In this document: piece by piece, positions 1-4,350 of the stretch | Numbering within the stretch: position 1 is the first letter of the stretch | Layout of the letters: the number at the start of each line of letters is the position of its first letter | Origin: a virus | Lineage: Duplodnaviria > Heunggongvirae > Uroviricota > Caudoviricetes | DNA length: 4,350 nucleotides | IMG/VR virus record: IMGVR_UViG_2778261594_000008 | Direction: 5' to 3' (one strand) | Notes under the pieces: model-generated | The model's database searches: none | Seen by the model: the letters and a program-made list of their open reading frames with translations, nothing else | What the model was told of the DNA's origin: nothing | Translations under genes and position numbers: made by a program

Positions 1-1218
1 ATGAACAAACTGAGCGATACCTTGCTAAGGAAACTTCATGGTAAGCCAGCGGAGAAAAACACGTTTTATAGCGATGGCGGAAATCTGAGCGTGAAATATT
101 TAACATCAGGGAAATTAACCTGGTATTTCACTTACAGGGCAGGAACGGGAAGAGAGACACGACCGGAACGTATTAAGCTGGGAAATTATCCTGATCTGAG
201 CCTGAAAGCAGCCAGGGAAAAAGCCGCCCAGTGTCGCGCATGGCTGGCGGAGGGGAAAAATCCACGCCATGAGATGAATTACGCCGTACAGGAAGCGTTA
301 AAGCCGGTAACGGTTGGCGATGCGCTCACCTACTGGCTTGAGTCGTACGTAAAGGAAAACCGCGTGGATTATATCGCCCTGAAAAGGCGACTTAATAATC
401 ACGTAATACAGTACATTGGCGCTATGCCGCTGGATAAATGCGAGCTACGGCACTGGCTGGCCTGTTTTGACCAGGTGGCAAAGCGAACACCTGTTACTGC
501 CGGATTCGTGCTACAGACATGCAAGCAGGCGCTTAAGTTCTGCCGGAGGCGGCGCTTTGCAATCAGCAACGTTCTCGATGATCTGAACGTGGCGGACGTT
601 GGGAAAAAACCGGATATAAGCGAACGTGTCTTAAGCACCAAAGAACTGGGCGAGTTATTGCAGGCGCTGGATAAAAAAATATTTTCTCCTTACTACGTCG
701 CGTTAATTCGCCTCCTGATTGTCTTCGGATGCCGGACAGTAGAACTGAGGTTATCGGAGATCAGCGAGTGGGATTTTACCGAAATGCTATGGACCGTTCC
801 GAAGGAGCACAGCAAAACGAAGGTTGCAATATTCCGGCCCATACCGGAAGCGATCCTGCCGTTCGTCACGCGGCTGGTGGACCAGAACAGGCACACGGGC
901 TTATTACTGGGGGAAGTGAAACAGGAGGCTAGCGTATCGCAGTACGGCAGATTAGCGCACAGGAGGCTAAAACACCCTCAATGGTCATTGCATGACATCC
1001 GGCGCACCTTTACAACCATGCTGAACGATTTAGGCGTTGATCCTCACGTCGTGGAGCAGCTTACAGGCCACCAGATGCCAGGAATGCAACGCGTGTACAA
1101 CCATTCCCGCTATATTGATGCGAAACGCAATGCGCTTGATATGTGGGTGGAGCGGTTGGAGATACTGGCGGGAACACATGAAAACGTAACCACGCTACCA
1201 GTAACCAGAATAAAATAA
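1..1218 (+). CDS. int: Tyrosine recombinase / site-specific integrase, P4 (IntA-like) family, 405 aa
   Basis: ORF fills 1-1218. N-terminus has the arm-binding pattern typical of P4-type integrases (DGGNLSV...LTWYFTY). C-terminus has catalytic box I R (FGCRTVELR) and box II HDIRRT...H...VYNHSRY with the terminal Tyr. Length fits full-length family members. The ATG is at window position 1, so the promoter and att site are not visible. Confidence 0.92.
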   Translation: MNKLSDTLLRKLHGKPAEKNTFYSDGGNLSVKYLTSGKLTWYFTYRAGTGRETRPERIKLGNYPDLSLKAAREKAAQCRAWLAEGKNPRHEMNYAVQEALKPVTVGDALTYWLESYVKENRVDYIALKRRLNNHVIQYIGAMPLDKCELRHWLACFDQVAKRTPVTAGFVLQTCKQALKFCRRRRFAISNVLDDLNVADVGKKPDISERVLSTKELGELLQALDKKIFSPYYVALIRLLIVFGCRTVELRLSEISEWDFTEMLWTVPKEHSKTKVAIFRPIPEAILPFVTRLVDQNRHTGLLLGEVKQEASVSQYGRLAHRRLKHPQWSLHDIRRTFTTMLNDLGVDPHVVEQLTGHQMPGMQRVYNHSRYIDAKRNALDMWVERLEILAGTHENVTTLPVTRIK

Positions 1219-1236
1219 TTTTTTTCGTGTTTTTTC

Positions 1237-1250
1237 AGTATGCGCATACT
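1237..1250. repeat. Perfect 14-bp palindrome AGTATGCGCATACT just after the int stop, preceded by two T-runs
   Basis: Read directly; reverse complement equals itself. Function unknown (protein binding site or hairpin). Confidence 0.5.
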
Positions 1251-1260
1251 GGATAAGTGC

Positions 1261-1310
1261 ACAGATACAACGTGAAACAATGTGCAACAACGTGACACAA
1301 TCACGAACAA
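1261..1310. repeat. Five tandem imperfect 10-bp direct repeats, each ending ACAA (consensus about CGTGAMACAA), exactly 10 bp apart
   Basis: Blocks acagatACAA / cgtgaaACAA / tgtgcaACAA / cgtgacACAA / tcacgaACAA. Helical-turn phasing suggests cooperative binding on one DNA face (excisionase, integrase or Rep-like). Confidence 0.7.
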
Positions 1311-1401
1311 GAGGCCAAAAAGAATACAGATTTGTAAGCTACTGATTTTTAATGCTCAGCTGGTTTTTTATACATTAGTGAATTACGCGTTAAAGTGTGC
1401 G

Positions 1402-1438
1402 AAAAAAGGCATAAAACAAGATTTTATGCCTTTGTATT
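1402..1438 (+). terminator. Possible intrinsic terminator or bidirectional hairpin between int and the AlpA-family gene
   Basis: Stem GGCATAAAA (1408-1416), loop CAAGA, stem TTTTATGCC (1422-1430), followed by TTTGTATT and preceded by AAAAAA. The stem is AU-rich (3 GC pairs of 9), so strength is doubtful. Confidence 0.3.
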
Positions 1439-1520
1439 AACATGAATTTAAATGATTTTATCCTGATTATTCCTCTTTCTGTAAACCATGCGACACCAAC
1501 ATTTGCCAACTCTGAATCAT

Positions 1521-1560
1521 CCTGACACAATCAGACACATCCCAACGCAATAGAACACGA
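1521..1560. repeat. Second 10-bp-phased array: GACACAA (1524), GACACAT (1534), AACGCAA (1544), AACACGA (1554)
   Basis: Four related 7-mers at exact 10-bp spacing, 35-70 bp upstream of the AlpA-family start. Candidate promoter-proximal binding sites. Confidence 0.6.
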
Positions 1561-1592
1561 AATAACTCTTTAAGAAACGAAAGGGGGCAATA

Positions 1593-1781
1593 GTGTTAAG
1601 CACTGATCGGTTTATACGTGAAAAAGAATGCGAAAAGCTAACAGGCCTTAGCCGCTCATGCCGCTACCGCCTGGAAAAGGCCGGACAATTCCCATCACGT
1701 CGTAAACTTGGTGGGCGTTCTGTTGGCTGGTCTTTATCTGAGGTTTTGGCCTGGAAGGATAGCTGCAAGGCAGTTCACTAA
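1593..1781 (+). CDS. alpA: AlpA / Vis-family helix-turn-helix regulator (excisionase-like), 62 aa, GTG start
   Basis: Protein ...EKLTGLSRSCRYRLEKAGQFPSRRKLGGRSVGWSLSEVLAW matches the AlpA family pattern (TG.SR...Y.L...G.FP....LG.RSVGW...E...W). RBS AAGGGGG at 1581-1587, 5 nt before the GTG. Sits directly downstream of a P4-type integrase, as is typical. Confidence 0.8.
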   Translation: MLSTDRFIREKECEKLTGLSRSCRYRLEKAGQFPSRRKLGGRSVGWSLSEVLAWKDSCKAVH

Positions 1782-1920
1782 AAAGACTGGCGGCACACAG
1801 TCGCCACACATCCACTAATACAGAGATATAACTATGAAGATTGAATATGCGCCCGAACGTGGGCGGGGATTCGTTCGCCCTGGTGAAACTGAAAAACAAC
1901 AAAATTGGGGTTTTTCAGGC

Positions 1921-1950
1921 ATAAAAAAAGCGGCCCCGATATGGAGCCGC
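1921..1950 (-). terminator. Canonical Rho-independent terminator for the leftward operon
   Basis: On the minus strand: GCGGCUCC, loop AUAUC, GGGGCCGC (8-bp stem with one G-U), then UUUUUUU. Lies about 75 nt downstream of the P1 stop. The plus-strand side is followed only by CTTTCT, so it is a weak terminator in that direction. Confidence 0.7.
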
Positions 1951-2024
1951 CTTTCTGAACAATTAACCTGCTGCGCCTTATGTGTATGTGATCCCAAACA
2001 TAAGCACGGGAATGATAGCCGCTA

Positions 2025-2228
2025 TCAGGCTGGTGGGCAATTACCTTGCTTGTTGGGGCCGTATTGTGCTGCCATTTTCATCCGTTCAGAACGTGAATAT
2101 TTTTTTAGAAACTCATCAAGGACAAAAGCGCATGGAGCGAATCTTTCTGATTCATGCTCGAGCGCCATATTTTCGTGCTCTCTGTTCGTTTTTTGCGATG
2201 GTGTATTGGTTGATTCTTTGTTGGTCAT
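2025..2228 (-). CDS. Small hypothetical protein P1 (67 aa), paralog of P2; unknown function
   Basis: ORF with ATG start. Shares with P2 the N-terminal MTN and a C-terminal motif R[FL][AV]P..F.L[DE][DE]F..KY.R. Preceded by the conserved 44-nt element and followed by the terminator. The overlapping plus-strand ORFs look like antisense artefacts. Confidence 0.6.
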   Translation of the reverse strand: MTNKESTNTPSQKTNREHENMALEHESERFAPCAFVLDEFLKKYSRSERMKMAAQYGPNKQGNCPPA

Positions 2229-2236
2229 TGTGTGTA

Positions 2237-2280
2237 CCTGTAAAGCAATGCGCCGGAGTTCCTCACGCCACGGCGCTGAT
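2237..2280 (-). repeat. Copy 1 of the conserved 44-nt intercistronic element (plus strand CCTGTAAAGCAATGCGCCGGAGTTCCTCACGCCACGGCGCTGAT)
   Basis: 41/44 identical to copy 2 at 2922-2965. As minus-strand RNA it has a 6-bp stem GCGCCG/CGGCGC with a 15-nt loop, then UUGCUUUACAGG leading into the P1 start. Confidence 0.85.
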
Positions 2281-2285
2281 GTTTT

Positions 2286-2465
2286 TTATTCTTTGGGTTC
2301 AATACCGCGTTGCTGTAATTCTTTTCGGATTATTCGTTTTATCCAAGCTGCTAAAGAGTCATCACCGTCTTGTTGTTGTGCTTTTTCCATCTTTTCCCGT
2401 AAGTCAGGATCTAAACGGAACTGGAAAGGAGGATTACCACGCCTTTCATTTTTGTGTGTTGACAC
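2286..2465 (-). CDS. Putative ribbon-helix-helix protein RHH-2 (59 aa, GTG start), paralog of RHH-1; may be degenerate
   Basis: Found by manual translation; not in the supplied ORF track. Sequence VSTHKNERRGNPPFQFRLDPDLREKMEKAQQQDGDDSLAAWIKRIIRKELQQRGIEPKE shows an RHH pattern (beta strand FQFRLDP, helix A, loop, helix B). Same length as RHH-1 and offset by exactly 685 bp. The only in-frame ATG (2390) would give a 34-aa fragment. The GTG overlaps the -35 of the opposing promoter. Confidence 0.4.
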   Translation of the reverse strand: MSTHKNERRGNPPFQFRLDPDLREKMEKAQQQDGDDSLAAWIKRIIRKELQQRGIEPKE

Positions 2466-2486
2466 GTCAATTACACTCCATATAAT
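2459..2486 (+). promoter_or_regulatory. Consensus sigma70-like promoter TTGACA-N16-TATAAT, rightward
   Basis: TTGACA at 2459-2464 and TATAAT at 2481-2486, both perfect hexamers with a 16-bp spacer. Homologous in position to the weaker rightward promoter of module 2 (TTGACG 3212-3217). Confidence 0.45.
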
Positions 2487-2494
2487 GTGTTTAT

Positions 2495-2506
2495 GTGTAT
2501 ATACAC
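2495..2506. promoter_or_regulatory. Perfect 12-bp palindrome GTGTATATACAC over the predicted transcription start; candidate operator
   Basis: Self-complementary. Flanked by GTGT (2487-2490) and ACACAC (2510-2515), giving an imperfect palindrome of about 30 bp. Half-site GTGT(A/T) resembles the module-2 operators. Confidence 0.4.
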
Positions 2507-2532
2507 ATTACACACAACTAGCACAAAAAACA

Positions 2533-2566
2533 ACGCCCCGCAGTGATGGGAACACATACGGGGCGT
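2533..2566 (+). other. GC-rich leader hairpin (module 1 copy): stem ACGCCCCG/CGGGGCGT, 18-nt loop, followed by TCTAACCAA
   Basis: Direct inverted repeat. Homologous to the 3281-3313 hairpin, including one compensatory pair change (C-G to A-T). No U-tract, so not a terminator. Confidence 0.5.
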
Positions 2567-2685
2567 CTAACCAAACCATTAATTGAGGTAACGATTATGG
2601 CTATAAAAGAGCATAGCTTACTCTTTATACACACACAAACGCCCCGGAAACGGAATAATCCGTTTCATAGTTCGGTTTTGTGCAC

Positions 2686-2913
2686 TCATCCTGGCGGTCG
2701 GTTTTTGCCGGATTTAAGCCGCCGTGGGTATTTATCGACAAAATCTTCAAGGGCAAATTTTTCTGGTGGCACTAAGCGCGGCGCTGGTGGTGGTATTTTT
2801 GTTCTGGTTAGTTCTTCCTCAAGTCTGGCGCAGGCTTCTGACTGCCTTTGCCGGATGATTTCATCATCTTGCGTTTGCGTGTCTTGTATTGGTGATAGTG
2901 TGTTGTTGGTCAT
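2686..2913 (-). CDS. Small hypothetical protein P2 (75 aa), paralog of P1; unknown function
   Basis: ORF with ATG start. AGGG RBS-like motif 8 nt upstream inside the end of the conserved element. Shares N-terminal MTN and the C-terminal F.LEDF.DKY.RR motif with P1. Confidence 0.65.
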   Translation of the reverse strand: MTNNTLSPIQDTQTQDDEIIRQRQSEACARLEEELTRTKIPPPAPRLVPPEKFALEDFVDKYPRRLKSGKNRPPG

Positions 2914-2921
2914 GATACTGC

Positions 2922-2965
2922 CCTGTAAAGCAATGCGCCGTAGTACCTCACACCACGGCGCTGAT
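2922..2965 (-). repeat. Copy 2 of the conserved 44-nt intercistronic element
   Basis: CCTGTAAAGCAATGCGCCGTAGTACCTCACACCACGGCGCTGAT. Differs from copy 1 at three positions, all in the predicted loop. Confidence 0.85.
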
Positions 2966-2970
2966 AGTGA

Positions 2971-3150
2971 TTATTCTGATTCTTTGGCCTTGCGACGCTG
3001 GCGGTATTCAACTTCCCGCTTTAATGCAGTTGTAACAAACTGCCCTGTACTTTCGCCGGGCATTTTTACCGCCTCAACATTGTTCATAACTTCATGTGGA
3101 ACCCTTGCCGCAACTGTTTGTGATTTTGCGTTTACTGCTTTTGTCGCCAT
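2971..3150 (-). CDS. Ribbon-helix-helix (Arc/MetJ/CopG-like) DNA-binding protein RHH-1, 59 aa
   Basis: MATKAVNAKSQTVAARVPHEVMNNVEAVKMPGESTGQFVTTALKREVEYRQRRKAKESE fits strand / helix A / G-x-S-T loop / helix B. ATG at 3150 has RBS GAGGGG 8 nt upstream. The track start at 3159 (GTG) would overlap that RBS, so the ATG is preferred. Confidence 0.7.
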   Translation of the reverse strand: MATKAVNAKSQTVAARVPHEVMNNVEAVKMPGESTGQFVTTALKREVEYRQRRKAKESE

Positions 3151-3198
3151 GTTGAGCACCCCTCATAAAAAACAAATGCAGTATGCAGGAAAAAAAAC

Positions 3199-3253
3199 AA
3201 GTGTTCAACACTTGACGTGTTTAACACCTCGATTTAAATTGGTGTTCAACACC
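3199..3253. promoter_or_regulatory. Divergent promoter region with three 11-bp palindromic operator-like sites GTGTT(C/T)AACAC
   Basis: Sites at 3201-3211, 3217-3227 and 3242-3252. Rightward promoter candidate TTGACG (3212-3217), 17-bp spacer, TAAATT (3235-3240). Leftward candidate TTGAAC (3208-3203 on minus), 17-bp spacer, CATACT (3185-3180). The operators overlap both. Confidence 0.5.
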
Positions 3254-3283
3254 TTATTTAGGCAAGGTGTAGAAACGACGAAA

Positions 3284-3310
3284 CCCCGCACTGTAGGAGC
3301 AGTAACGGGG
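3284..3310 (+). other. Leader hairpin (module 2 copy) in the 5' UTR of ORF A: CCCCG ... CGGGG with inner ACUG/CAGU stem, followed by TCTAACCAA
   Basis: Inverted repeat read directly; homologous to 2533-2566. Confidence 0.5.
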
Positions 3311-3342
3311 CTTCTAACCAACAACGTAAACGAGGAGCCGTT

Positions 3343-3537
3343 ATGGTTGCCGTAAATCATATACCACACCTTGTACACACACAAACGGCCTTTGTGTGGC
3401 GTTTTCTGGCACTGAGTGCCGGAGAATCTCAAATCATCCACGTAACCGCCTGGACGGAACGCGAAGCGCGTAACCTTTGCCCGTCCGGTTGTGTTGCTGT
3501 ATTTGCCGCCCGTATTCGCCAGGGGGTAGGCTTATGA
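3343..3537 (+). CDS. Small protein A (64 aa), possibly Icd-like (host cell division inhibitor-like) family
   Basis: RBS GAGGAG at 3332-3337, 5 nt before the ATG. Stop overlaps the start of ORF B (ATGA). The motif FVWRFLAL...WTEREAR...FAARIRQ recalls Icd-like small proteins of P4-like prophages; this is from memory and needs an HMM search. Confidence 0.6.
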   Translation: MVAVNHIPHLVHTQTAFVWRFLALSAGESQIIHVTAWTEREARNLCPSGCVAVFAARIRQGVGL

Positions 3538-3767
3538 GCCAGGAAATCACACTACAACAGGCAGCAGAACGCGCCCACCAAATCGAAGTTATTTGCGCAC
3601 TGGCAGAGGATTACCCTGGCATGATGACCGACAGCGAATCAGGGGCAATCATCGGCTTACTTAAACGCCTTAGCGGTGAGGTCTGCGTATTCCTGAGCGA
3701 TGAACAGGAAAGAAGAACGCTTATTTCTAACGAAAAAAAATGCGGAGGGGTACACCATGTGCAATAA
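3534..3767 (+). CDS. Small hypothetical protein B (77 aa), alpha-helical
   Basis: ATG at 3534 overlaps the ORF A stop (translational coupling), with AGGGGG upstream. The track's earlier ATG at 3477 lies inside ORF A and is less likely. Confidence 0.6.
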   Translation: MSQEITLQQAAERAHQIEVICALAEDYPGMMTDSESGAIIGLLKRLSGEVCVFLSDEQERRTLISNEKKCGGVHHVQ

Positions 3768-3993
3768 CATCCGTCCGGACGCAGCCGCCGAAGCCATCAT
3801 AACGCTAATGCATGCGCTGATTGATATTTCTGTTATTGCTGACAGGGCGCATAAGCACGCCACCAGTGAAACAGAATATGCTGGGGCTTTCGTTCCTCAT
3901 TCGCTGGCGGTTATGCAACTTAGTGCGGATATGGCACTGAATGAGGCAGGTAAAATTCTTACCGCAGATATTCAGAGGGTACGCCATGAATAA
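3757..3993 (+). CDS. Small hypothetical protein C (78 aa)
   Basis: ATG at 3757 with strong RBS GGAGGGG at 3744-3750, 6 nt upstream. Overlaps the end of ORF B by 11 nt. The track start at 3700 would overlap B by 68 nt. Confidence 0.55.
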   Translation: MCNNIRPDAAAEAIITLMHALIDISVIADRAHKHATSETEYAGAFVPHSLAVMQLSADMALNEAGKILTADIQRVRHE

Positions 3994-4213
3994 AATCCCT
4001 TTTGAAGTATTAATCCACTCTGAAAACGCATTAATTAAAGCGCGCGAAATGAATGCGTTGTTAATTAAATTAATTGAAGTGCCGGAAGGTGGTAAGGAAT
4101 CAGGTGCCTTAATGTTTGCAGCCATTCAGACATTACTATCGCCTGTTATTGATGAACTGGATAAGGCAATGGCAATTCACGAAAATAATAACGCGCCCCA
4201 CACCGGAGAATAA
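3986..4213 (+). CDS. Small hypothetical protein D (75 aa)
   Basis: ATG at 3986 with RBS AGAGGG 6 nt upstream. Overlaps the ORF C stop by 8 nt. Possibly related to B and C (shared ESGA-type motif between helices). Confidence 0.55.
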   Translation: MNKIPFEVLIHSENALIKAREMNALLIKLIEVPEGGKESGALMFAAIQTLLSPVIDELDKAMAIHENNNAPHTGE

Positions 4214-4218
4214 AAATA

Positions 4219-4350
4219 ATGAAACTTAAATATTCTGGCTTAACTGCCAGTGGCAAAACTCGCACTAAATTCATGCGCGGTGATATTTACCGCGACCAGT
4301 ACGGCGGCACGGTAATGATTAAGGGCGTGGCGGGACGGTGCGTAACTTAC
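4219..4350 (+). CDS. Hypothetical protein E, 5' part only (runs off the window end)
   Basis: ATG at 4219, 5 nt after the ORF D stop, with GGAG about 10 nt upstream. Open through 44 codons to the window edge (MKLKYSGLTASGKTRTKFMRGDIYRDQYGG...). Not recognised. Confidence 0.45.
   Translation, partial: MKLKYSGLTASGKTRTKFMRGDIYRDQYGGTVMIKGVAGRCVTY

Follow-up and report, generated by a model that had tools for sequence, protein, structure and literature searches.

The spacer between int and alpA at the left end of an EcCICFT073-type phage-inducible chromosomal island (PICI) contains a tandem array of 10-bp direct repeats. The repeats are real and under strong selection, which acts on their ACAA motif only. 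Reasoning by analogy with known excisionase-regulators, we consider it fairly probable that the phased ACAA repeats are operators of AlpA, which would have a dual function as an excisionase and as a regulator of its own operon. From co-occurrence, conservation and analogy we infer that AlpA is the protein which binds the arrays.

AlpA has been described as the master switch of Gram-negative PICIs, which carry virulence and defence genes between enterobacteria. The accessible part of the literature on these islands was found to contain no definition of the DNA targets of AlpA or of the way in which helpers trigger the alpA promoter. The present analysis supplies a candidate conserved operator, namely ACAA every 10 bp at both att arms, in the array downstream of int and in the alpA promoter region, and with it a defined cis element to be mutated in the search for a helper-encoded inducer. 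Since EcCICFT073 has the same arrangement, the dual role of AlpA is directly testable with existing constructs. The design is that of 186 Apl, P2 Cox, P4 Vis and KplE1 TorI: a known principle is extended and no new one is introduced. Such an operator design is ordinary for excisionase-regulators and is here proposed for the EcCICFT073-type family.

The int-alpA region and its phased repeats

The whole stretch of DNA analysed, referred to as the window (4,350 nucleotides), is the left end of a PICI of the Gram-negative EcCICFT073 type, in which alpA comes after int. In locus L001 the two genes are co-oriented at the left end of the element and are followed by genes for primase, capsid-related proteins and the small terminase; the element is about 12 kb long and is inserted in tqsA, a site that prophages do not use. 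The layout is thus of the PICI type known from EcCICFT073. In CFT073 the same layout is found at roxA and the int-alpA DNA is near-identical. EcCICFT073 is a direct member of the family of the window, its Int and AlpA proteins being the same as those of locus L009. Comparison of the window with a phage genome collection gave no match.

The int gene (1-1218, + strand) encodes a P4-type tyrosine integrase with an N-terminal arm-DNA-binding domain, as judged from Pfam matches to Arm-DNA-bind_3 (E=9e-19) and Phage_integrase (E=2e-16) and from the RefSeq annotation of a homologous element. Directly after its stop codon lies a T-rich tract, T7-CGTG-T6 (1219-1236, + strand), in which almost all positions are invariant in an alignment of 12 sequences (alignment A1). 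The GC content of the spacer between int and alpA is 30-40%, in comparison with about 50-55% in the flanking genes.

Array 1 (1261-1310, + strand) is composed of five 10-bp units, NNNNNNACAA, with a consensus of about CGTGRAACAA, and is proposed as the high-affinity AlpA operator array. The five phased units reported here by the first-pass annotation proved exact. The ACAA motifs start at 1267, 1277, 1287, 1297 and 1307, and a period of 10 was returned by Tandem Repeats Finder. Five identical 4-mers at one fixed spacing (8-13 bp) did not arise in any of 500 dinucleotide-preserving shuffles of the whole window (0/500), the maximum being four, reached once.

Array 1 was recovered in 41/41 distinct related int-alpA regions. 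It has 5-6 units in all of them, a count which includes one array with a single ACCA unit that cuts its exact run to three; the array of EcCICFT073 has six ACAA units. In a set of 15 distinct arrays 1 of the 20 ACAA columns is variable versus 29 of the 30 spacer columns (Fisher p=1e-11), and the mean pairwise difference per site amounts to 0.007 in ACAA versus 0.396 in the spacers. The same invariant ACAA columns were obtained in a motif-blind MAFFT alignment. A scan of viral contigs with the five-unit ACAA pattern returned mostly unrelated low-complexity matches, many of them in giant-virus bins, and recovered the homologous PICI contigs.

Upstream of array 1 there is a perfect 14-bp palindrome, AGTATGCGCATACT (1237-1250), one of two such palindromes in the window. 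Its presence, noted in the first-pass annotation, is confirmed, but any functional role would be subgroup-specific at best: the palindrome was found in 23 of the 41 distinct related regions and is missing in the remaining 18, including EcCICFT073, in whose group a sixth ACAA unit occupies its place. A kinship with ACAC-containing half-sites in the downstream operators, also put forward earlier, is not supported, as those operators are palindromic (TGTGTATATACACA at 2494; GTGTTnAACAC at 3201, 3217 and 3242) and give no phased-ACAA score.

Repeats in the att arms and candidate binding proteins

The repeat unit recurs at both ends of the element. In L001 the attL arm contains TTGT at 11887, 11899, 11909, 11919 and 11929, followed by GGTGTAGTCACTGGTGTAGTCAC, and the attR arm contains TTGT at 23798, 23808 and 23818, followed by GGTGTAGTCACTGGTGTAGTTA. 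Matches with up to three mismatches to the 20-mer CGTGAAACAACGTGAAACAA, which corresponds to two units, were located in the 28-kb locus only at attL, in array 1 (twice) and at attR, the chance expectation being 0.01. The attL pattern was seen in 11/11 relatives checked, and in EcCICFT073 both ends have it. An IHF-like TATCAACAGATTT adjoins the attL array.

Both att arrays abut 12-bp tandem doublets (GGTGTAGTNANT), a position expected of excisionase operators. Binding of the arrays by the integrase had been among the earlier suggestions. The arrays would then be additional arm-type sites for the integrase N-terminal domain, acting in intasome assembly and int autoregulation. The integrase has an arm-binding domain, the arrays are situated within the att arms beside other repeats, and the integrases of P4 and KplE1 autoregulate through arm sites (PMC2951348). 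The 12-bp doublets are, however, better candidates for the putative integrase arm sites. Equivalent 12-bp tandem doublets are annotated in the P4 GenBank record as attP arm repeats, and GGTGTAGTCACTGGTGTAGTCAC fits the pattern of 12-bp tandem doublets flanking the core, whereas the 10-bp arrays do not. The doublets also covary with the integrase: they read GTCACT in elements integrated at tqsA and GTTAAT in those at roxA and abgR, in step with two versions of the integrase N-terminal domain that are 80% identical, while AlpA is identical in both groups and the TTGT arrays are unchanged. In addition, 5-6 head-to-tail units at 10 bp are the signature of an excisionase filament and not of arm sites (PMC7498355). 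Since the doublets switch with the integrase N-terminal domain and the arrays do not, the integrase is quite unlikely to be their binder.

The comparison was extended to other genera and to the few distant relatives obtained (three loci from a contig scan and 19 proteins from a protein search). Their attL keeps a phased array next to a doublet, but the motif is another one (GTTCG in L016, GTTCA in L022), and the recognition helices of their AlpA proteins differ too. Since Int and AlpA change together in these relatives, the altered motif cannot be credited to one protein rather than the other.

Iterons, too, are typically short direct repeats with helical spacing, and binding by a replication initiator, here the primase-helicase of the element, had been listed among the possible functions. 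Roughly twelve copies of another iteron, TAACCCGCA/TGCGGGTTA, are present in both orientations at 18669-18986 of L001, downstream of the primase gene, and the TAACCCGCA region matches the published origin position in such elements. No ACAA array is found in this origin region. As the origin iterons are of unrelated sequence, this function of the arrays was rejected and its probability may be regarded as negligible.

The repeats might alternatively represent sequence-directed bends, or sites of host nucleoid proteins (H-NS, Fis, IHF), which shape the att arms and silence the AT-rich spacer. The low GC content of the int-alpA spacer, the phased T-tracts ahead of array 1 and the IHF-like sequence beside the attL array, recognized by eye, would agree with such a role. 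Selection acts nonetheless on exact ACAA and leaves the spacers free, and the whole 10-bp unit occurs only at att and in array 1, which points to base-specific recognition and not to curvature or a loose preference. We hold a purely architectural function to be hardly likely.

AlpA as the proposed ligand of the arrays

The alpA gene (1593-1781, + strand) encodes the proposed array binder, an AlpA/Vis-family protein of 62 aa with a winged-helix fold; the EcCICFT073 AlpA has the accession WP_000953274. The protein belongs to Pfam Phage_AlpA (PF05930; E=5e-18), as does P4 Vis. Its AlphaFold2 model has a pLDDT of 87, and the closest PDB folds to the model are excisionases, GIsul2 excisionase (8c3t) with a TM of 0.83, then RdfS, Pukovnik Xis and TorI. 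The element hence encodes its own cognate small winged-helix protein of the excisionase type. An action of AlpA by Q-like antitermination was rejected, because a protein of only 62 aa, consisting of the winged helix alone, has no room for it.

It has been shown that excisionase sites are direct repeats one helical turn apart, of which three adjacent ones are needed for efficient binding (PMC7498355), and that excisionase-regulators use such repeats at att and at a distant promoter (PMC7498355, PMC3936717, PMC2951348). The spacing of 10-11 bp that characterizes excisionase operators is found in array 1, attL and attR, all of 10 bp, and each has at least three adjacent units: 5-6 in array 1 (41 distinct relatives), 4-5 at attL and three at attR. 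The earlier proposal of an excisionase- or Vis-type binder is thus supported by the phasing of the same 10-bp unit at attL and attR, by the membership of AlpA in the Pfam family of P4 Vis and by its excisionase fold. Being conserved and recurring beside the integrase sites at both ends, the ACAA arrays are most likely docking sites of AlpA.

In the proposed mechanism AlpA would serve the element as its excisionase (recombination directionality factor) and would also regulate its own operon. On the model of Xis, Cox, Apl, TorI and RdfS, AlpA monomers would bind head to tail, one per helical turn, and polymerise cooperatively along runs of at least three units, with bending or wrapping of the DNA. 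The 4-5 units of the attL arm, located between the crossover core and the integrase arm doublet, and the three units of the attR arm, beside the second doublet, would carry AlpA filaments that shape the excisive intasome. There are two internal copies: array 1, whose 5-6 units, in inverted orientation, closely follow the int stop codon, and the weak array 2, a fourth motif site, which covers the alpA promoter and leader. They would tie the transcription of alpA to the AlpA concentration. Such coupling would give the positive autoregulation measured in EcCICFT073 and EcCIMP1.

Two dual-purpose excisionase-regulators of P2-like phages, 186 Apl and P2 Cox, use 10-11 bp direct repeats with at least three sites, at att and at a distant promoter, and form filaments and bend DNA (PMC7498355, PMC3936717), as is proposed for AlpA. 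They belong to other sequence families, however, and Apl and Cox mainly repress face-to-face promoters, whereas the internal array described here is separated from the predicted promoter, 230-275 bp downstream of it, by a terminator hairpin, and the measured effect of AlpA is activation.

The P4 system resembles the present one in that Vis and AlpA share PF05930 and in that 12-bp tandem arm doublets flank the core on both sides. By our own reading, a 10-bp-phased CCGnn triplet abuts the int-proximal doublet of P4 and is placed like the attL array here. P4 also has three 10-bp direct repeats upstream of vis, which we identified in the P4 record as the Cox boxes, reported to be 10-11 bp apart and upstream of P4 PLL (PMC3936717). 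Unlike the ACAA arrays as proposed, these repeats are bound by the Cox protein of the helper rather than by Vis, as far as has been shown. P4 further differs in having int divergent and far away from vis, a plasmid state, a Delta/Ogr-type late promoter and motifs unrelated in sequence.

KplE1 (CPS-53) has five sites for the TorI excisionase on attL (PMC2951348). Sites I3-I5 contain GTTCG three times at 10 bp (PMC2951348; sequence confirmed here), and three of the five TorI sites (GTTCG/GTTCG/GATCG) lie with an exact 10-bp period between the core and int and overlap the int promoter region. TorI is among the fold matches of the AlpA model, but it falls below the Pfam AlpA threshold, torI is located at the other end of the prophage and an internal regulatory copy of the array is not known there. 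EcCIMP1 has another type of integrase and AlpA, and no phased array between int and alpA. It contains in this interval one copy only of a motif shared with its att arms, TACTAAAGT, whose overall count (13 observed versus 11.9 expected, with up to three mismatches) is not above chance. The AlpA of Pseudomonas aeruginosa, a Q-like antiterminator, is similar in name, in having a helix-turn-helix that reads a promoter-embedded element and in its positive effect downstream (PMC9371919). It is far larger (well over 100 residues), with the DNA-reading residues at 128-142 and the N-terminal part in the RNA exit channel (PMC9371919), and one molecule of it recognizes a single 6-bp element located between -35 and -10, in contrast to the multi-unit arrays of the elements studied here.

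The predicted alpA promoter, its regulation and array 2

A consensus scan predicted a sigma-70 promoter of alpA (TTGCCA, 17 bp, CACAAT; 1503-1531, + strand) with a TG upstream of the -10 hexamer. It is the sole promoter-like site kept in 41/41 distinct relatives, in which the spacer is constant in length (17 bp) and diverges in sequence; transcription would start at about 1538. Upstream of this promoter there is a conserved RNA hairpin, AAAGGCATAAAA/TTTTATGCCTTT (1405-1433, + strand), a perfect 12-bp inverted repeat, probably a terminator of int that insulates alpA. When the window was scanned with Rfam (E<=1), the only match, to a Brucella sRNA model at the hairpin, stayed below threshold (27.9 bits versus a gathering score of 114), and assignment to this family was rejected. 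The idea of a leftward small RNA that ends at the T6 tract of the hairpin was also dropped: the lone promoter-like site on the minus strand, with a spacer of 19 bp, is shared by 26/41 relatives, and the variants of the hairpin run A-U, G.U, G-C, with G.U pairs possible only in the + strand transcript.

Array 2 (1521-1560, + strand) comprises degenerate CA-rich 10-bp repeats extending from the -10 hexamer into the 5' leader. The four units given in the first-pass annotation are present as written; the array is nevertheless weak, with one strong unit and a leader of polymorphic length, and does not rank equally with array 1. With a matrix derived from array 1 units only, its units score 10.8, 4.2, -0.7 and -1.5, and their sum of 12.7 exceeds the maximum of 4.2 found elsewhere in the window (7738 positions on both strands, outside 1180-1640). 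Across the relatives the first unit alone is conserved; it is at the same time the -10 hexamer of the alpA promoter, and its conservation can be explained by promoter function alone. The good units number only one or two, fewer than the three adjacent ones of efficient excisionase sites. The distance from the -35 hexamer to a conserved CTCTTTAAGAAA block is 43, 53, 58, 63 or 73 bp among the relatives, the length of array 2 and the leader varying in 10- or 5-bp steps. Phasing is therefore not strictly kept, part of the length change being 5-bp slippage of (CCCAA)n. Array 2 is a possible low-affinity AlpA site.

It has been demonstrated that AlpA in trans activates PalpA-lacZ of EcCICFT073 in a phage-free strain and that the alpA promoter fragment is inducible by a helper phage (PMC6092414). 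We placed the 456-bp PalpA-lacZ insert of pJP2038 (CFT073 1379127-1379582) by its published primers at 4128-4583 of L260, where it covers array 1, the hairpin, the promoter and array 2. EcCICFT073 combines, within the family of the window, an array of six ACAA units with an AlpA-activated and helper-induced alpA fragment. The link of the repeats with alpA control, suggested before, is supported indirectly by the presence of both arrays on this fragment, and the fragment data are consistent with AlpA operators. The EcCIMP1 fragment from -449 to +50 behaves in the same way, being AlpA-activated and helper-induced (PMC11773190). AlpA is needed for induction and transfer, and its overexpression leads to int-dependent excision. 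Expression of Pint-lacZ in EcCICFT073 is unchanged by AlpA (PMC6092414); the published Pint primers gave no placement on the CFT073 sequence. We found no published DNA-binding data in the literature on PICI AlpA, and the accessible portions of the EcCICFT073 and EcCIMP1 papers (PMC6092414, PMC11773190) include no mapping of an AlpA binding site.

Several observations argue against AlpA operators, among them the unchanged Pint-lacZ expression and the missing phased array of EcCIMP1. Array 1 lies 230-275 bp upstream of the sole well-conserved promoter with the hairpin terminator in between, which is unusual for a direct activator, and binding at the strong unit of array 2, on the -10 hexamer, is expected to repress, whereas the published effect is activation. 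The distance between array 1 and the promoter region is 170, 171, 173 or 182 bp among the relatives, which means that the helical phase between the two is not strictly preserved. Activation from 230-275 bp upstream of the predicted start might proceed by wrapping or by counter-silencing of the AT-rich spacer. Another candidate is a weak conserved promoter-like site with TACATT (1371-1376), relative to which array 1 would occupy about -65 to -115. The promoter-like sequence just downstream of array 1 (TTTAAT, 17 bp, TACAYT) was found in 37/41 relatives and has a poor -35, and a promoter directly downstream of array 1 is no more than a possibility.

The arrays could also be the docking sites of a protein of the helper phage, for example its own excisionase, which switches on alpA. 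The parallel would be P2 Cox, which acts on phased cox boxes upstream of P4 PLL and derepresses P4, and AlpA may or may not share the sites. Helper phages induce alpA transcription without the SOS response, and induction of EcCIMP1 persists in the delta-alpA mutant (PMC6092414, PMC11773190). As far as we found, the literature names no helper inducing factor. In P4, the cox-box consensus is matched by the three 10-bp repeats that precede vis, its alpA homologue, and cross-talk between PICI and helper excisionases has been reported (PMC11773190). Against a helper protein speaks the presence of the arrays in the att arms of the element itself, where one would expect a cognate factor, as well as the activation of the fragment by AlpA alone in a phage-free strain (PMC6092414). 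Lambda and phi80 both induce, yet their excisionases differ, and by inspection just one unit resembling a lambda Xis site gives a score with the array matrix. Docking of a helper protein is accordingly judged unlikely. The same applies to a succession in which a helper-encoded protein would nucleate on array 1 or 2 and fire the alpA promoter, and AlpA would then take over the same sites; if true, it would show where in cis the helper inducer of Gram-negative PICIs acts and would restrict the candidates for this inducer.

A function of the repeats in RNA would make array 1 an int 3' untranslated element (e.g. A/C-rich and bound by a protein or Hfq) and array 2 an unstructured leader favouring translation from the GTG codon. 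Array 1 is indeed located between the int stop codon and a hairpin whose variants support folding in + strand RNA, array 2, within the predicted 5' leader, accommodates changes in length, and P4 Vis has been proposed to act on int mRNA (cited in PMC2951348). The strict 10-nt period is without obvious meaning in RNA, though, and the copies at att are oppositely oriented and have no known transcript context, so that an RNA-level role for the repeats as a whole appears very unlikely. For array 2, an unstructured CA-rich leader is quite possible and compatible with AlpA being the ligand of the other arrays. Farther downstream, the CTCTTTAAGAAA block together with the Shine-Dalgarno sequence AAAGGGGG (1580-1587) spans 1566-1592 (+ strand) ahead of the GTG start and is invariant in alignment A1.

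Conservation of the phased repeats between int and alpA

The window opens with int (1-1218), coding for a tyrosine integrase of 405 aa with an arm-DNA-binding domain (Pfam), which is separated by a 374-bp spacer from alpA (1593-1781), coding for an AlpA-family protein of 62 aa. A 96% identical copy is carried by E. coli RM10466 on an element of approximately 12 kb inserted in tqsA. Its genes run in the order int, alpA, small divergent regulators, Icd-like genes, DUF927 primase, SSB, major capsid and decoration proteins, and then small terminase, an arrangement characteristic of Gram-negative phage-inducible chromosomal islands (PICIs). One member of this PICI family is the prototype EcCICFT073, next to roxA in CFT073; it shares its Int and AlpA proteins with the relative L009 and differs from it by one base in the int-alpA DNA. 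Among complete E. coli genomes, 878 of 5426 contain a recognisable relative of the spacer (69-100% identity).

Array 1 (1261-1310) is exactly as described in the first-pass annotation, with ACAA starting at 1267, 1277, 1287, 1297 and 1307; in none of 500 dinucleotide-preserving shuffles did any 4-mer occur five times at one constant spacing (8-13 bp). All 41 distinct homologous spacers, collected from E. coli genomes and IMG/VR contigs, contain five or six phased units, one group having a single unit mutated to ACCA. Several of the IMG/VR contigs (e.g. L040 and L029) start at or very near the start of int and have the arrays at the window's coordinates. In a MAFFT alignment of 12 diverse spacers ACAA is invariant at the 10-bp phase and the six bases between units are variable. 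In a set of 15 distinct arrays, variation is seen in 1 of 20 ACAA columns versus 29 of 30 columns of the spacers (Fisher p=1e-11) and the mean pairwise difference per site is 0.007 versus 0.396; right-anchoring of five- and six-unit arrays may inflate the spacer variability in these figures, the invariance of ACAA being present also in the motif-independent alignment. Array 1 is a real cis element under strong selection.

Repeats in the att arms and their candidate binding proteins

On both strands of the whole RM10466 element (locus L001) phased ACAA was found in array 1 and in two other places only, both on the opposite strand. The attL arm array (TTGT at 11887, 11899, 11909, 11919 and 11929) is flanked on one side by the putative crossover core ATAACAGCA (11805-11813 on the attL side, 23937-23945 on the attR side) and on the other, immediately ahead of int, by a tandem doublet GGTGTAGTCACTGGTGTAGTCAC (11942-11964). 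The attR arm array (TTGT at 23798, 23808 and 23818) is followed by the doublet GGTGTAGTCACTGGTGTAGTTA (23841-23862), about 90 bp before the core. The likeness spans the full 10-bp unit, TTGTTTCACG being the reverse complement of CGTGAAACAA, and a two-unit 20-mer allowed up to 3 mismatches matched only attL, array 1 (twice) and attR in the 28-kb locus, the chance expectation being 0.01. Array plus doublet was present at attL in 11/11 relatives examined, and in EcCICFT073 at both ends. The window is probably a predicted-prophage contig cut at int, which would account for its missing attL array.

Which protein recognizes which repeat is suggested by covariation. In both att arms, roughly 144 bp and 90 bp away from the putative core, are the 12-bp doublets (GGTGTAGTCACT twice), seen in L001 and likewise in L002-L012 and the CFT073 locus. 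They contain GTCACT in tqsA-integrated elements and GTTAAT (GGTGTAGTTAAT) in roxA- and abgR-integrated ones, and this division is matched by the integrase N-terminal domain, of which there are two versions (80% identical, the differences concentrated at residues 11-45); the remainder of the integrase is 91-95% identical, two outliers excepted. AlpA is identical in members of both doublet groups and the TTGT arrays are unchanged. Since the doublets switch with the integrase N-terminal domain and the arrays do not, the doublets probably act as arm sites of the integrase and the arrays would serve another protein; integrase arm binding of the arrays, one of the readings proposed initially, is unlikely.

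AlpA is the obvious candidate, judged from its family and predicted fold. It shares a Pfam family with P4 Vis, whose annotation is excisionase and transcriptional regulator, and its AlphaFold2 model (pLDDT 87) matches best the GIsul2 excisionase (TM 0.83), followed by RdfS, Pukovnik Xis, TorI and BldC. The excisionase/Vis-type reading of the first-pass annotation thus gains from both the recurrence of the array unit at attL and attR and the family of its putative binder. Array 1 and its att-arm copies are best explained as predicted operators of AlpA acting as excisionase and autoregulator.

Replication iterons, also proposed for the arrays, are excluded by the different repeat, TAACCCGCA, present about a dozen times at the origin downstream of the primase gene. 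The region concerned (L001 18669-18986), immediately past the DUF927 gene and probably the replication origin of the element, has these repeats, TAACCCGCA and TGCGGGTTA, about twelve in all, in either orientation. The antiterminator mechanism of Pseudomonas AlpA (PMC9371919) was rejected as unsuited to a protein of 62 aa.

L001 attL 11929-11960 reads TTGTGCAACGATCGGTGTAGTCACT and the lambda P' arm (lambda attP, ~291-313) reads TTGTTGCAACGAACAGGTCACTAT; the doublet core AGTCACT is the lambda arm-type core, a likeness that may be coincidence or reflect common ancestry of arm regions. In the distant relatives L016 (845-874) and L022 (~168-200), the integrase doublet in attL is adjoined by 10-bp-phased repeats of a different motif, which is GTTCG in L016 (three times; identical to the TorI core) and GTTCA in L022; their AlpA proteins are 53-61% identical, an extra gene separates int from alpA and no array precedes alpA. 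EcCIMP1 (L020), with another integrase and AlpA type, has a TCTACTAAAGTC-like motif twice in attL, in attR and once after int, about 40 bp past the stop codon (20572-20583, 20635-20646, 673-684 and 19249-19260), echoing an att motif repeated after int, although the overall count at 3 mismatches is not above chance.

The alpA promoter region

A single promoter-like site, the predicted alpA promoter TTGCCA, 17 bp, (C/A)ACAAT at 1503-1531, is conserved throughout the 41 relatives; its spacer diverges in sequence and is constant in length. The first unit of array 2 (1521-1560) is the -10 of this promoter, so its conservation requires no further explanation. Array 2 is present, its four-unit sum exceeding that of every window position outside 1180-1640, but it is degenerate (unit scores 10.8, 4.2, -0.7 and -1.5 with a matrix from array 1 units). 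Since units downstream of the -10 are poorly kept and the leader varies in length (-35 to CTCTTTAAGAAA block: 43, 53, 58, 63 or 73 bp), it is at most a low-affinity site and may be merely an unstructured CA-rich leader. The length change is partly (CCCAA)n slippage, one lineage having a (CCCAA)2-5 microsatellite (window 1531-1560 and homologues), and array 1 of the relative L010 has an internal 20-bp duplication with TAAGCTACAACAAGGAACAA repeated; together these indicate that the arrays evolve via unit slippage or duplication. The palindrome at 1237-1250 is real and rare but confined to the five-unit group (23/41); in the EcCICFT073 group a sixth unit stands in its place. Array 2 and the palindrome are secondary features.

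Between the arrays a conserved hairpin (1405-1433) shows a compensatory series A-U, G.U, G-C. The G.U pairs are possible only in the + strand transcript, and a cleaner T6 tract lies on the minus strand; the pairing argues for a putative terminator or 3' structure of the int transcript, insulating alpA.

Primers from the supplement of PMC6092414 place the PalpA-lacZ insert of pJP2038 at 4128-4583 of the CFT073 locus, so that it takes in 33 bp of the int 3' end and 58 bp of alpA, with array 1, hairpin, promoter and array 2 between them. This fragment was activated by pBAD-supplied AlpA in a strain without phage or island, and alpA expression was also induced by helper phages (PMC6092414); an EcCIMP1 alpA fragment (-449 to +50) behaved alike (PMC11773190). 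No mapped AlpA site was found in the accessible literature on these PICIs. Array 1, in the 3' region of int and 230-275 bp ahead of the predicted alpA start, is within a stretch of 30-40% GC. We favour a mechanism in which an AlpA filament on array 1 would wrap or remodel the AT-rich spacer and so activate transcription. Alternatively, the target of activation might be TACATT at 1371-1376, a weak promoter-like site conserved in 37/41 relatives, relative to which array 1 would lie at about -65 to -115, near the cox-box position at P4 PLL. Use of the arrays by a helper-phage protein, as by Cox at PLL, is possible and the most interesting of the remaining readings.

Comparison with known systems and downstream control modules

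Sites for excisionases consist of direct repeats spaced by one helical turn, efficient binding requiring three adjacent sites (PMC7498355), and Cox boxes are spaced by 10-11 bp (PMC3936717). TorI sites I3-I5 read GTTCG, GTTCG, GATCG with a 10-bp period (PMC2951348; confirmed in the K-12 sequence). The proposed AlpA-array design would extend this well-known kind of excisionase-regulator operator. The P4 GenBank record has equivalent 12-bp tandem doublets either side of the core as attP arm repeats, the P4 and EcCIMP1 equivalents being GGGGGCA/GGGGGTA, and a related doubled motif has been reported for helper-embedded PICIs (PMC10111431). In P4 (L262) a 10-bp-phased CCGnn triplet (CCGAG/CCGTT/CCGGA, ~3966-3995), possibly a Vis box, adjoins the int-proximal doublet. 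Read on the opposite strand, the P4 'ori type 2 repeats' (9176-9205; GCTTTAAGTG three times with a 10-bp period, ahead of vis) conform to the cox-box consensus TTAAA(G/C)NC(A/C).

Farther downstream in the window two tandem divergent control modules (2450-2520 and 3195-3260), with small leftward genes of the YlcI/YnfO family upstream, each have a near-consensus rightward promoter: TTGACA, 16 bp, TATAAT (2459-2486) and TTGACG, 17 bp, TAAATT (3212-3240). The operators flanking them, TGTGTATATACACA at 2494 and GTGTTnAACAC at 3201, 3217 and 3242, are palindromes of another kind; a recurrence there of ACAC half-sites like those of the arrays, as noted previously, is not supported. Two paralogous GC-rich stem-loops (CCCCGC...GCGGGG-like; ~2525-2575 and 3283-3330), each followed by TCTAACCAA, each lie between a strong promoter and a short Icd-like ORF. 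A window scan gave no Rfam match for them at E<=1; they are reminiscent of the P4 CI/seqA-type immunity RNA.

What the first reader, a model, noticed from the sequence alone, without database searches (positions are those of the whole stretch)
2025..3150. Tandemly duplicated two-gene module (RHH regulator, 44-nt hairpin, small MTN protein) forming one leftward operon
The minus strand carries RHH-1 (2971-3150), element copy 2, P2 (2686-2913), RHH-2 (2286-2465), element copy 1, P1 (2025-2228), then a canonical terminator. Gene starts, elements and RHH genes are offset by exactly 685 bp. The protein pairs have diverged strongly but keep length and fold signatures. RHH followed by a small partner resembles toxin-antitoxin or repressor/anti-repressor pairs, yet the partner proteins match nothing I recognise and the two genes are separated by a structured spacer rather than overlapping. 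This is a candidate uncharacterised accessory or immunity system in a P4-like element.
Basis: partly seen in the sequence, partly recalled or inferred. Interest (0 to 1): 0.8.

Follow-up and report, generated by a model that had tools for sequence, protein, structure and literature searches.

The report
Doubled repressor cassette of a phage satellite
The region holds two different copies, side by side, of the likely on/off switch of an E. coli phage satellite (a small DNA-binding repressor, an RNA hairpin and a tiny protein), and the whole block lies backwards inside a long reading frame that is kept free of stop codons for reasons not yet known.

Summary
In detail: four minus-strand ORFs, two copies of a conserved hairpin block and an exact 685-bp register. 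It is not a toxin-antitoxin pair, not one operon, and not in a P4-type element.

The host is a PICI-type satellite (int, alpA, Icd-like gene, DUF927 primase). Each unit is a repressor cassette:
- a ribbon-helix-helix (RHH) protein with three allele-specific operator repeats over a divergent rightward promoter
- a 27-nt RNA stem-loop supported by covariation
- a small protein, P

RHH alleles reassort freely with P types, and the same alleles circulate as single cassettes. The tandem is therefore a recombinant of two immunity types, found in about 1% of E. coli genomes. The hairpin itself occurs in 31%.

A terminator-like stem-loop and a promoter separate the two units. Hairpin-plus-P units also form arrays of two to four copies elsewhere.

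Unexpectedly, the opposite strand is stop-free from alpA to icd. This holds in every locus examined and in five further species, over up to 677 codons. Substitution patterns show that only RHH and P are selected as proteins.

Repressor role, hairpin role and P function are inferred, not shown.

The parts
1593..1781 (+). alpA (AlpA-family regulator). Its transcription is convergent with the leftward cassettes.
   Evidence: PF05930 Phage_AlpA, E 5e-18. Annotated as an HTH regulator in L001.
1834..2586 (+). Stop-free plus-strand frame A (250 codons). It is antisense to the terminator, P1, hairpin 1, RHH-2 and its promoter region. It ends 10 nt before ATG 2597.
   Evidence: The homologous ORF is annotated as a 247-aa hypothetical protein in EDL933. 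Its composition is atypical: Cys 7.6%, Ser 12.4%.
1919..1954 (-). Intrinsic terminator ending the cassette A transcript.
   Evidence: Folds at -22.4 kcal/mol, z -3.33, followed by UUUUUUUAU.
2025..2228 (-). P1, a small protein of 67 aa (P family, P1 type).
   Evidence: phrog_21027, E 2e-12, function unknown. Homologues. Substitution pattern shows protein-level selection.
2250..2276 (-). Hairpin copy 1 (conserved block 2218-2292). It sits between the RHH-2 stop and the P1 ribosome-binding site.
   Evidence: Covariance-model match of 88.3 bits. Covariation.
2286..2465 (-). RHH-2, an Arc/Mnt-like ribbon-helix-helix protein of 59 aa. Putative repressor of cassette A.
   Evidence: phrog_228 Arc-like repressor, E 1.5e-6. 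Family profile hits Mnt at E 0.035 and Arc at 1.2. HHalign against the RHH-1 family gives 70% probability, E 4e-5.
2459..2510 (+). Rightward promoter of cassette A (TTGACA-16-TATAAT, 2459-2486). It is followed by the palindrome ATGTGTATATACACAT (2493-2508) with outer arms TAATGTG/CACATTA, the putative RHH-2 operator.
   Evidence: 12/12 promoter match. Palindrome read from the sequence. Operator role is inferred.
2523..2565 (-). Stem-loop A with a U tract. On the minus strand it is terminator-like and lies downstream of P2. On the plus strand it is the leader stem-loop upstream of the icd' start.
   Evidence: Folds at -25.2 kcal/mol, z -3.91, tail UUGUUUUUUGUG. It is repeated at 3296-3321.
2597..3355 (+). 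Stop-free plus-strand frame B (252 codons from ATG 2597). It uses the start of a truncated icd copy and runs antisense through P2, hairpin 2, RHH-1 and the operators. Its stop lies just after the icd ATG at 3343.
   Evidence: No stops observed, against 0 of 20000 stop-free randomisations.
2686..2913 (-). P2, a small protein of 75 aa (P family, P2 type, C-terminal motif KFALEDFVDKYPRRLKSGKNRPPG).
2935..2961 (-). Hairpin copy 2 (conserved block 2903-2977).
   Evidence: 12-pair stem flagged. Folds at -19.3 kcal/mol. Covariance-model match of 91.2 bits.
2971..3150 (-). RHH-1, a YlcI/YnfO-family ribbon-helix-helix protein of 59 aa. Putative repressor of the island's rightward replication operon.
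3201..3252 (+). Operator/promoter region of cassette B. GTGTTCAACAC at 3201-3211, GTGTTTAACAC at 3217-3227 and GTGTTCAACAC at 3242-3252 lie around -35 TTGACG (3212-3217) and -10 TAAATT (3235-3240).
   Evidence: Other RHH alleles carry different repeats at the same positions.
3281..3313 (+). Stem-loop B in the icd leader, the counterpart of 2534-2565.
3343..3537 (+). Icd-like gene, the first recognisable gene of the rightward operon.
   Evidence: NF033153, E 3e-18.

Best explanation
The block is two tandem, non-identical copies of the repressor (immunity) cassette of a PICI-type phage satellite of E. coli.

What each cassette contains:
- A gene for a 59-aa ribbon-helix-helix protein.
- A promoter region directly upstream with three copies of a 10-11-nt repeat specific to that RHH allele. 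One repeat lies at the leftward promoter. Two bracket the -35 and -10 of a divergent rightward promoter, which in cassette B drives icd and the primase operon.
- A conserved 27-nt stem-loop, formed in the RHH-sense RNA, just past the RHH stop codon.
- A small basic protein, P.

Inferred mechanism:
- RHH dimers occupy the repeats. They silence the rightward promoter and limit their own synthesis, which keeps the island quiescent and sets its immunity type.
- The stem-loop acts as a leaky terminator or RNA-stability element. It yields much RHH and little P.
- P is an accessory protein made in the quiescent state. Its function is unknown.

How the tandem arose and what it does:
- It arose by recombination between two satellites of different immunity type.
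- Cassette A keeps its own promoter, leader stem-loop and the first 14 codons of icd.
- The two cassettes are separate transcription units.

The opposite strand: the whole leftward block is antisense to plus-strand frames that are kept free of stop codons and link alpA to icd. The most likely reason is that AlpA-dependent read-through transcripts must be translated across the repressor cassette to reach the replication genes.
For: Shown here:
- RHH fold and family.
- Position: the RHH gene always lies between alpA and the primase operon, divergent from that operon. This holds in Escherichia, Klebsiella, Proteus, Pectobacterium and Xenorhabdus.
- Operators: allele-specific triple repeats sit at fixed positions around a conserved TTGAC(G/A)-17-TAnnnT promoter. 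They change together with residues 10-20 of RHH.
- Allele diversity: RHH alleles are very diverse, whereas P types are few and reassort freely.
- Hairpin: covariation with many G-U pairs points to an RNA of the RHH-sense strand.
- Terminator position: in other genera an ordinary terminator occupies the hairpin's place.
- Protein-level selection: RHH shows identity 0.65 with mean BLOSUM62 +0.18 at substituted sites, and nucleotide differences of 322/181/565 by codon position. P shows 0.70, +0.04 and 1033/859/2034.
- Separate units: terminator-like stem-loop and consensus promoter between P2 and RHH-2.
- Separate circulation: the same alleles occur as single cassettes. The tandem junction is present in 56 of 5426 genomes, against 1682 with the hairpin.
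- Stop-free antisense frame: present in all 59 unique regions and in five further species. 0 of 20000 randomisations are stop-free.

From the literature:
- A global repressor of Gram-negative PICIs is 'unclear'.
- AlpA drives expression of the ORF after alpA and island replication (PMC6092414).
Against: - No experiment shows binding, repression or immunity.
- The repeat/RHH co-variation is qualitative, and the two are physically linked, so hitch-hiking cannot be excluded.
- The hairpin's U tract is poor (AUUGCUUUAC), so terminator activity is uncertain.
- Hairpin-plus-P units recur without RHH in arrays. The hairpin may therefore belong to P rather than to RHH.
- P has no recognisable fold (pLDDT 66.8) and no family.
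- The reason for the stop-free frame is conjecture. GC skew gives no sign of a specially Rho-prone plus-strand RNA.
- Independence of the E. coli promoter regions is limited: they fall into 3 single-linkage clusters.
Confidence: 0.6

Rival explanations
1. Type II toxin-antitoxin pair or other two-protein defence system. RHH is the antitoxin and autorepressor, and P is a small toxin or effector neutralised by its own RHH.
For: - Gene order and sizes fit.
- There is a weak VapB-like NCBIfam hit for RHH-2 at E 0.012.
Against: - The same P protein sits behind at least 12 unrelated RHH alleles of two types, so there is no cognate co-evolution.
- RHH homologues in four other genera have no P and end in a terminator.
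- P occurs in arrays and behind other P genes without RHH.
- P hits no toxin or PADLOC model.
- The genes are separated by a structured 57-nt spacer rather than overlapping.
- The operators control a divergent operon.
Confidence: 0.06
2. The long plus-strand ORFs are the real genes (an extended Icd-like protein). The minus-strand RHH and P ORFs are shadow ORFs.
For: - The plus-strand frame is stop-free in every locus, often continuous with the Icd C-terminus.
- It is annotated as a protein in some genomes.
- Third codon positions of the two strands coincide, the arrangement in which shadow ORFs arise.
Against: - Substitutions are conservative in the RHH and P frames (+0.18, +0.04) and radical in the open antisense frame (-0.94, -0.87).
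- The RHH model has an RHH fold.
- Start codons and N-termini of RHH are conserved across genera.
- The plus-strand product is Cys- and Ser-rich.
- AT skew flips to the minus strand across 1951-3150.
Confidence: 0.03
3. The hairpin block is chiefly a recombination junction of a mobile 'hairpin plus P' cassette. Its conservation promotes unequal crossing-over and so creates the tandems and arrays. It would not be a regulatory RNA.
For: - Arrays of 2-4 hairpin units with P paralogues.
- Free reassortment exactly at the block.
- The block is 81-100% conserved between otherwise dissimilar flanks.
Against: - Compensatory changes and strand-specific G-U pairs indicate selection on an RNA fold, which recombination homology does not require.
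- The distance to the P ribosome-binding site is fixed.
- The two roles are not exclusive.
Confidence: 0.15
4. P is an RNA-binding regulator that recognises the hairpin through an arginine-rich segment, as lambda N recognises boxB. It would autoregulate its own translation or modify termination.
For: - P1-type proteins carry ARKRRRRK near the N-terminus.
- All P proteins have a basic tail.
- The hairpin always precedes P by 13 nt before the ribosome-binding site.
- The resemblance to N/boxB comes from my own knowledge and was not tested.
Against: - P2-type proteins lack the arginine-rich segment yet follow the same hairpin.
- Hairpin variants do not track P types.
- The hairpin also occurs without any P downstream, in the L015 group.
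Confidence: 0.1
5. The tandem arose by local duplication followed by divergence of both copies in place.
For: - Exact 685-bp register and equal RHH length.
- The two P proteins and the two RHH proteins are remote homologues.
Against: - Identical or nearly identical RHH-2, RHH-1, P1 and P2 alleles exist as single cassettes in other islands.
- The register follows from the fixed 59-codon RHH plus the 57-nt spacer, which all cassettes share.
- The same icd'-P2 junction is shared with different left-hand cassettes in L047 and L076.
Confidence: 0.08

Closest known systems
immI region of phage P22 (Mnt, Arc-Ant, sar antisense RNA)
   Same: - Small RHH repressors act on overlapping divergent promoters.
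- An RHH gene is followed in the same transcript by a second gene.
- There is opposing transcription across the unit.
- The RHH-2 family profile finds Mnt and Arc as best solved relatives.
   Different: - No Ant homologue is present. P is 57-92 aa and belongs to no known family.
- The spacer carries a conserved stem-loop.
- No sar-like promoter was found.
- The repressed operon is replication, not an antirepressor.
- The P22 details come from my own knowledge.
Master repressors of Gram-positive PICIs (Stl/Rpr of SaPIs)
   Same: - The repressor gene is divergent from the replication operon of a satellite.
- Allelic diversity is high.
- The presumed role is keeping the island silent (background in PMC6092414).
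   Different: - RHH fold and only 59-101 aa.
- It lies between alpA and the replication genes, and convergent with alpA.
- Induction in these islands runs through AlpA.
- No phage-protein antirepressor is known.
YlcI/YnfO family (NCBIfam NF041551) of prophage proteins
   Same: RHH-1 is a clear member at 60.2 bits against a cut-off of 30.
   Different: - The family carries no assigned function. A 2026 survey lists it only as 'prophage-associated protein' in PICIs (PMC13612085).
- RHH-2 falls below the cut-off at 20 bits.
Type II toxin-antitoxin operons with RHH antitoxins (ParD, CopG/RelB-like, TacA)
   Same: A small RHH gene comes first and a small second gene follows. RHH fold is shared.
   Different: - No cognate pairing.
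- The partner is not a known toxin.
- The genes are not overlapping.
- The operators govern a divergent operon.
lambda cI-rexA-rexB operon (repressor co-transcribed with accessory genes)
   Same: Logic only: an accessory gene is expressed with the repressor in the quiescent state. This rests on my own knowledge and is an inference.
   Different: Unrelated proteins. No evidence that P excludes phages.
c4-icd-ant of phage P1 and the CI RNA immunity region of P4
   Same: An Icd-like gene is preceded by a conserved leader stem-loop.
   Different: - No Rfam match to C4 or any other family.
- On the minus strand the stem-loop looks like a terminator.
- No target complementarity was examined.

Membership tests
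YlcI/YnfO family (NF041551) | Score at or above the curated cut-off of 30 bits | tested here: met
   RHH-1 scores 60.2 bits, E 1.4e-16. PGAP names the L001 orthologue the same way.
YlcI/YnfO family (NF041551) | Same criterion applied to RHH-2 | tested here: not met
   RHH-2 scores 20 bits, below 30. It is related only at profile level (HHalign 70%, E 4e-5).
Ribbon-helix-helix DNA-binding superfamily | N-terminal strand followed by two helices, with structural similarity to solved RHH proteins | tested here: met
Ribbon-helix-helix DNA-binding superfamily | Same criterion applied to RHH-2 | tested here: inconclusive
   phrog_228 Arc-like, E 1.5e-6. Profile against PDB gives Mnt 0.035, Arc 1.2, AmrZ 1.3. 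No model was made.
Ribbon-helix-helix DNA-binding superfamily | Binds repeated operator half-sites as dimers | not testable with these tools
   Allele-specific triple repeats are present. Binding has not been shown.
Type II toxin-antitoxin system | The partner belongs to a toxin family | tested here: not met
   P1 and P2 have no significant Pfam, NCBIfam or PADLOC hit. Only phrog_21027 (unknown function) matches P1.
Type II toxin-antitoxin system | Antitoxin and toxin are inherited and evolve as a cognate pair | tested here: not met
   One P protein pairs with at least 12 RHH alleles. RHH occurs without P in other genera. P occurs without RHH.
Type II toxin-antitoxin system | The partner is toxic and is neutralised by the antitoxin | not testable with these tools
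   Needs expression experiments.
P4-like satellite | Carries the P4 genes sid, delta, psu and an alpha-type primase | tested here: not met
   The full island in L001 has no gene annotated as sid, delta or psu. It has a DUF927 primase, SSB, major capsid, decoration and TerS genes. This rests on annotation only.
PICI-type satellite (Gram-negative) | int, then alpA in the same direction, then a primase/replication module, in an island of about 10-15 kb without lysis or tail genes | tested here: met
   L001 holds a roughly 12-kb island inserted in tqsA with that order. The same layout is seen in Nissle, EDL933 and others and matches the description in PMC6092414.
PICI-type satellite (Gram-negative) | Induced and packaged by a helper phage | not testable with these tools
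   No experiment.
Intrinsic (Rho-independent) terminator, for the 27-nt hairpin | G+C-rich stem followed by a U tract | tested here: inconclusive
   The stem is strong (-19.3 kcal/mol), and copy 2 was flagged by the consensus scan. The tail AUUGCUUUAC or AUUGCUAUGC has only 4-5 U. Other genera have a full terminator at this place.
Rfam RNA families | Match to any curated covariance model | tested here: not met
   No hit on either hairpin or on the leader stem-loops at E up to 1.

The most novel reading that the evidence does not exclude
The satellite's repressor cassette is deliberately embedded, antisense, in a translated reading frame that selection keeps free of stop codons but does not constrain in sequence. 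This frame bridges alpA and the replication operon.

On induction, AlpA-dependent transcription coupled to translation would run head-on through the repressor gene. It would both silence the repressor and deliver RNA polymerase to icd and the primase gene.

The RHH protein would be the missing master repressor of Gram-negative PICIs. The doubled cassette would give the island two immunity specificities or a two-step lock.
Probability: 0.3. Interest if true: 0.85.

Novelty: new variant of a known kind. Interest (0 to 1): 0.66.

Why it matters
- Missing repressor. Gram-negative PICIs are common in E. coli, and the hairpin alone marks islands in 31% of complete genomes. Yet the published view is that a global repressor is 'unclear' and that only the activator AlpA is known (PMC6092414). 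An RHH protein with allele-specific operators over the replication promoter is a concrete, directly testable candidate. It would also define immunity groups among satellites.
- Stop-free frame. Up to 677 codons lie antisense to real genes and promoters, conserved in five further species but not selected as a protein. This is an unusual signal. If translation is needed to carry transcription across a convergent repressor cassette, it would be a new design principle for genetic switches. It is also a warning for annotation, because these frames are currently called 'hypothetical' or long 'Icd-like' proteins while P is mostly not called at all.
- P family. P and its hairpin-linked arrays are an uncharacterised gene family expressed from quiescent satellites.

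Tried and rejected
- Rfam scan of the whole window at E up to 1. Only two chance-level hits outside the feature (BSnc120 at 27.9 bits against 114; ST7-OT3_4). Nothing on the hairpins or leader stem-loops.
- PADLOC. Nothing except a sub-threshold Cas8g fragment hit for P1.
- Genome-contig scan with the RHH alignment.
- Codon-usage scoring of the six frames. Too noisy on 60-75 codons to decide the strand.
- Synonymous permutation alone keeps the plus frame open in 19% of trials. The coding parts therefore do not carry the significance. The non-coding parts do.
- Clustering of promoter regions to count independent alleles. Single linkage chained them into 3 clusters. Independence among E. coli loci cannot be claimed, so I relied on other genera instead.
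- The idea that the plus-strand RNA is unusually C-rich and G-poor, and so Rho-prone. GC skew does not support it.
- The AlphaFold model of P is of low confidence and was not used for fold search.
- Considered and rejected by inspection only: integron attC sites, REP elements, a C4/CI-type antisense RNA for the leader stem-loop, and stop-codon read-through fusing RHH to P. The two genes are in frame, 19 codons apart, but RHH ends in TAA.
Full report
**1. What is in the window**

The window is the left end of a chromosomal island. On the plus strand it holds a tyrosine integrase (1-1218) and alpA (1593-1781; PF05930, E 5e-18).

On the minus strand it holds four small ORFs: P1 2025-2228, RHH-2 2286-2465, P2 2686-2913 and RHH-1 2971-3150.

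The plus strand then resumes with an Icd-like gene (3343-3537; NF033153, E 3e-18) and a chain of small overlapping ORFs.

A 96% identical copy in E. coli RM10466 shows the whole element. It is about 12 kb, inserted in tqsA, and continues with DUF4222, a DUF927 primase, SSB, major capsid, decoration and small terminase genes. No gene is annotated as sid, delta or psu. This is the layout described for Gram-negative phage-inducible chromosomal islands (PICIs; PMC6092414), not that of P4.

**2. Check of the observation**

- The repeat is real: 2218-2292 and 2903-2977 are 81% identical with a spacing of 685. All gene boundaries share that register.
- The stem-loops are at 2250-2276 and 2935-2961. 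As minus-strand RNA they fold at -13.7 and -19.3 kcal/mol. As plus-strand RNA they fold at -16.2 (in a different overall structure) and -13.6.
- The terminator after P1 is confirmed.
- Outside the repeat the two modules are barely alignable. RHH-1 and RHH-2 give no BLASTP hit. P1 and P2 share 25% identity, an MTN start and a motif F-A/V-L-E/D-x-F-x-x-K-Y.
It is a plus-strand stem-loop followed by the first 14 codons of icd, present at about 2523-2640 and again at about 3281-3385. Cassette A therefore carries its own copy of the divergent promoter region and a truncated icd start.

**3. How common it is**

- The 51-nt hairpin segment occurs at 2755 places in 1682 of 5426 complete E. coli genomes, almost always at the 3' end of a YlcI/YnfO gene.
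- One cassette per island is the rule, as in Nissle 1917, EDL933 and AH21F008.
- The particular junction between the two cassettes of this window is present in full in 56 genomes. The whole window is covered at 80% or more in 45 genomes.
- A few other islands hold other tandem combinations: L047, L076, L124, L127 and L134.

**4. The RHH proteins**

RHH-1:
- It is a clear YlcI/YnfO member at 60.2 bits against a cut-off of 30.
- An AlphaFold model built on 34 homologues (pLDDT 85.7) has an extended N-terminus and two helices.

RHH-2:
- It is below the family cut-off.
- It hits the PHROG 'Arc-like repressor'.
- Its family profile finds Mnt and Arc as best solved relatives.
- It aligns to the RHH-1 family by HHalign at 70% probability, E 4e-5.

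Homologues of RHH-1 occur in Salmonella, Klebsiella, Serratia, Pectobacterium, Proteus, Rouxiella and Xenorhabdus. In the four genera inspected (Klebsiella, Pectobacterium, Proteus and Xenorhabdus), the gene sits between alpA and the primase operon. It is divergent from the primase operon and convergent with alpA.

**5. Operators**

In window orientation, the region between RHH and icd has a conserved architecture. It consists of a -35 TTGAC(G/A) or TTGAAG, a 17-nt spacer and a -10 TAnnnT.

Three copies of a 10-11-nt repeat sit at fixed positions:
- one next to CAGTATACAC, which is TATACT on the RHH strand and the likely -10 of the leftward promoter
- one in the spacer of the rightward promoter
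- one just after its -10

The repeat differs from allele to allele:

| Locus or allele | Repeat |
|---|---|
| This window | GTGTTCAACAC (3201-3211, 3217-3227, 3242-3252) |
| L001 | GGTGGCTGACA |
| L010 | TGTGCGCACA |
| L015 | GGTGTGTTTCA |
| L046 | CTGGAATCCAG |
| L068 | GGTGCGATTCA |
| L069 | GGTGTAAGACA |

The RHH differences are concentrated in residues 10-20. By established knowledge of the RHH fold, this is the strand that reads the DNA.

Cassette A has a perfect TTGACA-16-TATAAT promoter (2459-2486). It is followed by the palindrome ATGTGTATATACACAT.

I infer that RHH is the repressor of the rightward promoter and of itself, and that alleles define immunity types. This has not been shown. 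It fits the published statement that a global repressor of these islands is 'unclear'. A 2026 survey lists YlcI/YnfO only as a 'prophage-associated protein'.

**6. Not a toxin-antitoxin pair and not a local duplication**

- The same P protein (MTDKELTKTLSPARKRRRRKIEHESERFAPCAFALEQFLKEYREKRSLQVWQRTEPD) follows at least twelve RHH alleles. These include short and long YlcI types and the Arc type.
- P2-type proteins follow at least five alleles.
- In other genera RHH is followed by an ordinary terminator and no P.
- P genes occur behind other P genes, and in a chromosomal locus between an ABC-transporter operon and unrelated DNA.
- None of the libraries places P in a toxin or defence family.
- The very alleles of this window occur singly elsewhere: RHH-2 in L073 and L091, RHH-1 in L004 and L009, P1 in L034 and L050, P2 in L046 and L118.

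The tandem is therefore a recombinant of two cassettes. The 685-bp register simply reflects the fixed 59-codon RHH plus the 57-nt spacer.

**7. The hairpin**

- Among E. coli copies the lower six pairs never vary.
- More distant copies were found through P homologues in metagenomes. With these, 43 distinct sequences show compensatory changes at 7 of 12 pairs, such as G-C to U-A at the two outer pairs, C-G to U-A at pair 5 and U-A to C-G at pair 10.
- There are 28 doubly changed cells against 8.6 in shuffles (0 of 500) and 2-5 in slid controls. One caveat applies: the alignment was fitted to the model.
- Three pairs are predominantly G-U in the RHH-sense strand. They would be mismatches on the other strand, so the fold belongs to the RHH/P messenger.
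- The hairpin lies 4-9 nt after the RHH stop and 13 nt before the AGG of the P ribosome-binding site. It is followed by AUUGCU(U/A)U(A/G)C.
- Other genera have a canonical terminator at this spot, and here the U tract is weak. The best reading is therefore a leaky terminator or a 3'/5' stabiliser that sets the RHH:P ratio (inferred).
- The hairpin also precedes each gene in arrays of P paralogues: four copies in L132, three in L134 and L135, two in L137 and L159. It may equally be a 5' element of P and a hot spot for unequal recombination.

**8. P**

- P proteins are 55-92 aa with a variable N-terminal part and a conserved end, (K/R)FAL(E/D)xF(V/L)xKYPRRLKSGKNRPPG, or its P1-type counterpart.
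- A profile search of 1.84 billion representatives finds only 21.
- The AlphaFold model is helical but weak (pLDDT 66.8).
- P is a selected protein. Across 21 distinct C-terminal segments identity is 0.70. Substituted sites score +0.04 in BLOSUM62, against -0.83 to -0.98 in the antisense frames. Nucleotide differences by codon position are 1033/859/2034.
- Its function is unknown. Because it is transcribed with the repressor, I guess an accessory role in the quiescent state.

**9. Two units, not one operon**

Between P2 and RHH-2 lie three features:
- a small hairpin at 2647-2666
- a -25.2 kcal/mol stem-loop followed on the minus strand by UUGUUUUUUGUG (2523-2565)
- the cassette A promoter and operator region

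**10. The stop-free opposite strand**

The pattern:
- The plus strand carries ORFs 1834-2586 and 2543-3355.
- The first ends 10 nt before ATG 2597. That ATG has a GAGG ribosome-binding site, is the start of the truncated icd, and lies in the frame of the second ORF.
- The second ORF stops just after the icd ATG at 3343.
- The plus strand can therefore be read from 52 nt after alpA to the primase operon as a chain of abutting ORFs.
- In all 59 distinct 934-nt regions centred on the hairpin, one antisense frame is open for at least 181 codons, and mostly for the whole region. The other two frames are open for 6-172 codons.
- In most islands the frame runs on into the C-terminus of Icd. Lengths reach 654 codons in L076 and 677 in L134.
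- The same holds in E. ruysiae (336 aa), Xenorhabdus (208), Proteus (302), Pectobacterium (332) and Klebsiella (292), where the DNA is much diverged.

Significance:
- Randomising the window gives no stop-free case in 20000 trials when the non-coding segments are dinucleotide-shuffled (mean 13 stops).
- Synonymous permutation of the four genes alone leaves the frames open in 19% of trials.
- The signal therefore lies in the promoter, spacer and terminator segments.

The frame is not selected as a protein:
- Over RHH its substitutions are radical (-0.94) while those of RHH are conservative (+0.18).
- Its product is rich in Cys and Ser.
- AT skew marks the minus strand as the coding strand across 1951-3150.
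- Third codon positions of the two strands coincide. This also forces RHH and P into one frame, 19 codons apart.

Interpretation:
- AlpA is needed for expression of the ORF after alpA and for replication.
- A protein of the same name in Pseudomonas is a processive antiterminator (PMC7969949). Homology to the PICI AlpA was not checked.
- My conjecture is that read-through transcripts from alpA must be translated across the cassette to reach the replication genes, and that they oppose repressor expression while doing so.
- This is unproven, and other reasons are possible.

**11. Verdict**

- Its interpretation is right in spirit (a regulatory or immunity module) and wrong in detail (operon, toxin-antitoxin, P4, duplication with divergence).
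- The cassette is a new variant of a familiar kind, a repressor/immunity region, with three unusual features: the hairpin-linked P family, the heteroallelic doubling, and the stop-free antisense frame.

Noticed in passing
window 1834-3355 (+); also L076, L134, L125, L179-L182: Plus-strand frames with no stop codon run antisense through real genes, promoters and terminators from alpA to icd. They reach up to 677 codons and are conserved in five further species, but they are not selected as protein. Genome annotations call them 'hypothetical protein' or long 'Icd-like protein', while P is usually not annotated.
   Followed up: yes
window 2523-2565 and 3281-3313: A conserved G+C-rich stem-loop lies upstream of each icd start. 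On the plus strand it is a leader structure. On the minus strand it looks like an intrinsic terminator (U tract in copy A, weaker in copy B). Loop sequences vary between islands while the CCCCG/CGGGG stem is kept. There is no Rfam match.
   Followed up: partly
window 3378-3398 (+): A terminator-like hairpin, CACACAAACGGCCTTTGTGTG followed by GCGTTTTCTG, lies inside the first codons of the Icd-like gene. The shared ACACACACAAAC tract is also the point where the truncated icd copy of cassette A breaks off.
   Followed up: no
window 1263-1303 and 1513-1533: Three or more copies of a 21-nt repeat (ACAACGTGACACAATCA-like) lie between int and alpA (family D2). They may be binding sites for AlpA or integrase arm-type sites.
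   Followed up: no
window 1369-1447 (+): A weak Rfam match to Brucella sRNA BSnc120 (27.9 bits against a gathering score of 114). It is an A/T-rich stretch ending in the hairpin GGCATAAAA...TTTTATGCC after int. Most likely chance plus a terminator.
   Followed up: no
L132 525-1434; L134 2202-3130; L135; L159: Arrays of two to four hairpin copies, about 240-330 nt apart, each followed by a different P-family paralogue.
   Followed up: partly
L137 2440-3211: A hairpin/P array with no RHH, alpA or integrase within the 5-kb locus. It lies next to an ABC-transporter operon, and there the antisense frame is not long (about 100 codons). It may be a remnant or a domesticated copy.
   Followed up: partly
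L127 2331-4148 (-): One 605-codon open frame contains, in order, junk antisense to two cassettes, a stretch that matches Pfam Phage_ASH, and an Icd-like C-terminus. Real domains and non-selected sequence share one frame.
   Followed up: no
L001 7907-8812 and 20930-21073: The island splits the AI-2 transporter gene tqsA. The two halves are annotated as pseudogenes on either side. Other copies sit at tRNA-Pro/yejM, roxA and cspD.
   Followed up: no
window 3534-4213 (+): A chain of small ORFs (3534-3767, 3757-3993, 3986-4213) has overlapping stops and starts. They match PHROGs of unknown function (phrog_1478, 5146, 2196).
   Followed up: no

Follow-up and report, generated by a model that had tools for sequence, protein, structure and literature searches.

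Two small genes carried in tandem by a phage satellite of E. coli begin with the same nucleotides, and the question raised by this locus is whether their likeness reflects a nucleotide-level signal running across the start codons or has some other origin. The window (the whole stretch of DNA analysed, 4,350 nucleotides) is the left arm of a capsid-forming PICI-type satellite (cf-PICI) of E. coli. Its minus strand holds two tandem modules, A and B, each made up of an Arc-like repressor gene, a 57-nt intercistronic leader and a small gene, P1 or P2 (Table 1). A RefSeq locus 96% identical to the window (L001) carries int, an HTH (AlpA) gene, an Icd-like gene, DUF4222 and a DUF927 primase, as well as SSB, major capsid, head decoration and small terminase genes; AlpA gave a Pfam match with E=5e-18. 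Satellites of the cf-PICI type are recognised by int, alpA, a primase/replication module and their own capsid and small terminase genes, with no tail genes, and the gene content of L001 agrees with this definition as far as the terminase gene, at which the locus ends. A variable gene downstream of alpA, whose function is not known, has been mentioned in the cf-PICI literature (bioRxiv 10.1101/2025.02.11.637232). This gene probably lies in the segment that holds the P family, from alpA to the Icd-like/replication genes. The P family itself is a fast-evolving small-gene family of E. coli phage satellites.

Table 1. Features of the two minus-strand modules of the window
Feature	Positions	Strand	Basis
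RHH1, 59 aa, Arc-like ribbon-helix-helix repressor, upstream gene of module A	2286..2465	-	phrog_228 Arc-like repressor E=1.5e-6; weak YlcI_YnfO_N match
Leader A, 57 nt between RHH1 stop and P1 ATG (5 nt + 44-nt element + 8-nt spacer)	2229..2285	-	covariance-model match 2226-2280, 79.2 bits; segment identities to copy B
Hairpin A, GCGCCGUGGCG-UGAGG-AACUCCGGCGC, loop UGAGG 2261-2265	2250..2276	-	fold; pair counts in 45 variants
Tail and Shine-Dalgarno A, AUUGCUUUACAGG, AGG 2237-2239, 8 nt before ATG	2237..2249	-	13/13 identical to copy B
P1, 67 aa, P-family small protein (phrog_21027); ATGACCAACAA 2218-2228, 9-mer ACCAATACA 2202-2210	2025..2228	-	
RHH2, YlcI/YnfO-family ribbon-helix-helix protein, upstream gene of module B	2971..3150	-	NF041551 E=1.6e-16; phrog_949; RefSeq annotation of L001
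Leader B, 57 nt between RHH2 stop and P2 ATG	2914..2970	-	covariance-model match 2911-2965, 81.9 bits
Hairpin B, GCGCCGUGGUG-UGAGG-UACUACGGCGC, 11-bp stem with two G-U pairs, about -17.8 kcal/mol, loop UGAGG 2946-2950	2935..2961	-	fold
Tail and Shine-Dalgarno B, AUUGCUUUACAGG, AGG 2922-2924	2922..2934	-	copy comparison
P2, 75 aa, P-family small protein; ATGACCAACAA 2903-2913, 9-mer ACCAATACA 2885-2893	2686..2913	-	

The start of RHH2 is likely the ATG at 3150, located 8 nt past GAGGGG, the alternative in the ORF list being a GTG at 3159. Searches of Pfam, NCBIfam and PADLOC with P1 and P2 returned nothing meaningful, with Cas8 matches of 17.6 bits lying far under the cut-off. The AlphaFold model of P2 consists of a single long helix (residues 8-38) with a short helix at 56-61 and a low-confidence N-terminus (mean pLDDT of 56 for residues 1-10), and offers no fold worth searching.

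Extent of the likeness between the two gene starts

The two modules share a direct repeat of 75 nt (2218-2292 and 2903-2977) that is 81% identical. From the upstream gene to the P gene, identities between copies A and B were 6/6 for the last codon and stop, 1/5 for the next 5 nt, 41/44 for the 44-nt element, 1/8 for the spacer ahead of the ATG, 11/11 for the ATG and the 8 nt that follow, and 7/22 for the ungapped positions +12 to +33. The flanks of the 44-nt element are otherwise unalignable, as RHH1 and RHH2 gave no BLASTP alignment and P1 and P2 are 25% identical. A sequence-only reading of the window had pointed out that both ORFs open with ATGACCAACAA, that the 9-mer ACCAATACA is common to P1 and P2 in different codon phase, and that the peptides STNTPSQ and SPIQDTQ stand at these sites in P1 and P2, respectively; these observations are correct, the 9-mer being in codon phase 0 in P1 and in phase +2 in P2 (an offset of 2 nt). 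Its further claim that conservation passes unbroken through the start codon, with the ATG block contiguous with the 44-nt element, is contradicted by the spacer and by the positions from +12 to +33.

Regarding the 9-mer, shuffles that kept the A/C-rich composition produced a common 9-mer in 0.6-0.7% of cases at an offset of up to 3, 2.2-2.5% at up to 15 and 4.3-4.8% at any offset; the match is unusual by chance, but it was chosen post hoc. When the two genes are aligned in frame with a gap of 12 nt, 13-14/20 positions are identical vs 10/20 in the out-of-phase register, so that no frame shift is needed, and this alignment pairs NTPSQ of P1 and NTPSP of the L003-type relatives against NTLSP of P2. 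What P1 and P2 share within their coding regions is ordinary homology between genes, not a signal. The motif ACCAAYA is present twice inside each of P1 and P2.

Homologs with the same leader showed both synonymous and non-synonymous variation directly downstream of the ATG. Codon 2 was ACC, ACT, ACA, AGC, AGT, AAC, AAT or GAT, codon 3 was AAC, AAT, GAT, GAC, AAA, GAA, AAG or TTA, and codon 4 was AAA, AAC, GAA, ACA, CAG, GGC, CAC, AAG or TCA. The 9-mer region reads ACC AAA ACA, ACC GAA AAA or ACC GAT ACA in P1 relatives, and the 9-mer is missing from close P2 relatives whose proteins start with MTKGTSSPENGE or MNEHTSSSENGE. No frame-independent conservation of codons was found, an outcome that the sequence-only reading had named beforehand as a refutation of its proposal. 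Mean pairwise identity across 10 N-terminal classes was 0.78 in the element (0.96 in its loop), 0.43 in the spacer and 0.52 in codons 2-3, and it dropped to a baseline of 0.3 by codon 10. The composition of codons 2-15 was 46% A, 27% C and 13% G, with G at 20-24% further along the ORF, and this A/C-rich, G-poor composition is the sole frame-independent feature of the coding part. These results show that nucleotide-level constraint stops at the Shine-Dalgarno sequence.

The ATGACCAACAA start is the commonest N-terminus in the P family (Met-Thr-Asn-Lys/Asn), and chimeric N-termini occur among the homologs, such as MTDK joined to ESTKTPSPTRK. The identical ATGACCAACAA reflects shared ancestry, possibly in addition to recombination tracts extending from the conserved leader into the first codons, and the out-of-phase ACCAATACA is a by-product of an A/C-rich, low-complexity and probably disordered N-terminal coding segment.

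The leader and its association with the P genes

From 5′ to 3′, the leader region comprises the stop codon, 9 nt, a gene-sense hairpin, a 10-nt U-rich single-stranded tail, an AGG Shine-Dalgarno, an 8-nt spacer and the AUG. The hairpin has a GC-rich lower stem, up to 11 bp in total with the upper stem, and a UGAGG pentaloop whose GAGG lies about 31 nt from the AUG. The spacer is variable in sequence and fixed in length: the ATG stands exactly 50 nt past CAGCGC in 122/122 instances, the 57 nt being free of indels, and the stop codon occupies one constant column whenever the upstream gene is of the RHH type.

Pairing was found in 87.9% of the stem cells of 45 variants, and 6/11 pairs had changes on both sides, a level matched by 0/500 shuffles, with slid registers giving 21-55% pairing; these counts rest on a few divergent copies, and the sequences are closely related and recombining, so that the events are not independent. 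G-U cells outnumbered A-C cells (78 vs 17), with pairing of 87.9% in the gene sense vs 75.6% in the antisense. Since the stem covaries and contains gene-sense G-U pairs, the element behaves as an RNA-level signal. The proposal of an RNA- or DNA-level signal at the initiation region therefore holds for the upstream 44-nt element ending in the Shine-Dalgarno, and fails for the start codon and the first 12 codons. The lower stem had a median predicted probability of 0.96 in context, and hairpin energies ranged from -6 to -19.4 kcal/mol (median -13.4). Across the variants, G at column 44 was invariant and the AGG near-invariant. The number of minor alleles per column, taken from column counts, was lowest in the loop (about 1.2) and the Shine-Dalgarno (1.3) and rose through the lower stem (2.75) and the tail (3.6) to the upper stem (8.6); in the most divergent copies the loop showed a modest depletion of changes, by estimate about 3 seen vs about 7 expected. 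The upper stem is imperfect, with pairs 7-21, 10-18 and 11-17 failing in 16, 11 and 13 variants, respectively, including copy A, in which all three are mismatched and the lower 6 bp are perfect. The common L004 type, also among the variants with failing pairs, has a 3x3 internal loop.

The leader was present in 1687/5426 E. coli genomes (~31% of complete genomes), with 2768 copies in E. coli, and was found in Escherichia and Shigella only, the genera to which the P family is also confined. Its carriers include EDL933 (EcCIEDL933), CB9615 and an RM10466-like strain. It precedes every P-family gene found, including P relatives with other N-termini, and of the informative P2-family loci picked up purely by matching the protein, 30/30 have it upstream. 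In P-P and P-P-P arrays, with a spacing of 243-285 nt, a leader stands before each gene, whatever the upstream neighbour, and no leader is present after K-12 ylcI, a founding member of the upstream gene family. The evidence argues for a leader that belongs to the P genes. Two loci (L043 and L166) keep a hairpin copy after the RHH gene with no P gene downstream, and because these copies persist the hairpin could just as well be an element at the 3′ end of that upstream RHH gene.

Distant blastn searches gave no match for copy A in the INPHARED phage collection and 8 plasmid records for copy B, all from Escherichia. Among GTDB species representatives, a protein-pattern scan found no P relative, and a DNA pattern gave 9 matches, of which that of Shigella flexneri alone is real, the others being due to chance. 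A cmscan of the whole window with the Rfam 15 covariance models, including C4 antisense RNA RF01695 (E<=1), returned nothing at 2229-2285 or 2914-2970, and its only matches were two sub-threshold ones (BSnc120 at 1369-1447 and ST7-OT3_4 at 3505-3572). A literature string search for the element found no paper, and searches for YlcI/YnfO found nothing relevant. The structured leader is unannotated, with no Rfam or literature match.

Sequences on either side of the leader are reassorted, as shown by 11 upstream and 7 downstream clusters: a single upstream cluster is joined with 6 downstream clusters, and the P1-like cluster D0 with 9 upstream clusters. In addition, SNPs in three hairpin columns (14, 21 and 25) occur in free combination ahead of the same P2 gene, and the 685-nt module spacing recurs in 5 loci. 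Being the sole homologous block between unrelated flanks, the leader is the crossover point at which repressor and P genes are reassorted and tandem modules such as the two in the window are created. A defined crossover point explains the mosaic and tandem-module structure of the region.

On the plus strand, two long antisense ORFs both read the 44-nt element in one common frame (CKAMRRS.S.HGAD). Plus-strand coding of the element was rejected, with 1/3 polymorphic hairpin columns synonymous in the antisense-ORF frame, and so was a plus-strand terminator, whose U-rich flank stands behind RHH1-type ends only and whose pairing is poorer on that strand. No antisense promoter was found inside the P 5′ ends, either by scan or by eye. 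PGAP often misses P genes or overlays them with long antisense "Icd-like" ORFs.

Explanations for the likeness of the gene starts

P1 and P2 probably begin alike because each stands behind one conserved cassette head, the 57-nt mRNA leader that precedes every P gene as a portable translation/stability module and crossover point. Its functional steps are inferred from sequence and predicted structure. The leader would be a portable cis-acting module for translation and stability in which the hairpin may insulate the P ribosome-binding site from any upstream gene and cap the upstream RNA, the U-rich tail and weak Shine-Dalgarno would form the initiation site, and the Shine-Dalgarno-like UGAGG loop may be contacted by a trans factor. 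A first guess for this partner would be the 30S anti-Shine-Dalgarno, with the loop as a standby or docking site. A processing or stabiliser role of the leader would predict a bicistronic RHH-P transcript whose 3′ ends fall at the hairpin or whose 5′ ends fall within AUUGCUUU. A more ambitious version is rather unlikely: the leader would be an undescribed cis-regulatory RNA whose Shine-Dalgarno-mimic UGAGG loop is read by a specific trans factor, from the host, the helper phage or the satellite, that switches on hypervariable small satellite proteins together, leader and P gene being shuffled, duplicated and diversified as a cassette beside the Arc-like repressor in an arms-race locus like those of anti-defence or helper-sensing genes. 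A search of the 16-kb satellite locus for a trans-acting complement of the hairpin apex scored the trivial antisense strand alone.

A pure DNA recombination linker with no RNA function, kept alike by homologous recombination or gene conversion that homogenises the junction, would agree with the extensive reassortment of upstream and downstream clusters, the freely assorting hairpin SNPs and chimeric N-termini, the narrow and recent taxonomic range and the tandem modules at a recurring spacing. However, divergent copies (9-12/44 positions changed) show stem-preserving double changes at pairs 1-27, 2-26, 5-23, 9-19 and 10-18, the excess of G-U over A-C pairs would be meaningless in duplex DNA, variation is lowest in the columns of the loop and the Shine-Dalgarno, and the length is fixed over 122 instances. 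As a sole explanation it is improbable, although crossover at the DNA level and the preferred portable mRNA leader are not exclusive and can both hold. A single frame-independent RNA or DNA signal, extending from the 44-nt element across the start codon into about 12 codons, appears highly improbable. Such a signal would account for the identical ATG and 8 nt, for a shared out-of-phase 9-mer that is uncommon by chance (0.6-4.8%), for an identity of 0.52 to 0.39 in codons 2-9, somewhat over the 0.3 baseline, and for third codon positions no more variable than the others. Against it, the spacer that intervenes is poorly conserved both in the window and across classes, homologs with a retained leader show free variation in codons 2-4 and in the 9-mer, the in-frame alignment accounts for the likeness at least equally well, and composition together with shared or recombinant N-termini covers the similarity left over. 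Without such a signal, no new kind of initiation signal is implied.

Another possibility is that the repressor gene and P are separated by a leaky intrinsic terminator or attenuator, which would keep the level of P below that of RHH. The GC-rich hairpin with its median of -13.4 kcal/mol, the flagging of hairpin B and ATTGCTTTAC in a terminator-like scan, and a hairpin that begins 10 nt past the stop codon, just beyond the footprint of a terminating ribosome, fit this idea. We nevertheless regard it as decidedly improbable. The tail (AUUGCUUUAC) is no uninterrupted U tract, being broken by G and C, and some variants are not U-rich (UCCGCUGUAC, AAUGCAUUAC); T-tract scores in the 45 variants ranged from 0.19 to 2.1 (median 1.45); and an approximate d'Aubenton-Carafa-type score was above 0 in 0/45 variants and below 0 in 45/45 (median -42.6). 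The same hairpin also stands ahead of internal genes in P arrays, and a conserved loop is not expected of terminators. The least credible explanation is a 7-codon uORF (UUG-CUU-UAC-AGG-NNN-NNN-NNA-UGA) read from the tail, its UGA overlapping the P AUG (AUGA), with termination-reinitiation coupling and the loop GAGG as Shine-Dalgarno. UUG or AUG occupied columns 33-35 in 43/50 unique variants (AUG in two divergent copies), the overlapping UGA was the end in 38 of the 50, A directly followed the ATG in 46/49, and the fixed spacer length would preserve the frame. On the other hand, the start is lost in 7/50 variants (UCG, CCG, UUA, UUU), including the common L003 type, an earlier in-frame stop occurs in 4 variants, the GAGG lies 12 nt from the UUG with the bases between them paired in the stem, and Shine-Dalgarno-to-AUG spacing explains the fixed spacer length equally.

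In the segment of cf-PICI satellites that is bounded by alpA and the Icd-like/replication genes, the leader marks every copy of the variable small-gene family, and its covariance model (R1) serves as a search handle for annotating P genes. The leader also offers a small, mutable RNA element for studying how the balance of repressor and partner protein is set in satellites.

Comparison with known elements and systems

Several known element classes were compared with the leader. The RfaH ops element, which was rejected, needs an invariant GGCGGTAG core, and the window copies read CGCCGTGG, matching by eye at 5/8; a rare variant (L005) reads GCGGTAGCGT, and C occupies core position 4 in 41/45 variants and G position 7 in 38/45. 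A lambda/rrn nut-type site, likewise rejected, combines a boxA (CGCUCUU(U)A or UGCUCUUUAACAA) with a boxB of 5-bp stem and GNRA-like pentaloop. The tail UUGCUUUAC is two deletions away from boxA and varies (UCGUUUUAC, UGCUAUGCA, AUGCAUUAC), and the loop is UGAGG on an 11-bp stem. CsrA/RsmA-type sites carry one GGA in a hairpin loop and another overlapping the Shine-Dalgarno. Among the 45 variants, the base past the loop GG (column 21) was A in 15, U in 27 and C in 3, and that past the Shine-Dalgarno AGG (column 45) was A in 12/45; as these counts vary, the GGA motif is not maintained. An integron attC-type site, an imperfect inverted repeat that is recognised as folded DNA and occurs in cassette arrays, was also discarded, with no RYYYAAC/GTTRRRY core sites in the 57 nt and a G-U vs A-C asymmetry that points to RNA; the element keeps a constant phase relative to the Shine-Dalgarno and ATG, and arrays of leader + P units do exist.

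Ahead of the Icd-like ORF of the window lies a conserved hairpin (3285-3325) whose apical loop is hypervariable, with a second copy at 2530-2580. This neighbouring feature is comparable to the P1/P7 c4 RNA-icd-ant and P4 CI RNA immunity regions, the hairpin being placed like c4 upstream of icd. The window has no Rfam C4 match at E<=1, and the P-gene leader lies on the opposite strand with no complementarity to the Icd-like-ORF hairpin region.

Conserved boundary or linker sequences at module junctions were reportedly described in mosaic lambdoid phages, by Juhala et al. in 2000 and Clark et al. in 2001. The leader resembles them as a short conserved block between unrelated genes where homologous recombination reassorts modules, and differs in its RNA-type covariation, G-U asymmetry and internal ribosome-binding site, because of which it is more than a neutral site of crossover.

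Stabiliser hairpins in bacterial polycistronic mRNAs include the ompA 5′ hairpin, the malE-malF REP hairpins and the inter-gene hairpins of the phage T7 early region. Like them, the leader has a stable gene-sense hairpin between cistrons or before a ribosome-binding site, repeated at successive genes and followed by an AU-rich single strand. By contrast, its stem (<=11 bp) falls short of the length of a classical RNase III site, and its loop UGAGG is conserved as strongly as the Shine-Dalgarno, a feature unneeded by simple stabilisers.

Ribosome standby and split ribosome-binding sites are exemplified by the tisB standby site and the T4 gene 38 hairpin. The leader is similar in that a structured element directly 5′ of a weak Shine-Dalgarno could hold or position the 30S subunit, with the loop GAGG(U) complementary to the 16S anti-Shine-Dalgarno. 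Whereas the known cases involve a single-stranded region, or a hairpin that draws a distant Shine-Dalgarno nearer, the leader has a candidate Shine-Dalgarno mimic in its loop, 31 nt upstream of the AUG.

The two modules and their surroundings

The window covers the left arm of a phage satellite of E. coli. The RefSeq locus L001 (strain RM10466), 96% identical to it, is annotated in order with an integrase, an HTH (AlpA) gene and four small minus-strand genes, followed by Icd-like, DUF4222, DUF927 primase, SSB, major capsid, head decoration and small terminase genes, a set that matches capsid-forming PICIs. The four minus-strand genes form two tandem modules, A and B, each with an upstream ribbon-helix-helix gene (RHH1, RHH2) and a downstream P-family gene (P1, P2). 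No alignment of the RHH1 and RHH2 proteins was obtainable, and P1 and P2 are 25% identical, their sole common part being a C-terminal motif. The C-terminal motif shared by P proteins reads F-A-L-E-D-F-(V/L)-x-K-Y-P-R-R-L-K-x-x-K-N-R-P-P-G in protein alignments. The first ~17 codons and the middle segments are exchanged between otherwise identical P proteins. The P family is a mosaic, diversifying family of small proteins confined to E. coli satellites.

Features of the window and their coordinates
Feature	Coordinates	Strand	Remarks
AlpA	1593-1781		Pfam Phage_AlpA, E=5e-18
RHH1, module A, upstream gene	2286-2465	minus	Arc-like repressor PHROG match
P1, module A, downstream gene	2025-2228	minus	
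RHH2, module B, upstream gene	2971-3150	minus	YlcI/YnfO family
P2, module B, downstream gene	2686-2913	minus	
ACCAATACA in P1	2202-2210		phase 0
ACCAATACA in P2	2885-2893		phase +2
75-nt direct repeat	2218-2292 and 2903-2977		81% identity
Extended block, YlcI/YnfO-type module	2940-2990		also in related loci
Second island	2530-2580 and 3285-3325	plus	(A/G)CCCCG...CGGGGC, then TCTAACCA(A/C)CAACG
Long ORF, module A	1834-2586	plus	250 aa
Long ORF, module B	2543-3355	plus	270 aa
Icd-like segment MAIKEHSLLFIHTQT	ATG at 2597		comparable to MVAVNHIPHLVHTQT at 3343
Sigma-70 promoter, module A	2459-2486	plus	TTGACA-16-TATAAT, 12/12
Counterpart promoter, module B	3212-3240		TTGACG-17-TAAATT
Operator-like repeats, module B	3198-3253		three GTGTTnAACAC copies
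Operator-like repeats, module A	about 2488-2510		TGTGTATATACACA
Terminator-like hairpin	1926-1960		GGCGGCTCC...GGGGCCGC, then TTTTTTTAT on minus strand
Direct repeats between int and alpA	1263-1303 and 1513-1533		ACAA(C/T)GTG(A/C)AACAA-type motif

The module A promoter, a perfect consensus, is directed to the Icd-like leader and overlaps the RHH1 start codon. The palindromic repeats in the divergent promoter regions differ by module, which would fit two repressors with separate specificities. The hairpin between alpA and the P1 end is strong, bidirectional and terminator-like (in context, about -26 kcal/mol), and Int or AlpA may bind the direct repeats between int and alpA. The two long ORFs run antisense through each entire module, covering leaders and promoters, and both translate the conserved leader element in one shared frame (CKAMRRS.S.HGAD). 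Starting further upstream, the second contains the Icd-like N-terminal segment in frame. PGAP calls equivalents in other genomes long or pseudo 'Icd-like' proteins (502 aa in locus L167, a pseudogene in CB9615). As their sequence is Cys/Ser-rich and junk-like, these ORFs are probably non-coding, but they stay open over ~800 nt.

Comparison of the P gene starts

Each P gene is preceded by a leader containing a conserved 44-nt element (a hairpin with a UGAGG loop, a U-rich tail and an AGG Shine-Dalgarno) and an 8-nt spacer. Copy-to-copy identity was 6/6 over the last codon plus stop, 1/5 over the next 5 nt, 41/44 in the element, 1/8 in the spacer, 11/11 over ATG plus 8 nt, and 7/22 from +12 to +33 (ungapped). 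The sequence-only reading had rightly observed that both P genes begin with ATGACCAACAA and share ACCAATACA in different codon phase; the single unbroken conserved run, contiguous with the element, that it had also proposed is interrupted by the spacer. In composition-matched shuffles, the chance of a shared 9-mer was 0.6-0.7% at offset <=3 and about 4.5% at any offset. A frame shift is not needed, because a register that stays in frame, with a gap of 12 nt, placing NTPSQ of P1 (NTPSP in relatives of the L003 type) against NTLSP of P2, scores 13-14/20 identities vs 10/20 for the out-of-phase register.

Homologs behind the same leader begin with MTNKEST, MTNNTLSP, MTDKELT, MTNEEST, MTNEELQ or MTKGTSS; MSDTEST, MSKKYLS, MSKKHRS or MSKHRFS; MNNQEL, MNNEEL, MNKSILS, MNKKYKS or MNEHTSS; and MDLSPED or MDNTQHT. 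Chimeric N-termini exist (e.g. MTDK joined to ESTKTPSPTRK), synonymous variants occur (ACC, ACT, ACA; AAC, AAT), and the shared 9-mer is kept in neither P subfamily. Averaged over pairs from ten N-terminal classes, identity was 0.78 for the element, with the loop at 0.96, then 0.43 for the spacer and 0.52 for codons 2-3; by codon 10 it had dropped to the baseline of 0.3, and third codon positions were no more variable than the others. In the terms that the sequence-only reading had set for its own refutation, these homologs speak against a frame-independent signal over the first codons. Altogether, the observation is confirmed in part and its interpretation supported in part: the RNA-level element is real, but it stops at the ribosome-binding site.

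The nucleotide-level remnant downstream of the ATG is composition: codons 2-15 contain 46% A, 27% C, 13% G and 14% T (G rises to 20-24% later in the ORFs) and code chiefly for T, S, E, K, N and P. Such an A/C-rich, low-complexity string encodes polar residues in any frame, so that out-of-phase k-mer sharing is easy and harmless. Residues 1-10 of the P2 AlphaFold model are of low confidence (mean pLDDT 56). A/C-rich composition of this kind typically marks an unstructured initiation region, and the segment would also suit Rho loading well if P were untranslated. Identity within the coding region is ordinary family homology plus compositional bias.

Distribution and exchange of the leader

Of 5426 complete E. 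coli genomes, 1687 carry the element, at 2768 sites in all. It was not found in the phage collection; among plasmids it was restricted to Escherichia, and among GTDB species representatives to Shigella flexneri. Homologs of both P subfamilies were found only in E. coli among 5.8 billion protein clusters. An IMG/VR scan with a degenerate pattern returned 120 stretches, and in all 122 usable instances the distance from CAGCGC to ATG was exactly 50 nt. The stop codon of RHH-type upstream genes lies constantly in one and the same alignment column; with the ATG at constant distance, the intercistronic region is therefore a fixed 57 nt.

P2-family genes found by protein similarity alone were preceded by the element in 30/30 informative loci, as were P relatives with other N-termini. 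In some satellites two or three P genes stand in an array, each behind its own copy (three in locus L168, with spacings of 243 and 285 nt; two each in L005 and L167); copies per locus were one in 156, two in 14 and three in 1. No element was found at K-12 ylcI, one of the founding members of the family to which the upstream gene belongs. The element is therefore the leader of P-family genes and does not belong to the RHH genes, although hairpin remnants persist in two loci behind RHH genes that lost P (L043, L166).

Upstream gene ends (11 clusters) and downstream genes (7 clusters) reassort with each other: six downstream clusters are joined to a single upstream one, and nine upstream clusters to the commonest P1-like one. 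Hairpins before the same P2 gene show every combination of three common SNPs, whereas the spacer stays linked to the gene that follows it. The crossover points must therefore lie in the hairpin and tail, and sometimes inside the first codons. Modules A and B are 685 nt apart, a spacing that recurs in five of the scanned loci, window included, and that would fit unequal recombination between islands of conservation.

The leader hairpin and its proposed role

In a gapless alignment of 45 distinct 55-nt versions, 87.9% of the cells of the 11-pair stem were paired, vs only 21-55% in slid registers, and six stem pairs showed both-side changes, a number reached by 0/500 shuffles. Double changes came from divergent copies: G-C to U-A at pairs 1-27 and 2-26, C-G to U-A at 5-23, G-C to A-U at 9-19 and U-A to C-G at 10-18. 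Pairing was 87.9% in gene sense vs 75.6% in antisense, with 78 G-U vs 17 A-C cells. Stem pairing, both-side changes and the G-U excess favour an mRNA structure over duplex DNA or an antisense transcript. The lower stem had a median predicted probability of 0.96 in sequence context. Column variability was lowest in the UGAGG loop and the AGG Shine-Dalgarno and highest in the upper stem, and the spacer is fixed in length and essentially free in sequence.

In YlcI/YnfO-type modules the conserved block reaches ~33 nt further upstream, into the RHH 3' end, as CAGCG(C/T)CG(C/T)AAGGCCAAAGAATCAGAATAA, encoding QRRKAKESE*. This extension opens with CAGCGCCG, the same octamer as the start of the hairpin; this upstream copy could in principle compete for the hairpin 3' arm CGGCGC.

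Alongside the observed leader anatomy, P-gene linkage, gene-sense hairpin, end of constraint at the Shine-Dalgarno and mosaicism, we infer that the leader would act as a portable module for translation and stability. Its hairpin begins 10 nt past the RHH stop, a position that would be just beyond the footprint of the terminating ribosome, and is followed by the U-rich tail and a weak Shine-Dalgarno. An efficient intrinsic terminator is unlikely, an approximate d'Aubenton-Carafa-type score being positive in 0/45 variants. A seven-codon uORF ending on an AUGA overlap is found in 38/50 variants, but its start is missing in 7/50 and early stops occur in 4/50. Ribosome docking by the loop may serve as a first guess, because its GAGG(U) complements the 16S anti-Shine-Dalgarno. 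No complementary partner for the hairpin was found within the satellite locus. Resemblances to ops and nut sites were rejected, as the defining motifs fail in alignment column counts; in the same counts, the GGA motif of CsrA sites is not maintained.

The second island common to both modules carries another hairpin, 20-30 nt upstream of the Icd-like start, whose outer stem covaries across loci (CCCCG/CGGGG, CCCGG/CCGGG, CCCG/CGGG) and whose apical loop is hypervariable. Rfam C4 gave no match against the window; the position of this hairpin recalls the c4 RNA that precedes icd in P1/P7, as well as P4 CI RNA.

No Rfam family matches the leader element, and a literature search for its sequence found no paper containing it. 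It is a real, previously undescribed RNA-level element of narrow host range, ending at the ribosome-binding site, and belongs to a kind already known, that of cis-acting leaders or intercistronic hairpins.

Follow-up and report, generated by a model that had tools for sequence, protein, structure and literature searches.

Two cassettes between alpA and the icd-like gene

The window, by which we mean the whole 4,350-nt stretch of DNA analysed, is the left arm of a PICI-type phage satellite of E. coli (int, alpA, icd-like), in agreement with the mobile element suspected in the initial annotation. Two small ORFs, P1 and P2, lie between alpA and the icd-like gene. Each occupies the distal position in a leftward cassette, where a repressor-like ribbon-helix-helix (RHH) gene is followed by a 57-nt spacer with a hairpin and then by P. 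The features are given below by their positions in the window.

1593-1781, plus strand: alpA, PICI activator family, convergent with the P1 cassette (PF05930, E=5e-18)
1834-2586, plus strand: stop-free frame, part 1 (eta-like leader ORF), antisense to cassette 1, starting 53 nt after the alpA stop
1923-1956, minus strand: intrinsic terminator of the RHH1-P1 unit, about 70 nt beyond the P1 stop, with an 8-bp GC stem and U7
2025-2228, minus strand: P1, small protein of 67 aa of the P family with the P1-type core ERFAPCAFVLDEFLKKY (ORF listing)
2229-2285, minus strand: RHH1-P1 spacer of 57 nt, with a 42-nt element at 2237-2278 and the hairpin at about 2250-2276
2286-2465, minus strand: RHH1, first gene of cassette 1, Arc-like RHH protein of 59 aa (phrog_228, E=1.5e-6)
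2459-2486, plus strand: putative promoter with a perfect sigma-70 consensus (TTGACA-16-TATAAT), rightward from the RHH1 start (promoter scan)
2493-2508: palindrome ATGTGTATATACACAT, candidate RHH1 operator flanking the promoter at 2459-2486 (sequence reading)
2597-3355, plus strand: stop-free frame, part 2 (eta-like leader ORF), antisense to cassette 2, starting at the ATG of an icd remnant
2686-2913, minus strand: P2, small protein of 75 aa of the P family with the P2-type core KFALEDFVDKYPRRLKSGKNRPPG (ORF listing, homologues)
2914-2970, minus strand: RHH2-P2 spacer of 57 nt, with a 42-nt element at 2922-2963 and an 11-bp hairpin at 2935-2961 (loop UGAGG)
2971-3150, minus strand: RHH2, first gene of cassette 2, RHH protein of the YlcI/YnfO family (NF041551, E=1.6e-16)
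3201-3252, no strand assigned: three GTGTTYAACAC palindromes (repeat family D5), candidate RHH2 operator/divergent promoter region
3212-3240, plus strand: promoter-like site TTGACG-17-TAAATT, overlapped by the GTGTTYAACAC palindromes (promoter scan)
3343-3537, plus strand: Icd-like ORF (P4 Kil/Eta C-terminal domain; NF033153, E=3.2e-18)

The role of alpA in PICIs is described in PMC6092414, and the Icd-like ORF heads the rightward replication operon as its first conserved gene. RHH1 stays under the curated cut-off for the YlcI/YnfO family (YlcI_YnfO_N, E=5e-4; NF041551, 20 bits against 30); weak sub-threshold matches to VapB and HicB-like antitoxins were also found. RHH2 reaches 60 bits against the same NF041551 cut-off of 30 (phrog_949, E=2.7e-22) and carries the YlcI/YnfO annotation in a relative. 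Its start is the ATG at 3150, with an alternative GTG at 3159. The YlcI/YnfO family, which is listed among the cf-PICI accessory genes in Enterobacter, includes RHH2, the neighbour of P, and not P itself.

Both P ORFs were confirmed at these positions on the minus strand, and in a 96%-identical E. coli island they correspond to the RefSeq hypothetical proteins WP_000182306.1 (P1) and WP_072096427.1 (P2). They start with MTN, continue with an S/T/Q/N-rich N-terminus, contain F[AV]L[DE][ED]F[LV].KY.R and end in PPA and PPG. The initial annotation had described the MTN start, the low-complexity N-terminus and the C-terminal motif correctly, with a regular expression that is off by one residue for P2: in the profile alignment, F30-A-P-C-A-F of P1 stands opposite V48-P-P-E-K-F of P2, and the leading R is unaligned. 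The PP[AG] ending, also taken there as common to the pair, is no family feature, PPG being typical of the P2-type tail and the P1 tail being a different variant in the family alignments.

A 75-nt direct repeat (2218-2292 and 2903-2977, 81% identity) comprises the spacer 5' of each P and the first four codons. The MTN common to P1 and P2 is therefore a conserved DNA element continuing into the first codons and does not count as independent protein conservation. The coding DNA flanking this repeat is essentially unalignable between the cassettes, and the core motif is kept at the protein level though its DNA is only about 67% identical (count from the sequence). From the pair alone the similarity of P1 and P2 is marginal (BLASTP, E=0.012, 25% identity, 41% gaps). 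On the other hand, profiles of the P1-type and P2-type subfamilies align with 93.8% probability in hhalign (E=1.7e-7), over a core of 21 residues (21 columns). These alignments show P1 and P2 to be related small-protein genes of one family, the paralogous pair of unrecognised family that had been proposed at the outset.

The tandem in the window consists of two whole regulatory cassettes joined at the icd 5' remnant and is not a local gene duplication. It is also a rare arrangement, two units being present in only 8 of 125 loci, which speaks against the earlier view that the paralogues are kept in tandem.

The P family, its spacer and its slot

The P family comprises 116 clusters at 90% identity, all of them from E. 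coli, Shigella or E. albertii, and is represented by only 21 sequences among 1.84 billion proteins. The fetched loci contain 59 distinct P coding variants, every one intact, so that the ORFs are conserved in related elements. Members are proteins of 55-92 aa with the core motif P..FAL[ED].F[LV].K[YH].R, which both P1 and P2 have. A pattern scan of genome contigs for taxonomic breadth returned one Shigella locus only; as the pattern was perhaps too strict, this says little on the spread outside Escherichia/Shigella.

No family match was obtained for P1 and P2 in Pfam, NCBIfam, PADLOC or the PDB by sequence-profile search; in PADLOC, P1 gave only a spurious sub-threshold match to Cas8g (17.6 bits) and P2 nothing. 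In PHROGs, P1 matches phrog_21027 (E=2.2e-12), as do the common MTDKEL variants (E=1.2e-15), and P2 and the P2-type members have no match to this profile. The profile spans the P1-type N-terminus and the core only, with no functional information attached. One family member shows a weak match to ParD, and a JGI record labels a member of the family RelE.

AlphaFold2 predicts for P2 a helix at residues 8-38, a Pro-rich linker and a short helix at 54-61 (pLDDT 76, pTM 0.35), and for P1 it is confident only at the core helix (about residues 31-50). According to these models, P would be a non-globular helical peptide, with a variable N-terminal helix, a conserved amphipathic helix formed by the core motif and a basic tail. 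A Foldseek search of the P2 model against BFVD and PDB found nothing below E=0.8, as expected for a non-globular model.

The 42-nt hairpin element within the 57-nt spacer is about 90% conserved, a value to be read knowing that the search pattern fixed 21 of the 38 positions it spanned, which makes the element look more conserved than in an unbiased sample. About 86 distinct combinations of an upstream RHH, this element and a downstream P were found. An ATG follows at a distance of exactly 8 nt in 133 of 134 copies, with the AGG spacing kept, a rule that is partly ascertained since these copies were gathered with a pattern for the hairpin element itself. The sample anchored on RHH has the identical fixed spacing of 57 nt in 50 loci. 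In cassette 1, the Shine-Dalgarno-like AGG lies 8 nt 5' of the P1 ATG, and the element scores 92.7 bits with the covariance model.

The RHH2-P2 hairpin folds with -24.3 kcal/mol on the P-sense strand (z=-2.9; z=-0.7 on the opposite strand) and was scored as a weak terminator-like site. Its upper stem varies freely in the family, with compensatory changes in two rare variants only, and the covariation is not significant, 36 of 500 shuffles reaching the observed score. The terminator at 1923-1956 folds with -26.2 kcal/mol (z=-5.2), and none of 200 shuffles folds equally well. When the whole window was scanned against Rfam (E<=1), neither C4 nor isrK nor any family on the spacer leader was found, and a search of 50,697 phage records gave no match to the conserved leader.

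Two known kinds of element were considered for the spacer and rejected. For a sar-like antisense RNA, no plus-strand promoter-like site exists upstream of the hairpin, and a good plus-strand U-tract is present in cassette 1-type spacers only. For a nut-like boxB/boxA site, the post-hairpin UUGCUUUACAGG is loosely boxA-like, and the commonest variant, UUGCUAUGCAGG, deviates further. As a side observation, the 57-nt spacer is in frame and stop-free, which would allow read-through from RHH to P; for one conserved sequence the chance probability of this is about 0.4.

Islands differ in what follows RHH. In the metagenome sample anchored on RHH, P is at the fixed spacing in 50 of about 73 evaluable loci, and the remaining loci have a terminator directly 3' of RHH or other small ORFs, P being missing from about a third of the RHH-bearing islands. 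Two loci (L107 and L138) have a lipoprotein-like small ORF after a degenerate hairpin in place of P, and a third (L004) has tandem P units without RHH between them. The slot may therefore contain RHH alone with the terminator, RHH with one P, RHH with two P or RHH with the lipoprotein-like ORF, which means 0 to 2 P genes per cassette. N-terminal, core and tail types of P recombine in a mosaic way, and the 12 RHH types form 27 combinations with N-terminal types and 33 with tail types. P types thus assort freely with RHH types via recombination at the conserved spacer. This free assortment, the absence of P from part of the islands and its replacement by the lipoprotein-like ORF indicate that P is an optional accessory gene rather than a cognate toxin or an obligate co-regulator. 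An accessory or effector role, the latter suggested initially, fits such an optional, swappable slot, and no anti-defence or toxin family was matched in PADLOC.

Reading frames on the two strands

Both cassettes lie antisense to a long stop-free frame on the plus strand. In the window this frame is split: the TGA that closes part 1 overlaps a Shine-Dalgarno-like GAGG belonging to the ATG of the icd remnant (2597), and part 2, which is not in the icd frame, ends 10 nt beyond the true icd ATG (3343). In many relatives, such as L002, the long frame is in frame with the Icd-like domain. The antisense frame is open for at least 204 codons in 111 of 111 contexts, and it spans the way from alpA to icd in 65 distinct intervals. 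The independent RHH-anchored sample gave the same result, with 57 of 57 distinct loci open for at least 195 codons; only 14% of control ORFs reach 190. In non-coding DNA upstream of RHH, too, stops are depleted 10-fold, 1,399 codons having 10 in this frame, with 104 and 108 in the two others. For RHH2, the 60 non-coding codons upstream have no stop, and the two alternative frames have 7 and 3.

In stretches without a minus-strand gene opposite, the antisense frame has no codon periodicity (46/51/44). A long plus-strand ORF coding for a protein under selection was considered and rejected, the product being Cys/Ser-rich with no family match and the frame aperiodic where unoverlapped. The opposite-strand frame appears to be selected for openness only. 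PGAP sometimes annotates it as an Icd-like or ash pseudogene, omitting P.

In the sense frame, dN/dS is 0.36 for P and 0.08 for the RHH control set, and in the antisense frame 0.52 and 0.155; these pairwise counts come from loci that are not phylogenetically independent and are blurred by recombination. Variable alleles are distributed over the codon positions as 48/34/68 in P and 60/22/219 in RHH, and non-synonymous changes have a mean BLOSUM score of +0.11 when read in the P frame and of -0.99 when read antisense (+0.28 and -0.77 for RHH). The third codon positions of part 1 of the stop-free frame coincide with those of P1 and RHH1, as computed from the coordinates, and owing to this coincidence between P and the antisense frame the two readings are only partly separable. 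Even so, the pattern of substitutions speaks in favour of P as the coding frame, with moderate constraint on it, and the sequence statistics suggest that P is translated. A mean dN/dS of 0.36 is fairly relaxed, and P is an orphan confined to one genus, in line with what a young or marginal gene would show. Together with the conservative non-synonymous changes and the mosaic diversity, this value does not agree with the diversifying selection assumed in the initial annotation.

The initial annotation had also allowed for the true gene being on the opposite strand. The part of this idea that stands is the strong selection on the stop-free frame. Given the lack of protein-level constraint on the antisense frame and the substitution pattern in the P frame, the antisense frame does not displace P. 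That the P ORFs are non-functional as proteins, with either the leftward antisense transcript and its hairpin, or the act of transcription, being what matters, or with only the opposite-strand frame coding, we consider unlikely. This would agree with the strongly selected frame being stop-free in every variant, with PGAP pseudogene calls sometimes replacing P, with the orphan status and relaxed constraint of P, and with the conserved part 5' of P being a nucleotide element. Against it speaks the periodicity of the P region, where changes are conservative in the P frame only, compared with the aperiodic unoverlapped antisense frame. Moreover, all 59 coding sequences are intact, the start codon keeps its distance to AGG in all copies of the element but one, and the core motif is kept between subtypes in protein over poorly conserved DNA.

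Possible roles of P

On balance, we lean towards P being the distal accessory gene of the leftward RHH-hairpin-P cassette, in an optional slot antisense to the open leader frame, and encoding a trans-acting factor of the maintenance state. The cassette would be transcribed from a divergent promoter/operator region that it has in common with the rightward icd-replication operon, and the repressor and P would then be produced jointly in the quiescent island. The protein could act in trans, its conserved helix and tail docking on a conserved partner. Most likely it would be a maintenance-state accessory factor, responsible for exclusion of or interference against a phage or for damping of induction. 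The hairpin may work as an attenuator or as a stabiliser. The frame from alpA to icd is probably kept open to let ribosomes trail RNA polymerase, by which transcription of the AlpA-driven operon would be protected from ending too early, an anti-termination role suggested by the selection for openness without codon periodicity.

The last point has a parallel in the vis-eta/kil region of satellite phage P4, where, as in the window, a long ORF connects the end of vis, the alpA homologue, or a point close to it, with the Icd-like/Kil ORF. As the work of Forti et al. (1999) is summarised in PMC10111431, translation of eta prevents premature termination in P4. The Icd-like domain (NF033153) is found at residues 161-208 of the P4 eta ORF (E=1.4e-20); BLASTP of the window Icd against the annotated P4 'cI' ORF gave nothing, and the common domain is revealed by the NCBIfam profile. 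Unlike P4, which has C4/isrK (CI RNA/seqA), the window has no match to these RNAs at the threshold used and has instead the antisense cassettes within the leader frame. Also in contrast to P4, where the ORF runs in frame into icd, the frame in the window is split in two and stops shortly beyond the icd ATG. This likeness belongs to the opposite strand and not to P.

For the cassette itself, the closest layout is that of arc-ant in immI of phage P22, where one operon of the immunity region comprises a small gene for an RHH repressor and, past a short intercistronic region with regulatory function, a downstream gene. However, P22 Ant is a large antirepressor unrelated to P, and the P22 intercistronic region encodes the sar antisense RNA, for which no promoter of that type was found in our spacers; P is, besides, optional. 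Accessory genes co-transcribed with the prophage repressor are known from rexAB of lambda and nun of HK022. P is likewise optional, variable and placed 3' of a presumed maintenance repressor, presumably expressed in the quiescent state, and its slot also has an alternative cargo, here the lipoprotein-like ORF. It has no sequence or fold relationship with these genes, and its host element is a satellite and not a phage.

Among the other roles to be weighed, P could be a core regulator of the switch, i.e. an RHH co-repressor or anti-repressor or an AlpA antagonist made from the maintenance operon and holding induction off. Its position between alpA and icd, apparently co-transcribed with a repressor-like RHH and convergent with alpA, would suit such a regulator, and the conserved helix offers a possible contact to a conserved protein of the island. 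No master repressor has been reported for PICIs of Gram-negative bacteria, and published work calls the existence of one unclear (PMC6092414). We regard this role as unlikely, since about one third of the RHH-bearing islands do without P or have the unrelated lipoprotein-like ORF in its slot, P types are independent of RHH types and the number of P genes per cassette varies from none to two. The same independence weighs against a type II toxin-antitoxin-like pair stabilising the island, with RHH as antitoxin and autorepressor and P as a small downstream toxin, which seems to us very improbable indeed. Gene order and sizes resemble modules with RHH antitoxins, and the weak matches of RHH1 to VapB/HicB-like proteins, the weak ParD match of one P-family member and the RelE label of JGI point the same way, but the partners do not co-vary, RHH is often alone and P occurs in tandem without RHH between. 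In addition, no toxin family or fold matches P, whose models are extended helices rather than a folded toxin.

The stretch RKRRRRK just before the core in the commonest P1-type variants recalls the arginine-rich proteins N and Nun. A factor of this kind would bind the pentaloop hairpin of its own leader, as in lambda nutL-N, and modify termination or translation; the hairpin directly 5' of P does have a 5-nt loop and a GC-rich stem, uses G-U pairs and is more stable in the P-sense RNA. The arginine-rich stretch is, however, absent from P1 and P2 of the window and from the whole P2-type, whereas the hairpin is conserved in all, and no boxA consensus beside the hairpin, Rfam match or significant covariation was found. 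Such a factor is accordingly quite unlikely.

A more far-reaching possibility, to which we give little credence, is that the RHH-hairpin-P cassettes in the stop-purged leader are the missing maintenance/immunity switch of Gram-negative PICIs. The AlpA-driven operon would be kept off through RHH repression and convergent transcription, and P would represent a new class of small effectors, perhaps overprinted on the leader frame, that act on the helper phage or on AlpA and set the specificity of induction or exclusion. If true, some 1.5 kb would be translated on both strands, each strand being selected in a different way.

The region comprises an unstudied candidate repressor gene and a small-protein family. 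If P affects helper or competitor phages, it would be a new small-protein player in satellite-phage conflicts, with relevance to delivery vehicles based on PICIs. The two-strand arrangement is a natural case for the analysis of antisense overlap, with one frame selected for protein and the other for openness, and it bears on whether translation-coupled anti-termination, known from phages P4 and P1, governs PICI induction. In the other E. coli islands examined, RefSeq leaves P unannotated or replaces it by opposite-strand pseudogene calls. Of 5,426 complete E. coli genomes, 1,674 have the conserved leader, among them genomes of O157 and of further pathogenic lineages.

The satellite island and its two cassettes

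The gene layout of the window, an E. coli PICI-type satellite arm, taken together with a 96%-identical E. coli locus, is on sequence evidence that of the Gram-negative PICIs with capsid genes, as given in PMC6092414 and 10.1101/2022.09.08.507074. Beyond the window, this locus encodes DUF4222, a DUF927 primase, SSB, major capsid, head decoration and small terminase proteins, and its island has about 12 kb and is inserted at tqsA. Parts of the window are present in 1,753 of 5,426 complete E. coli genomes, and the complete two-cassette arrangement (at least 80% window coverage) in only 45. We consider the context the most interesting outcome: two cassettes, each a ribbon-helix-helix (RHH) repressor gene followed by a P gene, lie antisense in a stop-purged, eta-like leader from alpA to icd.

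Features of the window
1-1218, tyrosine integrase gene (int), at the window start
1593-1781, AlpA-family gene (alpA)
1834-2586, plus strand, long ORF antisense to cassette 1
1923-1956, minus strand, strong intrinsic terminator (z=-5.2), ~70 nt past the P1 stop
2025-2228, minus strand, P1, ORF of 67 aa
2286-2465, leftward, RHH1, Arc-like (phrog_228, E=1.5e-6)
2459-2486, rightward, perfect sigma-70 promoter (consensus match), adjoining the palindrome ATGTGTATATACACAT
2543-3355, plus strand, long ORF antisense to cassette 2 (2597-3355 from the icd-remnant ATG)
2597-2650, plus strand, icd-like 5' remnant starting MAIKEHSLLFIHTQTP, which links the cassettes and restarts the open frame
2686-2913, minus strand, P2, ORF of 75 aa
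2971-3150, leftward, RHH2, YlcI/YnfO family (NF041551, E=1.6e-16)
3212-3240, promoter-like site (consensus match), overlapped by three GTGTTYAACAC palindromes
3343-3537, Icd-like ORF (icd), near the window end, with small rightward ORFs

The int-alpA interval contains three direct repeats of ~21 nt (1263-1303 and 1513-1533, plus strand; core ACGTGACACAATCA / CCTGACACAATCA), which, lying upstream of alpA, are candidates for AlpA binding sites or for arm-type sites of the integrase. A weak Rfam match to the Brucella sRNA BSnc120 at 1369-1447 (plus strand; 27.9 bits, gathering score 114) is due to a perfect 12-bp hairpin 3' of int, AAAGGCATAAAA/TTTTATGCCTTT (1405-1433), which is probably a terminator and not this sRNA.

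The P family

Both P1 and P2 are present as ORFs, and the initial annotation was right in relating them. Their pairwise similarity is marginal (BLASTP E=0.012), each has many E. coli homologues of its own, and the P1-type and P2-type profiles align with 93.8% probability (E=1.7e-7), sharing the core P..FAL[ED].F[LV].K[YH].R in a joint alignment. Judged by these profiles, the two are homologous. The 42-nt leader element CAGCGCCGTGGYGTGAGGWACTMCGGCGCATTGCTTTACAGG is found upstream of both, and the first P codons are likewise conserved as DNA. This block of spacer plus first codons has 81% identity across 75 nt between the cassettes, with flanking genes that cannot be aligned as DNA, and its extension through the first codons explains the common "MTN" start.

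An exhaustive profile search returned 21 P matches among 1.84 billion representative proteins, and a profile search of a 5.8-billion-protein collection returned 116 clusters, all labelled hypothetical, the named ones being exclusively from E. coli, Shigella and E. albertii. No relative was found in Pfam, NCBIfam, PADLOC or PDB; phrog_21027, a PHROG with no assigned function, is matched by P1-type members only. The AlphaFold2 models are non-globular. That of P2 (pLDDT 76, pTM 0.35) has a long helix at 8-38, a proline-rich linker, a short core helix at 54-61 and a disordered basic tail, and that of P1 is confident over the core helix only; a fold search with the P2 model gave no match. The modelled combination of a variable helix, a conserved amphipathic helix and a basic tail suggests a small adaptor or inhibitor docking on a partner.

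P and the frame on the opposite strand

The initial annotation raised the possibility that the true gene lies opposite to P. A long open frame does exist there, but it lacks codon periodicity where no minus-strand gene overlaps it, and the coding signature favours P. All 111 distinct element contexts contain an antisense frame that stays open over 204 codons or more (median 344). In a second sample of 80 metagenome loci, anchored on the RHH protein independently of the leader element, all 57 distinct loci keep this frame open over 195 codons or more; of the control long ORFs in these loci, only 14% are as long as 190 codons (median 98). Over 65 distinct alpA-icd intervals, the frame typically opens directly behind the alpA stop codon and extends up to the icd ATG or, in-frame, to the icd stop. 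When 15 representative RHH and P genes are resampled synonymously or codon-shuffled, 13-22 antisense stops are expected, and one was observed. In the DNA from the RHH start to the icd ATG, where the minus strand is non-coding, the frame contains 10 stops in 1399 codons (18 sequence clusters), against 104 and 108 in the other two frames, and substitutions show no codon periodicity (46/51/44). The frame is therefore selected for openness and not for its protein.

Variable alleles by codon position are 60/22/219 for RHH (dN/dS 0.08) and 48/34/68 for P (dN/dS 0.36). Amino-acid changes read in the sense frame are conservative (BLOSUM +0.28 for RHH and +0.11 for P), and those read antisense are not (-0.77 and -0.99). 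The P pattern resembles that of the RHH control with weaker constraint, the separation from the antisense frame being imperfect because the third codon positions of both strands coincide. On these patterns we conclude that P is, in all probability, a real gene and the opposite frame a presumably translated but sequence-indifferent leader. RefSeq (PGAP) is inconsistent here: the antisense frame is called an "Icd-like" or "ash family" pseudogene, with P unannotated, in the related loci L002 (2854-3447) and L004 (2333-3700), and in L003 (3059-3756) the P ORF lies within a wholly unannotated stretch.

In position and end point, the window frames are similar to the translated eta leader ORF of P4 (L126 8168-8812, minus strand), which overlaps the end of the alpA homologue vis and carries, C-terminally, the same Icd-like domain as icd of the window (NF033153, E=1.4e-20). 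The first window frame terminates in a TGA that overlaps the Shine-Dalgarno-like GAGG before the icd-remnant ATG, the second 10 nt beyond the icd ATG, so that closely spaced ORFs follow one another from alpA on. Unlike in P4, no C4 or isrK RNA was detected in the window, and a protein-repressor cassette is antisense within the leader instead. Zones of this kind are mostly unidirectional according to PMC10111431, where antisense nesting is not mentioned, and neither the RHH-P cassette nor P was the subject of any paper that we found. In L003, a CFT073-like island, the alpA-side long frame holds a Bro-N/antirepressor-motif-like stretch, …SIISESGFYKLI… (~3300-3650, locus minus strand), which fits the "Bro zone" of PMC10111431; its sequence suggests that the leader frame may absorb gene fragments.

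Cassette exchange, predicted regulatory signals and the possible role of P

P1 and P2 each start 57 nt downstream of their RHH gene, a spacing also found between RHH end and P ATG across the fetched loci. The leader element occurs in 1,674 of 5,426 E. coli genomes, with up to 7 copies per genome, and in none of 50,697 phage records. Conservation in related elements, on which the initial annotation had staked its reading, is clear: in 133 of the 134 element copies from 125 fetched loci, an ATG exactly 8 nt 3' of the element opens a P-family ORF. These loci contain 12 RHH types, six P N-terminal types and nine P tail types in 27 RHH x N-type and 33 RHH x tail-type pairings, so that free shuffling by recombination at the conserved spacer and inside the P core is indicated. 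The RHH stop and the P ATG share a frame, with 19 stop-free intervening codons (2229-2285 and 2914-2970, minus strand); read-through would fuse both proteins, though this single conserved sequence may be open by chance.

The window's units are complete cassettes of different types, joined via the icd-like remnant. The same junction is found in L107 beside another cassette, and by sequence it looks like a regular joint of tandem cassettes. The initial annotation had taken P1 and P2 for accessory members of one family in a mobile element, which holds, typically kept in tandem under diversifying selection, which does not: two units occur in only eight of the 125 loci, and neither the P dN/dS nor the conservative sense-frame changes give any sign of such selection.

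In the RHH-anchored sample, a P-family ORF follows RHH at the fixed spacing in 50 of ~73 loci with sufficient downstream sequence; the others have a canonical terminator directly 3' of RHH or unrelated small ORFs. In L107 (5408-5623) and L138 (~2690-2890), the place of a P gene is taken by a 50-aa ORF behind a degenerate spacer hairpin (42.8 bits in L107). This ORF has a signal-peptide/lipobox-like N-terminus, MLKLKKHVPMMVALIITIFLLISC..., and a strong Shine-Dalgarno sequence; without any family match, it looks like an alternative cargo of the P slot. Two consecutive P units are found in L004 and L184. Missing, replaced or doubled in relatives, P is therefore an optional passenger, open to replacement, downstream of the repressor gene. 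This counts against a TA-like toxin paired with a cognate antitoxin, and against P as a core component of the switch or indispensable co-regulator. Further rival readings, of low probability, are P as an N-like RNA binder, or as a non-functional ORF with a role at the RNA level. Our best estimate is that P would act as an accessory factor of the maintenance state.

The palindromes at the divergent promoters are likely RHH operators, and the leftward unit is predicted to end at the 1923-1956 terminator. On the P-sense RNA the spacer hairpin folds more stably (z=-2.9) than on the other strand (z=-0.7); it is flagged as a weak terminator and has no significant covariation. Our best guess is an intercistronic attenuator or stabiliser setting the RHH:P ratio. 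A second terminator-like hairpin with a U-tract (1785-1807, minus strand), directly beside the alpA stop codon, could stop leftward transcription before antisense entry into alpA. A conserved GC stem-loop, CCCCG...CGGGG, with CKTCTAACCAA behind it (repeat family D4, 81% identity), is present at 2530-2575 and 3283-3321 (plus strand), ~25-30 nt upstream of both the icd-remnant and icd ATGs. It has no Rfam match and could be an RNA element in the leader of the rightward operon.

Follow-up and report, generated by a model that had tools for sequence, protein, structure and literature searches.

A conserved hairpin-bearing spacer between the ribbon-helix-helix and P genes of Escherichia phage satellites

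The window, the whole 4,350-nt stretch of viral DNA that was analysed, carries on its minus strand two copies of a 44-nt element, each forming the core of a spacer that runs, at a fixed length of 57 nt, from the stop codon of a ribbon-helix-helix (RHH) gene to the ATG of a second small gene, P. The explanation tentatively favoured here is that the spacer combines a terminator-derived intercistronic RNA hairpin with a ribosome-binding site and has a second role as a recombination linker. The stretch corresponds to the regulatory zone of a PICI-like phage satellite, a zone that is variable in Escherichia satellites. Along the region, int and alpA are followed by the RHH-P modules; these point away from an Icd-like/primase operon, capsid and TerS genes lie downstream, and the island is inserted in tqsA.

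The RHH-P modules and their common spacer

Both modules are read from the minus strand. RHH1 (2286-2465) encodes a 59-residue Arc-like ribbon-helix-helix protein that matches the PHROG Arc-like repressors (E = 1.5e-6) and, weakly, YlcI/YnfO; its RefSeq annotation is hypothetical. RHH2 (2971-3159) is a ribbon-helix-helix member of the YlcI/YnfO family (NCBIfam NF041551, E = 1.6e-16), for which RefSeq places the start at the ATG at 3150. P1 (2025-2228) is a 67-residue protein of unknown function (phrog_21027), and P2 (2686-2913) is a divergent, 75-residue member of the same family, which is confined to Escherichia/Shigella. P has no functional match in Pfam, NCBIfam or PHROG, and the AlphaFold model of P1, two helices of low confidence (pLDDT 62.6), is too weak for a fold search. 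A type II toxin-antitoxin operon is not supported: P falls in no toxin family of Pfam, NCBIfam or PHROG and RHH genes occur without P in other genera. Plus-strand open reading frames of 250 and 270 residues that cross the modules are judged spurious; PGAP annotates one of them as a pseudo 'Icd-like' gene.

The two copies of the element (2237-2280 and 2922-2965) are identical at 41 of 44 positions and differ at three, exactly as a sequence-only reading had described them, and the number of such 44-nt matches expected by chance, estimated from 200 dinucleotide-preserving shuffles, is 0.00. The repeat pair found by the repeat finder (family D1) is longer, extending over 75 nt with 81% identity (2218-2292 and 2903-2977, minus strand), and takes in the last RHH codons, the spacer and the first four P codons (ATGACCAACAA). 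In the conservation profile the island spans from -36 to +60 relative to the 44-nt core. The flanking genes had been described in the same reading as far more diverged, and they are: RHH1 and RHH2 give no BLASTP alignment, while P1 aligned with P2 shows 25% identity over 69 columns and 41% gaps.

Each spacer (2229-2285 between RHH1 and P1, 2914-2970 between RHH2 and P2) has the same anatomy on the minus-strand RNA. The RHH stop codon is followed by 9 nt, a GC-rich stem-loop (2250-2276 in copy 1 and 2935-2961 in copy 2, with covariance-model matches of 55.0 and 57.6 bits), 10 nt, a CAGG motif (2237-2240 and 2922-2925), 8 hypervariable nucleotides and the ATG of P. The CAGG motif occupies columns 41-44 of the element and is invariant in 56 representative loci; it lies 8 nt before the ATG and is probably the ribosome-binding site (Shine-Dalgarno sequence) of P. 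The length of 57 nt is kept in all variants of the related loci. Within it, little or no variation is seen in the lower stem, in the flanking AYCA and GCGCA, or in CAGG, and saturated positions separate the conserved blocks AYCA-GCGCCG, GGCGCA, ACAGG and ATG; from CAGG to the ATG, the 8 intervening nucleotides vary as much as unalignable sequence.

The element is present in 1687 of 5426 complete E. coli genomes (about 31%), at 2768 places that are almost all chromosomal and with up to seven places per genome. It is found only in Escherichia/Shigella, and a pattern scan of genome contigs returned Shigella flexneri and otherwise only 25 chance matches. A phage origin or mimicry of the element was rejected, with no match in 50,697 phage records. 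Rfam 15, including the C4/IsrK immunity RNAs of P1/P4-like elements, gives no match to the element at E <= 1 for the whole window or at E <= 10 for 2480-3360, and the spacer is described in no paper found by literature search. By eye, the element matches neither the E. coli Chi sequence nor the REP consensus.

Hairpin structure on the transcribed strand

The sequence-only reading had drawn a hairpin with a GCGCCG/CGGCGC stem and a 15-nt loop that held GAGGAA and all three differences between the copies. The 6-bp stem stands, but most of the supposed loop of copy 2 is predicted to pair further, giving an 11-bp stem (GCGCCGUGGUG / UACUACGGCGC) closed by the loop UGAGG and followed by AUUGCUUUAC. 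The three differences lie in this upper stem and produce three mismatches in copy 1, in which the upper stem is interrupted; GAGGAA is present in copy 1 only, copy 2 having GAGGTA. The predicted energy of copy 2 is -19.3 kcal/mol on the sense strand and -13.6 kcal/mol on the antisense strand, with a fold z-score of -3.0, while copy 1 reaches -13.7 and -13.4 kcal/mol, respectively, with a z-score of only -1.0. The hairpin favours the transcribed strand: the sense form is the stabler in 28 of 31 distinct variants, with mean energies of -15.0 kcal/mol (sense) and -11.2 kcal/mol (antisense), and a G-U pair at columns 12/24 is likewise retained in 28 of the 31.

Some substitutions in the most divergent copies preserve the pairing. 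In locus L101, a C-G pair has become U-A and a G-U pair has become G-C. In loci L013 and L039, where the hairpin lies upstream of an unrelated lipoprotein-like open reading frame, all three changes in the 3' arm keep the pairing of a 9-bp stem. A further copy, in locus L153, is located after a P gene. Covariation analysis of the collected homologues, which had been proposed along with the original hairpin, finds three pairs with double changes, but 198 of 500 shuffles reach the observed score, which is therefore not above the control; cells are paired in 88.0% of cases against 86.6% in the shuffles, and the RNAalifold covariation term is -0.11. By our own tally, pairing is preserved in about 11 of 25 unique substitution events, near the transition-biased neutral expectation. 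Common variants, including copy 1 of the window, carry one to three upper-stem mismatches, and the lower stem has uncompensated mismatches in L059, L063 and a TCGCCG variant. The element's narrow taxonomic range also leaves only shallow divergence with which to test the structure. Altogether, structural support for the hairpin is modest.

The stem is 6-11 bp long with six or seven GC pairs and begins 9 nt past the RHH stop codon, as expected of a terminator stem. Copy 2 is flagged as terminator-like by a simple scan (12 pairs, seven of them GC), which copy 1 fails. In the major variants the tail is AUUGCUUUAC, an imperfect U-tract with five U in eight positions. The L058 type (ACAGGGUUACAGG / ACAGGGUUAC) and the copies in L013 and L153 lack the U-rich tail, so termination cannot be a function common to all copies of the element. 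In satellites of Klebsiella, Xenorhabdus and Serratia, canonical terminators occur within about 15 nt after the homologous YlcI/YnfO RHH genes, so that the Escherichia hairpin occupies the equivalent position in the same gene family. Those terminators have clear U-tracts and end the transcription unit, whereas the Escherichia hairpin has a broken U-tract at best and is followed by P, and the two show no sequence similarity. The terminator-like hairpin of Salmonella is farther off, about 55 nt downstream of the RHH gene, and the homology between the Salmonella and E. coli RHH tails stops at the stop codon. Neither the spacer nor P is present at any of the RHH loci examined in other genera, where the covariance model likewise detects no copy. 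No internal or antisense promoter is predicted in or beside the spacer.

The favoured explanation would account for the element as part of a two-gene operon, in which a ribbon-helix-helix regulator (Arc-like, YlcI/YnfO) is followed by the small protein P. The stem-loop may have descended from the RHH gene's own transcription terminator and would act on the RNA as a leaky terminator, a protective hairpin at the 3' end, or both. As such an attenuator or stabiliser, it would maintain a stable and plentiful RHH message, and P would be expressed at a limited level by separate initiation. The RHH and P cassettes would be swapped between satellites by homologous recombination inside the conserved linker. 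Intercistronic stem-loops of this kind are known from classic cases such as papBA and malEFG. Protective RNA structures shape differential mRNA decay in E. coli operons (Dar and Sorek 2018, PMC5927463). The element shares with protective and attenuating stem-loops a GC-rich hairpin after the upstream cistron, a downstream cistron with its own ribosome-binding site and conservation between relatives. It differs from them in belonging to a mobile satellite rather than a housekeeping operon, in the additional conservation of its primary sequence, and in doubling as a recombination junction.

Recombination and other explanations

Conserved boundary or linker sequences between exchangeable modules are a familiar feature of lambdoid phages, in which they form part of the modular theory of their evolution. 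The element is such a module-boundary recombination linker, a conserved segment between reassorting diverged alleles. Among 184 copies, 20 clusters of RHH bodies and nine clusters of P bodies occur in 50 combinations, and all four gametes are present at 67 of 300 site pairs within the 44-nt core; this reassortment, together with the four-gamete pairs inside the core, marks the element as a crossover zone. Like the lambdoid linkers, it is a short segment flanked by non-homologous or highly diverged alleles in many combinations. Here, however, the elements are satellites, the junction falls between a pair of very small genes, and a structured element and a ribosome-binding site are part of the linker.

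The claim that the spacer is more conserved than its genes proved overstated. Its median identity between islands is 85-91%, similar to the 86-94% of other alignable backbone segments such as int, alpA and icd. By this comparison the unusual parts of the module are RHH and P, which are hypervariable reassorting cassettes, while the spacer matches the alignable backbone; it is because of these cassettes that the element seems far more conserved than the genes around it. Selection at the nucleotide level and gene conversion had been offered as alternative causes, and both find some support, the former in site-specific constraint and the latter in the reassortment and the four-gamete pairs.

These observations raise the possibility, a doubtful one on balance, that the spacer is a recombination linker and nothing more: a patch of homology homogenised by recombination or gene conversion between co-resident satellites, whose sole function is to supply the ribosome-binding site of P and whose inverted repeat is the relic of an old terminator. 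The presence of as many as seven copies in one genome, the number of RHH and P combinations, the four-gamete pairs in the core and the occurrence of the three window polymorphisms in nearly all combinations among the loci would all be expected of such a patch. It also fits with a spacer identity not above that of other backbone segments and with covariation not above that of shuffles. However, conservation is punctate on a 5-10 nt scale, and tract-wise conversion by itself would not be expected to give such a pattern. The retention of the hairpin, with pair-preserving changes, before the unrelated gene of L013 and L039, the bias towards the sense strand in 28 of 31 variants, and the fixed length of the spacer with its fixed 9-nt distance from the stop codon also argue against a linker without any other role.

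It is unlikely that the element is an operator, in which a protein of the satellite or of a helper phage binds the hairpin RNA or the DNA inverted repeat and so governs the expression of P or the induction of the satellite. The candidate proteins are the arginine-rich RHH tail KRRQRRKAK, the arginine-rich N terminus of many P variants, and AlpA, and the RNA version would resemble the interaction of lambda N with boxB in nut. Conservation of primary sequence extends to the unpaired flanks (AYCA ahead of the stem and GCGCA at the 3' base of the stem) and to much of the loop, the RHH tail codons fall within the conserved block, and the likeness to boxB extends to a small hairpin, with a 5-nt apical loop in copy 2 and some other variants, and to arginine-rich stretches encoded on either side, in RHH tails and P N termini, at many loci. 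These stretches are not universal, however, and P1, P2 and the RHH1 tail of the window lack them. The loop UGAGG is replaced by CGGUG, UAAGG or UGAGU with no evident matching change in protein. Both the arginine-rich motifs and the loop sequence are inconsistent, boxA is absent, and antitermination is unsupported. The DNA palindrome of the L058 type is reduced to 5+2 bp, while its RNA pairing persists through G-U pairs, and the modules carry their operator-like palindromes at 3198-3253, outside the element. CsrA-type GGA motifs and loop sequences resembling a Shine-Dalgarno sequence were also considered; by eye they are inconsistent across variants and unconvincing.

Control by an antisense RNA like sar of the phage P22 immI region, in which a small RNA transcribed from the plus strand would begin close to the start codon of P, extend over the ribosome-binding site of P and end at the hairpin, is very improbable. 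The arrangement does resemble arc-ant, with an Arc-like RHH gene (RHH1 matches Arc-like repressors), a short intercistronic region and a second gene whose expression should be limited, and the plus-strand hairpin of copy 1 is followed by TGATGTTTTTTATTCTTT. However, promoter prediction gives none on the plus strand near 2200-2245 or 2885-2930, where the best candidate by eye, TTGTTG-17-TAAAGC, matches at only six of 12 positions; the plus-strand T-run occurs only behind RHH1-type tails; the antisense hairpin is the weaker form in 28 of 31 variants; and P shows no relationship to Ant. An equally remote reading is that the spacer is a coding or recoding signal, either a small overlapping frame (QRRGVR..GALLYR, with a TGA overlapping the P ATG) or a hairpin-stimulated read-through giving an RHH-19 aa-P fusion. 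The spacer is exactly 19 codons long, in frame with P and free of stops in both window copies and most variants, its hairpin starts 9 nt after the stop codon, and in many variants an ATGA overlap closes the +1 frame. Both the +1 frame and the fusion were nevertheless rejected, on non-synonymous changes (between the window type and the L058 type, all codon changes in the +1 frame and most in frame 0) and on in-frame TAG or TGA codons in frame 0 of several variants, some of them abundant; moreover, the ATGA overlap is lost where P begins with ATGG (L065), the small frame has no plausible start codon with a Shine-Dalgarno sequence, the RHH gene mostly ends in UAA, the stop codon least prone to leak, and a random stretch of 19 codons would be open in about 40% of cases in any event.

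Significance for satellite biology

As it stands, the element is of an ordinary cis-acting kind, an intercistronic hairpin with a ribosome-binding site, in an interesting location. It is improbable that it is a dedicated RNA operator read sequence-specifically by a satellite or helper-phage protein, through an arginine-rich RHH tail or P N terminus as lambda N reads boxB, or a recoding signal that fuses RHH to P. A specific RNA operator, if real, would be a control point shared across otherwise hetero-immune satellites; an operator or a recoding signal would mean that, in roughly one E. coli genome in three, one conserved RNA switch gates an accessory gene, whatever the RHH (immunity) allele. 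The regulatory zone of the phage satellites (PICIs) of Gram-negative bacteria is poorly understood, and the element marks a very common, undescribed RHH-P operon within it. It provides a fixed landmark for finding and typing RHH-P modules, for tracing the shuffling of immunity and repressor alleles between satellites, and for testing how a satellite sets the ratio of its repressor to the accessory gene downstream.

The modules in their satellite

A PICI-like phage satellite sits in tqsA, and the window spans its left end. The integrase (1-1218) and AlpA (1593-1781) genes are followed in gene order by two tandem minus-strand modules, each an RHH gene and then a P gene, and the plus strand carries an Icd-like gene and small ORFs; DUF4222, a DUF927 primase, SSB, the major capsid, a decoration protein and TerS lie further downstream. 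The modules fall within the ‘dynamic zone’, which in a published scheme of Gram-negative PICIs has the integrase/AlpA zone on one side and the replication zone on the other (PMC10111431). RHH2 (2971-3159, minus) belongs to the YlcI/YnfO family (E = 1.6e-16) and RHH1 (2286-2465, minus) matches Arc-like repressors. For P no functional annotation was found; its low-confidence model consists of two helices.

In the int-alpA intergenic region, direct repeats of the ACAA(C/T)GTG(A/C)AACAA type form clusters (1263-1303 and 1513-1560), possibly as binding sites for AlpA or as arm-type sites for Int. The palindrome GTGTT(C/T)AACAC, present three times between RHH2 and the Icd-like gene (3198-3253), is probably an operator of the divergent promoters; one of the three, which has a T8 run, scores like a minus-strand terminator. 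The RHH1-P1 transcript probably terminates at a hairpin located past P1 (1915-1955, minus; GGCGGC...GCCGC, then T7), which faces the end of alpA, a convergent gene.

A second non-coding piece is common to both modules (2534-2575 and 3284-3322, plus). It is a leader hairpin, CCCCGCA...ACGGGGC followed by TCTAACCAA, with fold z-scores of -3.9 and -2.0, and precedes a truncated Icd-like ORF (start 2597) and an Icd-like ORF (3343-3537), respectively. P1/P4-like elements have C4/CI-type immunity RNAs at the corresponding position; neither hairpin has an Rfam match. The truncated ORF (2597-2685, MAIKEHSLLFIHTQTPRKRNNPFHS*) closes module 1 and abuts the 3′ end of P2, and the two-module layout looks like a whole immunity module of another satellite, inserted or recombined in. 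Two spacer copies were present in 8 of 56 loci in a first scan of viral contigs. A perfect sigma-70 consensus (2459-2486, plus; TTGACA-16-TATAAT, 12/12) overlaps the start of RHH1; transcription from it would cross the truncated Icd-like ORF to the right and continue antisense to P2, spacer 2 and RHH2, so that module 1 could interfere with expression of module 2 from this predicted promoter. Antisense to the modules, two open frames rich in Cys and Ser (250 and 270 aa; 1834-2586 and 2543-3355, plus) are probably spurious; in an O157:H7 genome, PGAP labels the equivalent frame a pseudo ‘Icd-like protein’.

Conservation and distribution of the spacer

The 44-nt copies lie exactly at 2237-2280 and 2922-2965, as the sequence-only reading had placed them, and differ at three of 44 positions, with a chance expectation for the match of 0.00 (200 shuffles). 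With a repeat finder the match grows to 75 nt (2218-2292 versus 2903-2977), of which 81% are identical. In both copies the minus-strand order is the RHH stop, 9 nt, the stem-loop, AUUGCUUUA-CAGG, 8 nt and ATGACCAACAA, the P start; the simplest view of CAGG, 8 nt upstream of the ATG, is as the Shine-Dalgarno sequence of P. The neighbouring genes are indeed far more diverged than the spacer: RHH1 and RHH2 give no BLASTP alignment, and an alignment of P1 with P2 has 25% identity and 41% gaps.

In a set of 184 copies, comprising 31 distinct 44-nt cores, the alignment is gapless and the spacer is invariably 57 nt. Compared column by column, 56 non-redundant representatives show a conserved island that begins near -36, in the RHH tail codons (...RRQRRKAKESE), and ends near +60, in the first P codons. 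Conservation within it is punctate: AYCA-GCGCCGUG, GGCGCA and ACAGG show little or no variation, the upper stem and loop vary to an intermediate degree, and the 8 nt separating CAGG from the ATG vary as much as sequence that cannot be aligned.

Searched with 81 nt around copy 1, 1687 of 5426 complete E. coli genomes have matches, at 2768 places, nearly all chromosomal, with a maximum of 7 per genome; 50,697 phage records gave no match. When one genome of each bacterial species was scanned for the pattern, chance matches and Shigella flexneri came up, nothing else, and the P family occurs only in E. coli, Shigella and E. albertii. No Rfam family matches the element. Loci fetched by the P protein motif, a retrieval independent of the spacer, all contain it except one, which is a chance motif match.

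The hairpin and its relatives

The proposed hairpin is present, but a 6-bp stem with a 15-nt loop is too small, since the copy 2 ‘loop’ pairs on to give a predicted 11-bp stem (GCGCCGUGGUG / UACUACGGCGC) with the loop UGAGG. The three differences, assigned earlier to the loop, all fall in the upper stem of copy 2 and are three mismatches in the stem of copy 1 (-19.3 versus -13.7 kcal/mol). The inverted repeat is real and the sense RNA is favoured: in 28 of 31 variants it folds more stably than the antisense strand (means -15.0 versus -11.2 kcal/mol). A G-U pair at columns 12/24 of the core alignment, which becomes a C-A mismatch on the opposite strand or in a DNA palindrome, is retained in 28 of 31. 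In a type abundant in O157:H7 (L058), pairing persists through G-U and U-G while DNA symmetry decays; in the most divergent copy (L101), C-G is replaced by U-A and G-U by G-C. The 9-bp stem of two further loci, L013 and L039, has three changes in its 3′ arm, all pair-preserving.

The strand bias, the retained G-U pair and these pair-preserving changes speak for an RNA structure, which may be under selection as such, whereas covariation, at the shallow divergence available, does not exceed the control (score attained by 198 of 500 shuffles) and its RNAalifold term is almost nil. Paired cells amount to 88.0% versus 86.6% in shuffles, a formal count at shallow divergence. Frequent variants, copy 1 among them, carry mismatches, a few variants have uncompensated mismatches in the lower stem, and by our own tally about 11 of 25 unique substitutions preserve pairing, near the transition-biased neutral expectation.

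In satellites of Salmonella, Klebsiella, Serratia, Pectobacterium, Proteus and Xenorhabdus, YlcI/YnfO RHH homologs lie where they do in E. coli, with alpA on one side and the replication operon on the other. Both spacer and P are absent after these RHH genes, and a covariance model of the E. coli hairpins finds no match in these loci. Since Klebsiella, Xenorhabdus and Serratia have an ordinary terminator hairpin with a U-tract at most about 15 nt past the RHH stop, the Escherichia hairpin, placed close behind the stop codon, resembles RHH terminators; unlike them, it has a broken U-tract (AUUGCUUUAC) or none and is followed by P. Copy 2 passes a terminator scan. In Salmonella, the RHH tail codons are near-identical to one E. 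coli type, homology does not continue past the stop codon, and about 55 nt separate that codon from a terminator-like hairpin further 3′.

Cassette exchange and the proposed role of the element

The 20 RHH-body and 9 P-body clusters occur in 50 combinations, with 15 of the 20 RHH clusters partnered by more than one P cluster. Four gametes are found at 67 of 300 site pairs within the 44-nt core, and the three window polymorphisms appear at other loci in almost every combination. Recombination, offered earlier as gene conversion, is supported by this reassortment. Median identity between islands is 85-91% for the spacer, similar to int (86%), alpA (93%) and icd (94%), so that its higher conservation holds against RHH and P, not against these genes. 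Since the spacer is present in about 150 of 174 loci (fetched via the element itself or the P motif) and any single RHH or P allele in 14-74 only, the contrast is mostly due to hypervariable, reassorting cassettes around a universal linker. In L013 (minus, hairpin 4031-4065) and L039 (5422-5456), the diverged hairpin lies 3′ of RHH and upstream of an unrelated small lipoprotein-like ORF (MLKLKKHVPMMVALIITIFLLISC...) that has AGGAG as a strong Shine-Dalgarno sequence; as this ORF replaces P, the slot behind the hairpin can hold differing accessory genes. At another locus (L153), one copy sits between a P gene (5′) and a P2-like gene (3′).

The main rival explanation, a pure recombination linker with a functionless hairpin, shares the reassortment evidence and faces the sense-strand bias; we consider it rather unlikely. 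Read-through of the RHH stop into P was suggested by the 19 codons of the spacer, in the P frame and open in both window copies; it is rejected, with in-frame TAG/TGA in several variants, some abundant, and codon changes almost all non-synonymous. A small +1-frame ORF ending in a TGA overlapping the P ATG is likewise rejected, with almost all changes between types non-synonymous and the ATGA overlap not universal. Promoter prediction finds nothing within the spacer or next to it, on the plus or the minus strand, and so speaks against P having a moron-type promoter and against an antisense RNA like P22 sar.

The preferred reading, held tentatively, is of a terminator-derived stem-loop joined with the P ribosome-binding site between the cistrons. 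On the sense RNA, the hairpin would be a leaky terminator and/or a 3′-end protective hairpin, uncoupling RHH from P expression, and the element would double as a homology patch for swapping RHH and P alleles. Differential expression within operons is a known kind of operon tuning (PMC5927463); the element is undescribed, very common in E. coli and not new in kind.

Follow-up and report, generated by a model that had tools for sequence, protein, structure and literature searches.

The DNA analysed here, a stretch of 4,350 nucleotides referred to as the window, is by its sequence part of a PICI-type phage satellite of E. coli with int, alpA, primase, capsid and terS genes. Its close relative L001, which is 96% identical across the full 4,350-nt window and is inserted between the halves of tqsA, is annotated over approximately 12 kb with genes for an integrase (int), AlpA, a DUF927 primase, Ssb, a major capsid protein, a head decoration protein and TerS. 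This relative presents the integrase, alpA, replication module, packaging/capsid genes, size (10-16 kb) and att site that characterize PICI-type satellites; of the full head module of the cf-PICIs (capsid, portal, protease, connectors, TerS and TerL), its annotation, which is possibly incomplete, contains capsid, decoration and TerS only.

Two units of leftward genes, unit A and the icd-proximal unit B, lie between alpA and the icd-like gene that opens the rightward operon. The features of the region are the following:

1593-1781, plus strand: alpA, AlpA-family regulator/excisionase (Pfam PF05930, E = 5e-18; annotated in L001)
1834-2586, plus strand: stop-free frame of 250 codons through antisense P1 and RHH-1
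2025-2228, minus strand: P1 protein of unit A, 67 aa (phrog_21027, no assigned function)
2251-2277: conserved hairpin GCGCCGGAG...CGGCGC in the RHH-1/P1 spacer (counterpart at 2935-2961)
2286-2465, minus strand: RHH-1 ("Rc"), 59 aa, candidate repressor of the Arc-like ribbon-helix-helix kind (phrog_228, Arc-like repressor, E = 1.5e-6)
2459-2486, plus strand: predicted internal rightward promoter P_A, TTGACA-N16-TATAAT (-35 at 2459-2464, -10 at 2481-2486; score 12/12)
2493-2508: perfect 16-bp palindrome ATGTGTATATACACAT, core GTGTATATACAC (from sequence and type-specific association with the Rc protein)
2533-2566: leader hairpin A (folding energy -18.4 kcal/mol, z = -3.6; covariation of the inner stem across 14 variants)
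2566-2574, plus strand: conserved TCTAACCAA box 3' of hairpin A, also kept in leaders outside the search-pattern selection
2585-2641, plus strand: retained translation start with GAGG (2585-2588), ATG (2597) and 15 icd/ash-type codons MAIKEHSLLFIHTQT (from sequence comparison)
2597-3355, plus strand: stop-free frame of 252 codons from the retained ATG, crossing antisense P2, RHH-2, and promoter and leader B
2630-2666: junction, where icd homology stops after ...CAAACG (~2641), followed by hairpin GAAACGGA-ATAA-TCCGTTTC (2647-2666)
2686-2913, minus strand: P2 protein of unit B, 75 aa (always 3' of the junction in related loci)
2971-3150, minus strand: RHH-2 ("Re"), 59-aa YlcI/YnfO-family protein (NCBIfam NF041551, E = 1.4e-16; phrog_949)
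Within 3201-3252: predicted promoter P_B, TTGACG (3212-3217), 17-nt spacer, TAAATT (3235-3240)
3201-3211, 3242-3252 and 3217-3227: three operator copies of P_B, the first two GTGTTCAACAC, the last GTGTTTAACAC
3280-3320, plus strand: leader hairpin B with TCTAACCAA at 3312-3320 (from fold and covariation)
3343-3537, plus strand: Icd-like protein gene, first of the rightward operon (NCBIfam NF033153, E = 3e-18)

Two stacked units

Unit A (2025-2645) comprises P1, RHH-1, operator and promoter, leader and the first 15 icd codons, and is a complete second cassette stacked upstream of unit B (2686-3389). The GTG start of RHH-1 (2465) is identical to that of the RefSeq annotation. RHH-1 scores below the cut-off of NCBIfam YlcI_YnfO_N (E = 5e-4) and has no match in Pfam, and the best match in a sequence search of the PDB (ArtA, E = 0.98) is not significant. 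A tblastn search of the GenBank phage collection with RHH-2 returned no match, so that homologues in a phage context were absent as controls.

The two units are colinear with an overall identity of 56%. A preliminary description of this DNA had considered 2459-2645 to be a diverged duplicate of 3212-3389. This holds for the leader and the first 15 codons (2527-2641 versus 3272-3387), which align with a local score of 46, against 16.5±2.4 and a maximum of 31 in 1000 shuffles, but not for the promoter and operator parts (2459-2526 versus 3212-3271), which are of different types and have little in common beyond TTGAC. The duplicated unit is also larger than was claimed (2025-2645 versus 2686-3389), and consists of heterologous cassettes with conserved linkers: outside the leader and icd stub, clear homology is confined to the spacer that separates the RHH gene from the P gene (2218-2292 aligned with 2903-2977, 81% identity). 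Because of the low overall identity, the limited extent of the homology and the different repressor classes (Arc-like versus YlcI/YnfO), a stacking of two heterologous cassettes, or a later cassette exchange, appears to fit better than a plain tandem duplication.

The perfect TTGACA-N16-TATAAT promoter and the palindrome behind it are both present as first described. P_A has consensus sigma-70 hexamers with a spacer in the 16-18 nt range; no other site in the window is perfect, and the window overall shows no excess of promoter-like sites (6 found versus 6.5±2.6 expected). The palindrome ATGTGTATATACACAT lies just 3' of the P_A -10, at the predicted transcription start, and is a candidate operator for RHH-1; around P_B, three copies of the consensus GTGTT(C/T)AACAC are found. 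The view that this is a second predicted rightward promoter module, aimed antisense into the adjoining leftward genes, is supported. The conservation of P_A is confounded, because its -35 hexamer overlaps the RHH-1 start, its spacer holds the RHH-1 Shine-Dalgarno sequence, and spacer and -10 both lie within the RHH-1 5' UTR and autoregulatory region. Plus-strand transcripts could also reach unit A by read-through from alpA, the gene upstream on the same strand.

All the leader and start elements named in the preliminary description (leader hairpin, TCTAACCAA, GAGG, ATG 2597, and TACACACACAAACG at 2628-2641) were located in unit A, with counterparts within 3280-3387, and compensatory changes are present in the leader hairpin among the 14 variants. 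On the minus strand hairpin A is followed by TTGTTTTTTGTG, so that it could also terminate the leftward RHH-2/P2 operon; the leader hairpin may equally have this function. The terminator scan passed over hairpin A on account of its interrupted stem and long outer loop.

Cassette types in related loci

Comparison of approximately 80 related loci revealed at least 13 RHH types, each with its own palindrome flanking or overlapping the -35/-10 region, and no mixed pairs: the operator sequence changes with the repressor type. This strongly backs the earlier suggestion that the two different palindromes represent diverged operator specificities, one for each RHH protein. The type of unit A is made up of the Rc protein, a TTGACACGT.AATTACAC promoter and a GTGTA..ACAC palindrome, and in three loci (L012, L016 and L065) it is the sole cassette directly upstream of a full-length first rightward gene; the P_A promoter type precedes such a gene in these loci and in L047.

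Among the two-module relatives, P1 always belongs to the left cassette, and RHH-1 is intact and 98% identical in every locus, the sole defect being a P1 frameshift in L029. The junction with the truncated icd joins at least 12 cassette combinations (three left and at least eight right types), and the P2 genes flanking it occur as two variants that are 67% identical. In L035, P1 adjoins Re, and P and R types recombine at the conserved linkers. Of 5426 complete E. coli genomes, 115 contain the junction segment (2567-2700), 110 of these at ≥95% identity. A scan of genome contigs with the 14-base pattern CGGGGCNTCTAACCA was set aside, as nearly all its matches were chance occurrences in unrelated phyla.

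Where the preliminary description had left open whether the segment is a duplication relic or functional, the intact RHH-1 of all two-module loci and the use of the same cassette on its own elsewhere speak for function. We therefore favour the view that unit A is a maintained heteroimmune regulatory cassette rather than a decaying relic, as suggested by its occurrence as sole cassette in other elements, the variety of combinations in which its junction is kept and its distribution over E. coli genomes. The lack of decay at the junction could partly reflect recent spread and linker recombination, since the junction copies are 95-100% identical.

Stop-free antisense frames

The preliminary description saw no plausible gene body behind ATG 2597. 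This has to be revised, as this codon opens the stop-free frame of 252 codons, whose TAA (3353-3355) lies 10 nt past the icd ATG, and the property is conserved throughout the family. Equivalent open frames of 205-358 codons are present in 15 other two-module loci. The retained start could be placed in 16 two-module loci, and all of these keep TCTAACCAA, GAGG, ATG and the open frame, features that serve rightward expression only. The frame upstream, ORF 1834-2586, has an N-terminus (MKIEYAPERGRGFVRPG) that is conserved 3' of alpA, and its TGA (2584-2586) overlaps the GAGG Shine-Dalgarno sequence, 11 nt before ATG 2597.

In the corresponding antisense frame (offset 1), the 72 unique RHH/P segments (4842 codons) contain no stop codon, where a synonymous-codon null predicts 49±5.6; with one representative for each of 14 RHH/P types, the count is again zero, versus 12.0±2.9 expected. 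The remaining two antisense frames of these genes contain 279 and 177 stops. In the frame that is open here, stops make up 2-5% of codons in the other genes of these satellites. Base composition was rejected as the cause, with 21% A on the plus strand and stops in the other frames and in neighbouring genes. The single ylcI gene of K-12 has no stops in 65 codons, which is uninformative alone. Most open frames end within the next Shine-Dalgarno sequence (-9/-11), 12 nt past the next ATG, or continue in frame with icd; in L027, L054, L071 and L011 they end 100-135 nt before the next start. Since single-module loci have the stop-free frame too, even those of the L003 type, where continuity on the plus strand is broken by a leftward gene upstream, it is not specific to P_A. 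The family-wide absence of stops from one antisense frame suggests that translation of antisense read-through RNA has been selected.

Possible roles of the upstream cassette

We propose that unit A serves as a second immunity cassette, in which a repressor-gated P_A would send translated read-through RNA into the icd operon and in opposition to repressor B, a proposal whose chances we judge to be evenly balanced. In this scheme, whose promoter activity, repression, translation and effect on unit B we infer from the arrangement of the elements, RHH-1 would bind the 16-bp palindrome at the P_A start and keep the promoter off, its own overlapping leftward transcription being autoregulated. Removal of RHH-1, or read-through from alpA, would yield a leadered plus-strand RNA, on which ribosomes would load at the retained icd Shine-Dalgarno sequence and ATG 2597, translate across antisense P2 and RHH-2 and stop 10 nt inside icd. 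Translation would bring ribosomes to icd and guard the RNA against Rho and hairpin terminators, the converging RNA polymerase would oppose expression of repressor B, and P_A would give access to the rightward replication/packaging operon by a second route with a different key. More tentatively, and with somewhat less than even weight, this can be extended to all RHH/P cassettes: wobble sites would be selected for an open antisense frame, so that rightward transcripts arising at alpA, at further genes upstream or at the promoter of an upstream cassette would be translated as they cross, escape Rho and hairpins and silence the repressor traversed, and stacking would provide a two-key induction.

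The alternatives differ in how much of unit A they take to be in use. None of 2459-2645 would be used if the two-module loci were the neutral and recent product of a single unequal recombination between icd codon 15 and the region 3' of a P gene. A single origin is indeed indicated, since one junction sequence is common to all two-module loci, and its copies are 95-100% identical. The three left and at least eight right cassette types and the divergent P2 variants around it show, however, that the junction has persisted through extensive exchange, and RHH-1, operator, promoter, Shine-Dalgarno sequence, ATG and frame are intact throughout, apart from the L029 frameshift in P1; we regard a neutral relic as quite improbable. 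It is unlikely, though less so, that the repressor alone accounts for the retention of unit A, RHH-1 providing a second immunity specificity in trans on co-resident or incoming satellites or phages with a matching operator, and that P_A, leader and icd stub persist through the overlap with the RHH-1 start and autoregulatory region and as recombination linkers, with P_A transcription having no role. The overlap of the RHH-1 start with the -35, the RHH-1 Shine-Dalgarno sequence inside the promoter spacer and the free shuffling of cassettes at the linkers, as with P1 beside Re in L035, are consistent with this, and interactions in trans are plausible because up to seven places matching the 4,350-nt window were found per E. 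coli genome. Left unexplained are the Shine-Dalgarno sequence, ATG and 205-358-codon frame preserved in 16 of 16 locatable loci, and the coincidence of the stub frame with the stop-free antisense frame of unit B.

Other explanations concern the leader and the frames themselves. Hairpin 2533-2566 might act mainly as a leftward intrinsic terminator or insulator that ends the RHH-2/P2 operon before cassette A and, in single-module elements, stops antisense transcripts entering the control region, which we consider possible but somewhat unlikely. The GC-rich stem of unit A followed by TTGTTTTTTGTG on the minus strand points in this direction, as do the T-rich tails of all cassette types, whose flanks are otherwise type-specific, the same hairpin followed by TTTTCG on the minus strand in unrelated phage contigs, and the fact that P1 has a clear terminator at 1925-1960 while P2 has no other convincing one. 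Against it stand the interrupted stem, uncalled by the terminator scan, the conservation 3' of the hairpin of TCTAACCAA, Shine-Dalgarno sequence and ATG, which have no obvious leftward role, and the TATAAT found 6-8 nt before the hairpin in distant phage loci, as expected for a 5' leader; the terminator and leader roles are compatible with each other. That ORFs 1834-2586 and 2597-3355 encode functional proteins antisense to the RHH/P genes is very improbable. The frame is open family-wide, the N-terminus of ORF 1834 is conserved and the translations are 0.44-0.60 identical, close to the 0.43-0.64 of the sense proteins, but such identity is a geometric by-product of wobble positions that coincide with those of the sense genes, and we rejected it as a sign of selection on the protein. 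Moreover, the products have no Pfam, PHROG or NCBIfam match, are Cys/Ser-rich and differ wholly between cassette types, and the frame also traverses promoters, operators and hairpins. We give hardly any credence to a C4/CI-type processed antisense RNA in the leader, controlling icd as in phage P1 immI or P4 immunity: an Icd-like gene does follow a leader with a stable hairpin, but the leader is only ~100 nt long, no repeated target sites able to pair with a loop were noticed, and scanning the full 4,350 nt against Rfam at E ≤ 1 gave no family within 2400-3400. The two weak matches elsewhere, to BSnc120 (1369-1447, 27.9 bits versus a gathering score of 114) and ST7-OT3_4, are unrelated and attributed to chance.

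The arrangement resembles several known immunity systems. The immI region of phage P22 encodes the RHH repressors Mnt and Arc, with overlapping Pant/Pmnt promoters and the sar antisense RNA. Similar to it, the present locus combines a small leftward candidate RHH repressor (RHH-1, which matches the Arc-like repressors of PHROG), a strong predicted rightward promoter with a palindromic operator and overlapping divergent units, and antisense transcription, part of the P22 circuit, would occur here too. Unlike P22 immI, it is located on a satellite, its rightward operon opens with an Icd/Ash-type gene toward replication/packaging genes, two heterologous cassettes stand in tandem with a stop-free antisense frame across the repressor genes, and there is no membership at the sequence level (no PDB or Pfam match). 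In the immI operon of phages P1 and P7, comprised of the c4 antisense RNA, icd and ant, icd follows c4 (in phage P1); here an Icd-like protein (NF033153) is likewise encoded by the first gene after a structured leader, but no C4-like RNA was detected in the window, and control is apparently by RHH protein and operator. In the lambdoid immunity cassettes (imm-lambda, imm434, imm21) the repressor and its cognate operators are exchanged together, and the cassettes described here similarly travel as repressor/operator pairs, shuffle at conserved linkers and come in many heteroimmune types per family; they differ in having predicted RHH rather than helix-turn-helix repressors, and in being stacked in series via a truncated first downstream gene. 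Coliphage 186 and phage P2 have convergent pR/pL promoters with transcriptional interference, such that a strong promoter in the lytic direction faces the repressor promoter and its firing can lower repressor expression. The likeness extends to the facing promoters, but here the convergence extends over ~700 bp, a stretch that contains two complete genes and is kept open to translation, and interference is only predicted.

EcCICFT073, EcCIEDL933 and EcCIMP1 (PICIs/cf-PICIs) share the order of int, alpA and rightward operon. The published model of Gram-negative PICIs has AlpA as master activator of induction and contains no repressor, whereas here RHH/operator cassettes lie between alpA and the operon, and YlcI/YnfO and Icd occur in the PICI literature in listings of accessory genes only. 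In the PICI literature searched, no description was found of such cassettes, of their stacking or of an involvement of Rho. The stop-free frame headed by the segment suggests an undescribed layer of control over satellite induction, and the proposed reading, if true, would add to the AlpA-only model both a repressor layer and a device of translated antisense transit. It would explain how the rightward operon is expressed across opposing regulatory genes, and, unusually, coding potential would here be kept to protect a transcript and not for a protein. The exchangeable cassettes of predicted RHH repressor and operator are widespread between alpA and the replication/packaging operon, sometimes two deep, and a satellite's inducers and silencers among helper phages and co-resident elements could depend on them.

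Satellite setting and gene organization

The window represents the left end of a PICI-type phage satellite integrated in E. coli, in which two leftward gene pairs, each encoding a small protein (P1 or P2) and a ribbon-helix-helix (RHH) candidate repressor, are located between alpA and an Icd-like gene (icd).

Features of the window
1-1218, tyrosine integrase gene (int)
1593-1781, alpA (Pfam PF05930, E = 5e-18)
2025-2645, unit A: P1, spacer hairpin, RHH-1 (2286-2465; RHH-2 in the preliminary description), control region, leader, icd stub
2686-3389, unit B: P2, spacer hairpin, RHH-2 (2971-3150; RHH-1 in the preliminary description), control region, leader, icd
3343-3537, Icd-like gene, rightward (NCBIfam NF033153)
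after the Icd-like gene, small rightward ORFs

Strain RM10466 (locus L001) carries a copy of the window at 96% identity, beyond which DUF4222, DUF927 primase, ssb, major capsid, head-decoration and terS genes are found; this element of approximately 12 kb is flanked by the two halves of tqsA, and a full cf-PICI head module is absent from its annotation. Some part of the window was matched in 1753 of 5426 complete E. coli genomes, approximately one third.

The int-alpA interval contains an AT-rich stretch with a perfect hairpin (1405-1433), bordered by runs of repeats of about 10 bp (1263-1303 and 1513-1560: ACAACGTGA, ACAATGTGC, ACAACGTGAC, ACAATCACGA; CCTGACACAATCAGACACATC), which could serve as arm sites for the integrase or as AlpA sites at the alpA promoter. 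A hairpin at 1925-1960 (GCGGCCCCGATATGGAGCCGC, with an A-run 5' and CTTTCTG 3') is followed on the minus strand by TTTTTTTAT, a tail that makes it a candidate strong terminator of the leftward RHH-1/P1 operon; the plus-strand ORF 1834-2586 is open across it.

The two units and their related loci

All elements previously named within 2459-2645 were found in place: the rightward promoter P_A (TTGACA-N16-TATAAT, 2459-2486), matching at 12 of 12 positions and the sole perfect site in the window; the palindrome at 2493-2508, which is actually a perfect 16-mer (ATGTGTATATACACAT); the leader hairpin, a stable fold (2533-2566, -18.4 kcal/mol, z = -3.6) with compensatory changes in its inner stem; TCTAACCAA, the GAGG box and ATG 2597, encoding MAIKEHSLLFIHTQT; and TACACACACAAACG. 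The conserved leader and start elements have counterparts within 3280-3387. The RHH-1 start codon overlaps the -35 hexamer of P_A and its Shine-Dalgarno lies within the P_A spacer, so that leftward and rightward transcription must overlap, and the conservation of P_A is confounded with that of the RHH-1 5' end.

The reading of this segment as a diverged copy of 3212-3389 holds for the leader and the first 15 icd codons (the stub), to which the homology is restricted (local alignment score 46 vs 16.5±2.4, maximum 31, for shuffles), but not for the promoter/operator portions, which are of different types. The repeat is also bigger than first described, unit A being colinear with unit B and sharing a second conserved island (2218-2292 vs 2903-2977, 81% identity). 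The best-conserved part of the units is the spacer between the RHH and P genes (81-93% identity), which folds into a 12-bp GC-rich hairpin (2251-2277; 2935-2961), followed on the plus strand of unit A by TGATGTTTTTTATTCTTT, with a terminator-like look. Within the conserved icd 5' end, codons 12-19 (3378-3398) form a hairpin, CACACAAACGGCCTTTGTGTG followed by GCGTTTTCTG, and the stub is truncated at a position (~2641) that corresponds exactly to the loop of this hairpin.

The comparison comprised 72 loci from an IMG/VR leader-motif scan and eight E. coli loci. A common leader, consisting of the hairpin, TCTAACCA, a Shine-Dalgarno and an ATG heading MV/MA..H..HTQT, was found behind at least 13 distinct promoter/operator sequences, and each of these goes with an RHH protein type of its own.

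Examples of promoter/operator sequences and their RHH types
GTGTTCAACAC, with Re
GTGTAAGACAC, with Rh
GGTGTATTTCACC, with Ri
ATGGTAATTACCAT, with Rb
GTGTGTTTCATG/CATGAAACACAC, with Ra
GTGGCTGACAC, GGTGCAAGTCACC and AGTGGTCACCT, with further RHH types

At the sequence level such pairing is the hallmark of repressor/operator specificity cassettes; it lends support to the earlier suggestion that the two palindromes have different operator specificities matched to the two RHH proteins. L012, L016 and L065 have a single cassette before the full-length first rightward gene, and it is of the unit A type (Rc protein, TTGACACGT.AATTACAC... promoter, GTGTA..ACAC palindrome); elsewhere, therefore, the cassette type of P_A supplies the only cassette promoter ahead of the operon.

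Two-module loci display a constant order (P1 and Rx leftward, leader rightward, stub and junction, P2 and Ry leftward, leader and icd rightward), with left types c, b or i, at least eight right types, and a nearly identical stub and junction. The junction, where icd homology ends (window 2567-2700), is present in 115 of the 5426 complete genomes, in 110 of them at 95% identity or more. Beside this same junction P2 occurs as two variants that are only 67% identical, while RHH-1 is intact everywhere, the sole damage seen being a P1 frameshift in L029. In L035 P1 adjoins Re, P and R types recombining at the R-P spacer. The conserved linkers (leader/stub and R-P spacer hairpin) would evidently be recombination joints.

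The first rightward gene has two forms with a common leader and first 24 codons (MVAVNHIPHLVHTQTAFVWRFLAL; L201 4843-5181, L006, L012, L016, L022, L027), a short Icd-like one of 64-66 aa and a long one of ~185 aa, named 'ash family protein' in RefSeq; L201 carries a truncated ash copy and then a separate icd. In E. coli K-12 DLP12 (L075, 6252-6446) ylcI and the adjacent rightward gene nohD, which encodes a small terminase subunit homologue, are divergent, and the divergent YlcI layout is thus not confined to satellites. In five other viral contigs (L034, L050, L051, L066 and L070) the hairpin, TCTAACCAA and Shine-Dalgarno leader directly follows a TATAAT box and precedes unrelated genes, which by their sequence motifs look like GIY-YIG-type (FYVYVHRR..DG.VFYVGKG) and HNH/AP2-type endonuclease genes; this placement suggests that the leader is a portable element for expression or termination.

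The frame antisense to the RHH and P genes

Behind ATG 2597, where the preliminary description saw no plausible gene body, a 252-codon frame opens rather than a dead end. It runs antisense through P2, RHH-2, promoter B and leader B to a TAA stop (3353-3355) 10 nt past the icd ATG. Unit A is likewise crossed by the plus-strand ORF 1834-2586, whose TGA stop overlaps the GAGG box 11 nt ahead of ATG 2597. Of the other two-module loci, 15 had a retained start that could be located; there the stub-ATG frame extends over 205-358 codons without a stop, and in L052, L197, L198 and L199 it is in frame with icd. In L198 and L199 a single open frame of 607 codons links the end of alpA with the icd stop. 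Overall, plus-strand open frames of 205-607 codons tile the interval from the upstream plus-strand gene to icd (L001-L074, L196-L201).

Across 4842 codons of RHH/P genes (72 unique segments, 14 gene types), no stop occurs in the antisense frame that shares its wobble positions with the sense frame (0 vs 49±5.6 expected under a synonymous-codon null); the other two antisense frames contain 279 and 177. With one representative per type, 0 stops were found vs 12.0±2.9, and zero was reached in 1 of 1000 simulations. A T-ending codon precedes none of the 365 His/Gln codons, and a T- or C-ending codon none of the 44 Tyr codons. Other satellite genes have ordinary stop densities in the same frame (int 13 in 405 codons, primase 16 in 710, capsid 12 in 351). 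The stop-free antisense frame is not due to chance.

In most cases the frame terminates at -9 or -11, within the following Shine-Dalgarno, or at +12, or else is in register with the gene that follows. This clustering is partly trivial, since two of the frames are closed by the leader immediately ahead of the ATG, but the lack of stops over the 600-1800 nt upstream of that point is not. Four loci have a frame that stops 100-135 nt early. Stop-free frames are also present in single-module loci, even in L003, where an upstream leftward gene breaks the chain, and the neighbour that the frame meets in L005 and L030 is a plus-strand BRO-like gene instead of alpA.

In the L005/L030 lineage a strong intrinsic terminator lies behind alpA, and next comes a 192-aa plus-strand gene, whose product looks BRO/antirepressor-like by its sequence; the stop-free frame begins overlapping the 3' end of this gene. 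The ORF start after alpA (1834-1890; ATGAAGATTGAATATGCGCCCGAACGTGGGCGGGGATTCGTTCGCCC, MKIEYAPERGRGFVRPG) is conserved ~55 nt past the alpA stop in L008, L016, L020, L063, L014 and L015, and in several loci the open frame starts straight after the alpA stop codon, in the alpA frame.

Proposed role, alternatives and known systems

Unit A is probably a maintained, functional repressor/operator/promoter cassette, with the palindrome at the P_A start site as the predicted target of RHH-1. When P_A fires, or transcription reads through from alpA, ribosomes would start at 2597 and translate across unit B. In E. coli untranslated and antisense RNA is terminated by Rho, and hairpin terminators within translated regions are ineffective; a maintained open frame would thus allow rightward transcripts to get as far as icd and would bring ribosomes to the icd start. 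The converging polymerase would interfere with RHH-2/P2 expression. P_A would then provide the rightward operon with a second entry point under a different key. We consider this overall picture, gated by RHH-1, to be evenly balanced, and its translated read-through device to be somewhat doubtful.

The main alternative is that RHH-1 is kept for trans-immunity, the promoter being incidental. The leader hairpin may primarily terminate leftward transcription: a T-rich tail always follows it on the minus strand, and the window offers the RHH-2/P2 operon no other good candidate terminator. The youth of the junction copies, which are 95-100% identical, would suit a pure relic, an explanation that we consider unlikely. 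A real overlapping antisense protein is also improbable, since the predicted products had no family matches in the Pfam, PHROG and NCBIfam searches and their protein-level conservation is only apparent, an automatic outcome of frame geometry; the conserved property is the openness of the frame, not a protein. Nor is a C4-like RNA likely, as no Rfam match was found within 2400-3400, even at E ≤ 1.

Parts of the locus resemble known systems: P22 immI in the candidate RHH repressor and overlapping divergent promoters, the P_A/RHH-1 start recalling the overlapping leftward and rightward transcription of the Pant/Pmnt region. P1 immI is similar in its Icd-like first gene, lambdoid immunity cassettes in their exchangeable repressor/operator units with flanking linkers, and coliphages 186/P2 in the convergent-promoter interference (186 pR/pL) proposed here.

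In published work on Gram-negative PICIs and cf-PICIs, AlpA is the master activator and no repressor is described, and YlcI/YnfO and Icd figure only in lists of satellite accessory genes; the literature searched contained no description of these cassettes, their stacking or the stop-free antisense frame. The finding comprises probable repressor/operator immunity cassettes, which are of a known kind, and one surprising property, the stop-free antisense frame.

Follow-up and report, generated by a model that had tools for sequence, protein, structure and literature searches.

A small regulator gene in an Escherichia coli satellite island whose start codon overlaps a predicted opposing promoter

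The window analysed here, a stretch of 4,350 nt from the Caudoviricetes record IMGVR_UViG_2778261594_000008, encodes int and alpA, as identified with Pfam. Its closest relative is a capsid-forming PICI-type island of E. coli RM10466 (NZ_CP028381), which is 95.8% identical, lies between the two halves of tqsA and additionally encodes a DUF927 primase-type protein, an SSB, a major capsid protein, a head decoration protein and a small terminase. By gene content, the island is a PICI or capsid-forming PICI, with the capsid-gene part seen in the RM10466 relative, as the window ends earlier. Such islands are recognised by int, alpA, a divergent regulatory region, genes for primase and replication and, in the capsid-forming type, genes for capsid and small terminase in the absence of tail and lysis genes. 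The INPHARED phage collection gave no megablast match to the region. Two regulator genes, RHH-1 and RHH-2, lie on the minus strand, where the gene order is RHH-1, orf75, RHH-2, orf67; we call the RHH-2 region module 1 and the RHH-1 region module 2 (Table 1). All the factual elements recorded in a first-pass annotation of this stretch are present where that annotation placed them.

Table 1. Annotated and predicted features of the two modules, with positions in the window
Feature	Position	Strand	Remarks
RHH-2 CDS	2286..2465	-	59 aa, GTG start; predicted Arc/Mnt-like ribbon-helix-helix regulator
Second GTGT-N4-ACAC dyad	2454..2465		Over -35 box and RHH-2 start codon; candidate second operator
-35 TTGACA of predicted P(+)1	2459..2464	+	Reverse complement of gTG TCA Aca, RHH-2 codons 1-3
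Shine-Dalgarno-like GGAG	2476..2479	-	10 nt 5' of RHH-2 GTG; read from sequence
-10 region of predicted P(+)1	2481..2488	+	TATAAT 2481-2486 overlapping TAATGT 2483-2488
Perfect 16-bp palindrome ATGTGTAT/ATACACAT	2493..2508		Between the two -10 boxes, over both predicted starts; candidate main operator
Candidate -10 TAATGT of P(-)1	2505..2510	-	Ends 39 nt 5' of GTG; conserved alignment columns
Candidate -35 TTGTTT of P(-)1	2528..2533	-	TTGnnn at 17-bp spacing conserved, spacer sequence variable; inferred
Conserved stem-loop in P(+)1 leader RNA	2533..2566	+	z=-3.3; followed by near-invariant TCTAACC
Second leader hairpin	2577..2594	+	RBS of first rightward gene in loop; weakened in this copy
Truncated 5' end of icd-like gene	2597..2645	+	~16 codons similar to module 2 icd, then module 2 junction
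RHH-1, module 2 regulator, YlcI/YnfO family	2971..3150	-	NF041551 E=1.4e-16, above cutoff
Module 2 control region	3180..3240		Back-to-back promoter layout
P(-)2, module 2 control region	TTGAAC 3208-3203 / 17 / CATACT 3185-3180	-	
P(+)2, module 2 control region	TTGACG 3212-3217 / 17 / TAAATT 3235-3240	+	
Candidate operator boxes GTGTT(C/T)AACAC, module 2	starts 3201, 3217, 3242		Inverted-repeat search
Full icd-like gene	3343-3537	+	NF033153 match, E=3e-18

The RHH-2 product matched the profile of PHROG 228, 'Arc-like repressor' (E=1.5e-6), and Pfam held no family for RHH-2, RHH-1, orf67 or orf75. Its NCBIfam matches were all below cutoff, including a weak VapB-antitoxin match (E=0.012) and one to YlcI_YnfO_N (NF041551), which scored 20.0 bits (E=5e-4) against a cutoff of 30 bits that RHH-1 clears with 60.2 bits. 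A place for RHH-2 in the YlcI/YnfO family was rejected on this score and on an hhalign comparison with the RHH-1 family (probability 0.4%, E=0.15); homology between the two proteins is not demonstrable, contrary to the paralogy that the first-pass annotation had suggested. A sequence profile search of the PDB with RHH-2 gave nothing meaningful, with no match at E<0.4. In the AF2 monomer model, residues 20-33 and 38-52 form helices with pLDDT >90, and residues 13-19 are extended but not called as a strand. Most of the top Foldseek matches of this model in the PDB (NikR, PutA, MazE9, TacA, ParD) are ribbon-helix-helix proteins, with all matches at E>1. These matches are consistent with a ribbon-helix-helix fold, and the assignment is not statistically firm.

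The RHH-1 module offers a natural comparator. It is like the RHH-2 module in its position in the island, in the 59-aa length and predicted strand-helix-helix pattern of the regulator, in having candidate operator boxes of the GTGT...ACAC type, and in the leader stem-loop and icd-like gene that lie downstream. It differs in that its promoters are arranged back-to-back, with an interval of 59-62 nt, and in that its candidate operators are of the form GTGT-N3-ACAC and come in three or four copies. The true start of RHH-1 is the ATG at 3150, as backed by the PGAP annotation of the 95.8%-identical relative, and the N-terminus MATKAVNAKSQ is invariant in the family. From this ATG to the opposing -35 TTGACG (3212) is 61 bp, in agreement with the interval of about 62 bp given earlier. 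The spacing is stable across the RHH-1 family: among 48 distinct sequences upstream of the regulator, 46 have the opposing -35 at 59-62 nt from the ATG, and 79 of 80 loci have the -10 of the regulator itself at 28-30 nt. Module 1 had been described as lacking about 65 bp that are present in module 2. The difference in length is real, with gaps of 37 and 26 (63 columns) in the pairwise alignment, but its reading as a deletion does not hold, as the zero-interval layout, with the start codon in the opposing -35, is found in about 50 of 58 species and is the family-wide state of RHH-2; a lineage-specific loss of upstream control DNA was not seen in these species. When the window was compared with itself by BLAST, only 2202-2292 and 2885-2977 matched. 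The promoter regions of the two modules are therefore not alignable homologs, and the "65 bp" is a difference in length between two layouts rather than a demonstrable deletion.

Homologs of RHH-2 form 117 clusters, mostly of 59 aa, across the Enterobacterales, and the family was found in 58 species, whose loci also take in Orbales, Pasteurellales and Oceanisphaera. In E. coli, ~220 copies match 80% or more of the module 1 query. The reading frame is intact in 57 of these 58 loci. In the sole exception, a stop (TAA) at codon 2 precedes an ATG at codon 5, the start in the sub-family to which this locus belongs, and this ATG rescues the frame. Over codons 6-56 of 37 sequences, the median pairwise dN/dS is 0.05 (mean pN 0.12, mean pS ~0.85), far from the value near 1 expected under relaxed selection. 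In a single-module Shigella island, where RHH-2 is the only such regulator and adjoins a full icd gene with 97% identity, 58 of 59 residues are identical to those in the window and only the last one differs (E vs G). RefSeq lists RHH-2 as a normal CDS and not as a pseudogene. Judged by these comparisons, RHH-2 is an intact gene under purifying selection.

The gene had nonetheless been suspected of decay, and orthologous loci had been named as the place to look for disruption; they show no sign of a pseudogene. In its full form, the suspicion would make RHH-2 a duplicate of RHH-1 in decay, deprived of promoter and RBS by the loss of about 65 bp and now silent or turning into a pseudogene. The shorter module 1, the GTG start with a distant GGAG, a simple scan at a threshold of at least 9/12 that gives no minus-strand promoter, and the true truncation of the rightward gene of module 1 all point in that direction. 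Set against the intact frames, the low dN/dS, the family-wide zero interval, the absence of detectable homology to RHH-1, the near-identical Shigella copy and the RefSeq annotation, we regard this explanation as very improbable.

The GTG at 2465-2463 on the minus strand is the first possible start after a stop in the RHH-2 reading frame. It has two bases in common with the TTGACA hexamer of the opposing promoter, so the overlap reported in the first-pass annotation stands, as does its description of a weak RBS, based on a GGAG at 10 nt and a GTG start. In relatives, the purine-rich sequences GGAG, GGGTG or GAGTG are retained at the Shine-Dalgarno position, and the leader is predicted by RNA folding to be unstructured (-4.5 kcal/mol, z=+1.0). 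Two other starts were considered and rejected. Some homologs are annotated as 71-aa proteins from an upstream start (e.g. MTHKYHTTGVIDVSTH...), but the extra ATG is missing from most loci and exists only where the spacer of the palindrome by chance reads ATG. An internal ATG at codon 26 would remove the conserved segment RRGNPPFQFRL. In islands of the Citrobacter or Klebsiella type, the codon-5 ATG is the expected start. RHH-2 is a real and conserved gene, and its expression is likely.

The opposing promoter, P(+)1, combines TTGACA and TATAAT at a spacing of 16 bp. It is the sole 12/12 match in the window, where 0.01 +/- 0.10 such matches are expected in shuffles. TTGACA is found over RHH-2 codons 1-3 in about 50 of the 58 loci; one locus has TTGATA in its place. 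A TAnnnT follows it at 17-18 bp in about 50 of 58, including a sub-family at ~50-57% identity with different repeat motifs. The TATAAT with its 16-bp spacer is specific to this E. coli lineage, and the overlapping TAATGT with an 18-bp spacer represents the family-wide TAnnnT, which it fits in nearly all loci. At 16 bp, most species have TGTAAT, a hexamer that was rejected as a -10 for want of the critical A at position 2, and replaced by TAATGT at 18 bp.

The coding sequence shows a constraint at the overlap. RHH-2 codons 1-5 are nearly frozen at synonymous sites, in contrast to the mean pS of codons 6-56. Ser2 is encoded by TCA in 33 of 35 sequences, Thr3 by ACA in 33 of 33 and His4 by CAC in 36 of 37, whereas four different codons are in use for Ser37. 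The DNA GTGTCAACACAC is retained even in the sub-family whose start has moved to the codon-5 ATG, and in the locus that has TAA as its second codon, so the constraint is not a coding one. On the evidence of codon use, codons 1-5 are under constraint at the level of DNA. If our reading is correct, these five codons are frozen because they also serve as a predicted -35 box and a candidate operator, and they would be a clean natural example of dual coding.

Downstream of P(+)1, the conserved leader stem-loop has compensatory changes in 6 of its 11 pairs; 91.7% of cells in the alignment are paired, with 46 double-change cells against 9.7 in shuffles. Five of the seven positions of the TCTAACC on its 3' side are invariant. 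The second leader hairpin also covaries (CGTTA/TAACG, CATTA/TAATG, CGATA/TATCG). Rfam, searched over the whole window at E<=1, gave chance-level matches only, to BSnc120 (27.9 bits, gathering score 114) and ST7-OT3_4; there was no match on the leader stem-loops and no C4/CI-type RNA. The covariation places the start of the rightward transcript between the RHH gene and the stem-loop.

The perfect palindrome between the -10 boxes is enclosed by a wider dyad at 2483-2510, found by inverted-repeat search, and its ATGTGT-N4-ACACAT form is conserved in the RHH-2 family alignment. The second dyad lies 41 bp away, centre to centre, and its columns TGTGTgTTGACAc are conserved in the same alignment. The palindrome and the second dyad are likely binding sites of RHH-2. 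TTGACA is embedded in the second dyad, and constraint on an operator could explain part of its conservation. This can be taken further: TTGACA might be kept purely as part of a protein-binding GTGT-N4-ACAC dyad and not as a -35, with the real rightward promoter elsewhere or dependent on an AlpA-type activator, so that the overlap with the RHH-2 start would be only apparent. The conserved TGTGTgTTGACAc dyad around the hexamer, the missing key A of TGTAAT at 16 bp in most species, and the report that Gram-negative PICIs are AlpA-activated (PMC6092414) favour such a view. We nevertheless consider it improbable, as nearly all loci have TAnnnT at 17-18 bp, transcription of the covarying leader has to begin between the RHH gene and 2533, and the lineage of the window has the 12/12 consensus promoter. 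In addition, the divergent sub-family, with its other repeat motifs, retains TTGACA at the start codon, where it is read as ATG TCA ACC, with TAnnnT 17 bp away.

RHH-2 had been described as having no obvious promoter of its own and as dependent, if expressed, on read-through from upstream. The family-wide data contradict this. TTGnnn-17-TAATGT, in which the sequence of the spacer varies, keeps a constant distance of 39 nt to the RHH-2 start, and about 50 of 58 loci have TAATGT or TAnnnT 35-41 nt away from this start; we designate this candidate promoter P(-)1, from which transcription is predicted to begin near 2498, giving a leader of ~33 nt. Homologs of the window's minus-strand genes are absent upstream of RHH-2 on its own strand in 55 of the 58 species loci, and the 14 loci with a recognisable icd homolog have a divergent gene as the upstream neighbour of RHH-2. 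Read-through is therefore not a general route to RHH-2, and a promoter of its own is required. Moreover, as the gene is strongly selected despite having no such upstream same-strand homolog in most loci, some promoter must be present in the intergenic region of ~135 bp.

In this tandem arrangement, read-through from module 2 is a possible extra input to RHH-2, as the sequence after the inter-module hairpin (2647-2668), CGGGGCGUUUGUGUG, makes a poor U tract. Could it be the only input here? In that case, RHH-2 would be transcribed from the module 2 minus operon alone, and TTGnnn-17-TAATGT would owe its conservation to half-sites of the operator and to the foot of the leader stem. Besides the poor U tract, two features fit this proposal: TAATGT is part of the dyad 2483-2510, and the -35 of P(-)1, in which the three bases after TTG vary, directly adjoins the foot of the conserved leader stem-loop, so that the RNA could account for its conservation. 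The want of an upstream same-strand homolog in most loci, the divergent neighbour in the icd loci and the purifying selection on RHH-2 speak against it, as does the fact that TTGnnn-17-TAATGT is the sole candidate whose hexamers and 17-bp spacing are conserved and whose distance to the RHH-2 start is constant. We judge an exclusive dependence on read-through to be improbable as well.

The two-gene arrangement of RHH-2 and orf67, with the predicted ribbon-helix-helix gene first, could also suggest a type II toxin-antitoxin pair, in which RHH-2 would be an autoregulating antitoxin rather than a regulator of an island switch. The weak VapB-antitoxin match mentioned above, and the label 'HicB family' that some sources give to RHH-2 homologs, are in keeping with this. 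However, no conserved downstream partner could be found, and a toxin-antitoxin operon was rejected on this ground: 24 of the 58 loci have no same-strand ORF within 150 nt downstream, and the ORFs in the rest are heterogeneous and mutually unrelated. The unit of orf67 and a hairpin belongs to RHH-1-type modules and is found beside RHH-2 only in E. coli and Shigella, and the conserved neighbour of RHH-2 is instead the divergent promoter, leader and icd-like operon. There is very little likelihood, in our estimation, that RHH-2 is an antitoxin.

Taken at the level of sequence, the locus has convergent, conserved -35/-10 pairs on both strands, with the RHH gene 3' of one and the covarying leader and icd-like operon 3' of the other. 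The interpretation we favour, and consider fairly probable, is that two face-to-face promoters make the RHH-2 control region a compact switch governed by an Arc/Mnt-like regulator, with promoter activity, start sites, operators and the repressor role all predicted. Two overlapping face-to-face sigma-70 promoters would form the control region, and this would be why the RHH-2 start codon sits in the -35 of P(+)1. P(+)1, starting near 2493-2495, would drive the structured leader and the icd-like/replication operon. P(-)1 would drive RHH-2 through a leader that is transcribed across the core of P(+)1. The predicted -10 boxes of the two promoters are 16 bp apart and the predicted starts ~5 bp apart, so that one RNA polymerase at a time would be accommodated in the region. 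RHH-2, bound to the palindrome and the second dyad, would repress P(+)1 and set its own level. A coupling of RHH-2 to occupancy of the opposing promoter, as suggested in the first-pass annotation, is very probable; it would act on transcription and not, as suggested there, on translation, since two RNA polymerases cannot share overlapping promoters.

Parts of this arrangement have precedents. P2-like phages are helpers of P4-type satellites. P2 Pe/Pc and 186 pR/pL are face-to-face promoters, 40-60 bp apart, with operators over and between them and with mutual interference (PMC7498355). The RHH-2 module is like them in its predicted facing sigma-70 promoters, one for a maintenance regulator and the other for an early or replication operon. 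It differs in that the predicted promoters are packed far closer, so that their transcripts would barely overlap, in that the regulator's start codon is inside the -35 of the other promoter, and in that the regulator is a 59-aa protein of predicted ribbon-helix-helix type and not a CI-type repressor. In P22 immI, Arc acts on the overlapping, divergent promoters Pant and Pmnt and represses both (PMC2724298). A small ribbon-helix-helix regulator encoded beside overlapping opposite promoters, with palindromic operators in the overlap, is common to both systems, where in our case the fold, the promoters and the operators are predicted. In contrast, the RHH-2 promoters are face-to-face, the operon is an icd-like/primase operon of a satellite where P22 has an antirepressor gene, and, apart from the PHROG profile, no sequence relation of RHH-2 to Arc or Mnt is detectable.

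A parallel to the overlap itself comes from the restriction-modification systems Ecl18kI and SsoII. The promoters of their control region had first been predicted to be divergent, which experiment disproved: Pr is located within the M gene, and the start codon of M is where its transcripts begin (PMC2760811). When polymerase occupies the stronger of the two promoters, the weaker is masked, and the effect of the regulator on the balance between them is indirect (PMC2760811). There, as in the RHH-2 module, the start codon of one gene overlaps the promoter of the other gene, but the overlap is between start site and start codon instead of -35 box and start codon. Furthermore, the Ecl18kI regulator is the N-terminal domain of a methyltransferase and serves the timing of restriction-modification, as opposed to satellite maintenance. 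If our reading is correct, annotators should be warned against calling genes like RHH-2 promoter-less or decaying, as the promoter may lie beyond the opposing one, as shown for Ecl18kI.

The existence of a maintenance repressor in Gram-negative PICIs was called unclear in 2018 (PMC6092414). No account of the function of RHH-2 or YlcI/YnfO proteins came up in our literature search on YlcI/YnfO, on repressors of cf-PICIs and on ribbon-helix-helix regulators of PICIs; YlcI/YnfO appeared in one paper, listed only as "prophage-associated protein". The reading favoured here, if correct, would put forward a candidate that can be tested as maintenance regulator in many satellites of the Enterobacterales (PICI, cf-PICI and P4-like islands). 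More tentatively, and with the balance tilted against it, the RHH-2 module could be a previously unrecognised compact bistable switch of Gram-negative satellites, with RHH-2 (elsewhere YlcI/YnfO) as maintenance repressor and with a two-tier lock in this island. Such a switch would consist of two face-to-face promoters that exclude each other, and the first codons of RHH-2 would double as the -35 of the promoter that RHH-2 controls. In the tandem arrangement seen here, P(+)1 would fire antisense through the RHH-1 operon, and the lock on the replication operon would have two tiers, with RHH-2 over RHH-1. P(+)1 in this window no longer heads a replication operon, as its icd-like gene is truncated at ~2645, and the target of RHH-2 here may therefore differ from that in single-module islands.

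RHH-2, the small regulator gene of module 1, had been described in the first-pass annotation as a possible decaying paralog, a reading refuted by the state of the gene across its family. A protein search returned 117 homolog clusters, mostly of 59 aa, from Escherichia, Shigella, Citrobacter, Enterobacter, Klebsiella, Serratia, Pantoea, Pectobacterium, Yersinia, Proteus, Providencia, Xenorhabdus, Photorhabdus, Edwardsiella, Frischella and Mannheimia, with a conserved N-terminus, MSTHKNERRGNPPFQFRLDP. With one genome scanned per species, 59 loci were obtained (labeled L below), 58 of which were analysed in full. An intact ORF is present in 57 of the 58; only L030 carries a stop, at codon 2, but its sub-family has ATG at codon 5. 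Over codons 6-56, mean pS is 0.85 and mean pN 0.12, and the median dN/dS of unsaturated pairs is 0.05. The Shigella flexneri protein (L002) is identical to that of the window at 58 of 59 residues, the last being G for E; its gene is the sole regulator of its kind in that island and directly adjoins a full icd gene (97% identity). Kinship with RHH-1, the YlcI/YnfO-family regulator of module 2, is not demonstrable either: hhalign gives the two families a probability of 0.4%, and RHH-2 scores 20 bits against the YlcI/YnfO model, below the cutoff of 30, compared with 60 for RHH-1.

RHH-2 is a probable ribbon-helix-helix regulator. It matches PHROG 228 ("Arc-like repressor", E=1.5e-6), and its AF2 model has an extended conserved segment followed by two confident helices. 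Its top structural neighbours, all at E>1, include NikR, PutA, MazE9, TacA and ParD; most of these neighbours are ribbon-helix-helix proteins. Searches of Pfam and of PDB sequences gave no match. A role as a toxin-antitoxin component was rejected because the downstream partner is not conserved.

The proposal that RHH-2 lacks a promoter and must be read through from upstream is contradicted by two features of the homologous loci. First, the RHH strand of every typical locus carries TTG(N3) and then TAATGT, separated by 17 bp whose sequence varies. From the end of the -10 box of this candidate promoter, P(-)1, the distance to the start codon is exactly 39 nt, except in a divergent sub-family, where it is 35-41 nt. 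Second, upstream on the RHH strand, 55 of the 58 species loci lack any homolog of the window's minus-strand genes, and where an icd homolog is recognisable (14 loci) the neighbour upstream is the divergent icd operon, so that read-through cannot be the general source of mRNA. RHH-2 thus probably has its own promoter. The predicted leader, of 33 nt, is unstructured (-4.5 kcal/mol, z=+1.0), and a purine-rich element is conserved in it at 8-10 nt from the start.

Features of the window (strand and remarks where assigned)
Feature	Position	Strand	Remarks
P4-type tyrosine integrase gene	1-1218
AlpA-family gene	1593-1781
RHH-2 ORF	2286-2465	-	59 aa, GTG start
Second dyad, GTGT-N4-ACAC	2454-2465		over -35 box and start codon; 41 bp from palindrome
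P(+)1, predicted	2459-2464 / 2481-2486	+	TTGACA / 16 bp / TATAAT; 12/12 promoter match
GGAG	2479-2476		10 nt upstream of RHH-2 GTG
Perfect 16-bp palindrome	2493-2508		ATGTGTAT/ATACACAT; between TAATGT boxes; kept as ATGTGT-N4-ACACAT
P(-)1, candidate	2533-2528 / 2510-2505	-	TTG element / TAATGT; predicted start near 2498
Leader stem-loop, module 1	2533-2566	+	then TCTAACC; covarying
Leader hairpin	2577-2594		ribosome-binding site of first rightward gene in loop; covarying
Truncated icd'	2597-2645		~16 codons (MAIKEHSLLFIHTQT); module 1; then joins 3' flank of orf75 (join within 2597-2690)
RHH-1 promoter, predicted	3208-3203 / 3185-3180	leftward	TTGAAC / 17 / CATACT
Three GTGTT(C/T)AACAC boxes	3201-3254		module 2 control region
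Module 2 opposing promoter, predicted	3212-3217 / 3235-3240		TTGACG / 17 / TAAATT; back-to-back with RHH-1 promoter
Leader stem-loop, module 2	3281-3313	+	then TCTAACC
Icd-like gene	3343-3537		NF033153, E=3e-18

The reported overlap of the RHH-2 start codon with an opposing consensus -35 box was borne out in every detail: the GTG (2465-2463) shares two bases with the TTGACA hexamer of P(+)1, the predicted rightward promoter of module 1, and only 0.01 such 12/12 matches would be expected from shuffled sequences. The weak ribosome-binding site and start codon were likewise confirmed; autoregulated repressors usually have weak translation signals. The overlap is no local accident. In nearly all loci the first codons are (G/A)TG TCA ACA CAC, the reverse complement of which includes TTGACA, and about 50 of the 58 have the hexamer at the equivalent position over the start. 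A TAnnnT hexamer follows at 17-18 bp, typically TAATGT at 18 bp; in the window, as in L001 and L065, its tandem relatives, TATAAT can also be read at 16 bp.

Synonymous sites are nearly invariant in codons 1-5 (Ser2 is TCA in 33/35, Thr3 ACA in 33/33 and His4 CAC in 36/37), in contrast to Ser37, which is encoded by TCT, TCG, TCC or TCA. In a sub-family from Citrobacter, Klebsiella, Yersinia, Gilliamella and others (L022-L043), the start appears to have shifted to the ATG at codon 5, and the old GTG now lies inside an AGGTG/GAGGTG ribosome-binding site. Within it, old codon 2 is TAA in L030 and old codon 1 is GTA in L037, yet the -35-like DNA is retained, so the constraint is on the DNA and not on the peptide. 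The divergent sub-family (50-57% identity; KQIALRV as strand residues) differs in its repeat motifs but still starts ATG TCA ACC, containing TTGACA, with TAnnnT 17 bp away, which speaks for the hexamer as a promoter element rather than as purely an operator.

The two modules do differ in the interval between regulator and opposing promoter, as had been noted: it is 61 bp in module 2, from the RHH-1 ATG at 3150 (backed by PGAP and the invariant family N-terminus MATKAV) to TTGACG at 3212, against an overlap in module 1. Pairwise alignment places 63 gap columns in module 1, but self-BLAST of the window pairs only 2202-2292 with 2885-2977, and the promoter regions of the modules cannot properly be aligned. 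The YlcI/YnfO family was compared across 80 IMG/VR loci: the ATG and the opposing TTGAC are 59-62 nt apart in 46 of the 48 distinct upstream sequences, and in 79/80 loci a (C/T)AT(A/G)NT -10 box stands 28-30 nt from the ATG. Since each family has its own fixed layout, the "65 bp" is the difference between layouts, and the idea that module 1 lost them fails. The module 2-type boxes change in concert between YlcI/YnfO lineages (L061-L140), as GTGTCAGCCAC, GTGTCGGACAC, GTGTCTTACAC and GGTGGAGGCAC, while promoter geometry stays constant; this looks like switching of operator/regulator specificity, i.e. immunity types.

We infer all promoters, start sites and binding from comparative sequence. With P(+)1 on the left firing rightward and P(-)1 on the right firing leftward, the predicted promoters are face-to-face. 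Their TAATGT boxes, 2483-2488 (+) and 2510-2505 (-), are dyad arms 16 bp apart, and the predicted starts lie ~5 bp apart, which would exclude simultaneous binding of two polymerases. The palindrome and the second dyad are likely RHH-2 sites. The suggested tie between RHH-2 expression and the opposing promoter is therefore probably right in substance, with the level being transcription rather than translation. The module would work like known systems: in P22, the overlapping Pant and Pmnt are both targets of Arc (PMC2724298), and in Ecl18kI, experiments showed facing promoters, with one transcript beginning at the start codon of the other gene and polymerase competition setting a balance that the regulator shifts (PMC2760811). 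The predicted RHH-2 layout is tighter than any of them, and its regulator belongs to a different, uncharacterised family; a literature search found no functional work on RHH-2 or YlcI/YnfO small proteins.

Independent support for the rightward transcript comes from covariation in its leader. In both modules a conserved stem-loop is followed by TCTAACC (5/7 positions invariant) and a hairpin with the ribosome-binding site in its loop. Across 33 loci, 91.7% of cells are paired; double-change cells number 46, compared with 9.7 +/- 3.3 in shuffles and no more than 5 in slid controls. The position upstream of the icd-like gene recalls the P1 c4 and P4 CI antisense-RNA regions; an Rfam search assigned the stem-loop to no family.

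The tandem two-module layout is common to L001, L064 and L065, and L002 is the single-module version. With a single regulator beside a full icd, L002 makes the window look like an island of its type into which module 2 (orf75, RHH-1, promoter region and second leader) was inserted, an event that would have left the truncated icd'. The junction is shared, over at least 80% of its length, by about 110 of 5426 E. coli genomes. P(+)1 matches the consensus perfectly, yet its gene ends truncated at ~2645, and, unless a weak hairpin (2647-2668) stops them, its transcripts would continue antisense into orf75 and RHH-1. The tandem modules may be either a two-tier lock or a recombination scar. Another kind of regulator doubling in such islands is seen in Citrobacter L022 and L032, with two RHH-2-like genes in tandem on the same strand (~50% identity).

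After alpA, the gene order is two small leftward operons and then the rightward operon headed by the Icd-like gene. The whole window is present in E. coli RM10466 at 95.8% identity, where two tqsA halves flank the island. As it continues with genes for a DUF927 primase-type protein, SSB, major capsid, head decoration and small terminase, the RM10466 island is a capsid-forming PICI-type phage satellite. Matches to part of the region occur in 1652 of 5426 complete E. coli genomes; megablast gave none in the phage collection.

Several smaller features were also observed. A ~60-nt hairpin element on the minus strand (2229-2290 and 2914-2975; GCGCCGTGG...CGGCGC then ATTGCTTTACAGG) sits between each regulator's stop codon and the small ORF downstream. 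It is the only stretch of clear nucleotide similarity between the modules (78.7%). Of the RHH-1-type loci 47/80 have it, but beside RHH-2 it is confined to E. coli and Shigella; possible identities are an attenuator and a recombination joint. In several genera (L004, L010, L018, L046, L047), RHH-2 is directly followed by a ~50-aa ORF whose N-terminus resembles a signal peptide/lipobox (MKKIIILAAVLIVAAFLLKSC...); this is variable cargo at the place that orf67 takes in the window. Between int and alpA, an AT-rich hairpin (1369-1447, +) weakly matches the Brucella sRNA BSnc120 in Rfam (27.9 bits, gathering score 114), a match best explained by chance or by a terminator. On either side of the region upstream of alpA lie clusters of ACAA/CACAA-type short repeats (1255-1300 and 1500-1560, e.g. 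acaacgtgaaacaatgtgcaacaacgtgacacaatcacgaacaa), which may be integrase-arm or AlpA binding sites.

Follow-up and report, generated by a model that had tools for sequence, protein, structure and literature searches.

Paired leader hairpins in a phage satellite probably mark small cis-antisense RNAs over Icd-like translation starts

The 4,350-nt phage satellite sequence analyzed here (the window) carries two copies of a module in which a G+C-rich hairpin and a shared nine-nucleotide box, TCTAACCAA, lie directly ahead of a translation start; the question that it raises is on which strand this element acts and what it does there. Direct reading of the sequence bears out the anatomy given in the original prediction. 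The stem of copy 1 pairs ACGCCCCG (2533-2540) with CGGGGCGT (2559-2566), the stem of copy 2 pairs AAACCCCG (3281-3288) with CGGGGCTT (3306-3313), and the box follows in both. The hairpins were also said to precede the ribosome-binding sites, and indeed the Shine-Dalgarno sequences, GAGG at 2586-2589 in copy 1 and GAGGAG in copy 2, start about 19-20 nt past each stem. Likewise, alignment of the two copies confirms the single compensatory change that had been noted between them (C2534-G2565 vs A3282-T3312). The pair beside it is G-C in copy 1 and A.C in copy 2, which is a mismatch on the plus strand and a G.U pair on the minus strand. We consider it likely that hairpin and box together are the sense-strand image of a small minus-strand cis-antisense RNA that blocks translation of an Icd-like protein.

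The hairpins had previously been read as structures of the plus-strand leader. A cis-acting hairpin or box of this kind, serving RNase III or other processing, 5′ stabilization, attenuation or antitermination for the Icd-like operon, would suit the location of the hairpins, in a predicted 5′ UTR that follows good sense promoters, and on the plus strand both hairpins fold better than shuffled sequence (z of −3.6 for copy 1 and −2.8 for copy 2). However, the minus-strand folds gain about 5 kcal/mol over these (−23.3 and −21.9 kcal/mol vs −18.4 and −16.6 kcal/mol), and relatives of the element show the same asymmetry. Among the stems of 120 unique hairpin variants there are 1413 Watson-Crick pairs, 188 that are A.C on the plus strand (G.U on the minus strand) and 40 that are G.T on the plus strand, so that the mismatches of a plus-strand leader fall exactly where the minus strand has G.U pairs. 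When the same columns of a 56-sequence alignment are read on either strand, standard pairs fill 95.7% of the cells on the minus strand vs 82.2% on the plus strand (116 G.U vs 3 A.C). Covariation in a larger alignment, the absence of which had been named as a refutation of the prediction, is present: in these 56 diverse relatives 150 cells have changed on both sides, and none of 500 shuffles reaches the observed pairing and covariation values, a control that overstates significance because the sequences are not independent. Stems change sequence freely, with compensation that preserves the pairing; loops vary, and wobble of the G.U type is tolerated on one strand only. As judged from these sequence comparisons, the RNA structure under selection is that of the minus strand and not of the plus-strand leader. 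The earlier claim of a functional RNA structure thus stands as far as a conserved, covarying element in both copies is concerned, but its placement in the plus-strand leader does not.

In the collection of most relatives, the box served as the bait. A protein scan of genome contigs returned only 3 loci and one of viral contigs 80 near-identical loci of the E. coli type; truly diverse loci were obtained solely by scanning DNA for patterns, an approach that biases the box. In addition, the likeness of UUGGUUAGA, the minus-strand reading of the box, to the tRNA D-loop let some false loci in (L372, for example); the identity of UUGGUUAGA to a D-loop segment is probably a coincidence.

On the minus strand the box has a pairing partner of its own. 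Its complement contains UGGUU, which in copy 2 pairs with AACCA (3348→3344), the complement of ATGGTT, and in copy 1 with the corresponding AGCCA. This helix between the complements of box and start is paired in 99.3% of the cells of the family alignment, in which conservation of the box is by construction because the box served as bait. The box is not a free protein-binding or antitermination site; on the minus strand its sequence is taken up by this helix. Antitermination and attenuation, both listed among the originally proposed roles, find no support: by direct comparison the box agrees with rrn boxA (consensus UGCUCUUUAACAA / CGCUCUUA) at 8 of 13 positions, the UCUUU core is absent, and the complement of the box is already engaged in the basal helix of the first stem-loop (stem-loop I). 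Of 90 unique spacers between box and start, 60 form a small hairpin whose loop contains the Shine-Dalgarno core and whose stem takes many different sequences. This small hairpin presents the Shine-Dalgarno sequence on the plus strand too, as a structured leader would, and the sense leader of the plasmid gene repA is likewise structured and bound by FinO (PMC8136791); some mirror-image structure is nevertheless to be expected of any sense RNA that is the target of an antisense RNA.

A further conserved feature lies inside the open reading frames. The motif TAnnnT occurs on the minus strand at ORF +13/+14 in all 30 unique ORF starts of the Icd type and in 61 of 69 others, whatever the protein family, while its background frequency is 0.5-1.3% per position. 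The two copies in the window share the geometry TTGTGT-N17-TATGMT at this site; the putative antisense promoter was not among the results of a simple promoter scan. In E. coli K-12, a silent double change (CATTCT→CACTCC) within the symE ORF abolishes the antisense RNA SymR (PMC1891008), and the −10 hexamers in the window correspond in position to the symR −10 destroyed by that change (the changed hexamer being at ORF +13..+18). A minus-strand −10 conserved within unrelated ORFs has no role if the element is a plus-strand leader, nor is the box left over for such a leader, being accounted for by pairing within the antisense RNA; the plus strand moreover has no U-tract. We therefore regard a cis-acting leader structure as improbable.

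The lack of a U-tract had been taken to mean that the hairpins are not terminators. The lack of a U-tract holds for the plus strand only; on the minus strand both look like terminator-type hairpins and are followed by U-rich sequence: GUUUUUUG after the copy 1 stem, and a weaker, interrupted UUUCGUCGUUUC after the copy 2 stem, so that termination at copy 2 may be inefficient. A simple scan reported neither hairpin as a terminator because its loop limit is 3-8 nt. In the family, the minus-strand consensus is stem-UYGYUUUUU, the counterpart of an A in 72-100 of 120 sequences at the five plus-strand positions −8 to −4 before the stem. We also considered a plus-strand −10 just before the hairpin (TAAAAT/TATAAT in phage contigs) and rejected it, as TAnnnT is found there in only 32 of the 120 variants; the general signal is a run of A, and it is therefore read as the U-tract of the minus strand rather than as a plus-strand −10.

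These properties raise the alternative that the elements are plain intrinsic terminators of the minus strand, whose task would be to insulate divergent repressor promoters or to stop leftward transcription of the neighboring module's operon, with no dedicated regulatory RNA. Copy 1, with its good U-tract, does lie downstream of the leftward genes of module 2 (2971-3159 and 2686-2913, both on the minus strand) and, from the layout of the ORFs, would also be placed to stop that operon; several weak Rfam alignments treat hairpin and tail of this copy as a minus-strand 3′ terminator stem with a U-tail. In the case of copy 2, however, no minus-strand gene lies upstream, all genes to its right being on the plus strand. 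The conserved −10 at ORF +14..+19, the helix between the complements of box and start, and full-length alignment to the antisense RNAs SymR and RepX all point to a discrete RNA whose 5′ end is defined, and termination as the sole function of the element appears to us about as improbable as the leader structure.

The antisense RNAs predicted on this basis and the features around them are listed in Table 1. The 5′ end of RNA 2 was set by alignment to the SymR 5′ end, and its 3′ end, inside the U-rich tail, is approximate. Its predicted fold, with two stem-loops as in SymR and RepX, has a minimum free energy of −30.5 kcal/mol (z −4.8), and that of RNA 1 reaches −32.1 kcal/mol (z −5.3); the sense-strand folds of the same two regions give z of −2.0 and −3.9. 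In searches with covariance models made from minus-strand sequences of the family, RNA 2 was matched at 3350-3267 (63.5 bits, model R1) and, by model R2, for which only unrelated phage cassettes were used, at 3350-3266 (48.6 bits), and RNA 1 at 2604-2519 (67.3 bits, or 51.0 bits with R2), all of these scores being inflated by use of the box as bait. The rightward operon begins with the presumed target of RNA 2. The short ORF under RNA 1 is of a type that recurs in many related loci. Three GGTGTTNAACACC palindromes, probably operators, lie around the sense promoter of module 2. The RefSeq annotation of the locus contains no ncRNA.

Table 1. Predicted antisense RNAs, their parts and neighboring features, in window coordinates
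Feature	Position	Strand	Basis or remark
Predicted antisense RNA 2, ~77 nt	3272..3348	-	complementary to leader, Shine-Dalgarno and AUG of the Icd-like gene
Predicted antisense RNA 1, ~79 nt	2524..2602	-	over translation initiation region of a 25-codon ORF keeping only the Icd-like N-terminus
Putative -10 TATGAT, antisense promoter 2	3356..3361	-	ORF +14..+19; family conservation
Putative -10 TATGCT, antisense promoter 1	2610..2615	-	ORF +14..+19; family conservation
-35-like TTGTGT, copy 2	3379..3384	-	17 nt upstream of -10; weak, 3/6; direct reading
-35-like TTGTGT, copy 1	2633..2638	-	17 nt upstream of -10; direct reading
Stem-loop II, predicted RNA 2 terminator hairpin (hairpin 2 extended by G.U pairs)	3280..3314	-	fold, family covariation, strand asymmetry
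Stem-loop II, predicted RNA 1 terminator hairpin (hairpin 1)	2532..2567	-	fold
U-rich tail, copy 2, GUCGUUUCUA (UUUCGUCGUUUC counting basal U's)	3270..3279	-	weak U-tract
U-tract, copy 1, GUUUUUUGUG, after stem-loop II	2522..2531	-	direct reading, fold
Box TCTAACCAA, copy 2, minus reading UUGGUUAGA	3313..3321	.	3′ strand of predicted basal helix, UGGUU (3320→3316), and short linker
Box TCTAACCAA, copy 1	2566..2574	.	UGGUU (2573→2569) pairs with AGCCA (2602→2598)
Small hairpin region with Shine-Dalgarno GAGGAG (3332-3337)	3322..3342	.	anti-Shine-Dalgarno CUCCUC in apical loop of stem-loop I (predicted fold)
Icd-like gene, 64 aa, presumed target	3343..3537	+	NCBIfam NF033153 phage_ICD_like, 65.5 bits
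Short ORF MAIKEHSLLFIHTQTPRKRNNPFHS	2597..2674	+	Icd-like N-terminus, then unrelated sequence
Sense promoter, module 2, TTGACG-N17-TAAATT	3212..3240	+	promoter scan
Sense promoter, module 1, TTGACA-N16-TATAAT, 12/12 match	2459..2486	+	promoter scan

These features suggest how a cis-antisense RNA could act here. From the TATGAT or TATGCT hexamer and the weak TTGTGT 17 nt upstream, the transcript would start within the first codons of the plus-strand ORF, at about ORF +6 (window 3348 and 2602), run through AUG, Shine-Dalgarno sequence and box, and stop after about 77-79 nt at the G+C-rich, G.U-containing stem and the U-rich tail behind it. In stem-loop I, the 5′ end (AGCCA or AACCA) would pair with UGGUU so that the anti-Shine-Dalgarno CUCC is displayed in the apical loop; after a short linker, stem-loop II would both terminate the transcript and stabilize it. 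If it acts like SymR on symE and RepX on repA, the RNA would then pair with the fully complementary Icd-like leader and hide its ribosome-binding site and AUG, keeping the protein off. The downstream replication and packaging operon may stay off as well, be it for want of translation, by decay of the mRNA or by Rho polarity, and expression would need sense transcription to outrun the antisense RNA. The analysis shows the anatomy, the strand under selection, the conservation of the putative promoter and the likeness to SymR and RepX in structure and sequence; production of the RNA in the element, translational repression and any effect on downstream genes are the steps of this scheme that we infer. 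An antisense RNA over the first gene of a replication and packaging operon would, if true, amount to an added post-transcriptional lock; to our knowledge, regulation in these satellites has so far been described only via proteins (AlpA, repressors).

RNA-level control of a first gene of the Icd or Kil type, whose translation gates the operon downstream, is known from phage P1 (C4/icd) and from P4 (CI/kil). Among the roles first suggested for the hairpins, an sRNA-like immunity component with P4 as precedent comes nearest to the cis-antisense RNA proposed here; the element is unrelated to the P4 CI leader, in which the motif is absent. An RNA of the C4/CI type, which RNase P would cut from the plus-strand leader and which would target in trans the transcript that it came from, would suit an Icd-like target, as in P1 (c4-icd-ant) and P4 (CI-kil), and the box does contain ACCA. 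Against this, the plus-strand hairpins gave nothing beyond chance-level matches to any Rfam family at E ≤ 10, ARAGORN found nothing tRNA-like in the way of a tRNA or tmRNA, the kil/icd-like gene of P4 has a different leader, as do P4-type loci in general (annotated as the ash family), and the strand asymmetry favors the opposite strand. The C4 and CI RNAs are cut from the sense transcript and act via short complementary boxes, and neither has a sequence or structure match with the window; we hold such an RNA to be very improbable. Least probable of all is a DNA-level element (a protein-binding inverted repeat, nick site or origin-like hairpin): an inverted repeat adjoining an invariant 9-mer does resemble the nick-site layouts of relaxases and Rep proteins, but the compensated stems, one-strand wobble and variable loop speak against it, the module operators are other palindromes, and the element always lies between promoter and Shine-Dalgarno sequence.

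The element is found well beyond the window. DNA like window 2440-3560 was found, mostly as partial matches, in 1489 of 5426 complete E. coli genomes, with at least 80% of it covered in 44, and the same cassette precedes many unrelated phage genes, including those for HNH and GIY-YIG homing endonucleases, Cpn10, primases and small Cys-rich proteins. The predicted order of the cassette is U-tract, terminator hairpin, GGUUAG junction, Shine-Dalgarno-presenting hairpin, ATGGCT and an antisense −10 at +14..+19, and the roughly six opening codons of the gated gene, whichever that is, would move along with it. The literature searched yielded nothing relevant on the box, on the hairpin sequence or on Icd-like leaders in PICIs, and none of the papers in the library searched names both RepX and SymR. 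A leader hairpin such as this one is open to misreading when one strand alone is considered.

Several known antisense RNAs invite comparison. In the immI region of P22, sar (RF00262) runs from the first codons of ant to a GAAGCCC...GGGCUUC hairpin, in which A.C of the sense strand corresponds to G.U in sar; sar lies beside the ribbon-helix-helix repressors Arc and Mnt. Rfam sar scored 19.6 bits on the hairpin of a related cassette and had no match in the window at E ≤ 10. Because only the hairpin matches, locally and at 7.9 bits, sar was rejected as the counterpart; it lacks a TCTAACCAA-type box and a basal helix, and its −10 lies at +7..+12. FinP, which in F-like plasmids covers the translation initiation region of traJ as an antisense RNA of two stem-loops, resembles the predicted RNAs in that layout and is likened to them via RepX only; RepX has been described as FinP-like, with about 50% identity (PMC8136791). 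Unlike the window RNAs, FinP is extended at its 5′ end and carries an RNase E site, the spacer GACA.

RepX, 75 nt long, has two stem-loops and a GUUA linker and lies antisense over the ribosome-binding site and AUG of repA (El Mouali et al. 2021, PMC8136791). In the R1162/RSF1010 countertranscript (RF00043), the AGCCA/UGGUU pairing and GGUUAG are identical to the complement of the window box, the ORF begins ATGGCT, and TAGGCT stands on the antisense strand at +14..+19, the register seen in the window. On the antisense strand of an IncQ plasmid, the RepX region is matched by covariance models R1 (19.1 bits) and R2 (20.6 bits). Conversely, RF00043 matches copy 1 at 18.1 bits (E 0.35), and no match to copy 2 was found; all of these scores are far short of the RF00043 gathering score of 55. 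The targets differ, repA being the first replication gene of IncQ plasmids and the window target being Icd-like; a RepA-family helicase is encoded in the satellite too, though not right after the cassette but six genes downstream of it.

SymR of E. coli shares this build. It is a 77-nt cis-antisense RNA with its −10 at ORF +14..+19 of the target and its 5′ end at +6 that lies over the AUG and Shine-Dalgarno sequence of symE (RF01809; Kawano, Aravind & Storz 2007, PMC1891008), much like the RNAs predicted in the window. Model R1 aligns with annotated symR over its full length (22.7 bits; 5834-5922 of L429, annotated at 5836-5912). Rfam SymR matches a related phage cassette at 29.3 bits (E 6e-4, gathering score 61) and neither window copy at E ≤ 10; with Rfam run over the whole window nothing fell on the hairpins, informative sub-threshold matches coming only from small slices and related loci. 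At the sequence level the window has the promoter register of SymR, with the −10 inside the target ORF and a start near +6, and its predicted folds have the same two-helix build, in which pairing between anti-start and linker makes the 5′ stem and a long stem-loop follows on the 3′ side. In both, the junction includes UUAG and the 3′ stem-loop is long, rich in G+C and topped by GUG...CAC, and the basal helix is compensated between them (AGUCA/UGAUU in SymR vs AGCCA/UGGUU in copy 1). SymR ends without a U-tract, whereas the predicted window RNAs have a U-rich tail; 3′-end formation in these RNAs may therefore not be classical intrinsic termination. SymR represses translation of a harmful protein, the SOS-induced toxin SymE of the AbrB fold, where the window target belongs to NF033153; symE is under LexA, whereas the sense promoter in the window, at which no LexA box was noted, is under a ribbon-helix-helix repressor module of the YlcI/YnfO type. 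Unlike SymR, the window element resides in a phage satellite and is present in two copies. Based on these likenesses we tentatively propose, at somewhat less than even confidence, that hairpin and box are one side of a portable sense/antisense cassette some 130 bp long, and that chromosomal SymR, plasmid RepX, the Icd-like leaders in E. coli satellites and hundreds of unannotated phage loci belong to a single superfamily of mobile antisense gates on translation. The result suggests a place for SymR and RepX within a much larger mobile class of antisense-gated phage translation starts.

The left end of an E. coli phage satellite makes up the window: an integrase gene and an AlpA homologue, then two regulatory modules in tandem. 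A chromosomal copy of the window (98.8% identity) lies between roxA and phoQ, and its gene content past the window comprises small ORFs, DUF4222, a RepA-family helicase, SSB, major capsid, head decoration and small terminase. Both modules share one layout: a leftward small-gene pair, a rightward promoter, a hairpin and box, a Shine-Dalgarno (SD) sequence and an ORF. The likeness of the module-1 ORF (2597-2674) to the Icd-like gene of module 2 ends after about 14 codons, and the ORF is 25 codons long with a stop at codon 26. This short ORF (MAIKEHSLLFIHTQTPRKRNNPFHSS) was found again in many loci, and the tandem-module arrangement is therefore conserved and not a one-off deletion.

Features of the window and its two modules
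Feature	Position	Strand	Match or remark
Integrase	1-1218		
AlpA homologue	1593-1781		PF05930
YlcI/YnfO-type protein, promoter-proximal gene of leftward pair, module 1	2286-2465	minus	NF041551
Rightward sigma-70-type promoter, module 1	2459-2486	+	12/12 match
Hairpin and box, copy 1	2533-2574		
-10 hexamer TATGCT, predicted antisense promoter 1	2610-2615	minus	TTGTGT 17 nt upstream
YlcI/YnfO-type protein, promoter-proximal gene of leftward pair, module 2	2971-3159	minus	NF041551
Rightward sigma-70-type promoter, module 2	3212-3240	+	
Hairpin and box, copy 2	3281-3321		
Icd-like protein, 64 aa, module-2 ORF	3343-3537	+	NF033153, 65.5 bits
-10 hexamer TATGAT, predicted antisense promoter 2	3356-3361	minus	TTGTGT 17 nt upstream

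The original prediction placed a leader hairpin on the + strand of each module. Re-reading of the sequence bore out its coordinates and both stems, the identity of the box TCTAACCAA in the two copies and the single compensatory pair (C-G in copy 1, A-T in copy 2), and both hairpins are more stable than shuffled sequence. Next to the compensatory pair, copy 1 has G-C on the + strand where copy 2 has A.C, a mismatch that becomes a G.U pair on the minus strand. For both hairpins minus-strand folding is about 5 kcal/mol more stable than + strand folding, and on that strand U-rich sequence follows the hairpin (GUUUUUUG in copy 1; the weaker UUUCGUCGUUUC, with an interrupted U-tract, in copy 2).

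Relatives, several hundred loci in all, were collected by an Icd-like protein search and by DNA pattern searches in viral contigs, most of them with the box as bait. Their stem sequence is highly variable and the pairing constant. Counted without preference for either strand, the stem positions of 120 unique hairpins comprise 1413 Watson-Crick pairs, 188 A.C on the + strand (G.U on minus), 40 G.T on + and 27 others. When 56 diverse minus-strand sequences were aligned with MAFFT, the consensus structure was paired in 95.7% of cells and both sides had changed in 150 cells, values matched by 0 of 500 column shuffles and by no slid register; shared phylogeny makes these statistics optimistic. Taken as + strand, the same columns are paired in only 82.2% of cells, and the minus strand has 116 G.U versus 3 A.C. 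It is thus the minus-strand transcript that is the selected RNA: a structured, covarying element is kept across the 56 relatives, but it pairs better on the minus strand than as the + strand leader first proposed. A common tRNA D-loop segment (as in ...GCTCAGTTGGTTAGAGC...) has exactly the sequence of the box complement UUGGUUAGA, so the pattern scans also collect tRNA genes (such as locus L372); a tRNA fragment with this complement also appears in a published CRISPR-repeat table.

Four further features accompany the hairpin. Upstream of the stem on the + strand, an A-run is followed by R-C-R-A, so that the minus strand reads stem-UYGYUUUUU, a terminator-like tail. In 99.3% of cells the box complement UGGUU is paired to the complement of the ATGGCT/ATGGTT start region (AGCCA or AACCA), which accounts for the box itself and for the strikingly conserved Met-Ala starts; as in the hairpin stem, G.U in this helix is A.C on the + strand. 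Of 90 unique spacers, 60 place the SD core in the loop of a short hairpin between box and AUG, the stem of which has many different sequences, and the anti-SD is therefore exposed in a loop of the predicted antisense RNA. Finally, minus-strand TAnnnT (TAGAAT, TAAAAT, TATGCT, TATGAT and others) occupies ORF +13/+14 to +18/+19 in 30/30 unique ORF starts of Icd type and 61/69 of other types, whereas at any other position of these ORFs its frequency is about 1%; as a -35, the window's TTGTGT is weak. The non-Icd cassette ORFs encode HNH+AP2 and GIY-YIG+NUMOD3 homing endonucleases, Cpn10, a primase-like protein (RepB_primase/DUF5906), a helicase and small Cys-rich proteins (66-98 aa). Since TAnnnT is kept in the front part of unrelated ORFs, it is a nucleic-acid signal and not a protein constraint, and a nucleic-acid constraint likewise accounts for the convergence of the N-termini on MA[DE]xx[ILFS]. 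In environmental phage contigs from IMG/VR (L095, L111, L113, L118, L130, L137, L160, L164, L168, L192, L328-L427), the hairpin, TCTAACCAA, SD hairpin, ATGGCT and antisense -10 precede many unrelated genes.

The reading with the best support is a cis-antisense RNA of SymR/RepX type encoded in each module. Transcription of the predicted RNA would start from a promoter within the first ORF codons and stop at the minus-strand hairpin of copy 1 or copy 2, and the RNA would pair with the complementary mRNA leader, hiding the SD and AUG of the Icd-like gene. Because that gene is the first of a long rightward operon, a translation block may also reduce expression of the replication and packaging genes downstream of it. 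By established knowledge, C4 of P1 acts this way on icd-ant, and CI of P4 on the left operon. The copy 1 hairpin is also placed to terminate the module-2 leftward operon.

We read the YlcI/YnfO-type proteins of both modules as ribbon-helix-helix repressors. The palindrome GGTGTTNAACACC occurs in three copies around the module-2 promoters (3201-3254), and module 1 has another, TGTGTATATACACA (2488-2508); these are probably the operators of the two repressors, which would then differ in specificity. A 75-nt segment with 81% identity between modules (2218-2292 and 2903-2977) crosses the junction of the two leftward genes; inside it, a strong minus-strand hairpin, GCGCCGTGG...CCACGGCGC (2935-2961), followed by AUUGCUUUAC, may act between the cistrons as a terminator, attenuator or processing site. 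Between alpA and the module-1 leftward operon, the hairpin GCGGCC...GGCCGC (1926-1954), with T-runs on both sides, is likely a bidirectional terminator; a weak Rfam match, STnc50, aligns it as its terminal hairpin. The motifs ACAAYGTGMAACAA and GACACAATCA, repeated in the int-alpA intergenic region (1263-1303, 1513-1560), may be arm-type or AlpA binding sites.

Rfam searches on short slices gave matches below family thresholds: SymR to a related cassette on the antisense strand (29.3 bits, E 6e-4), whose hairpin also scores 19.6 bits against the P22 sar 3' hairpin, and Plasmid_R1162 (RF00043, the RepX family) to another cassette (26.1 bits) and to copy 1 (18.1 bits). The symE leader of E. coli K-12 has its parts in cassette order, namely a hairpin, CTAATCACAA, an SD-presenting hairpin, ATG and ATTCTA at +14..+19, and the annotated SymR 5' end is symE ORF +6. 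SymR, which represses SymE synthesis, is abolished by two silent changes, CATTCT to CACTCC (Kawano et al., PMC1891008); these fall exactly in the +14..+19 hexamer, the cassette's antisense -10 position. The repA leader of an RSF1010-type plasmid has a hairpin, CCTAACCACCAA, an SD hairpin, ATGGCT and AGCCTA at +14..+19. RepX is a 75-nt antisense RNA across the repA RBS and AUG, with two stem-loops and a GUUA linker; it is bound by FinO and controls copy number (PMC8136791). With its GGAG...AUGGCU, the printed RF00043 consensus corresponds to the repA-type leader in sense orientation (comparison locus L430, 801-875; window 2531-2604), whereas RepX is described as antisense to repA (PMC8136791), so the Rfam seed may be on the strand opposite to RepX.

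A covariance model from the 56 minus-strand sequences (R1) gives an end-to-end alignment to annotated symR (22.7 bits; 5834-5922 of comparison locus L429, annotated 5836-5912) and to the antisense strand of the RepX region (19.1 bits); P22 sar has only the hairpin in common with it. A second model, R2, from non-Icd phage cassettes only, recovers both window copies at full length on the minus strand with 51.0 and 48.6 bits, part of which the bait box contributes. The predicted RNAs (3348 to 3272 and 2602 to 2524) form two stem-loops, as in SymR and RepX, with z of -4.8 and -5.3 (sense strands, -2.0 and -3.9).

RefSeq annotation of identical loci holds no ncRNA, and our literature searches found no description of the window element. 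It would act as SymR and RepX do and is alignable with both through the covariance models, but it scores below both Rfam gathering thresholds and has a different target gene, and is therefore not SymR or RepX proper; we file it as a putative cis-antisense RNA occluding the translation start region, of the two-stem-loop FinP-like type. In other P4-like loci (L004 1200-1500; L002 6904-7242) another leader stands before the Icd-like gene; it is annotated 'ash family protein' and is similar to the P4 CI region, not to the hairpin-box cassette; Icd-like genes thus have at least two alternative RNA-control leaders. On an alignment gathered largely with the box as bait, one portable cassette may link SymR, RepX, the satellite Icd-like leaders and many phage genes.

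Follow-up and report, generated by a model that had tools for sequence, protein, structure and literature searches.

In the immI region of phage P22, two RHH repressors, Mnt and Arc, act at the overlapping divergent promoters Pant and Pmnt, with residues Gln9, Asn11, and Arg13 of Arc contacting the bases. The immI operon of phages P1 and P7 comprises the c4 RNA, icd, and ant, with related immunity RNAs in N15 and P4, and in plasmid pMV158 the CopG protein together with antisense RNA II controls repB. Gram-positive PICIs (SaPIs) encode a repressor of their own, Stl or Rpr, divergent from the excision/replication operon, and de-repression of Stl by a helper protein has been shown. In Gram-negative PICIs, unlike the Gram-positive ones, the regulator found experimentally to be required is an activator, AlpA, on which induction of EcCICFT073 depends, and a repressor had not been identified (PMC6092414); later papers repeat this AlpA-only picture (PMC11773190, bioRxiv 10.1101/2022.09.08.507074). 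Matches to the C4 and isrK RNAs have been described in some Gram-negative PICIs (PMC10111431), and SymE/SymR of E. coli combines LexA repression with a cis-antisense RNA over the 5' UTR (PMC1891008). The literature that we searched contained no paper linking an RHH or YlcI/YnfO protein to PICI regulation.

The DNA analyzed here is a viral stretch of 4,350 nucleotides (IMGVR_UViG_2778261594_000008), hereafter called the window. It carries a P4-type tyrosine integrase (1–1218) and an AlpA-family protein (1593–1781) and shares 96% identity with one end of a ~12-kb island in E. coli RM10466. This island interrupts tqsA and harbors genes for int, alpA, DUF4222, a DUF927 primase, SSB, a major capsid protein, a head decoration protein, and TerS. 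This is the gene content of an EcCICFT073-type PICI, with int and alpA at one end, primase/replication, capsid-like, and decoration genes, a size of ~12 kb, and no tail or lysis genes. The gene order in EcCICFT073 is the same, including a leftward YlcI/YnfO-family gene that faces a rightward icd-like gene, and this shared order identifies the window as the regulatory (left) end of an EcCICFT073-type Gram-negative PICI. Three short palindromes, O1 to O3, lie between the two facing genes. The explanation that accounts best for them, and in which we place considerable confidence, is that they would serve as operators of the adjacent 59-aa RHH protein (RHH-B), which would silence the rightward early operon and limit its own synthesis. 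The features on which the argument draws are the following:

2286–2671, no strand: upstream tandem cassette A, with RHH-A, promoter, palindrome, hairpin, and icd-like remnant
2286–2465, minus strand: Arc-like RHH-A (phrog_228, ‘Arc-like repressor’, E = 1.5e-6; weak match to the YlcI/YnfO model)
2459–2486, plus strand: perfect promoter of cassette A from the promoter scan, TTGACA-16-TATAAT
2493–2508, no strand: 16-bp palindrome of cassette A read in the sequence, ATGTGTATATACACAT, over the start
2534–2565: hairpin of cassette A, of the same kind as that of the downstream cassette
2597–2671: truncated icd-like remnant of cassette A
2686–2913, minus strand: 75-aa ORF downstream of RHH-B in the leftward unit, identical in the RM10466 island despite differing operators
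2971–3150, minus strand: RHH-B, 59 aa, YlcI/YnfO family, the proposed repressor, with its strand at residues ~11–17 (QTVAARV) and putative DNA-facing residues T12, A14, and R16
3001–3310, no strand: proposed swappable immunity cassette, comprising RHH residues ~1–50, operators, promoters, and leader hairpin
3180–3208, minus strand: putative leftward promoter P_L of the RHH gene, -35 TTGAAC (3208→3203), 17-nt spacer, -10 CATACT (3185→3180)
3201–3211, no strand: candidate operator O1, GTGTTCAACAC, overlapping the -35 of the leftward RHH promoter and abutting the rightward -35
3212–3240, plus strand: predicted rightward promoter P_R (promoter scan, consensus prediction), -35 TTGACG (3212–3217), 17-nt spacer, -10 TAAATT (3235–3240)
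3217–3227, no strand: candidate operator O2, GTGTTTAACAC, running from the last -35 base through the spacer of the rightward promoter
3242–3252, no strand: candidate operator O3, GTGTTCAACAC, just past the -10 and over the predicted +1 (~3247–3248)
3249–3270, plus strand: hairpin ACACCTT...AAGGTGT at the 5' end of the predicted rightward transcript, its left arm overlapping the right half of O3
3272–3350, minus strand: probable SymR-like cis-antisense RNA of ~79 nt, with an anti-Shine-Dalgarno hairpin opposite 3321–3349, a terminator hairpin (3310→3284), and a U-rich tail (3283→3272)
3343–3537, plus strand: Icd-like protein of 64 aa, first gene of the rightward operon (NF033153, 65.5 bits against a cut-off of 25)
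3384→3356, minus strand: putative promoter of the antisense RNA within the first icd-like codons, -35 TTGTGT (3384→3379), 17 nt, -10 TATGAT (3361→3356)

A preliminary description of this DNA had reported three near-identical 11-bp palindromes overlapping two divergent promoters, and both parts of that observation were confirmed. Direct reading places the centers at 3206, 3222, and 3247 (16 and 25 bp apart), and the motif GTGTTYAACAC has three exact matches in the window. In 200 dinucleotide-preserving shuffles, the average was 0.02 matches, and no shuffle (0/200) reached three. A repeat search of the window likewise groups the sites as one family, D8. O1 forms the core of a 17-bp perfect palindrome (CAAGTGTTCAACACTTG, 3198–3214), and O3 extends to a palindrome of 13 bp (GGTGTTCAACACC, 3241–3253). 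As to the promoters, both of which are predictions, O1 overlaps the leftward -35, and O2 and O3 the rightward spacer and start. P_R would drive the icd-like/replication operon, to judge from its position. P_L, read by eye on the minus strand, matches at 8 of 12 positions, which is under the threshold of the promoter scan; its -10 (..ACAGTAT..) is conserved at the same place in all relatives. In every relative of every specificity class, O2 starts at the last -35 base and O3 lies just beyond the -10. In most other classes, one site adjoins the leftward -10; this site appears to have been lost in the window, where O1 would replace it as the autoregulatory site. The hairpin at 3249–3270 is found at this place in all loci, with differing sequences.

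Seen by analogy, P22 Mnt/Arc would be the nearest functional counterpart, closer than lambda CI/Cro. Both here and in P22 a small RHH repressor is divergent from the operon that it controls (putatively so in the window), and the promoter itself houses the operators, one in the stretch from -35 to -10 and another over the start. Unlike in P22, there is one RHH protein per cassette rather than an Arc/Mnt pair, significant sequence similarity is absent, the operators are 11-bp units in two to four copies rather than a single operator of 21 or 17 bp, and the operon controlled contains no antirepressor gene in the window. The earlier characterization of the locus as lambda-like holds for its logic, and not for its parts. 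As with OR1–OR3 at PR/PRM, three operators are common to two divergent promoters, one of them on the repressor's own, and as in the imm regions of lambdoid phages, repressor and operators form a cassette that is exchanged between otherwise identical elements. The 59-aa RHH protein, however, replaces a helix-turn-helix repressor with a RecA-stimulated self-cleaving C-terminal domain (RHH-B has no peptidase S24 match), and a search for a Cro-like antagonist among the rightward genes in the window found none, the first of these genes being Icd-like. Pfam and NCBIfam assign no DNA-binding family to any of the four rightward ORFs in the window; their PHROG matches are of unknown function, except for the label ‘transcriptional repressor’ on families 1743 and 6196, relatives of the Icd-like protein. 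The O1–O2 spacing of 16 bp also differs from that of the OR sites; it corresponds to 1.5 helical turns and would put neighboring dimers on opposite faces of the helix, which makes cooperativity of the lambda kind doubtful.

RHH-B starts at the ATG at 3150 (MATKAVNAKS..., as in all homologs) and not at the GTG at 3159. It is recognized by the YlcI/YnfO model of NCBIfam (NF041551; 60 bits against a cut-off of 30, E = 1.6e-16), in agreement with the RefSeq label of its homologs, and matches phrog_949, of unknown function; it has no match in Pfam and none in the PDB, whether searched by sequence or by profile. The AlphaFold model (pLDDT 81) shows an extended N-terminus followed by two helices, consistent with the strand-helix-helix fold of the MetJ/Arc/CopG superfamily, although the strand itself does not form in the AF2 monomer. 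The RHH assignment rests on a predicted monomer. The G-x-S/T/N turn expected at the start of helix 2 is present as G32-E-S34-T35 and is invariant in 21 homologs. In a profile alignment (hhalign) of the RHH-B family to Arc, the probability is 5.8%, with a sensible strand register that places T12, A14, and R16 opposite Gln9, Asn11, and Arg13 of Arc; the corresponding alignment to RHH-A gives 0.7%, and as evidence of homology both values are too weak to use. The closest structural matches of RHH-B are the RHH antitoxins TacA, MazE7, and ParD, and one might hence view RHH-B and the small ORF downstream of it as a type II toxin–antitoxin-like pair, in which case the palindromes would only autoregulate the leftward unit, and the rightward operon would be affected, if at all, incidentally. 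Antitoxin–toxin pairs do usually have this order, with the RHH gene preceding a small ORF, and the site adjoining the leftward -10 in most classes would fit as well. We nevertheless regard this possibility as unlikely, considering that the downstream ORFs of the various cassettes (75, 67, 69, and 57 aa) match no toxin family and no Pfam or NCBIfam model (for the 75-aa ORF, no PHROGs entry either), that 57 nt with a terminator-like hairpin separate the RHH gene from the 75-aa ORF, and that the two best-conserved sites are located on the rightward and not the leftward promoter.

That RHH-B is the protein recognizing the palindromes is suggested by a natural swap between closely related islands. 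Window and RM10466 island are ~100% identical over 1–3000 and 96–100% over 3311–4350, and only ~50% over 3001–3310. In RM10466, the RHH strand reads KSKKLEARV instead of KSQTVAARV, the sites at the O2 and O3 positions are both GTGGCTGACAC, and a third copy adjoins the leftward -10. The genes for AlpA, RHH-A, the 75-aa ORF, and the Icd-like protein are unchanged, which excludes all of them as the specificity partner. The swap borders coincide with conserved cassette joints at 2903–2977 and 3296–3321, corresponding to repeats D1 and D6. To extend the comparison, 184 loci encoding RHH-B relatives (from representative genomes, metagenomes, and viral contigs, plus a few E. coli records) were grouped by strand residues 12, 14, and 16, the positions opposite the Arc contacts in the weak hhalign alignment. 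The table of residue triad versus operator motif is strictly diagonal. For T-A-R and K-E-R, the motif was derived from the first two dozen loci and held in more than 100 added later; for the small classes, the loci that defined the motif are also those counted:

T-A-R (class I): operator GTGTTNAACAC; at least two sites in 115 of 117 loci (many of them near-duplicates, with 47–48 unique sequences) versus 0 of 66 other loci
K-E-R: operator GTGGCTGACAC; at least two sites in 31 of 37 loci
R-D-R: operator GTGTC[CG][CG]ACAC; at least two sites in 10 of 10 loci
S-T-R: operator GTGTAAGACAC in either orientation, GTGT(AAG/CTT)ACAC; at least two sites in 8 of 8 loci
K-S-R: operator GTGTCCGTCAC; at least two sites in 3 of 3 loci
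A-K-R (EcCICFT073, strand QALKAR): operator GTGGGCCACAC; at least two sites in the single locus (1/1)

EcCICFT073 thus has its own pair of RHH strand and operator, in the same layout as the window. A further cassette, in strain UC4224, has the operator GTGTATTTCAC. Proteins that share a triad and differ in other core residues have the same operator (KSKRFDVRV and KSKRIDARV, KSQKTSVRI and KSQKISVRI, KSQKVQARA and KSQKIQARA), and Arg16 is invariant, as are the GTG...CAC arms. The association of protein and operator in part reflects plain linkage, as the two are adjacent; linkage alone, however, would account neither for the concerted replacement of all copies at fixed positions nor for the conservation of the arms. 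In view of the swap and the covariation across the 184 loci, the three palindromes are very probably binding sites of the adjacent RHH-B, in accord with the binder proposed at the outset. A near-match at the start of alpA (GTGTTAAGCAC, 1593–1603) might be taken for a fourth operator; this reading was rejected, since the RM10466 island has the near-match too although its RHH protein differs in specificity. The hairpin loop at 3289–3305, inside the swapped cassette, was likewise rejected as part of the specificity determinant, since class-I loci carry differing loops.

The same comparison bears on the idea that some other factor binds the palindromes and that the RHH protein is unrelated to them. 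Candidates would be AlpA, RHH-A, the Icd-like protein, the product of the 75-aa ORF, a host regulator, or a helper-phage repressor, all encoded nearby or able to act in trans; the Icd-like relatives carry the PHROG repressor label mentioned above, and AlpA is the sole regulator of these islands with experimental support (PMC6092414). Yet every operator changes between the window and RM10466 while the four island-encoded candidates stay constant, the operators stay the same in class-I loci whose Icd-like proteins differ or that lack cassette A, and a host or helper factor cannot account for some ten operator classes, each tracking the RHH strand. This makes a binder other than RHH-B very improbable.

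Within class I, the pattern of conservation points in the same direction as the swap. Across 47 unique class-I intergenic sequences, conservation reaches 99.2% in the operator arms and 70–94% at the unpaired central base, compared with 97.9% in the promoter hexamers and 78.3% at the remaining intergenic positions, suggesting that selection acts on the operator arms. O3 is unchanged in 7 of 7 aligned class-I loci, and O1 is kept in most class-I loci and degenerate in locus L002. The class-I motif is confined to the three operator positions in a 24-kb locus with a class-I cassette and is absent from 29 loci of other classes. These data also speak to whether the palindromes might act as nucleic acid hairpins, with O1 and a T8 run forming a minus-strand intrinsic terminator of leftward transcripts and O3 contributing to a 5' stem of the rightward mRNA. 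A terminator scan does call CAAGTGTTGAACACTTG followed by TTTTTTTT (3214→3198, minus strand) terminator-like, as well as GGTGTTCAACACC (3241–3253). The stems are short and poor in G+C, however, the asymmetric cores of several classes (GTGGCTGACAC, GTGTAAGACAC) would pair poorly, and the A-run is also present in classes without O1. Moreover, a hairpin function would preserve pairing and not sequence, whereas the arms are 99% identical within the class and are replaced between classes together with the protein. A role as hairpins in place of operators is hence hardly credible. Although short repeats in two or three copies are common in A+T-rich intergenic DNA, the chance that the sites are a random repeat or a functionless duplication relic is negligible, given three exact sites where 0.02 were expected and their preservation in Escherichia, Edwardsiella, Kosakonia, and Pectobacterium while the flanks diverge.

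Returning to RHH-B as the probable binder, a second layer of control seems to operate on the icd-like gene. A SymR-like antisense RNA probably covers its ribosome-binding site, with the anti-Shine-Dalgarno sequence displayed in the loop of the first hairpin. The Rfam model of SymR (RF01809) aligns end to end, on the RHH strand and at the homologous place, in seven related loci, with scores of 28–45.6 bits that are below the gathering score of 61; the window's own copy has no Rfam SymR match. An alignment of 16 copies supports a two-hairpin structure with compensatory changes in 13 of 25 pairs, the strand assignment is in line with 53 G-U pairs on the antisense RNA strand versus 3 on the icd strand, and the copy in the window folds with z = -3.9. 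Taken together, the icd-like gene is probably under symE-like two-layer control by a protein repressor and a cis-antisense RNA (PMC1891008). The similarity to SymE/SymR includes a protein repressor and an antisense RNA of ~77 nt that runs from just inside the ORF over the start codon and Shine-Dalgarno sequence; the target here is Icd-like instead of the AbrB-fold SymE, and the repressor an RHH protein instead of LexA. With P1/P7 immI, the locus shares an icd homolog as first ORF of a tightly repressed operon and the combination of a controlled promoter with a small RNA masking the ribosome-binding site (here predicted), but the RNA is cis-antisense and SymR-like, not processed from the same strand, and the repressor is not C1. 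As proposed here, the pMV158 circuit governs replication genes through an RHH repressor acting at the promoter and an antisense RNA acting where translation starts; there, CopG shares a transcript with its target, recognizes a single pseudo-symmetric element of 13 bp, and serves plasmid copy-number control, not a quiescence switch.

A C4/isrK immunity RNA in the leader, as expected from P1/P4 and reported for some PICIs (PMC10111431), was rejected: with a limit of E ≤ 1, neither the window nor any of 13 related loci gave a match, and 3230–3420 gave none even with a limit of E ≤ 10. The hairpin at 3284–3310 would fit better as the terminator of the RNA on the opposite strand. A BSnc120 match in Rfam at 1369–1447 (27.9 bits against a gathering score of 114) was taken as chance.

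According to the mechanism that we propose, RHH dimers bound at O2 in the spacer and at O3 at the start would exclude RNA polymerase from P_R and thus silence the early operon of the satellite, which comprises the icd-like gene, three small ORFs, and the genes for DUF4222, primase, and SSB. Occupancy of O1 would cover the -35 of the repressor's own weak P_L and so limit its synthesis. The repression of the rightward operon and the autoregulation put forward in the preliminary description are thus supported at the level of sequence comparison, the sites being fixed on both predicted promoters. Each dimer would insert its two-stranded sheet into the major groove of the repeated sites, with Arg16 of each subunit reading the invariant GTG/CAC arms and residues 12 and 14 the inner five bp, a view based on the covariation of residues and operators. 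Repressor, operators, and promoters would together constitute an immunity cassette of 310 bp that satellites exchange with one another at conserved joints, and at least ten specificities are found among the cassettes. In having a satellite-encoded repressor divergent from the replication operon, this arrangement would resemble Stl/Rpr of the Gram-positive PICIs, which are helix-turn-helix proteins of another fold and size. An RHH protein without a cleavage domain is expected to be insensitive to SOS, as are Stl/Rpr.

Of 5,426 complete E. coli genomes, 486 carry a cassette of class I, and the capsid-forming PICI of strain UC4224 carries three cassettes in a row. A search of 50,697 phage records gave no match to the DNA of 3160–3560 and none to the RHH protein, so that at this sensitivity the cassette was not found in bona fide phages; the matches among viral contigs are mostly satellite-sized. 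Since AlpA is required for induction of EcCICFT073 (PMC6092414), the RHH protein may be a local regulator rather than the master switch. We tentatively raise the possibility, which we hold to be the less probable outcome, that the YlcI/YnfO RHH protein is the missing master repressor of Gram-negative and capsid-forming PICIs including EcCICFT073, silencing the icd/replication operon, and that induction would proceed via a class-specific anti-repressor of the helper or via AlpA-dependent read-through from upstream, which would evade the operators and cross the repressor gene in the antisense direction. Such read-through, starting from alpA and traversing the leftward cassettes, is speculative at present.

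The kind of mechanism proposed, an RHH repressor on palindromic operators, is well known and introduces no new principle. What the analysis contributes is a concrete candidate repressor with exactly defined operators, present also in EcCICFT073 and in a capsid-forming PICI, so that the silence of these satellites and their awakening by helpers become testable with a few constructs. For the YlcI/YnfO family, which has no known function, a first functional assignment is thereby proposed. The natural series of repressor–operator pairs links two strand residues to five bp and may be useful for understanding RHH recognition and for obtaining orthogonal small repressors. If the two-residue code of positions 12 and 14 indeed sets the inner five bp of the operator, the cassettes would supply ready-made orthogonal repressors of 59 aa. 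Should the RHH protein prove to be the master repressor, the ten or more cassettes would represent true immunity types, and tandem arrays of two or three cassettes, as in the window and in UC4224, would let a resident satellite silence rivals of other types.

The start of the icd-like gene (3343-3537), the first gene of the operon driven by the predicted rightward promoter, appears to be covered by a cis-antisense RNA, and further elements lie around the operators upstream of it.

3190-3200: A-run AAAAAAAACAA, preceding the predicted start of the rightward transcript by ~40-57 bp
3249-3270, plus strand: hairpin at the 5' terminus of the rightward transcript (predicted), its left arm overlapping operator O3
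3272-3350, minus strand: probable cis-antisense RNA of ~79 nt, SymR-like
3356-3384, minus strand: putative promoter of the antisense RNA, within the icd-like ORF

In the icd-like gene, both the start codon and the Shine-Dalgarno sequence are probably spanned by the antisense RNA, which resembles SymR. In seven related loci, the Rfam SymR model (RF01809) matched at the homologous position with 28-45.6 bits, all below the gathering score; no RF01809 match was obtained in the window. The two-hairpin structure of the RNA shows covariation in 13 of its 25 pairs, and its G-U pairs are strongly biased to one strand. The 5'-terminal hairpin of the rightward transcript, which may affect mRNA stability, recurs at this position in all related loci with a sequence differing in each. 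The position of the A-run, which may serve as an UP element, is A-rich throughout all classes, i.e., the sets of loci sharing the RHH strand triad and an operator motif; in a sequence scan, the A-run together with operator O1 resembled a minus-strand terminator.

Two long ORFs run antisense through the leftward-transcribed genes and the region of the operators.

1834-2586, plus strand: ORF of 250 aa
2543-3355, plus strand: ORF of 270 aa

These ORFs, to which an ORF at 2660-3067 of the related locus L031 is comparable, are almost certainly not genes. A similar upstream extension over the operators is annotated for the icd-like CDS in some RefSeq records.

Repeats were also found downstream of int and between int and alpA.

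1267-1300: tandem 10-bp repeats ACAACGTGAA, 3.4 copies, between int and alpA
1405-1433: perfect 12-bp inverted repeat AAAGGCATAAAA / TTTTATGCCTTT, downstream of int
~1523-1562: second run, 10-bp-periodic (G/A)ACAC-type units, between int and alpA

Both 10-bp repeat runs might serve as AlpA sites or as integrase sites of the arm type, and the inverted repeat, from which a chance match to the Rfam family BSnc120 arises, is probably the int terminator. At the alpA start, GTGTTAAGCAC (1593-1603) deviates from the operator consensus by one mismatch; we judged this resemblance coincidental, since the sequence also occurs in islands whose RHH specificity differs.

The RHH-B unit is preceded by a second immunity cassette in tandem, and conserved joints border each cassette.

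2286-2671: second immunity cassette, containing the Arc-like RHH-A
2459-2486, rightward: perfect consensus promoter TTGACA-16-TATAAT of this cassette
2493-2508: its own palindrome ATGTGTATATACACAT, ATGTGT half-sites at 8-bp spacing
2597-2671: its icd-like remnant of 24 codons
2903-2977 and 2218-2292: left joint, in two copies
3296-3321 and 2549-2574: other joint, in two copies

The joint positions coincide with the edges of a natural cassette swap. The left joint harbors a hairpin with a 12-bp stem (2935-2961), terminator-like on either strand, which is located after the RHH stop codon and before the next small ORF and is more conserved than the surrounding coding sequence. The rightward promoter of the RHH-A cassette is oriented into the RHH-B unit, antisense to it. 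Three consecutive RHH cassettes are present at 9400-12400 of L188 (E. coli UC4224, NZ_CP104472.1), a capsid-forming PICI encoding capsid, protease, portal, TerS and TerL, with GTGTATTTCAC and GTGAAATACAC as operators of the middle cassette. Such arrays of RHH cassettes might confer cross-immunity against other satellites.

Follow-up and report, generated by a model that had tools for sequence, protein, structure and literature searches.

In phage P1, the immI operon runs from the c4 antisense RNA through icd to ant, and icd is translationally coupled to ant. In the satellite P4, the left operon has the order cI RNA, eps, orf151, cnr and alpha; among its small proteins, Epsilon is the derepressor of the helper phage and Cnr regulates copy number. 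The phage-inducible chromosomal islands (PICIs) have as common ground with P4 only a distant homology of Int, AlpA/Vis and Pri-Rep (PMC6092414). The prototype Gram-negative PICI is EcCICFT073 of E. coli CFT073, for which helper-phage-dependent induction, excision, replication and high-frequency transfer have been shown (Fillol-Salom et al. 2018, PMC6092414); in this island AlpA is the helper-induced activator, and the roles assumed here for AlpA, c1499 and c1500 come from that work (PMC6092414). PICIs are recognised by an ori-adjacent Pri-Rep gene, a packaging or interference module, a size of about 10-15 kb and the absence of tail and lysis genes.

The stretch of DNA analysed here (the window, 4,350 nucleotides) is, as judged by its gene content, the left half of a PICI of the EcCICFT073 type, an E. 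coli phage satellite, since it carries int, AlpA and Icd-like genes, has a relative of about 12 kb and shares its plan with EcCICFT073. As is typical of PICIs, the integrase gene stands at the left end of the window and a regulator of the AlpA family comes after it. The closest full relative (L090; 96% over the whole window) is an island of about 12 kb in tqsA, whose genes include a DUF927 primase-helicase, SSB, and capsid-like, decoration and TerS genes; indeed, major capsid, head decoration and TerS are known from this island and from that of L001, beyond the reach of the window. The window itself stops inside the DUF4222 gene, past which the next gene in L090 and L001 is the DUF927 primase-helicase; DUF4222 is followed by a primase-helicase (Pri-Rep) gene also in L092. 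A scan of genome contigs for DUF4222 returned 2 loci only; among complete E. coli genomes, 1,753 of 5,426 match part of the window, and satellites of the EcCICFT073 type are widespread. The earlier note had likened three consecutive small ORFs, called B, C and D, to arrays in early or anti-defence operons of mobile elements, and this context was right: they belong to the rightward early operon of a PICI-type phage satellite.

The plan of EcCICFT073 matches that of the window and its relatives, with int, alpA, minus-strand small genes of the YlcI/YnfO type and an Icd-like gene in the left part, and onward the small coupled ORFs, DUF4222, primase-helicase, SSB, PerC, capsid-like and decoration genes. 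In EcCICFT073, B-C-X-D fills the slot that separates the Icd-like gene from DUF4222, whereas at the same place the window has B-C-D1, with no X. Identity between the two is 100% for B (over 74 aa) and 91% for DUF4222, but 42% for C and 39% for D, which are alleles, the D of the window being of a different subtype. Further differences concern the regulatory module, which in the window is duplicated and includes a truncated icd remnant, unlike in EcCICFT073; the insertion site, which is tqsA for the closest relative of the window and next to roxA for EcCICFT073; and the Pri-Rep, which is of the DUF927 type in the closest relative and is described as "DNA primase family" in EcCICFT073. B, C and D correspond to alleles of the "white" hypothetical genes that lie between the regulatory region and the primase-helicase of EcCICFT073-type PICIs. 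The features of the window are collected in Table 1.

Table 1. Features of the window, with coordinates counted from its first nucleotide
Feature	Position	Strand	Description and evidence
Tyrosine integrase	1..1218	+	Pfam Arm-DNA-bind_3 9e-19, Phage_integrase 1.7e-16; PHROG 1
AlpA-family regulator	1593..1781	+	Pfam Phage_AlpA PF05930 5e-18
Promoter-like site	3212..3240	+	TTGACG-17-TAAATT; consensus scan, 9/12 matches
Leader hairpin	3284..3310	+	CCCCG...CGGGG, then CTTCTAACCAA; sequence reading
Icd-like gene	3343..3537	+	First of the operon, 64 aa; NCBIfam NF033153 phage_ICD_like 3.2e-18
ORF B	3534..3767	+	77 aa; acidic (pI 5.0), predicted helical hairpin with disordered tail; PHROG 1478 (3e-28)
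A8 homopolymer	3733..3740	+	3' end of B
ORF C	3757..3993	+	78 aa; small acidic protein; PHROG 5146 (3e-36)
ORF D, subtype D1	3986..4213	+	75 aa; acidic, predicted helical hairpin; PHROG 2196 (1.5e-8)
DUF4222 gene, start	4219..4350	+	Cut by the end of the window; Pfam DUF4222 4e-8

The promoter-like site ahead of the Icd-like gene is likely the start of the operon carrying B, C and D, and the duplicated module has kept its -35 region. Between this site and the Icd-like gene lies a conserved leader hairpin, a copy of which, with the same stem, is found at about 2537-2563; the hairpin belongs to no Rfam family at E ≤ 1. A search of the window against Rfam 15 at the same threshold returned neither C4 nor any other relevant RNA; a BSnc120 match at 1369-1447 was set aside, being far under its gathering score. 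The arrangement resembles the immI operon of P1 in that the Icd-like ORF comes first, overlaps the start of the next gene and has a structured leader ahead of it. It differs from immI in having no match to C4 RNA, in having no Ant, since B, C and D are without a match in Pfam and NCBIfam, and in continuing into replication genes, with proteins of 75-78 aa encoded downstream. With P4, the window shares the presence of the small proteins of a satellite between the immunity region and the primase-helicase gene; however, B, C and D have no sequence similarity to annotated families.

B, C and D are intact small ORFs on the plus strand, and they overlap as first described, by 4-11 nt: the stop of the Icd-like gene and the start of B share 4 nt (ATGA), B and C have 11 nt in common, and the overlap between C and D is 8 nt, while 5 nt separate the end of D from the DUF4222 gene. 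Each start has its own Shine-Dalgarno sequence within the preceding gene (GGGGGTAGG, GGAGGGG, AGAGGG and GGAG in the window). Homologues in Escherichia and Shigella form 22 clusters for B, 223 for C and 95 for D, ranging from near-identical to about 50-75% identity, and each ORF matches one PHROG of its own; C also matches the N-terminal half of PHROG 2512 (154 aa), which represents natural C+X fusions. Because of the many homologues and the separate PHROG matches, B, C and D are, at the level of sequence, genuine genes and not chance ORFs. The median dN/dS is 0.09 for B (4 pairs only), 0.51 for C and 0.47 for D; the last two, at 0.4-0.5, are somewhat higher than the values of the neighbouring genes (0.28 and 0.34), but well under 1, so that the word "diversifying", as applied to the array at first reading, is only weakly true. 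Neither these three proteins nor those of the other slot families have a match in Pfam, NCBIfam or PADLOC, and a sequence search of the PDB gave chance-level matches only. B, C and D are already catalogued hypothetical genes (PHROGs 1478, 5146/2512 and 2196) of a known element, and the finding is in itself an ordinary one: three unrelated, uncharacterised genes in fixed order before the replication genes of a known satellite.

Across 81 related loci, the slot contains 1-5 coupled small ORFs, and their order is always (B)-(C)-(u121)-(X)-D. The array is C-X-D in 21 of the 81, B-C-X-D in 12, a C+X fusion followed by D in 10 and B-C-D in 2, besides others; the window has this last, rarer version, which is devoid of cassette X, and D, which nearly all islands possess, is the only cassette in some. 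Between elements the slot varies as a mosaic, through presence or absence of the small ORFs and replacement of their alleles, and X occurs strictly together with one D subtype. Junctions are tight, with overlaps of 4-28 nt or gaps of at most 3 nt in nearly all cases. In some islands neighbours are fused in frame, as B+C or as C+X. At the 3' end of B, the A8 tract is found in 20 loci where B and C are separate, and an A7 tract in 3 loci, among them the complete genome L001, where they form a fused ORF of 152 aa; the C/X junction of relatives has a poly-G tract of G7-G11, and the lengths of the homopolymer tracts differ between otherwise identical islands. B, C and D are separate, single-copy genes of unrelated sequence, and the slot is a series of colinear optional cassettes. 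It represents a defined, compact set of about seven families, which are candidates for roles in satellite induction, replication and host takeover.

Alone among the three families, B has homologues in temperate phages, namely Fels-1 and seven Klebsiella phages, where neither C nor D is found. The Fels-1 protein STM0898.6n and gp35 of Klebsiella phage KPP5665-2 (62-64 aa) are 38-41% identical to B over 58 aa (E 7e-8 to 3e-7). There, the B-like gene is located between the repressor gene and xis/int, away from replication genes and with no C or D as neighbours, whereas in the window B adjoins the Icd-like gene; as in the window, the B-like genes of lambdoid early-left operons sit in strings of overlapping small ORFs with no assigned function. 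A conserved Icd-B pair was considered and rejected, since the genes upstream of the B-like genes in Fels-1 and the Klebsiella phages have no Icd-like domain.

The earlier prediction of helical proteins was borne out for B and D by their AlphaFold models. For B, helices are predicted at residues 7-25, 28-32 and 34-70 (pLDDT 80.6 for the best model and about 55 for the other four), and for D at residues 6-30 and 36-68 (pLDDT 82). Foldseek comparisons of B with BFVD and the PDB, and of D with the PDB, gave nothing at E ≤ 0.001, and the hits were generic hairpins and de novo designs only. The helical hairpin is the simplest of folds, and it says little on function. D stands beside the replication genes in nearly every island, a position compatible both with a function in replication and with one in takeover. 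A search with the D profile against 1.84 billion representatives found 14 clusters only, all of the short D type, and no link to longer or annotated proteins.

The explanation that we favour, and consider fairly probable, is that B, C and D are early-expressed, protein-binding modulators occupying the slot of a PICI, possibly as parts of one complex, and not diversifying copies of each other. Transcription would start from the promoter ahead of the Icd-like gene once the helper phage has switched on AlpA, and B, C and D would be translated in a relay that includes Icd as well as the replication proteins. Being acidic hairpins with no DNA-binding or enzymatic signature, the slot proteins would most likely act through binding other proteins; the B+C and C+X fusions and the strict linkage of X to one D subtype suggest that together they may form one small helical-bundle complex. 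Such a complex might modulate a host or helper-phage protein in the opening minutes of induction and belong with Icd to one early takeover block. The fusions that the complex idea draws on all arise at homopolymer tracts (A7/A8, G7-G11), and some of them could reflect errors of sequencing or mutations that inactivate the genes. In the literature, screens for interference genes covered only the region downstream of ori (PMC6739421). A literature search on DUF4222, on Icd together with PICI, on EcCICFT073 and on the CFT073 locus tags found none of the slot genes functionally characterised; the "icd" of PMC10111431 was set aside, as it denotes isocitrate dehydrogenase.

An unlikely, though not far-fetched, alternative is that the DUF4222/primase-helicase initiator has the slot proteins, and D in particular, as cofactors, for example in loading, in copy-number control or in recruiting replication proteins of the host. 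P4 offers a positional parallel, with Cnr upstream of alpha. D closes the slot, ahead of DUF4222 and Pri-Rep, in 78 of the 81 arrays, with a spacer to DUF4222 that is nearly always 5 nt, and a D-like gene in vB_KppS-Ant overlaps the start of the primase. PICI maps put the region in the regulation-replication module (PMC6092414). Moreover, deletion of rppA alone fully restored lambda plaque formation in EcCICFT073 (PMC6739421), which means that in that assay the slot genes exerted no measurable block on lambda, with no residual interference left for them to explain. However, D subtypes show no association with any of the four Pri-Rep types, which weakens a specific partnership between D and Rep; D identity falls to 16-39% across loci, while the adjoining DUF4222 remains at 79% or above, except at one locus (L006, 61%). 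In addition, B, C and X are optional, the B-like genes of temperate phages belong to the early-left operon, away from replication genes, and a DNA-binding signature is absent from these acidic proteins.

It is distinctly improbable that each slot protein separately inhibits a host defence or a helper-phage function, the slot being a cargo hotspot. The mosaic of presence, absence and allele replacement would fit, as would dN/dS values somewhat above those of the neighbours, the narrow taxonomic range of the families, the small size and acidity of the proteins and the place of B-like genes in phage early-left operons, where they are among the small accessory ORFs. These same dN/dS values, though, are well below 1, and the strict order and the small number of families (about seven) are unlike an open cargo hotspot. 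No defence-system model of PADLOC was matched by B, C, D, X or u121 at E ≤ 0.1, nor was any solved inhibitor by the PDB and Foldseek searches, and the lambda interference of EcCICFT073 is fully explained by RppA (PMC6739421).

The fusions could also be taken to mean that the slot proteins form one heteromeric bundle in which slippage at the junction homopolymers toggles between separate and fused forms, as a phase-variable device, but we regard this as very unlikely. Sequencing error and neutral or inactivating slippage are alternative sources of the tract variation.

Still a little less probable is the proposal of the earlier note that the three genes are tandem paralogs, descended from one hairpin gene of about 76 aa by tandem duplication and diverged past recognition. 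The near-equal lengths of 75-78 aa, the acidity of all three proteins and the similar form of several junctions, (C)AGGAGG/GAGGG-TRCRCC-ATG, speak for it, as do the models of B and D, which are both helix-loop-helix with the loop at a matching place; these two-helix hairpins are, however, a very simple fold, and by structural modelling their likeness neither supports nor refutes common ancestry. Every sequence test was negative. BLASTP between the three proteins gave E values of 0.18 and 0.16 for two pairs and no match for the third, and global alignments had z-scores of -0.15 to -0.53 against shuffles; the HHalign comparison suggested as a check gave pairwise probabilities below 2%, both with alignments of database homologues and with broader family alignments (80 loci), although these have little depth (Neff 1.3-2.0), so that a very remote homology could have been missed. 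Seven of the 14 D-type clusters were retrieved and read, and none resembled B, C or X; PHROGs, a clustering by remote homology, likewise keeps B, C and D in separate families. The shared (E)SGA/AGA loop is present as the earlier note wrote it, with ESGA at position 35 in B and 38 in D, but it is conserved in none of the three families: ESGA of B becomes DISA in one relative, YAGA of C falls in an indel, and GKESGA of D is replaced by GE--ESSS at 89% identity and by DNERDKQKSR in the main D subtype. By chance, 25% of shuffles would give a 4-mer common to some pair of the three, and 2.7% would give one at a similar position (within 3 residues), the latter a value of P about 0.03 that was obtained post hoc. 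As to copy number, no family occurs twice in any of the 81 arrays, where variation consists in the presence or absence of distinct families in fixed order; a true duplication in this slot, that of u70/u121, was readily detected as a positive control (E 3e-26 and 1e-5), and B occurs alone in temperate phages. Paralogy is therefore largely refuted at the sequence level; the tempting idea of a diversifying paralog array is removed, and the earlier reading as a whole is supported in part, in the early-operon setting in a mobile element.

Finally, it is extremely unlikely that the ORFs serve chiefly as a translational relay to DUF4222 and Pri-Rep, with peptide sequences of little importance, as the icd-to-ant coupling of P1 might suggest: at every junction the genes do indeed overlap tightly, with a Shine-Dalgarno sequence inside, cassettes come in freely varying numbers, and the invariant codons of the C-terminal HTGE of D contain the Shine-Dalgarno sequence of DUF4222, but dN/dS values of 0.09-0.51 indicate that selection acts on the proteins, modelling gives B and D well-packed, amphipathic structures, and the islands with D alone imply that a relay needs one ORF at most.

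Translation of the window bore out the coordinates, sizes and overlaps that the earlier note had assigned to B, C and D, three small ORFs occupying the slot between an Icd-like gene and a DUF4222 gene (see the table). The Icd-like gene overlaps B by 4 nt (ATGA), B overlaps C by 11 nt and C overlaps D by 8 nt, while D ends 5 nt ahead of DUF4222; a Shine-Dalgarno sequence lies within the upstream gene ahead of every start codon. The string begins with the Icd-like gene, is tightly coupled throughout and continues into DUF4222 and the primase-helicase gene (Pri-Rep). A promoter-like site and a conserved leader hairpin are found upstream of the Icd-like gene, and the only terminator-like match inside the string is a weak one within D. 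Judged by sequence comparison, B, C and D are genuine genes, since each has many homologues in Escherichia/Shigella (22, 223 and 95 clusters, respectively, labelled "hypothetical" or "prophage protein"); each matches a separate PHROG, with function unknown in every case (1478, 5146 and 2196), C matching also the N-terminal half of PHROG 2512; median dN/dS across relatives, in a codon-level comparison, is 0.09 for B (only 4 pairs), 0.51 for C and 0.47 for D; and RefSeq annotates C and D as CDS, and B in some genomes.

Coordinates of the features discussed, in the window unless a related locus (L-number) is named
Feature	Position	Strand	Remarks
21-nt repeats	1263-1303, 1513-1533		three copies
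Hairpin	1369-1447		
Minus-strand genes	2025-2228, 2286-2465, 2686-2913, 2971-3159	-	
75-nt direct repeat	2218-2292, 2903-2977		81% identical
Regulatory module copies	2455-2680, 3205-3430		
Sigma-70 consensus promoter	2459-2486		first module copy
icd remnant	ATG 2597		25 codons
Promoter-like site	3212-3240	+	upstream of Icd-like gene
Icd-like ORF	3343-3537	+	
B	3534-3767	+	77 aa
A8 tract	3733-3740		3' end of B
Junction linkers	3741-3759, 3970-3988		
C	3757-3993	+	78 aa
D	3986-4213	+	75 aa
Terminator-like match	4042-4058		weak, within D
DUF4222 gene	4219 onward	+	cut by window end
B+C fusion	L001 12235-12693		152 aa
C/X tract	L092 ~8468-8486		AAAAT-G8-TTATG; also L002, L047
u121 example	L013 3546-3911		
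u70 example	L003 4226-4438		
Fels-1 STM0898.6n	L087 3995-4189		B homologue
KPP5665-2 gp35	L089 3995-4183		B homologue

The left end of the window carries a tyrosine integrase and an AlpA-family regulator, followed by four small genes on the minus strand, of which two are RHH-type (a clear YlcI/YnfO match at 1.6e-16 and a weak one at 5e-4), and then by the Icd-like operon. The closest complete relative, 96% identical across all 4350 bases, is the ~12 kb island of E. coli RM10466, inserted in tqsA, with the order int, alpA, small minus-strand genes, Icd-like, C, D, DUF4222, DUF927 primase-helicase, SSB, major capsid-like, head decoration and TerS. EcCICFT073 has the same gene plan; it is the prototype Gram-negative phage-inducible chromosomal island (PICI), validated by experiment, and its capsid-like and decoration genes are c1499 and c1500 (PMC6092414). 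In the island sequence, taken from the CFT073 genome, four coupled ORFs of 76, 73, 73 and 77 aa separate the Icd-like gene from DUF4222: B (100% identity across 74 aa), an allele of C (42%), X, a further slot family, and an allele of D (39%). Pri-Rep occurs as four alleles among E. coli PICIs (PMC6092414), and the Rep types among the related loci are also four. The window element is an EcCICFT073-type PICI: it has those traits of the type that fall within the window, together with the shared slot genes, replication and packaging traits being seen by proxy only, in near-identical relatives. B, C and D represent families that are catalogued yet uncharacterised, in an element that is itself known, and the systems encountered are of known kinds throughout. 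The operon head also resembles P1 immI, icd being translationally coupled to the next gene; unlike P1 immI, the window gave no match to the C4 RNA family (Rfam) and no Ant homologue (Pfam).

The proposal that B, C and D are tandem paralogs was not borne out. Pairwise BLASTP among them gave E = 0.18, no alignment and 0.16; Needleman-Wunsch scores did not exceed the shuffled-sequence mean (z = -0.15 to -0.53); and hhalign of the family alignments returned probabilities <2% in local and global modes. Their homologue lists do not overlap, and the D profile, searched against 1.84 billion representative proteins, found 14 short clusters only, the seven retrieved showing no B, C or X likeness. The loop motif thought common to the three is not conserved even within families: "SESGA" of B becomes "GDISA" in a 49%-identical relative, "TEYAGAFVPH" of C lies inside an indel and is absent from many alleles, and "GKESGA" of D becomes "GE--ESSS" in the 89%-identical copy of L001 and "DNERDKQKSR" in the main D subtype. 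Shuffling three such sequences yields an exact 4-mer common to some pair in 25% of cases, and one in a comparable position in 2.7%, the latter calculated post hoc. True duplications in the slot are easily visible, as indicated by two minor families, u70 and u121, which served as a positive control: u70 and the N-terminal half of u121 are 64% identical (E 3e-26), and u121 is itself an internal tandem duplication, its halves being 34% identical (E 1e-5). The two families differ in position, u70 lying directly 3' of the Icd-like gene and u121 lying between C and X. Neither matched a Pfam family.

Copy number across elements led to the same result. Loci were gathered with DUF4222 as anchor, 80 from IMG/VR and 2 from genomes, together with annotated loci of E. 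coli, and ORFs were chained from the Icd-like stop to the DUF4222 start in 81 loci; slot ORFs vary from 1 to 5, and no family occurs twice. Of the 238 slot proteins, 73 belong to D, 53 to C, 48 to X and 21 to B, the four main families, with u70, u121 and u61 as minor ones. At almost every junction the ORFs either overlap (by 4, 8, 11 or 28 nt) or are 1-3 nt apart. Architectures are colinear: C-X-D (21 loci), B-C-X-D (12), fused C+X followed by D (10), B-C-u121-X-D and C-u121-X-D (5 each), u70-(C+X)-D (4), C-D (3), B-C-D (2, the window and L004), D alone (2), and others in the remainder. D has two main subtypes: X is always present with D0 ("MRDIY...", 62 loci) and never with D1 ("MNKIPFEVL...", 10 loci including the window). 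Our conclusion from these comparisons is that an operon of conserved order carries B, C and D as separate cassettes, and that they are not copies of one gene. A similar linker, CAGGAGG/GAGGG-T(G/A)C(G/A)CC-ATG, recurs at many cassette junctions (Icd to u70, Icd to C, C to u121, B to C, C to D1), and could stem either from common demands on the Shine-Dalgarno sequence and its spacing or from a linker through which cassettes are exchanged by recombination.

Homopolymer tracts at the junctions are possibly the one new aspect, mostly outside the window. The A8 tract at the 3' end of B is found in 20 loci with separate B and C; A7, in 3 loci including L001, among the window's closest complete-genome relatives, gives an in-frame B+C fusion, of which PGAP annotates the C part only. 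In X-carrying relatives the C/X junction is a poly-G tract doubling as the Shine-Dalgarno sequence of X: C+X fusions of ~150 aa occur with G7 (15 loci) and G10 (2 loci), separate genes with G8 (22), G9 (12) and G11 (1). Tract length sets whether neighbours are separate or fused, with A8/A7 at B/C and G7-G11 at C/X. The C/X tract is hypervariable, since G length varies in 7 of 10 locus groups with identical 150-nt flanks and differs in 23 of 47 near-identical pairs; this variation may represent a contingency switch, neutral slippage or sequencing error.

The B family is common to phages and satellites, as its homologues occur in true temperate phages, namely Salmonella phage Fels-1 and seven Klebsiella phages (38-41% identity, E ~1e-7), where they lie in the early-left operon between repressor and xis/int, among overlapping small ORFs; none has C, D or the Icd-like gene as neighbour. 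A D-like gene overlaps the primase start in vB_KppS-Ant (LR881103.1, 16.5 kb). This "Escherichia phage" was deposited as an induced prophage with only 20 annotated features, and its content (int, regulator, D-like ORF, primase, capsid, portal, head-tail connector, terminase) looks like that of a capsid-forming satellite rather than a complete phage.

AlphaFold2 models agree with the earlier "helix, loop, helix" description for B and D: D is a two-helix hairpin (helices 6-30 and 36-68, pLDDT 82), and B a hairpin with a disordered tail (helices 7-25, 28-32 and 34-70; pLDDT 80.6 in the best model, ~55 in the other four). From its sequence pattern, C may be helix-loop-helix too. The hairpin of B and D is the simplest possible fold and no evidence of common ancestry. 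Fold searches gave nothing at E<=0.001, only generic hairpins, de novo designs and uncharacterised phage proteins, and sequence searches of PDB, Pfam, NCBIfam and PADLOC were empty. Acidic proteins make up the B, C, X and D families, whose median pI is 4.5-5.0 and whose net charge is -5 to -7; none has a convincing transmembrane stretch.

In EcCICFT073 the helper phage switches AlpA on, and AlpA activates the island (PMC6092414); in the window, AlpA activation would lead to transcription of the whole string, with translation passing in relay along it and B, C and D appearing alongside Icd and the replication proteins. As acidic hairpins without DNA-binding or catalytic signatures, the slot proteins most likely act by binding proteins. 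In-frame fusions of neighbours (B+C in 3 loci, C+X in ~17, and the 154-aa PHROG 2512), together with the strict X-D0 linkage, suggest that the cassettes cooperate, possibly as one helical bundle. We favour the view that they modulate host or helper proteins as part of an early takeover block, because slot genes evolve faster than the adjoining ones: D identity falls to 16-39%, that of DUF4222 being at least 79% in all but one locus, and dN/dS is 0.4-0.5 versus 0.28 and 0.34 in the neighbours. The presence of B in phage early-left operons also points to this role. A serious rival is that D is dedicated to replication, for which its position counts; neither D0 nor D1 goes with a particular one of the four Pri-Rep types. 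In published work, the EcCICFT073 interference screen covered genes after ori only, and rppA deletion alone brought back lambda plaques (PMC6739421), which indicates no detectable lambda block by the slot genes.

If anything in the window is a tandem duplication, it is the minus-strand region, not B, C and D. The 75-nt direct repeat marks two tandem two-gene modules, each with an RHH-type gene and a small "MTN..." protein, separated by a GC-rich terminator-like hairpin; the MTN proteins are weakly similar (E 0.012) and the RHH proteins show no BLASTP similarity. The regulatory module upstream of the Icd-like gene is duplicated as well, comprising a -35 TTGAC, a CCCCG...CGGGG hairpin followed by TCTAACCAA, a Shine-Dalgarno sequence, ATGG and "TACACACACAAACG". 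Its first copy has a perfect consensus promoter (TTGACA-16-TATAAT) and leads into a mere icd remnant (MAIKEHSLLFIHTQTPRKRNNPFHS, then stop). The layout of this leader resembles the P1 c4 and P4 cI immunity leaders; it matched no Rfam family. The hairpin at 1369-1447 matched Rfam BSnc120 weakly (27.9 bits vs a gathering score of 114), most likely by chance. Finally, the 21-nt repeats between int and alpA (consensus approximately TGNAACAACGTGACACAATCA) may be Int-arm or AlpA binding sites.
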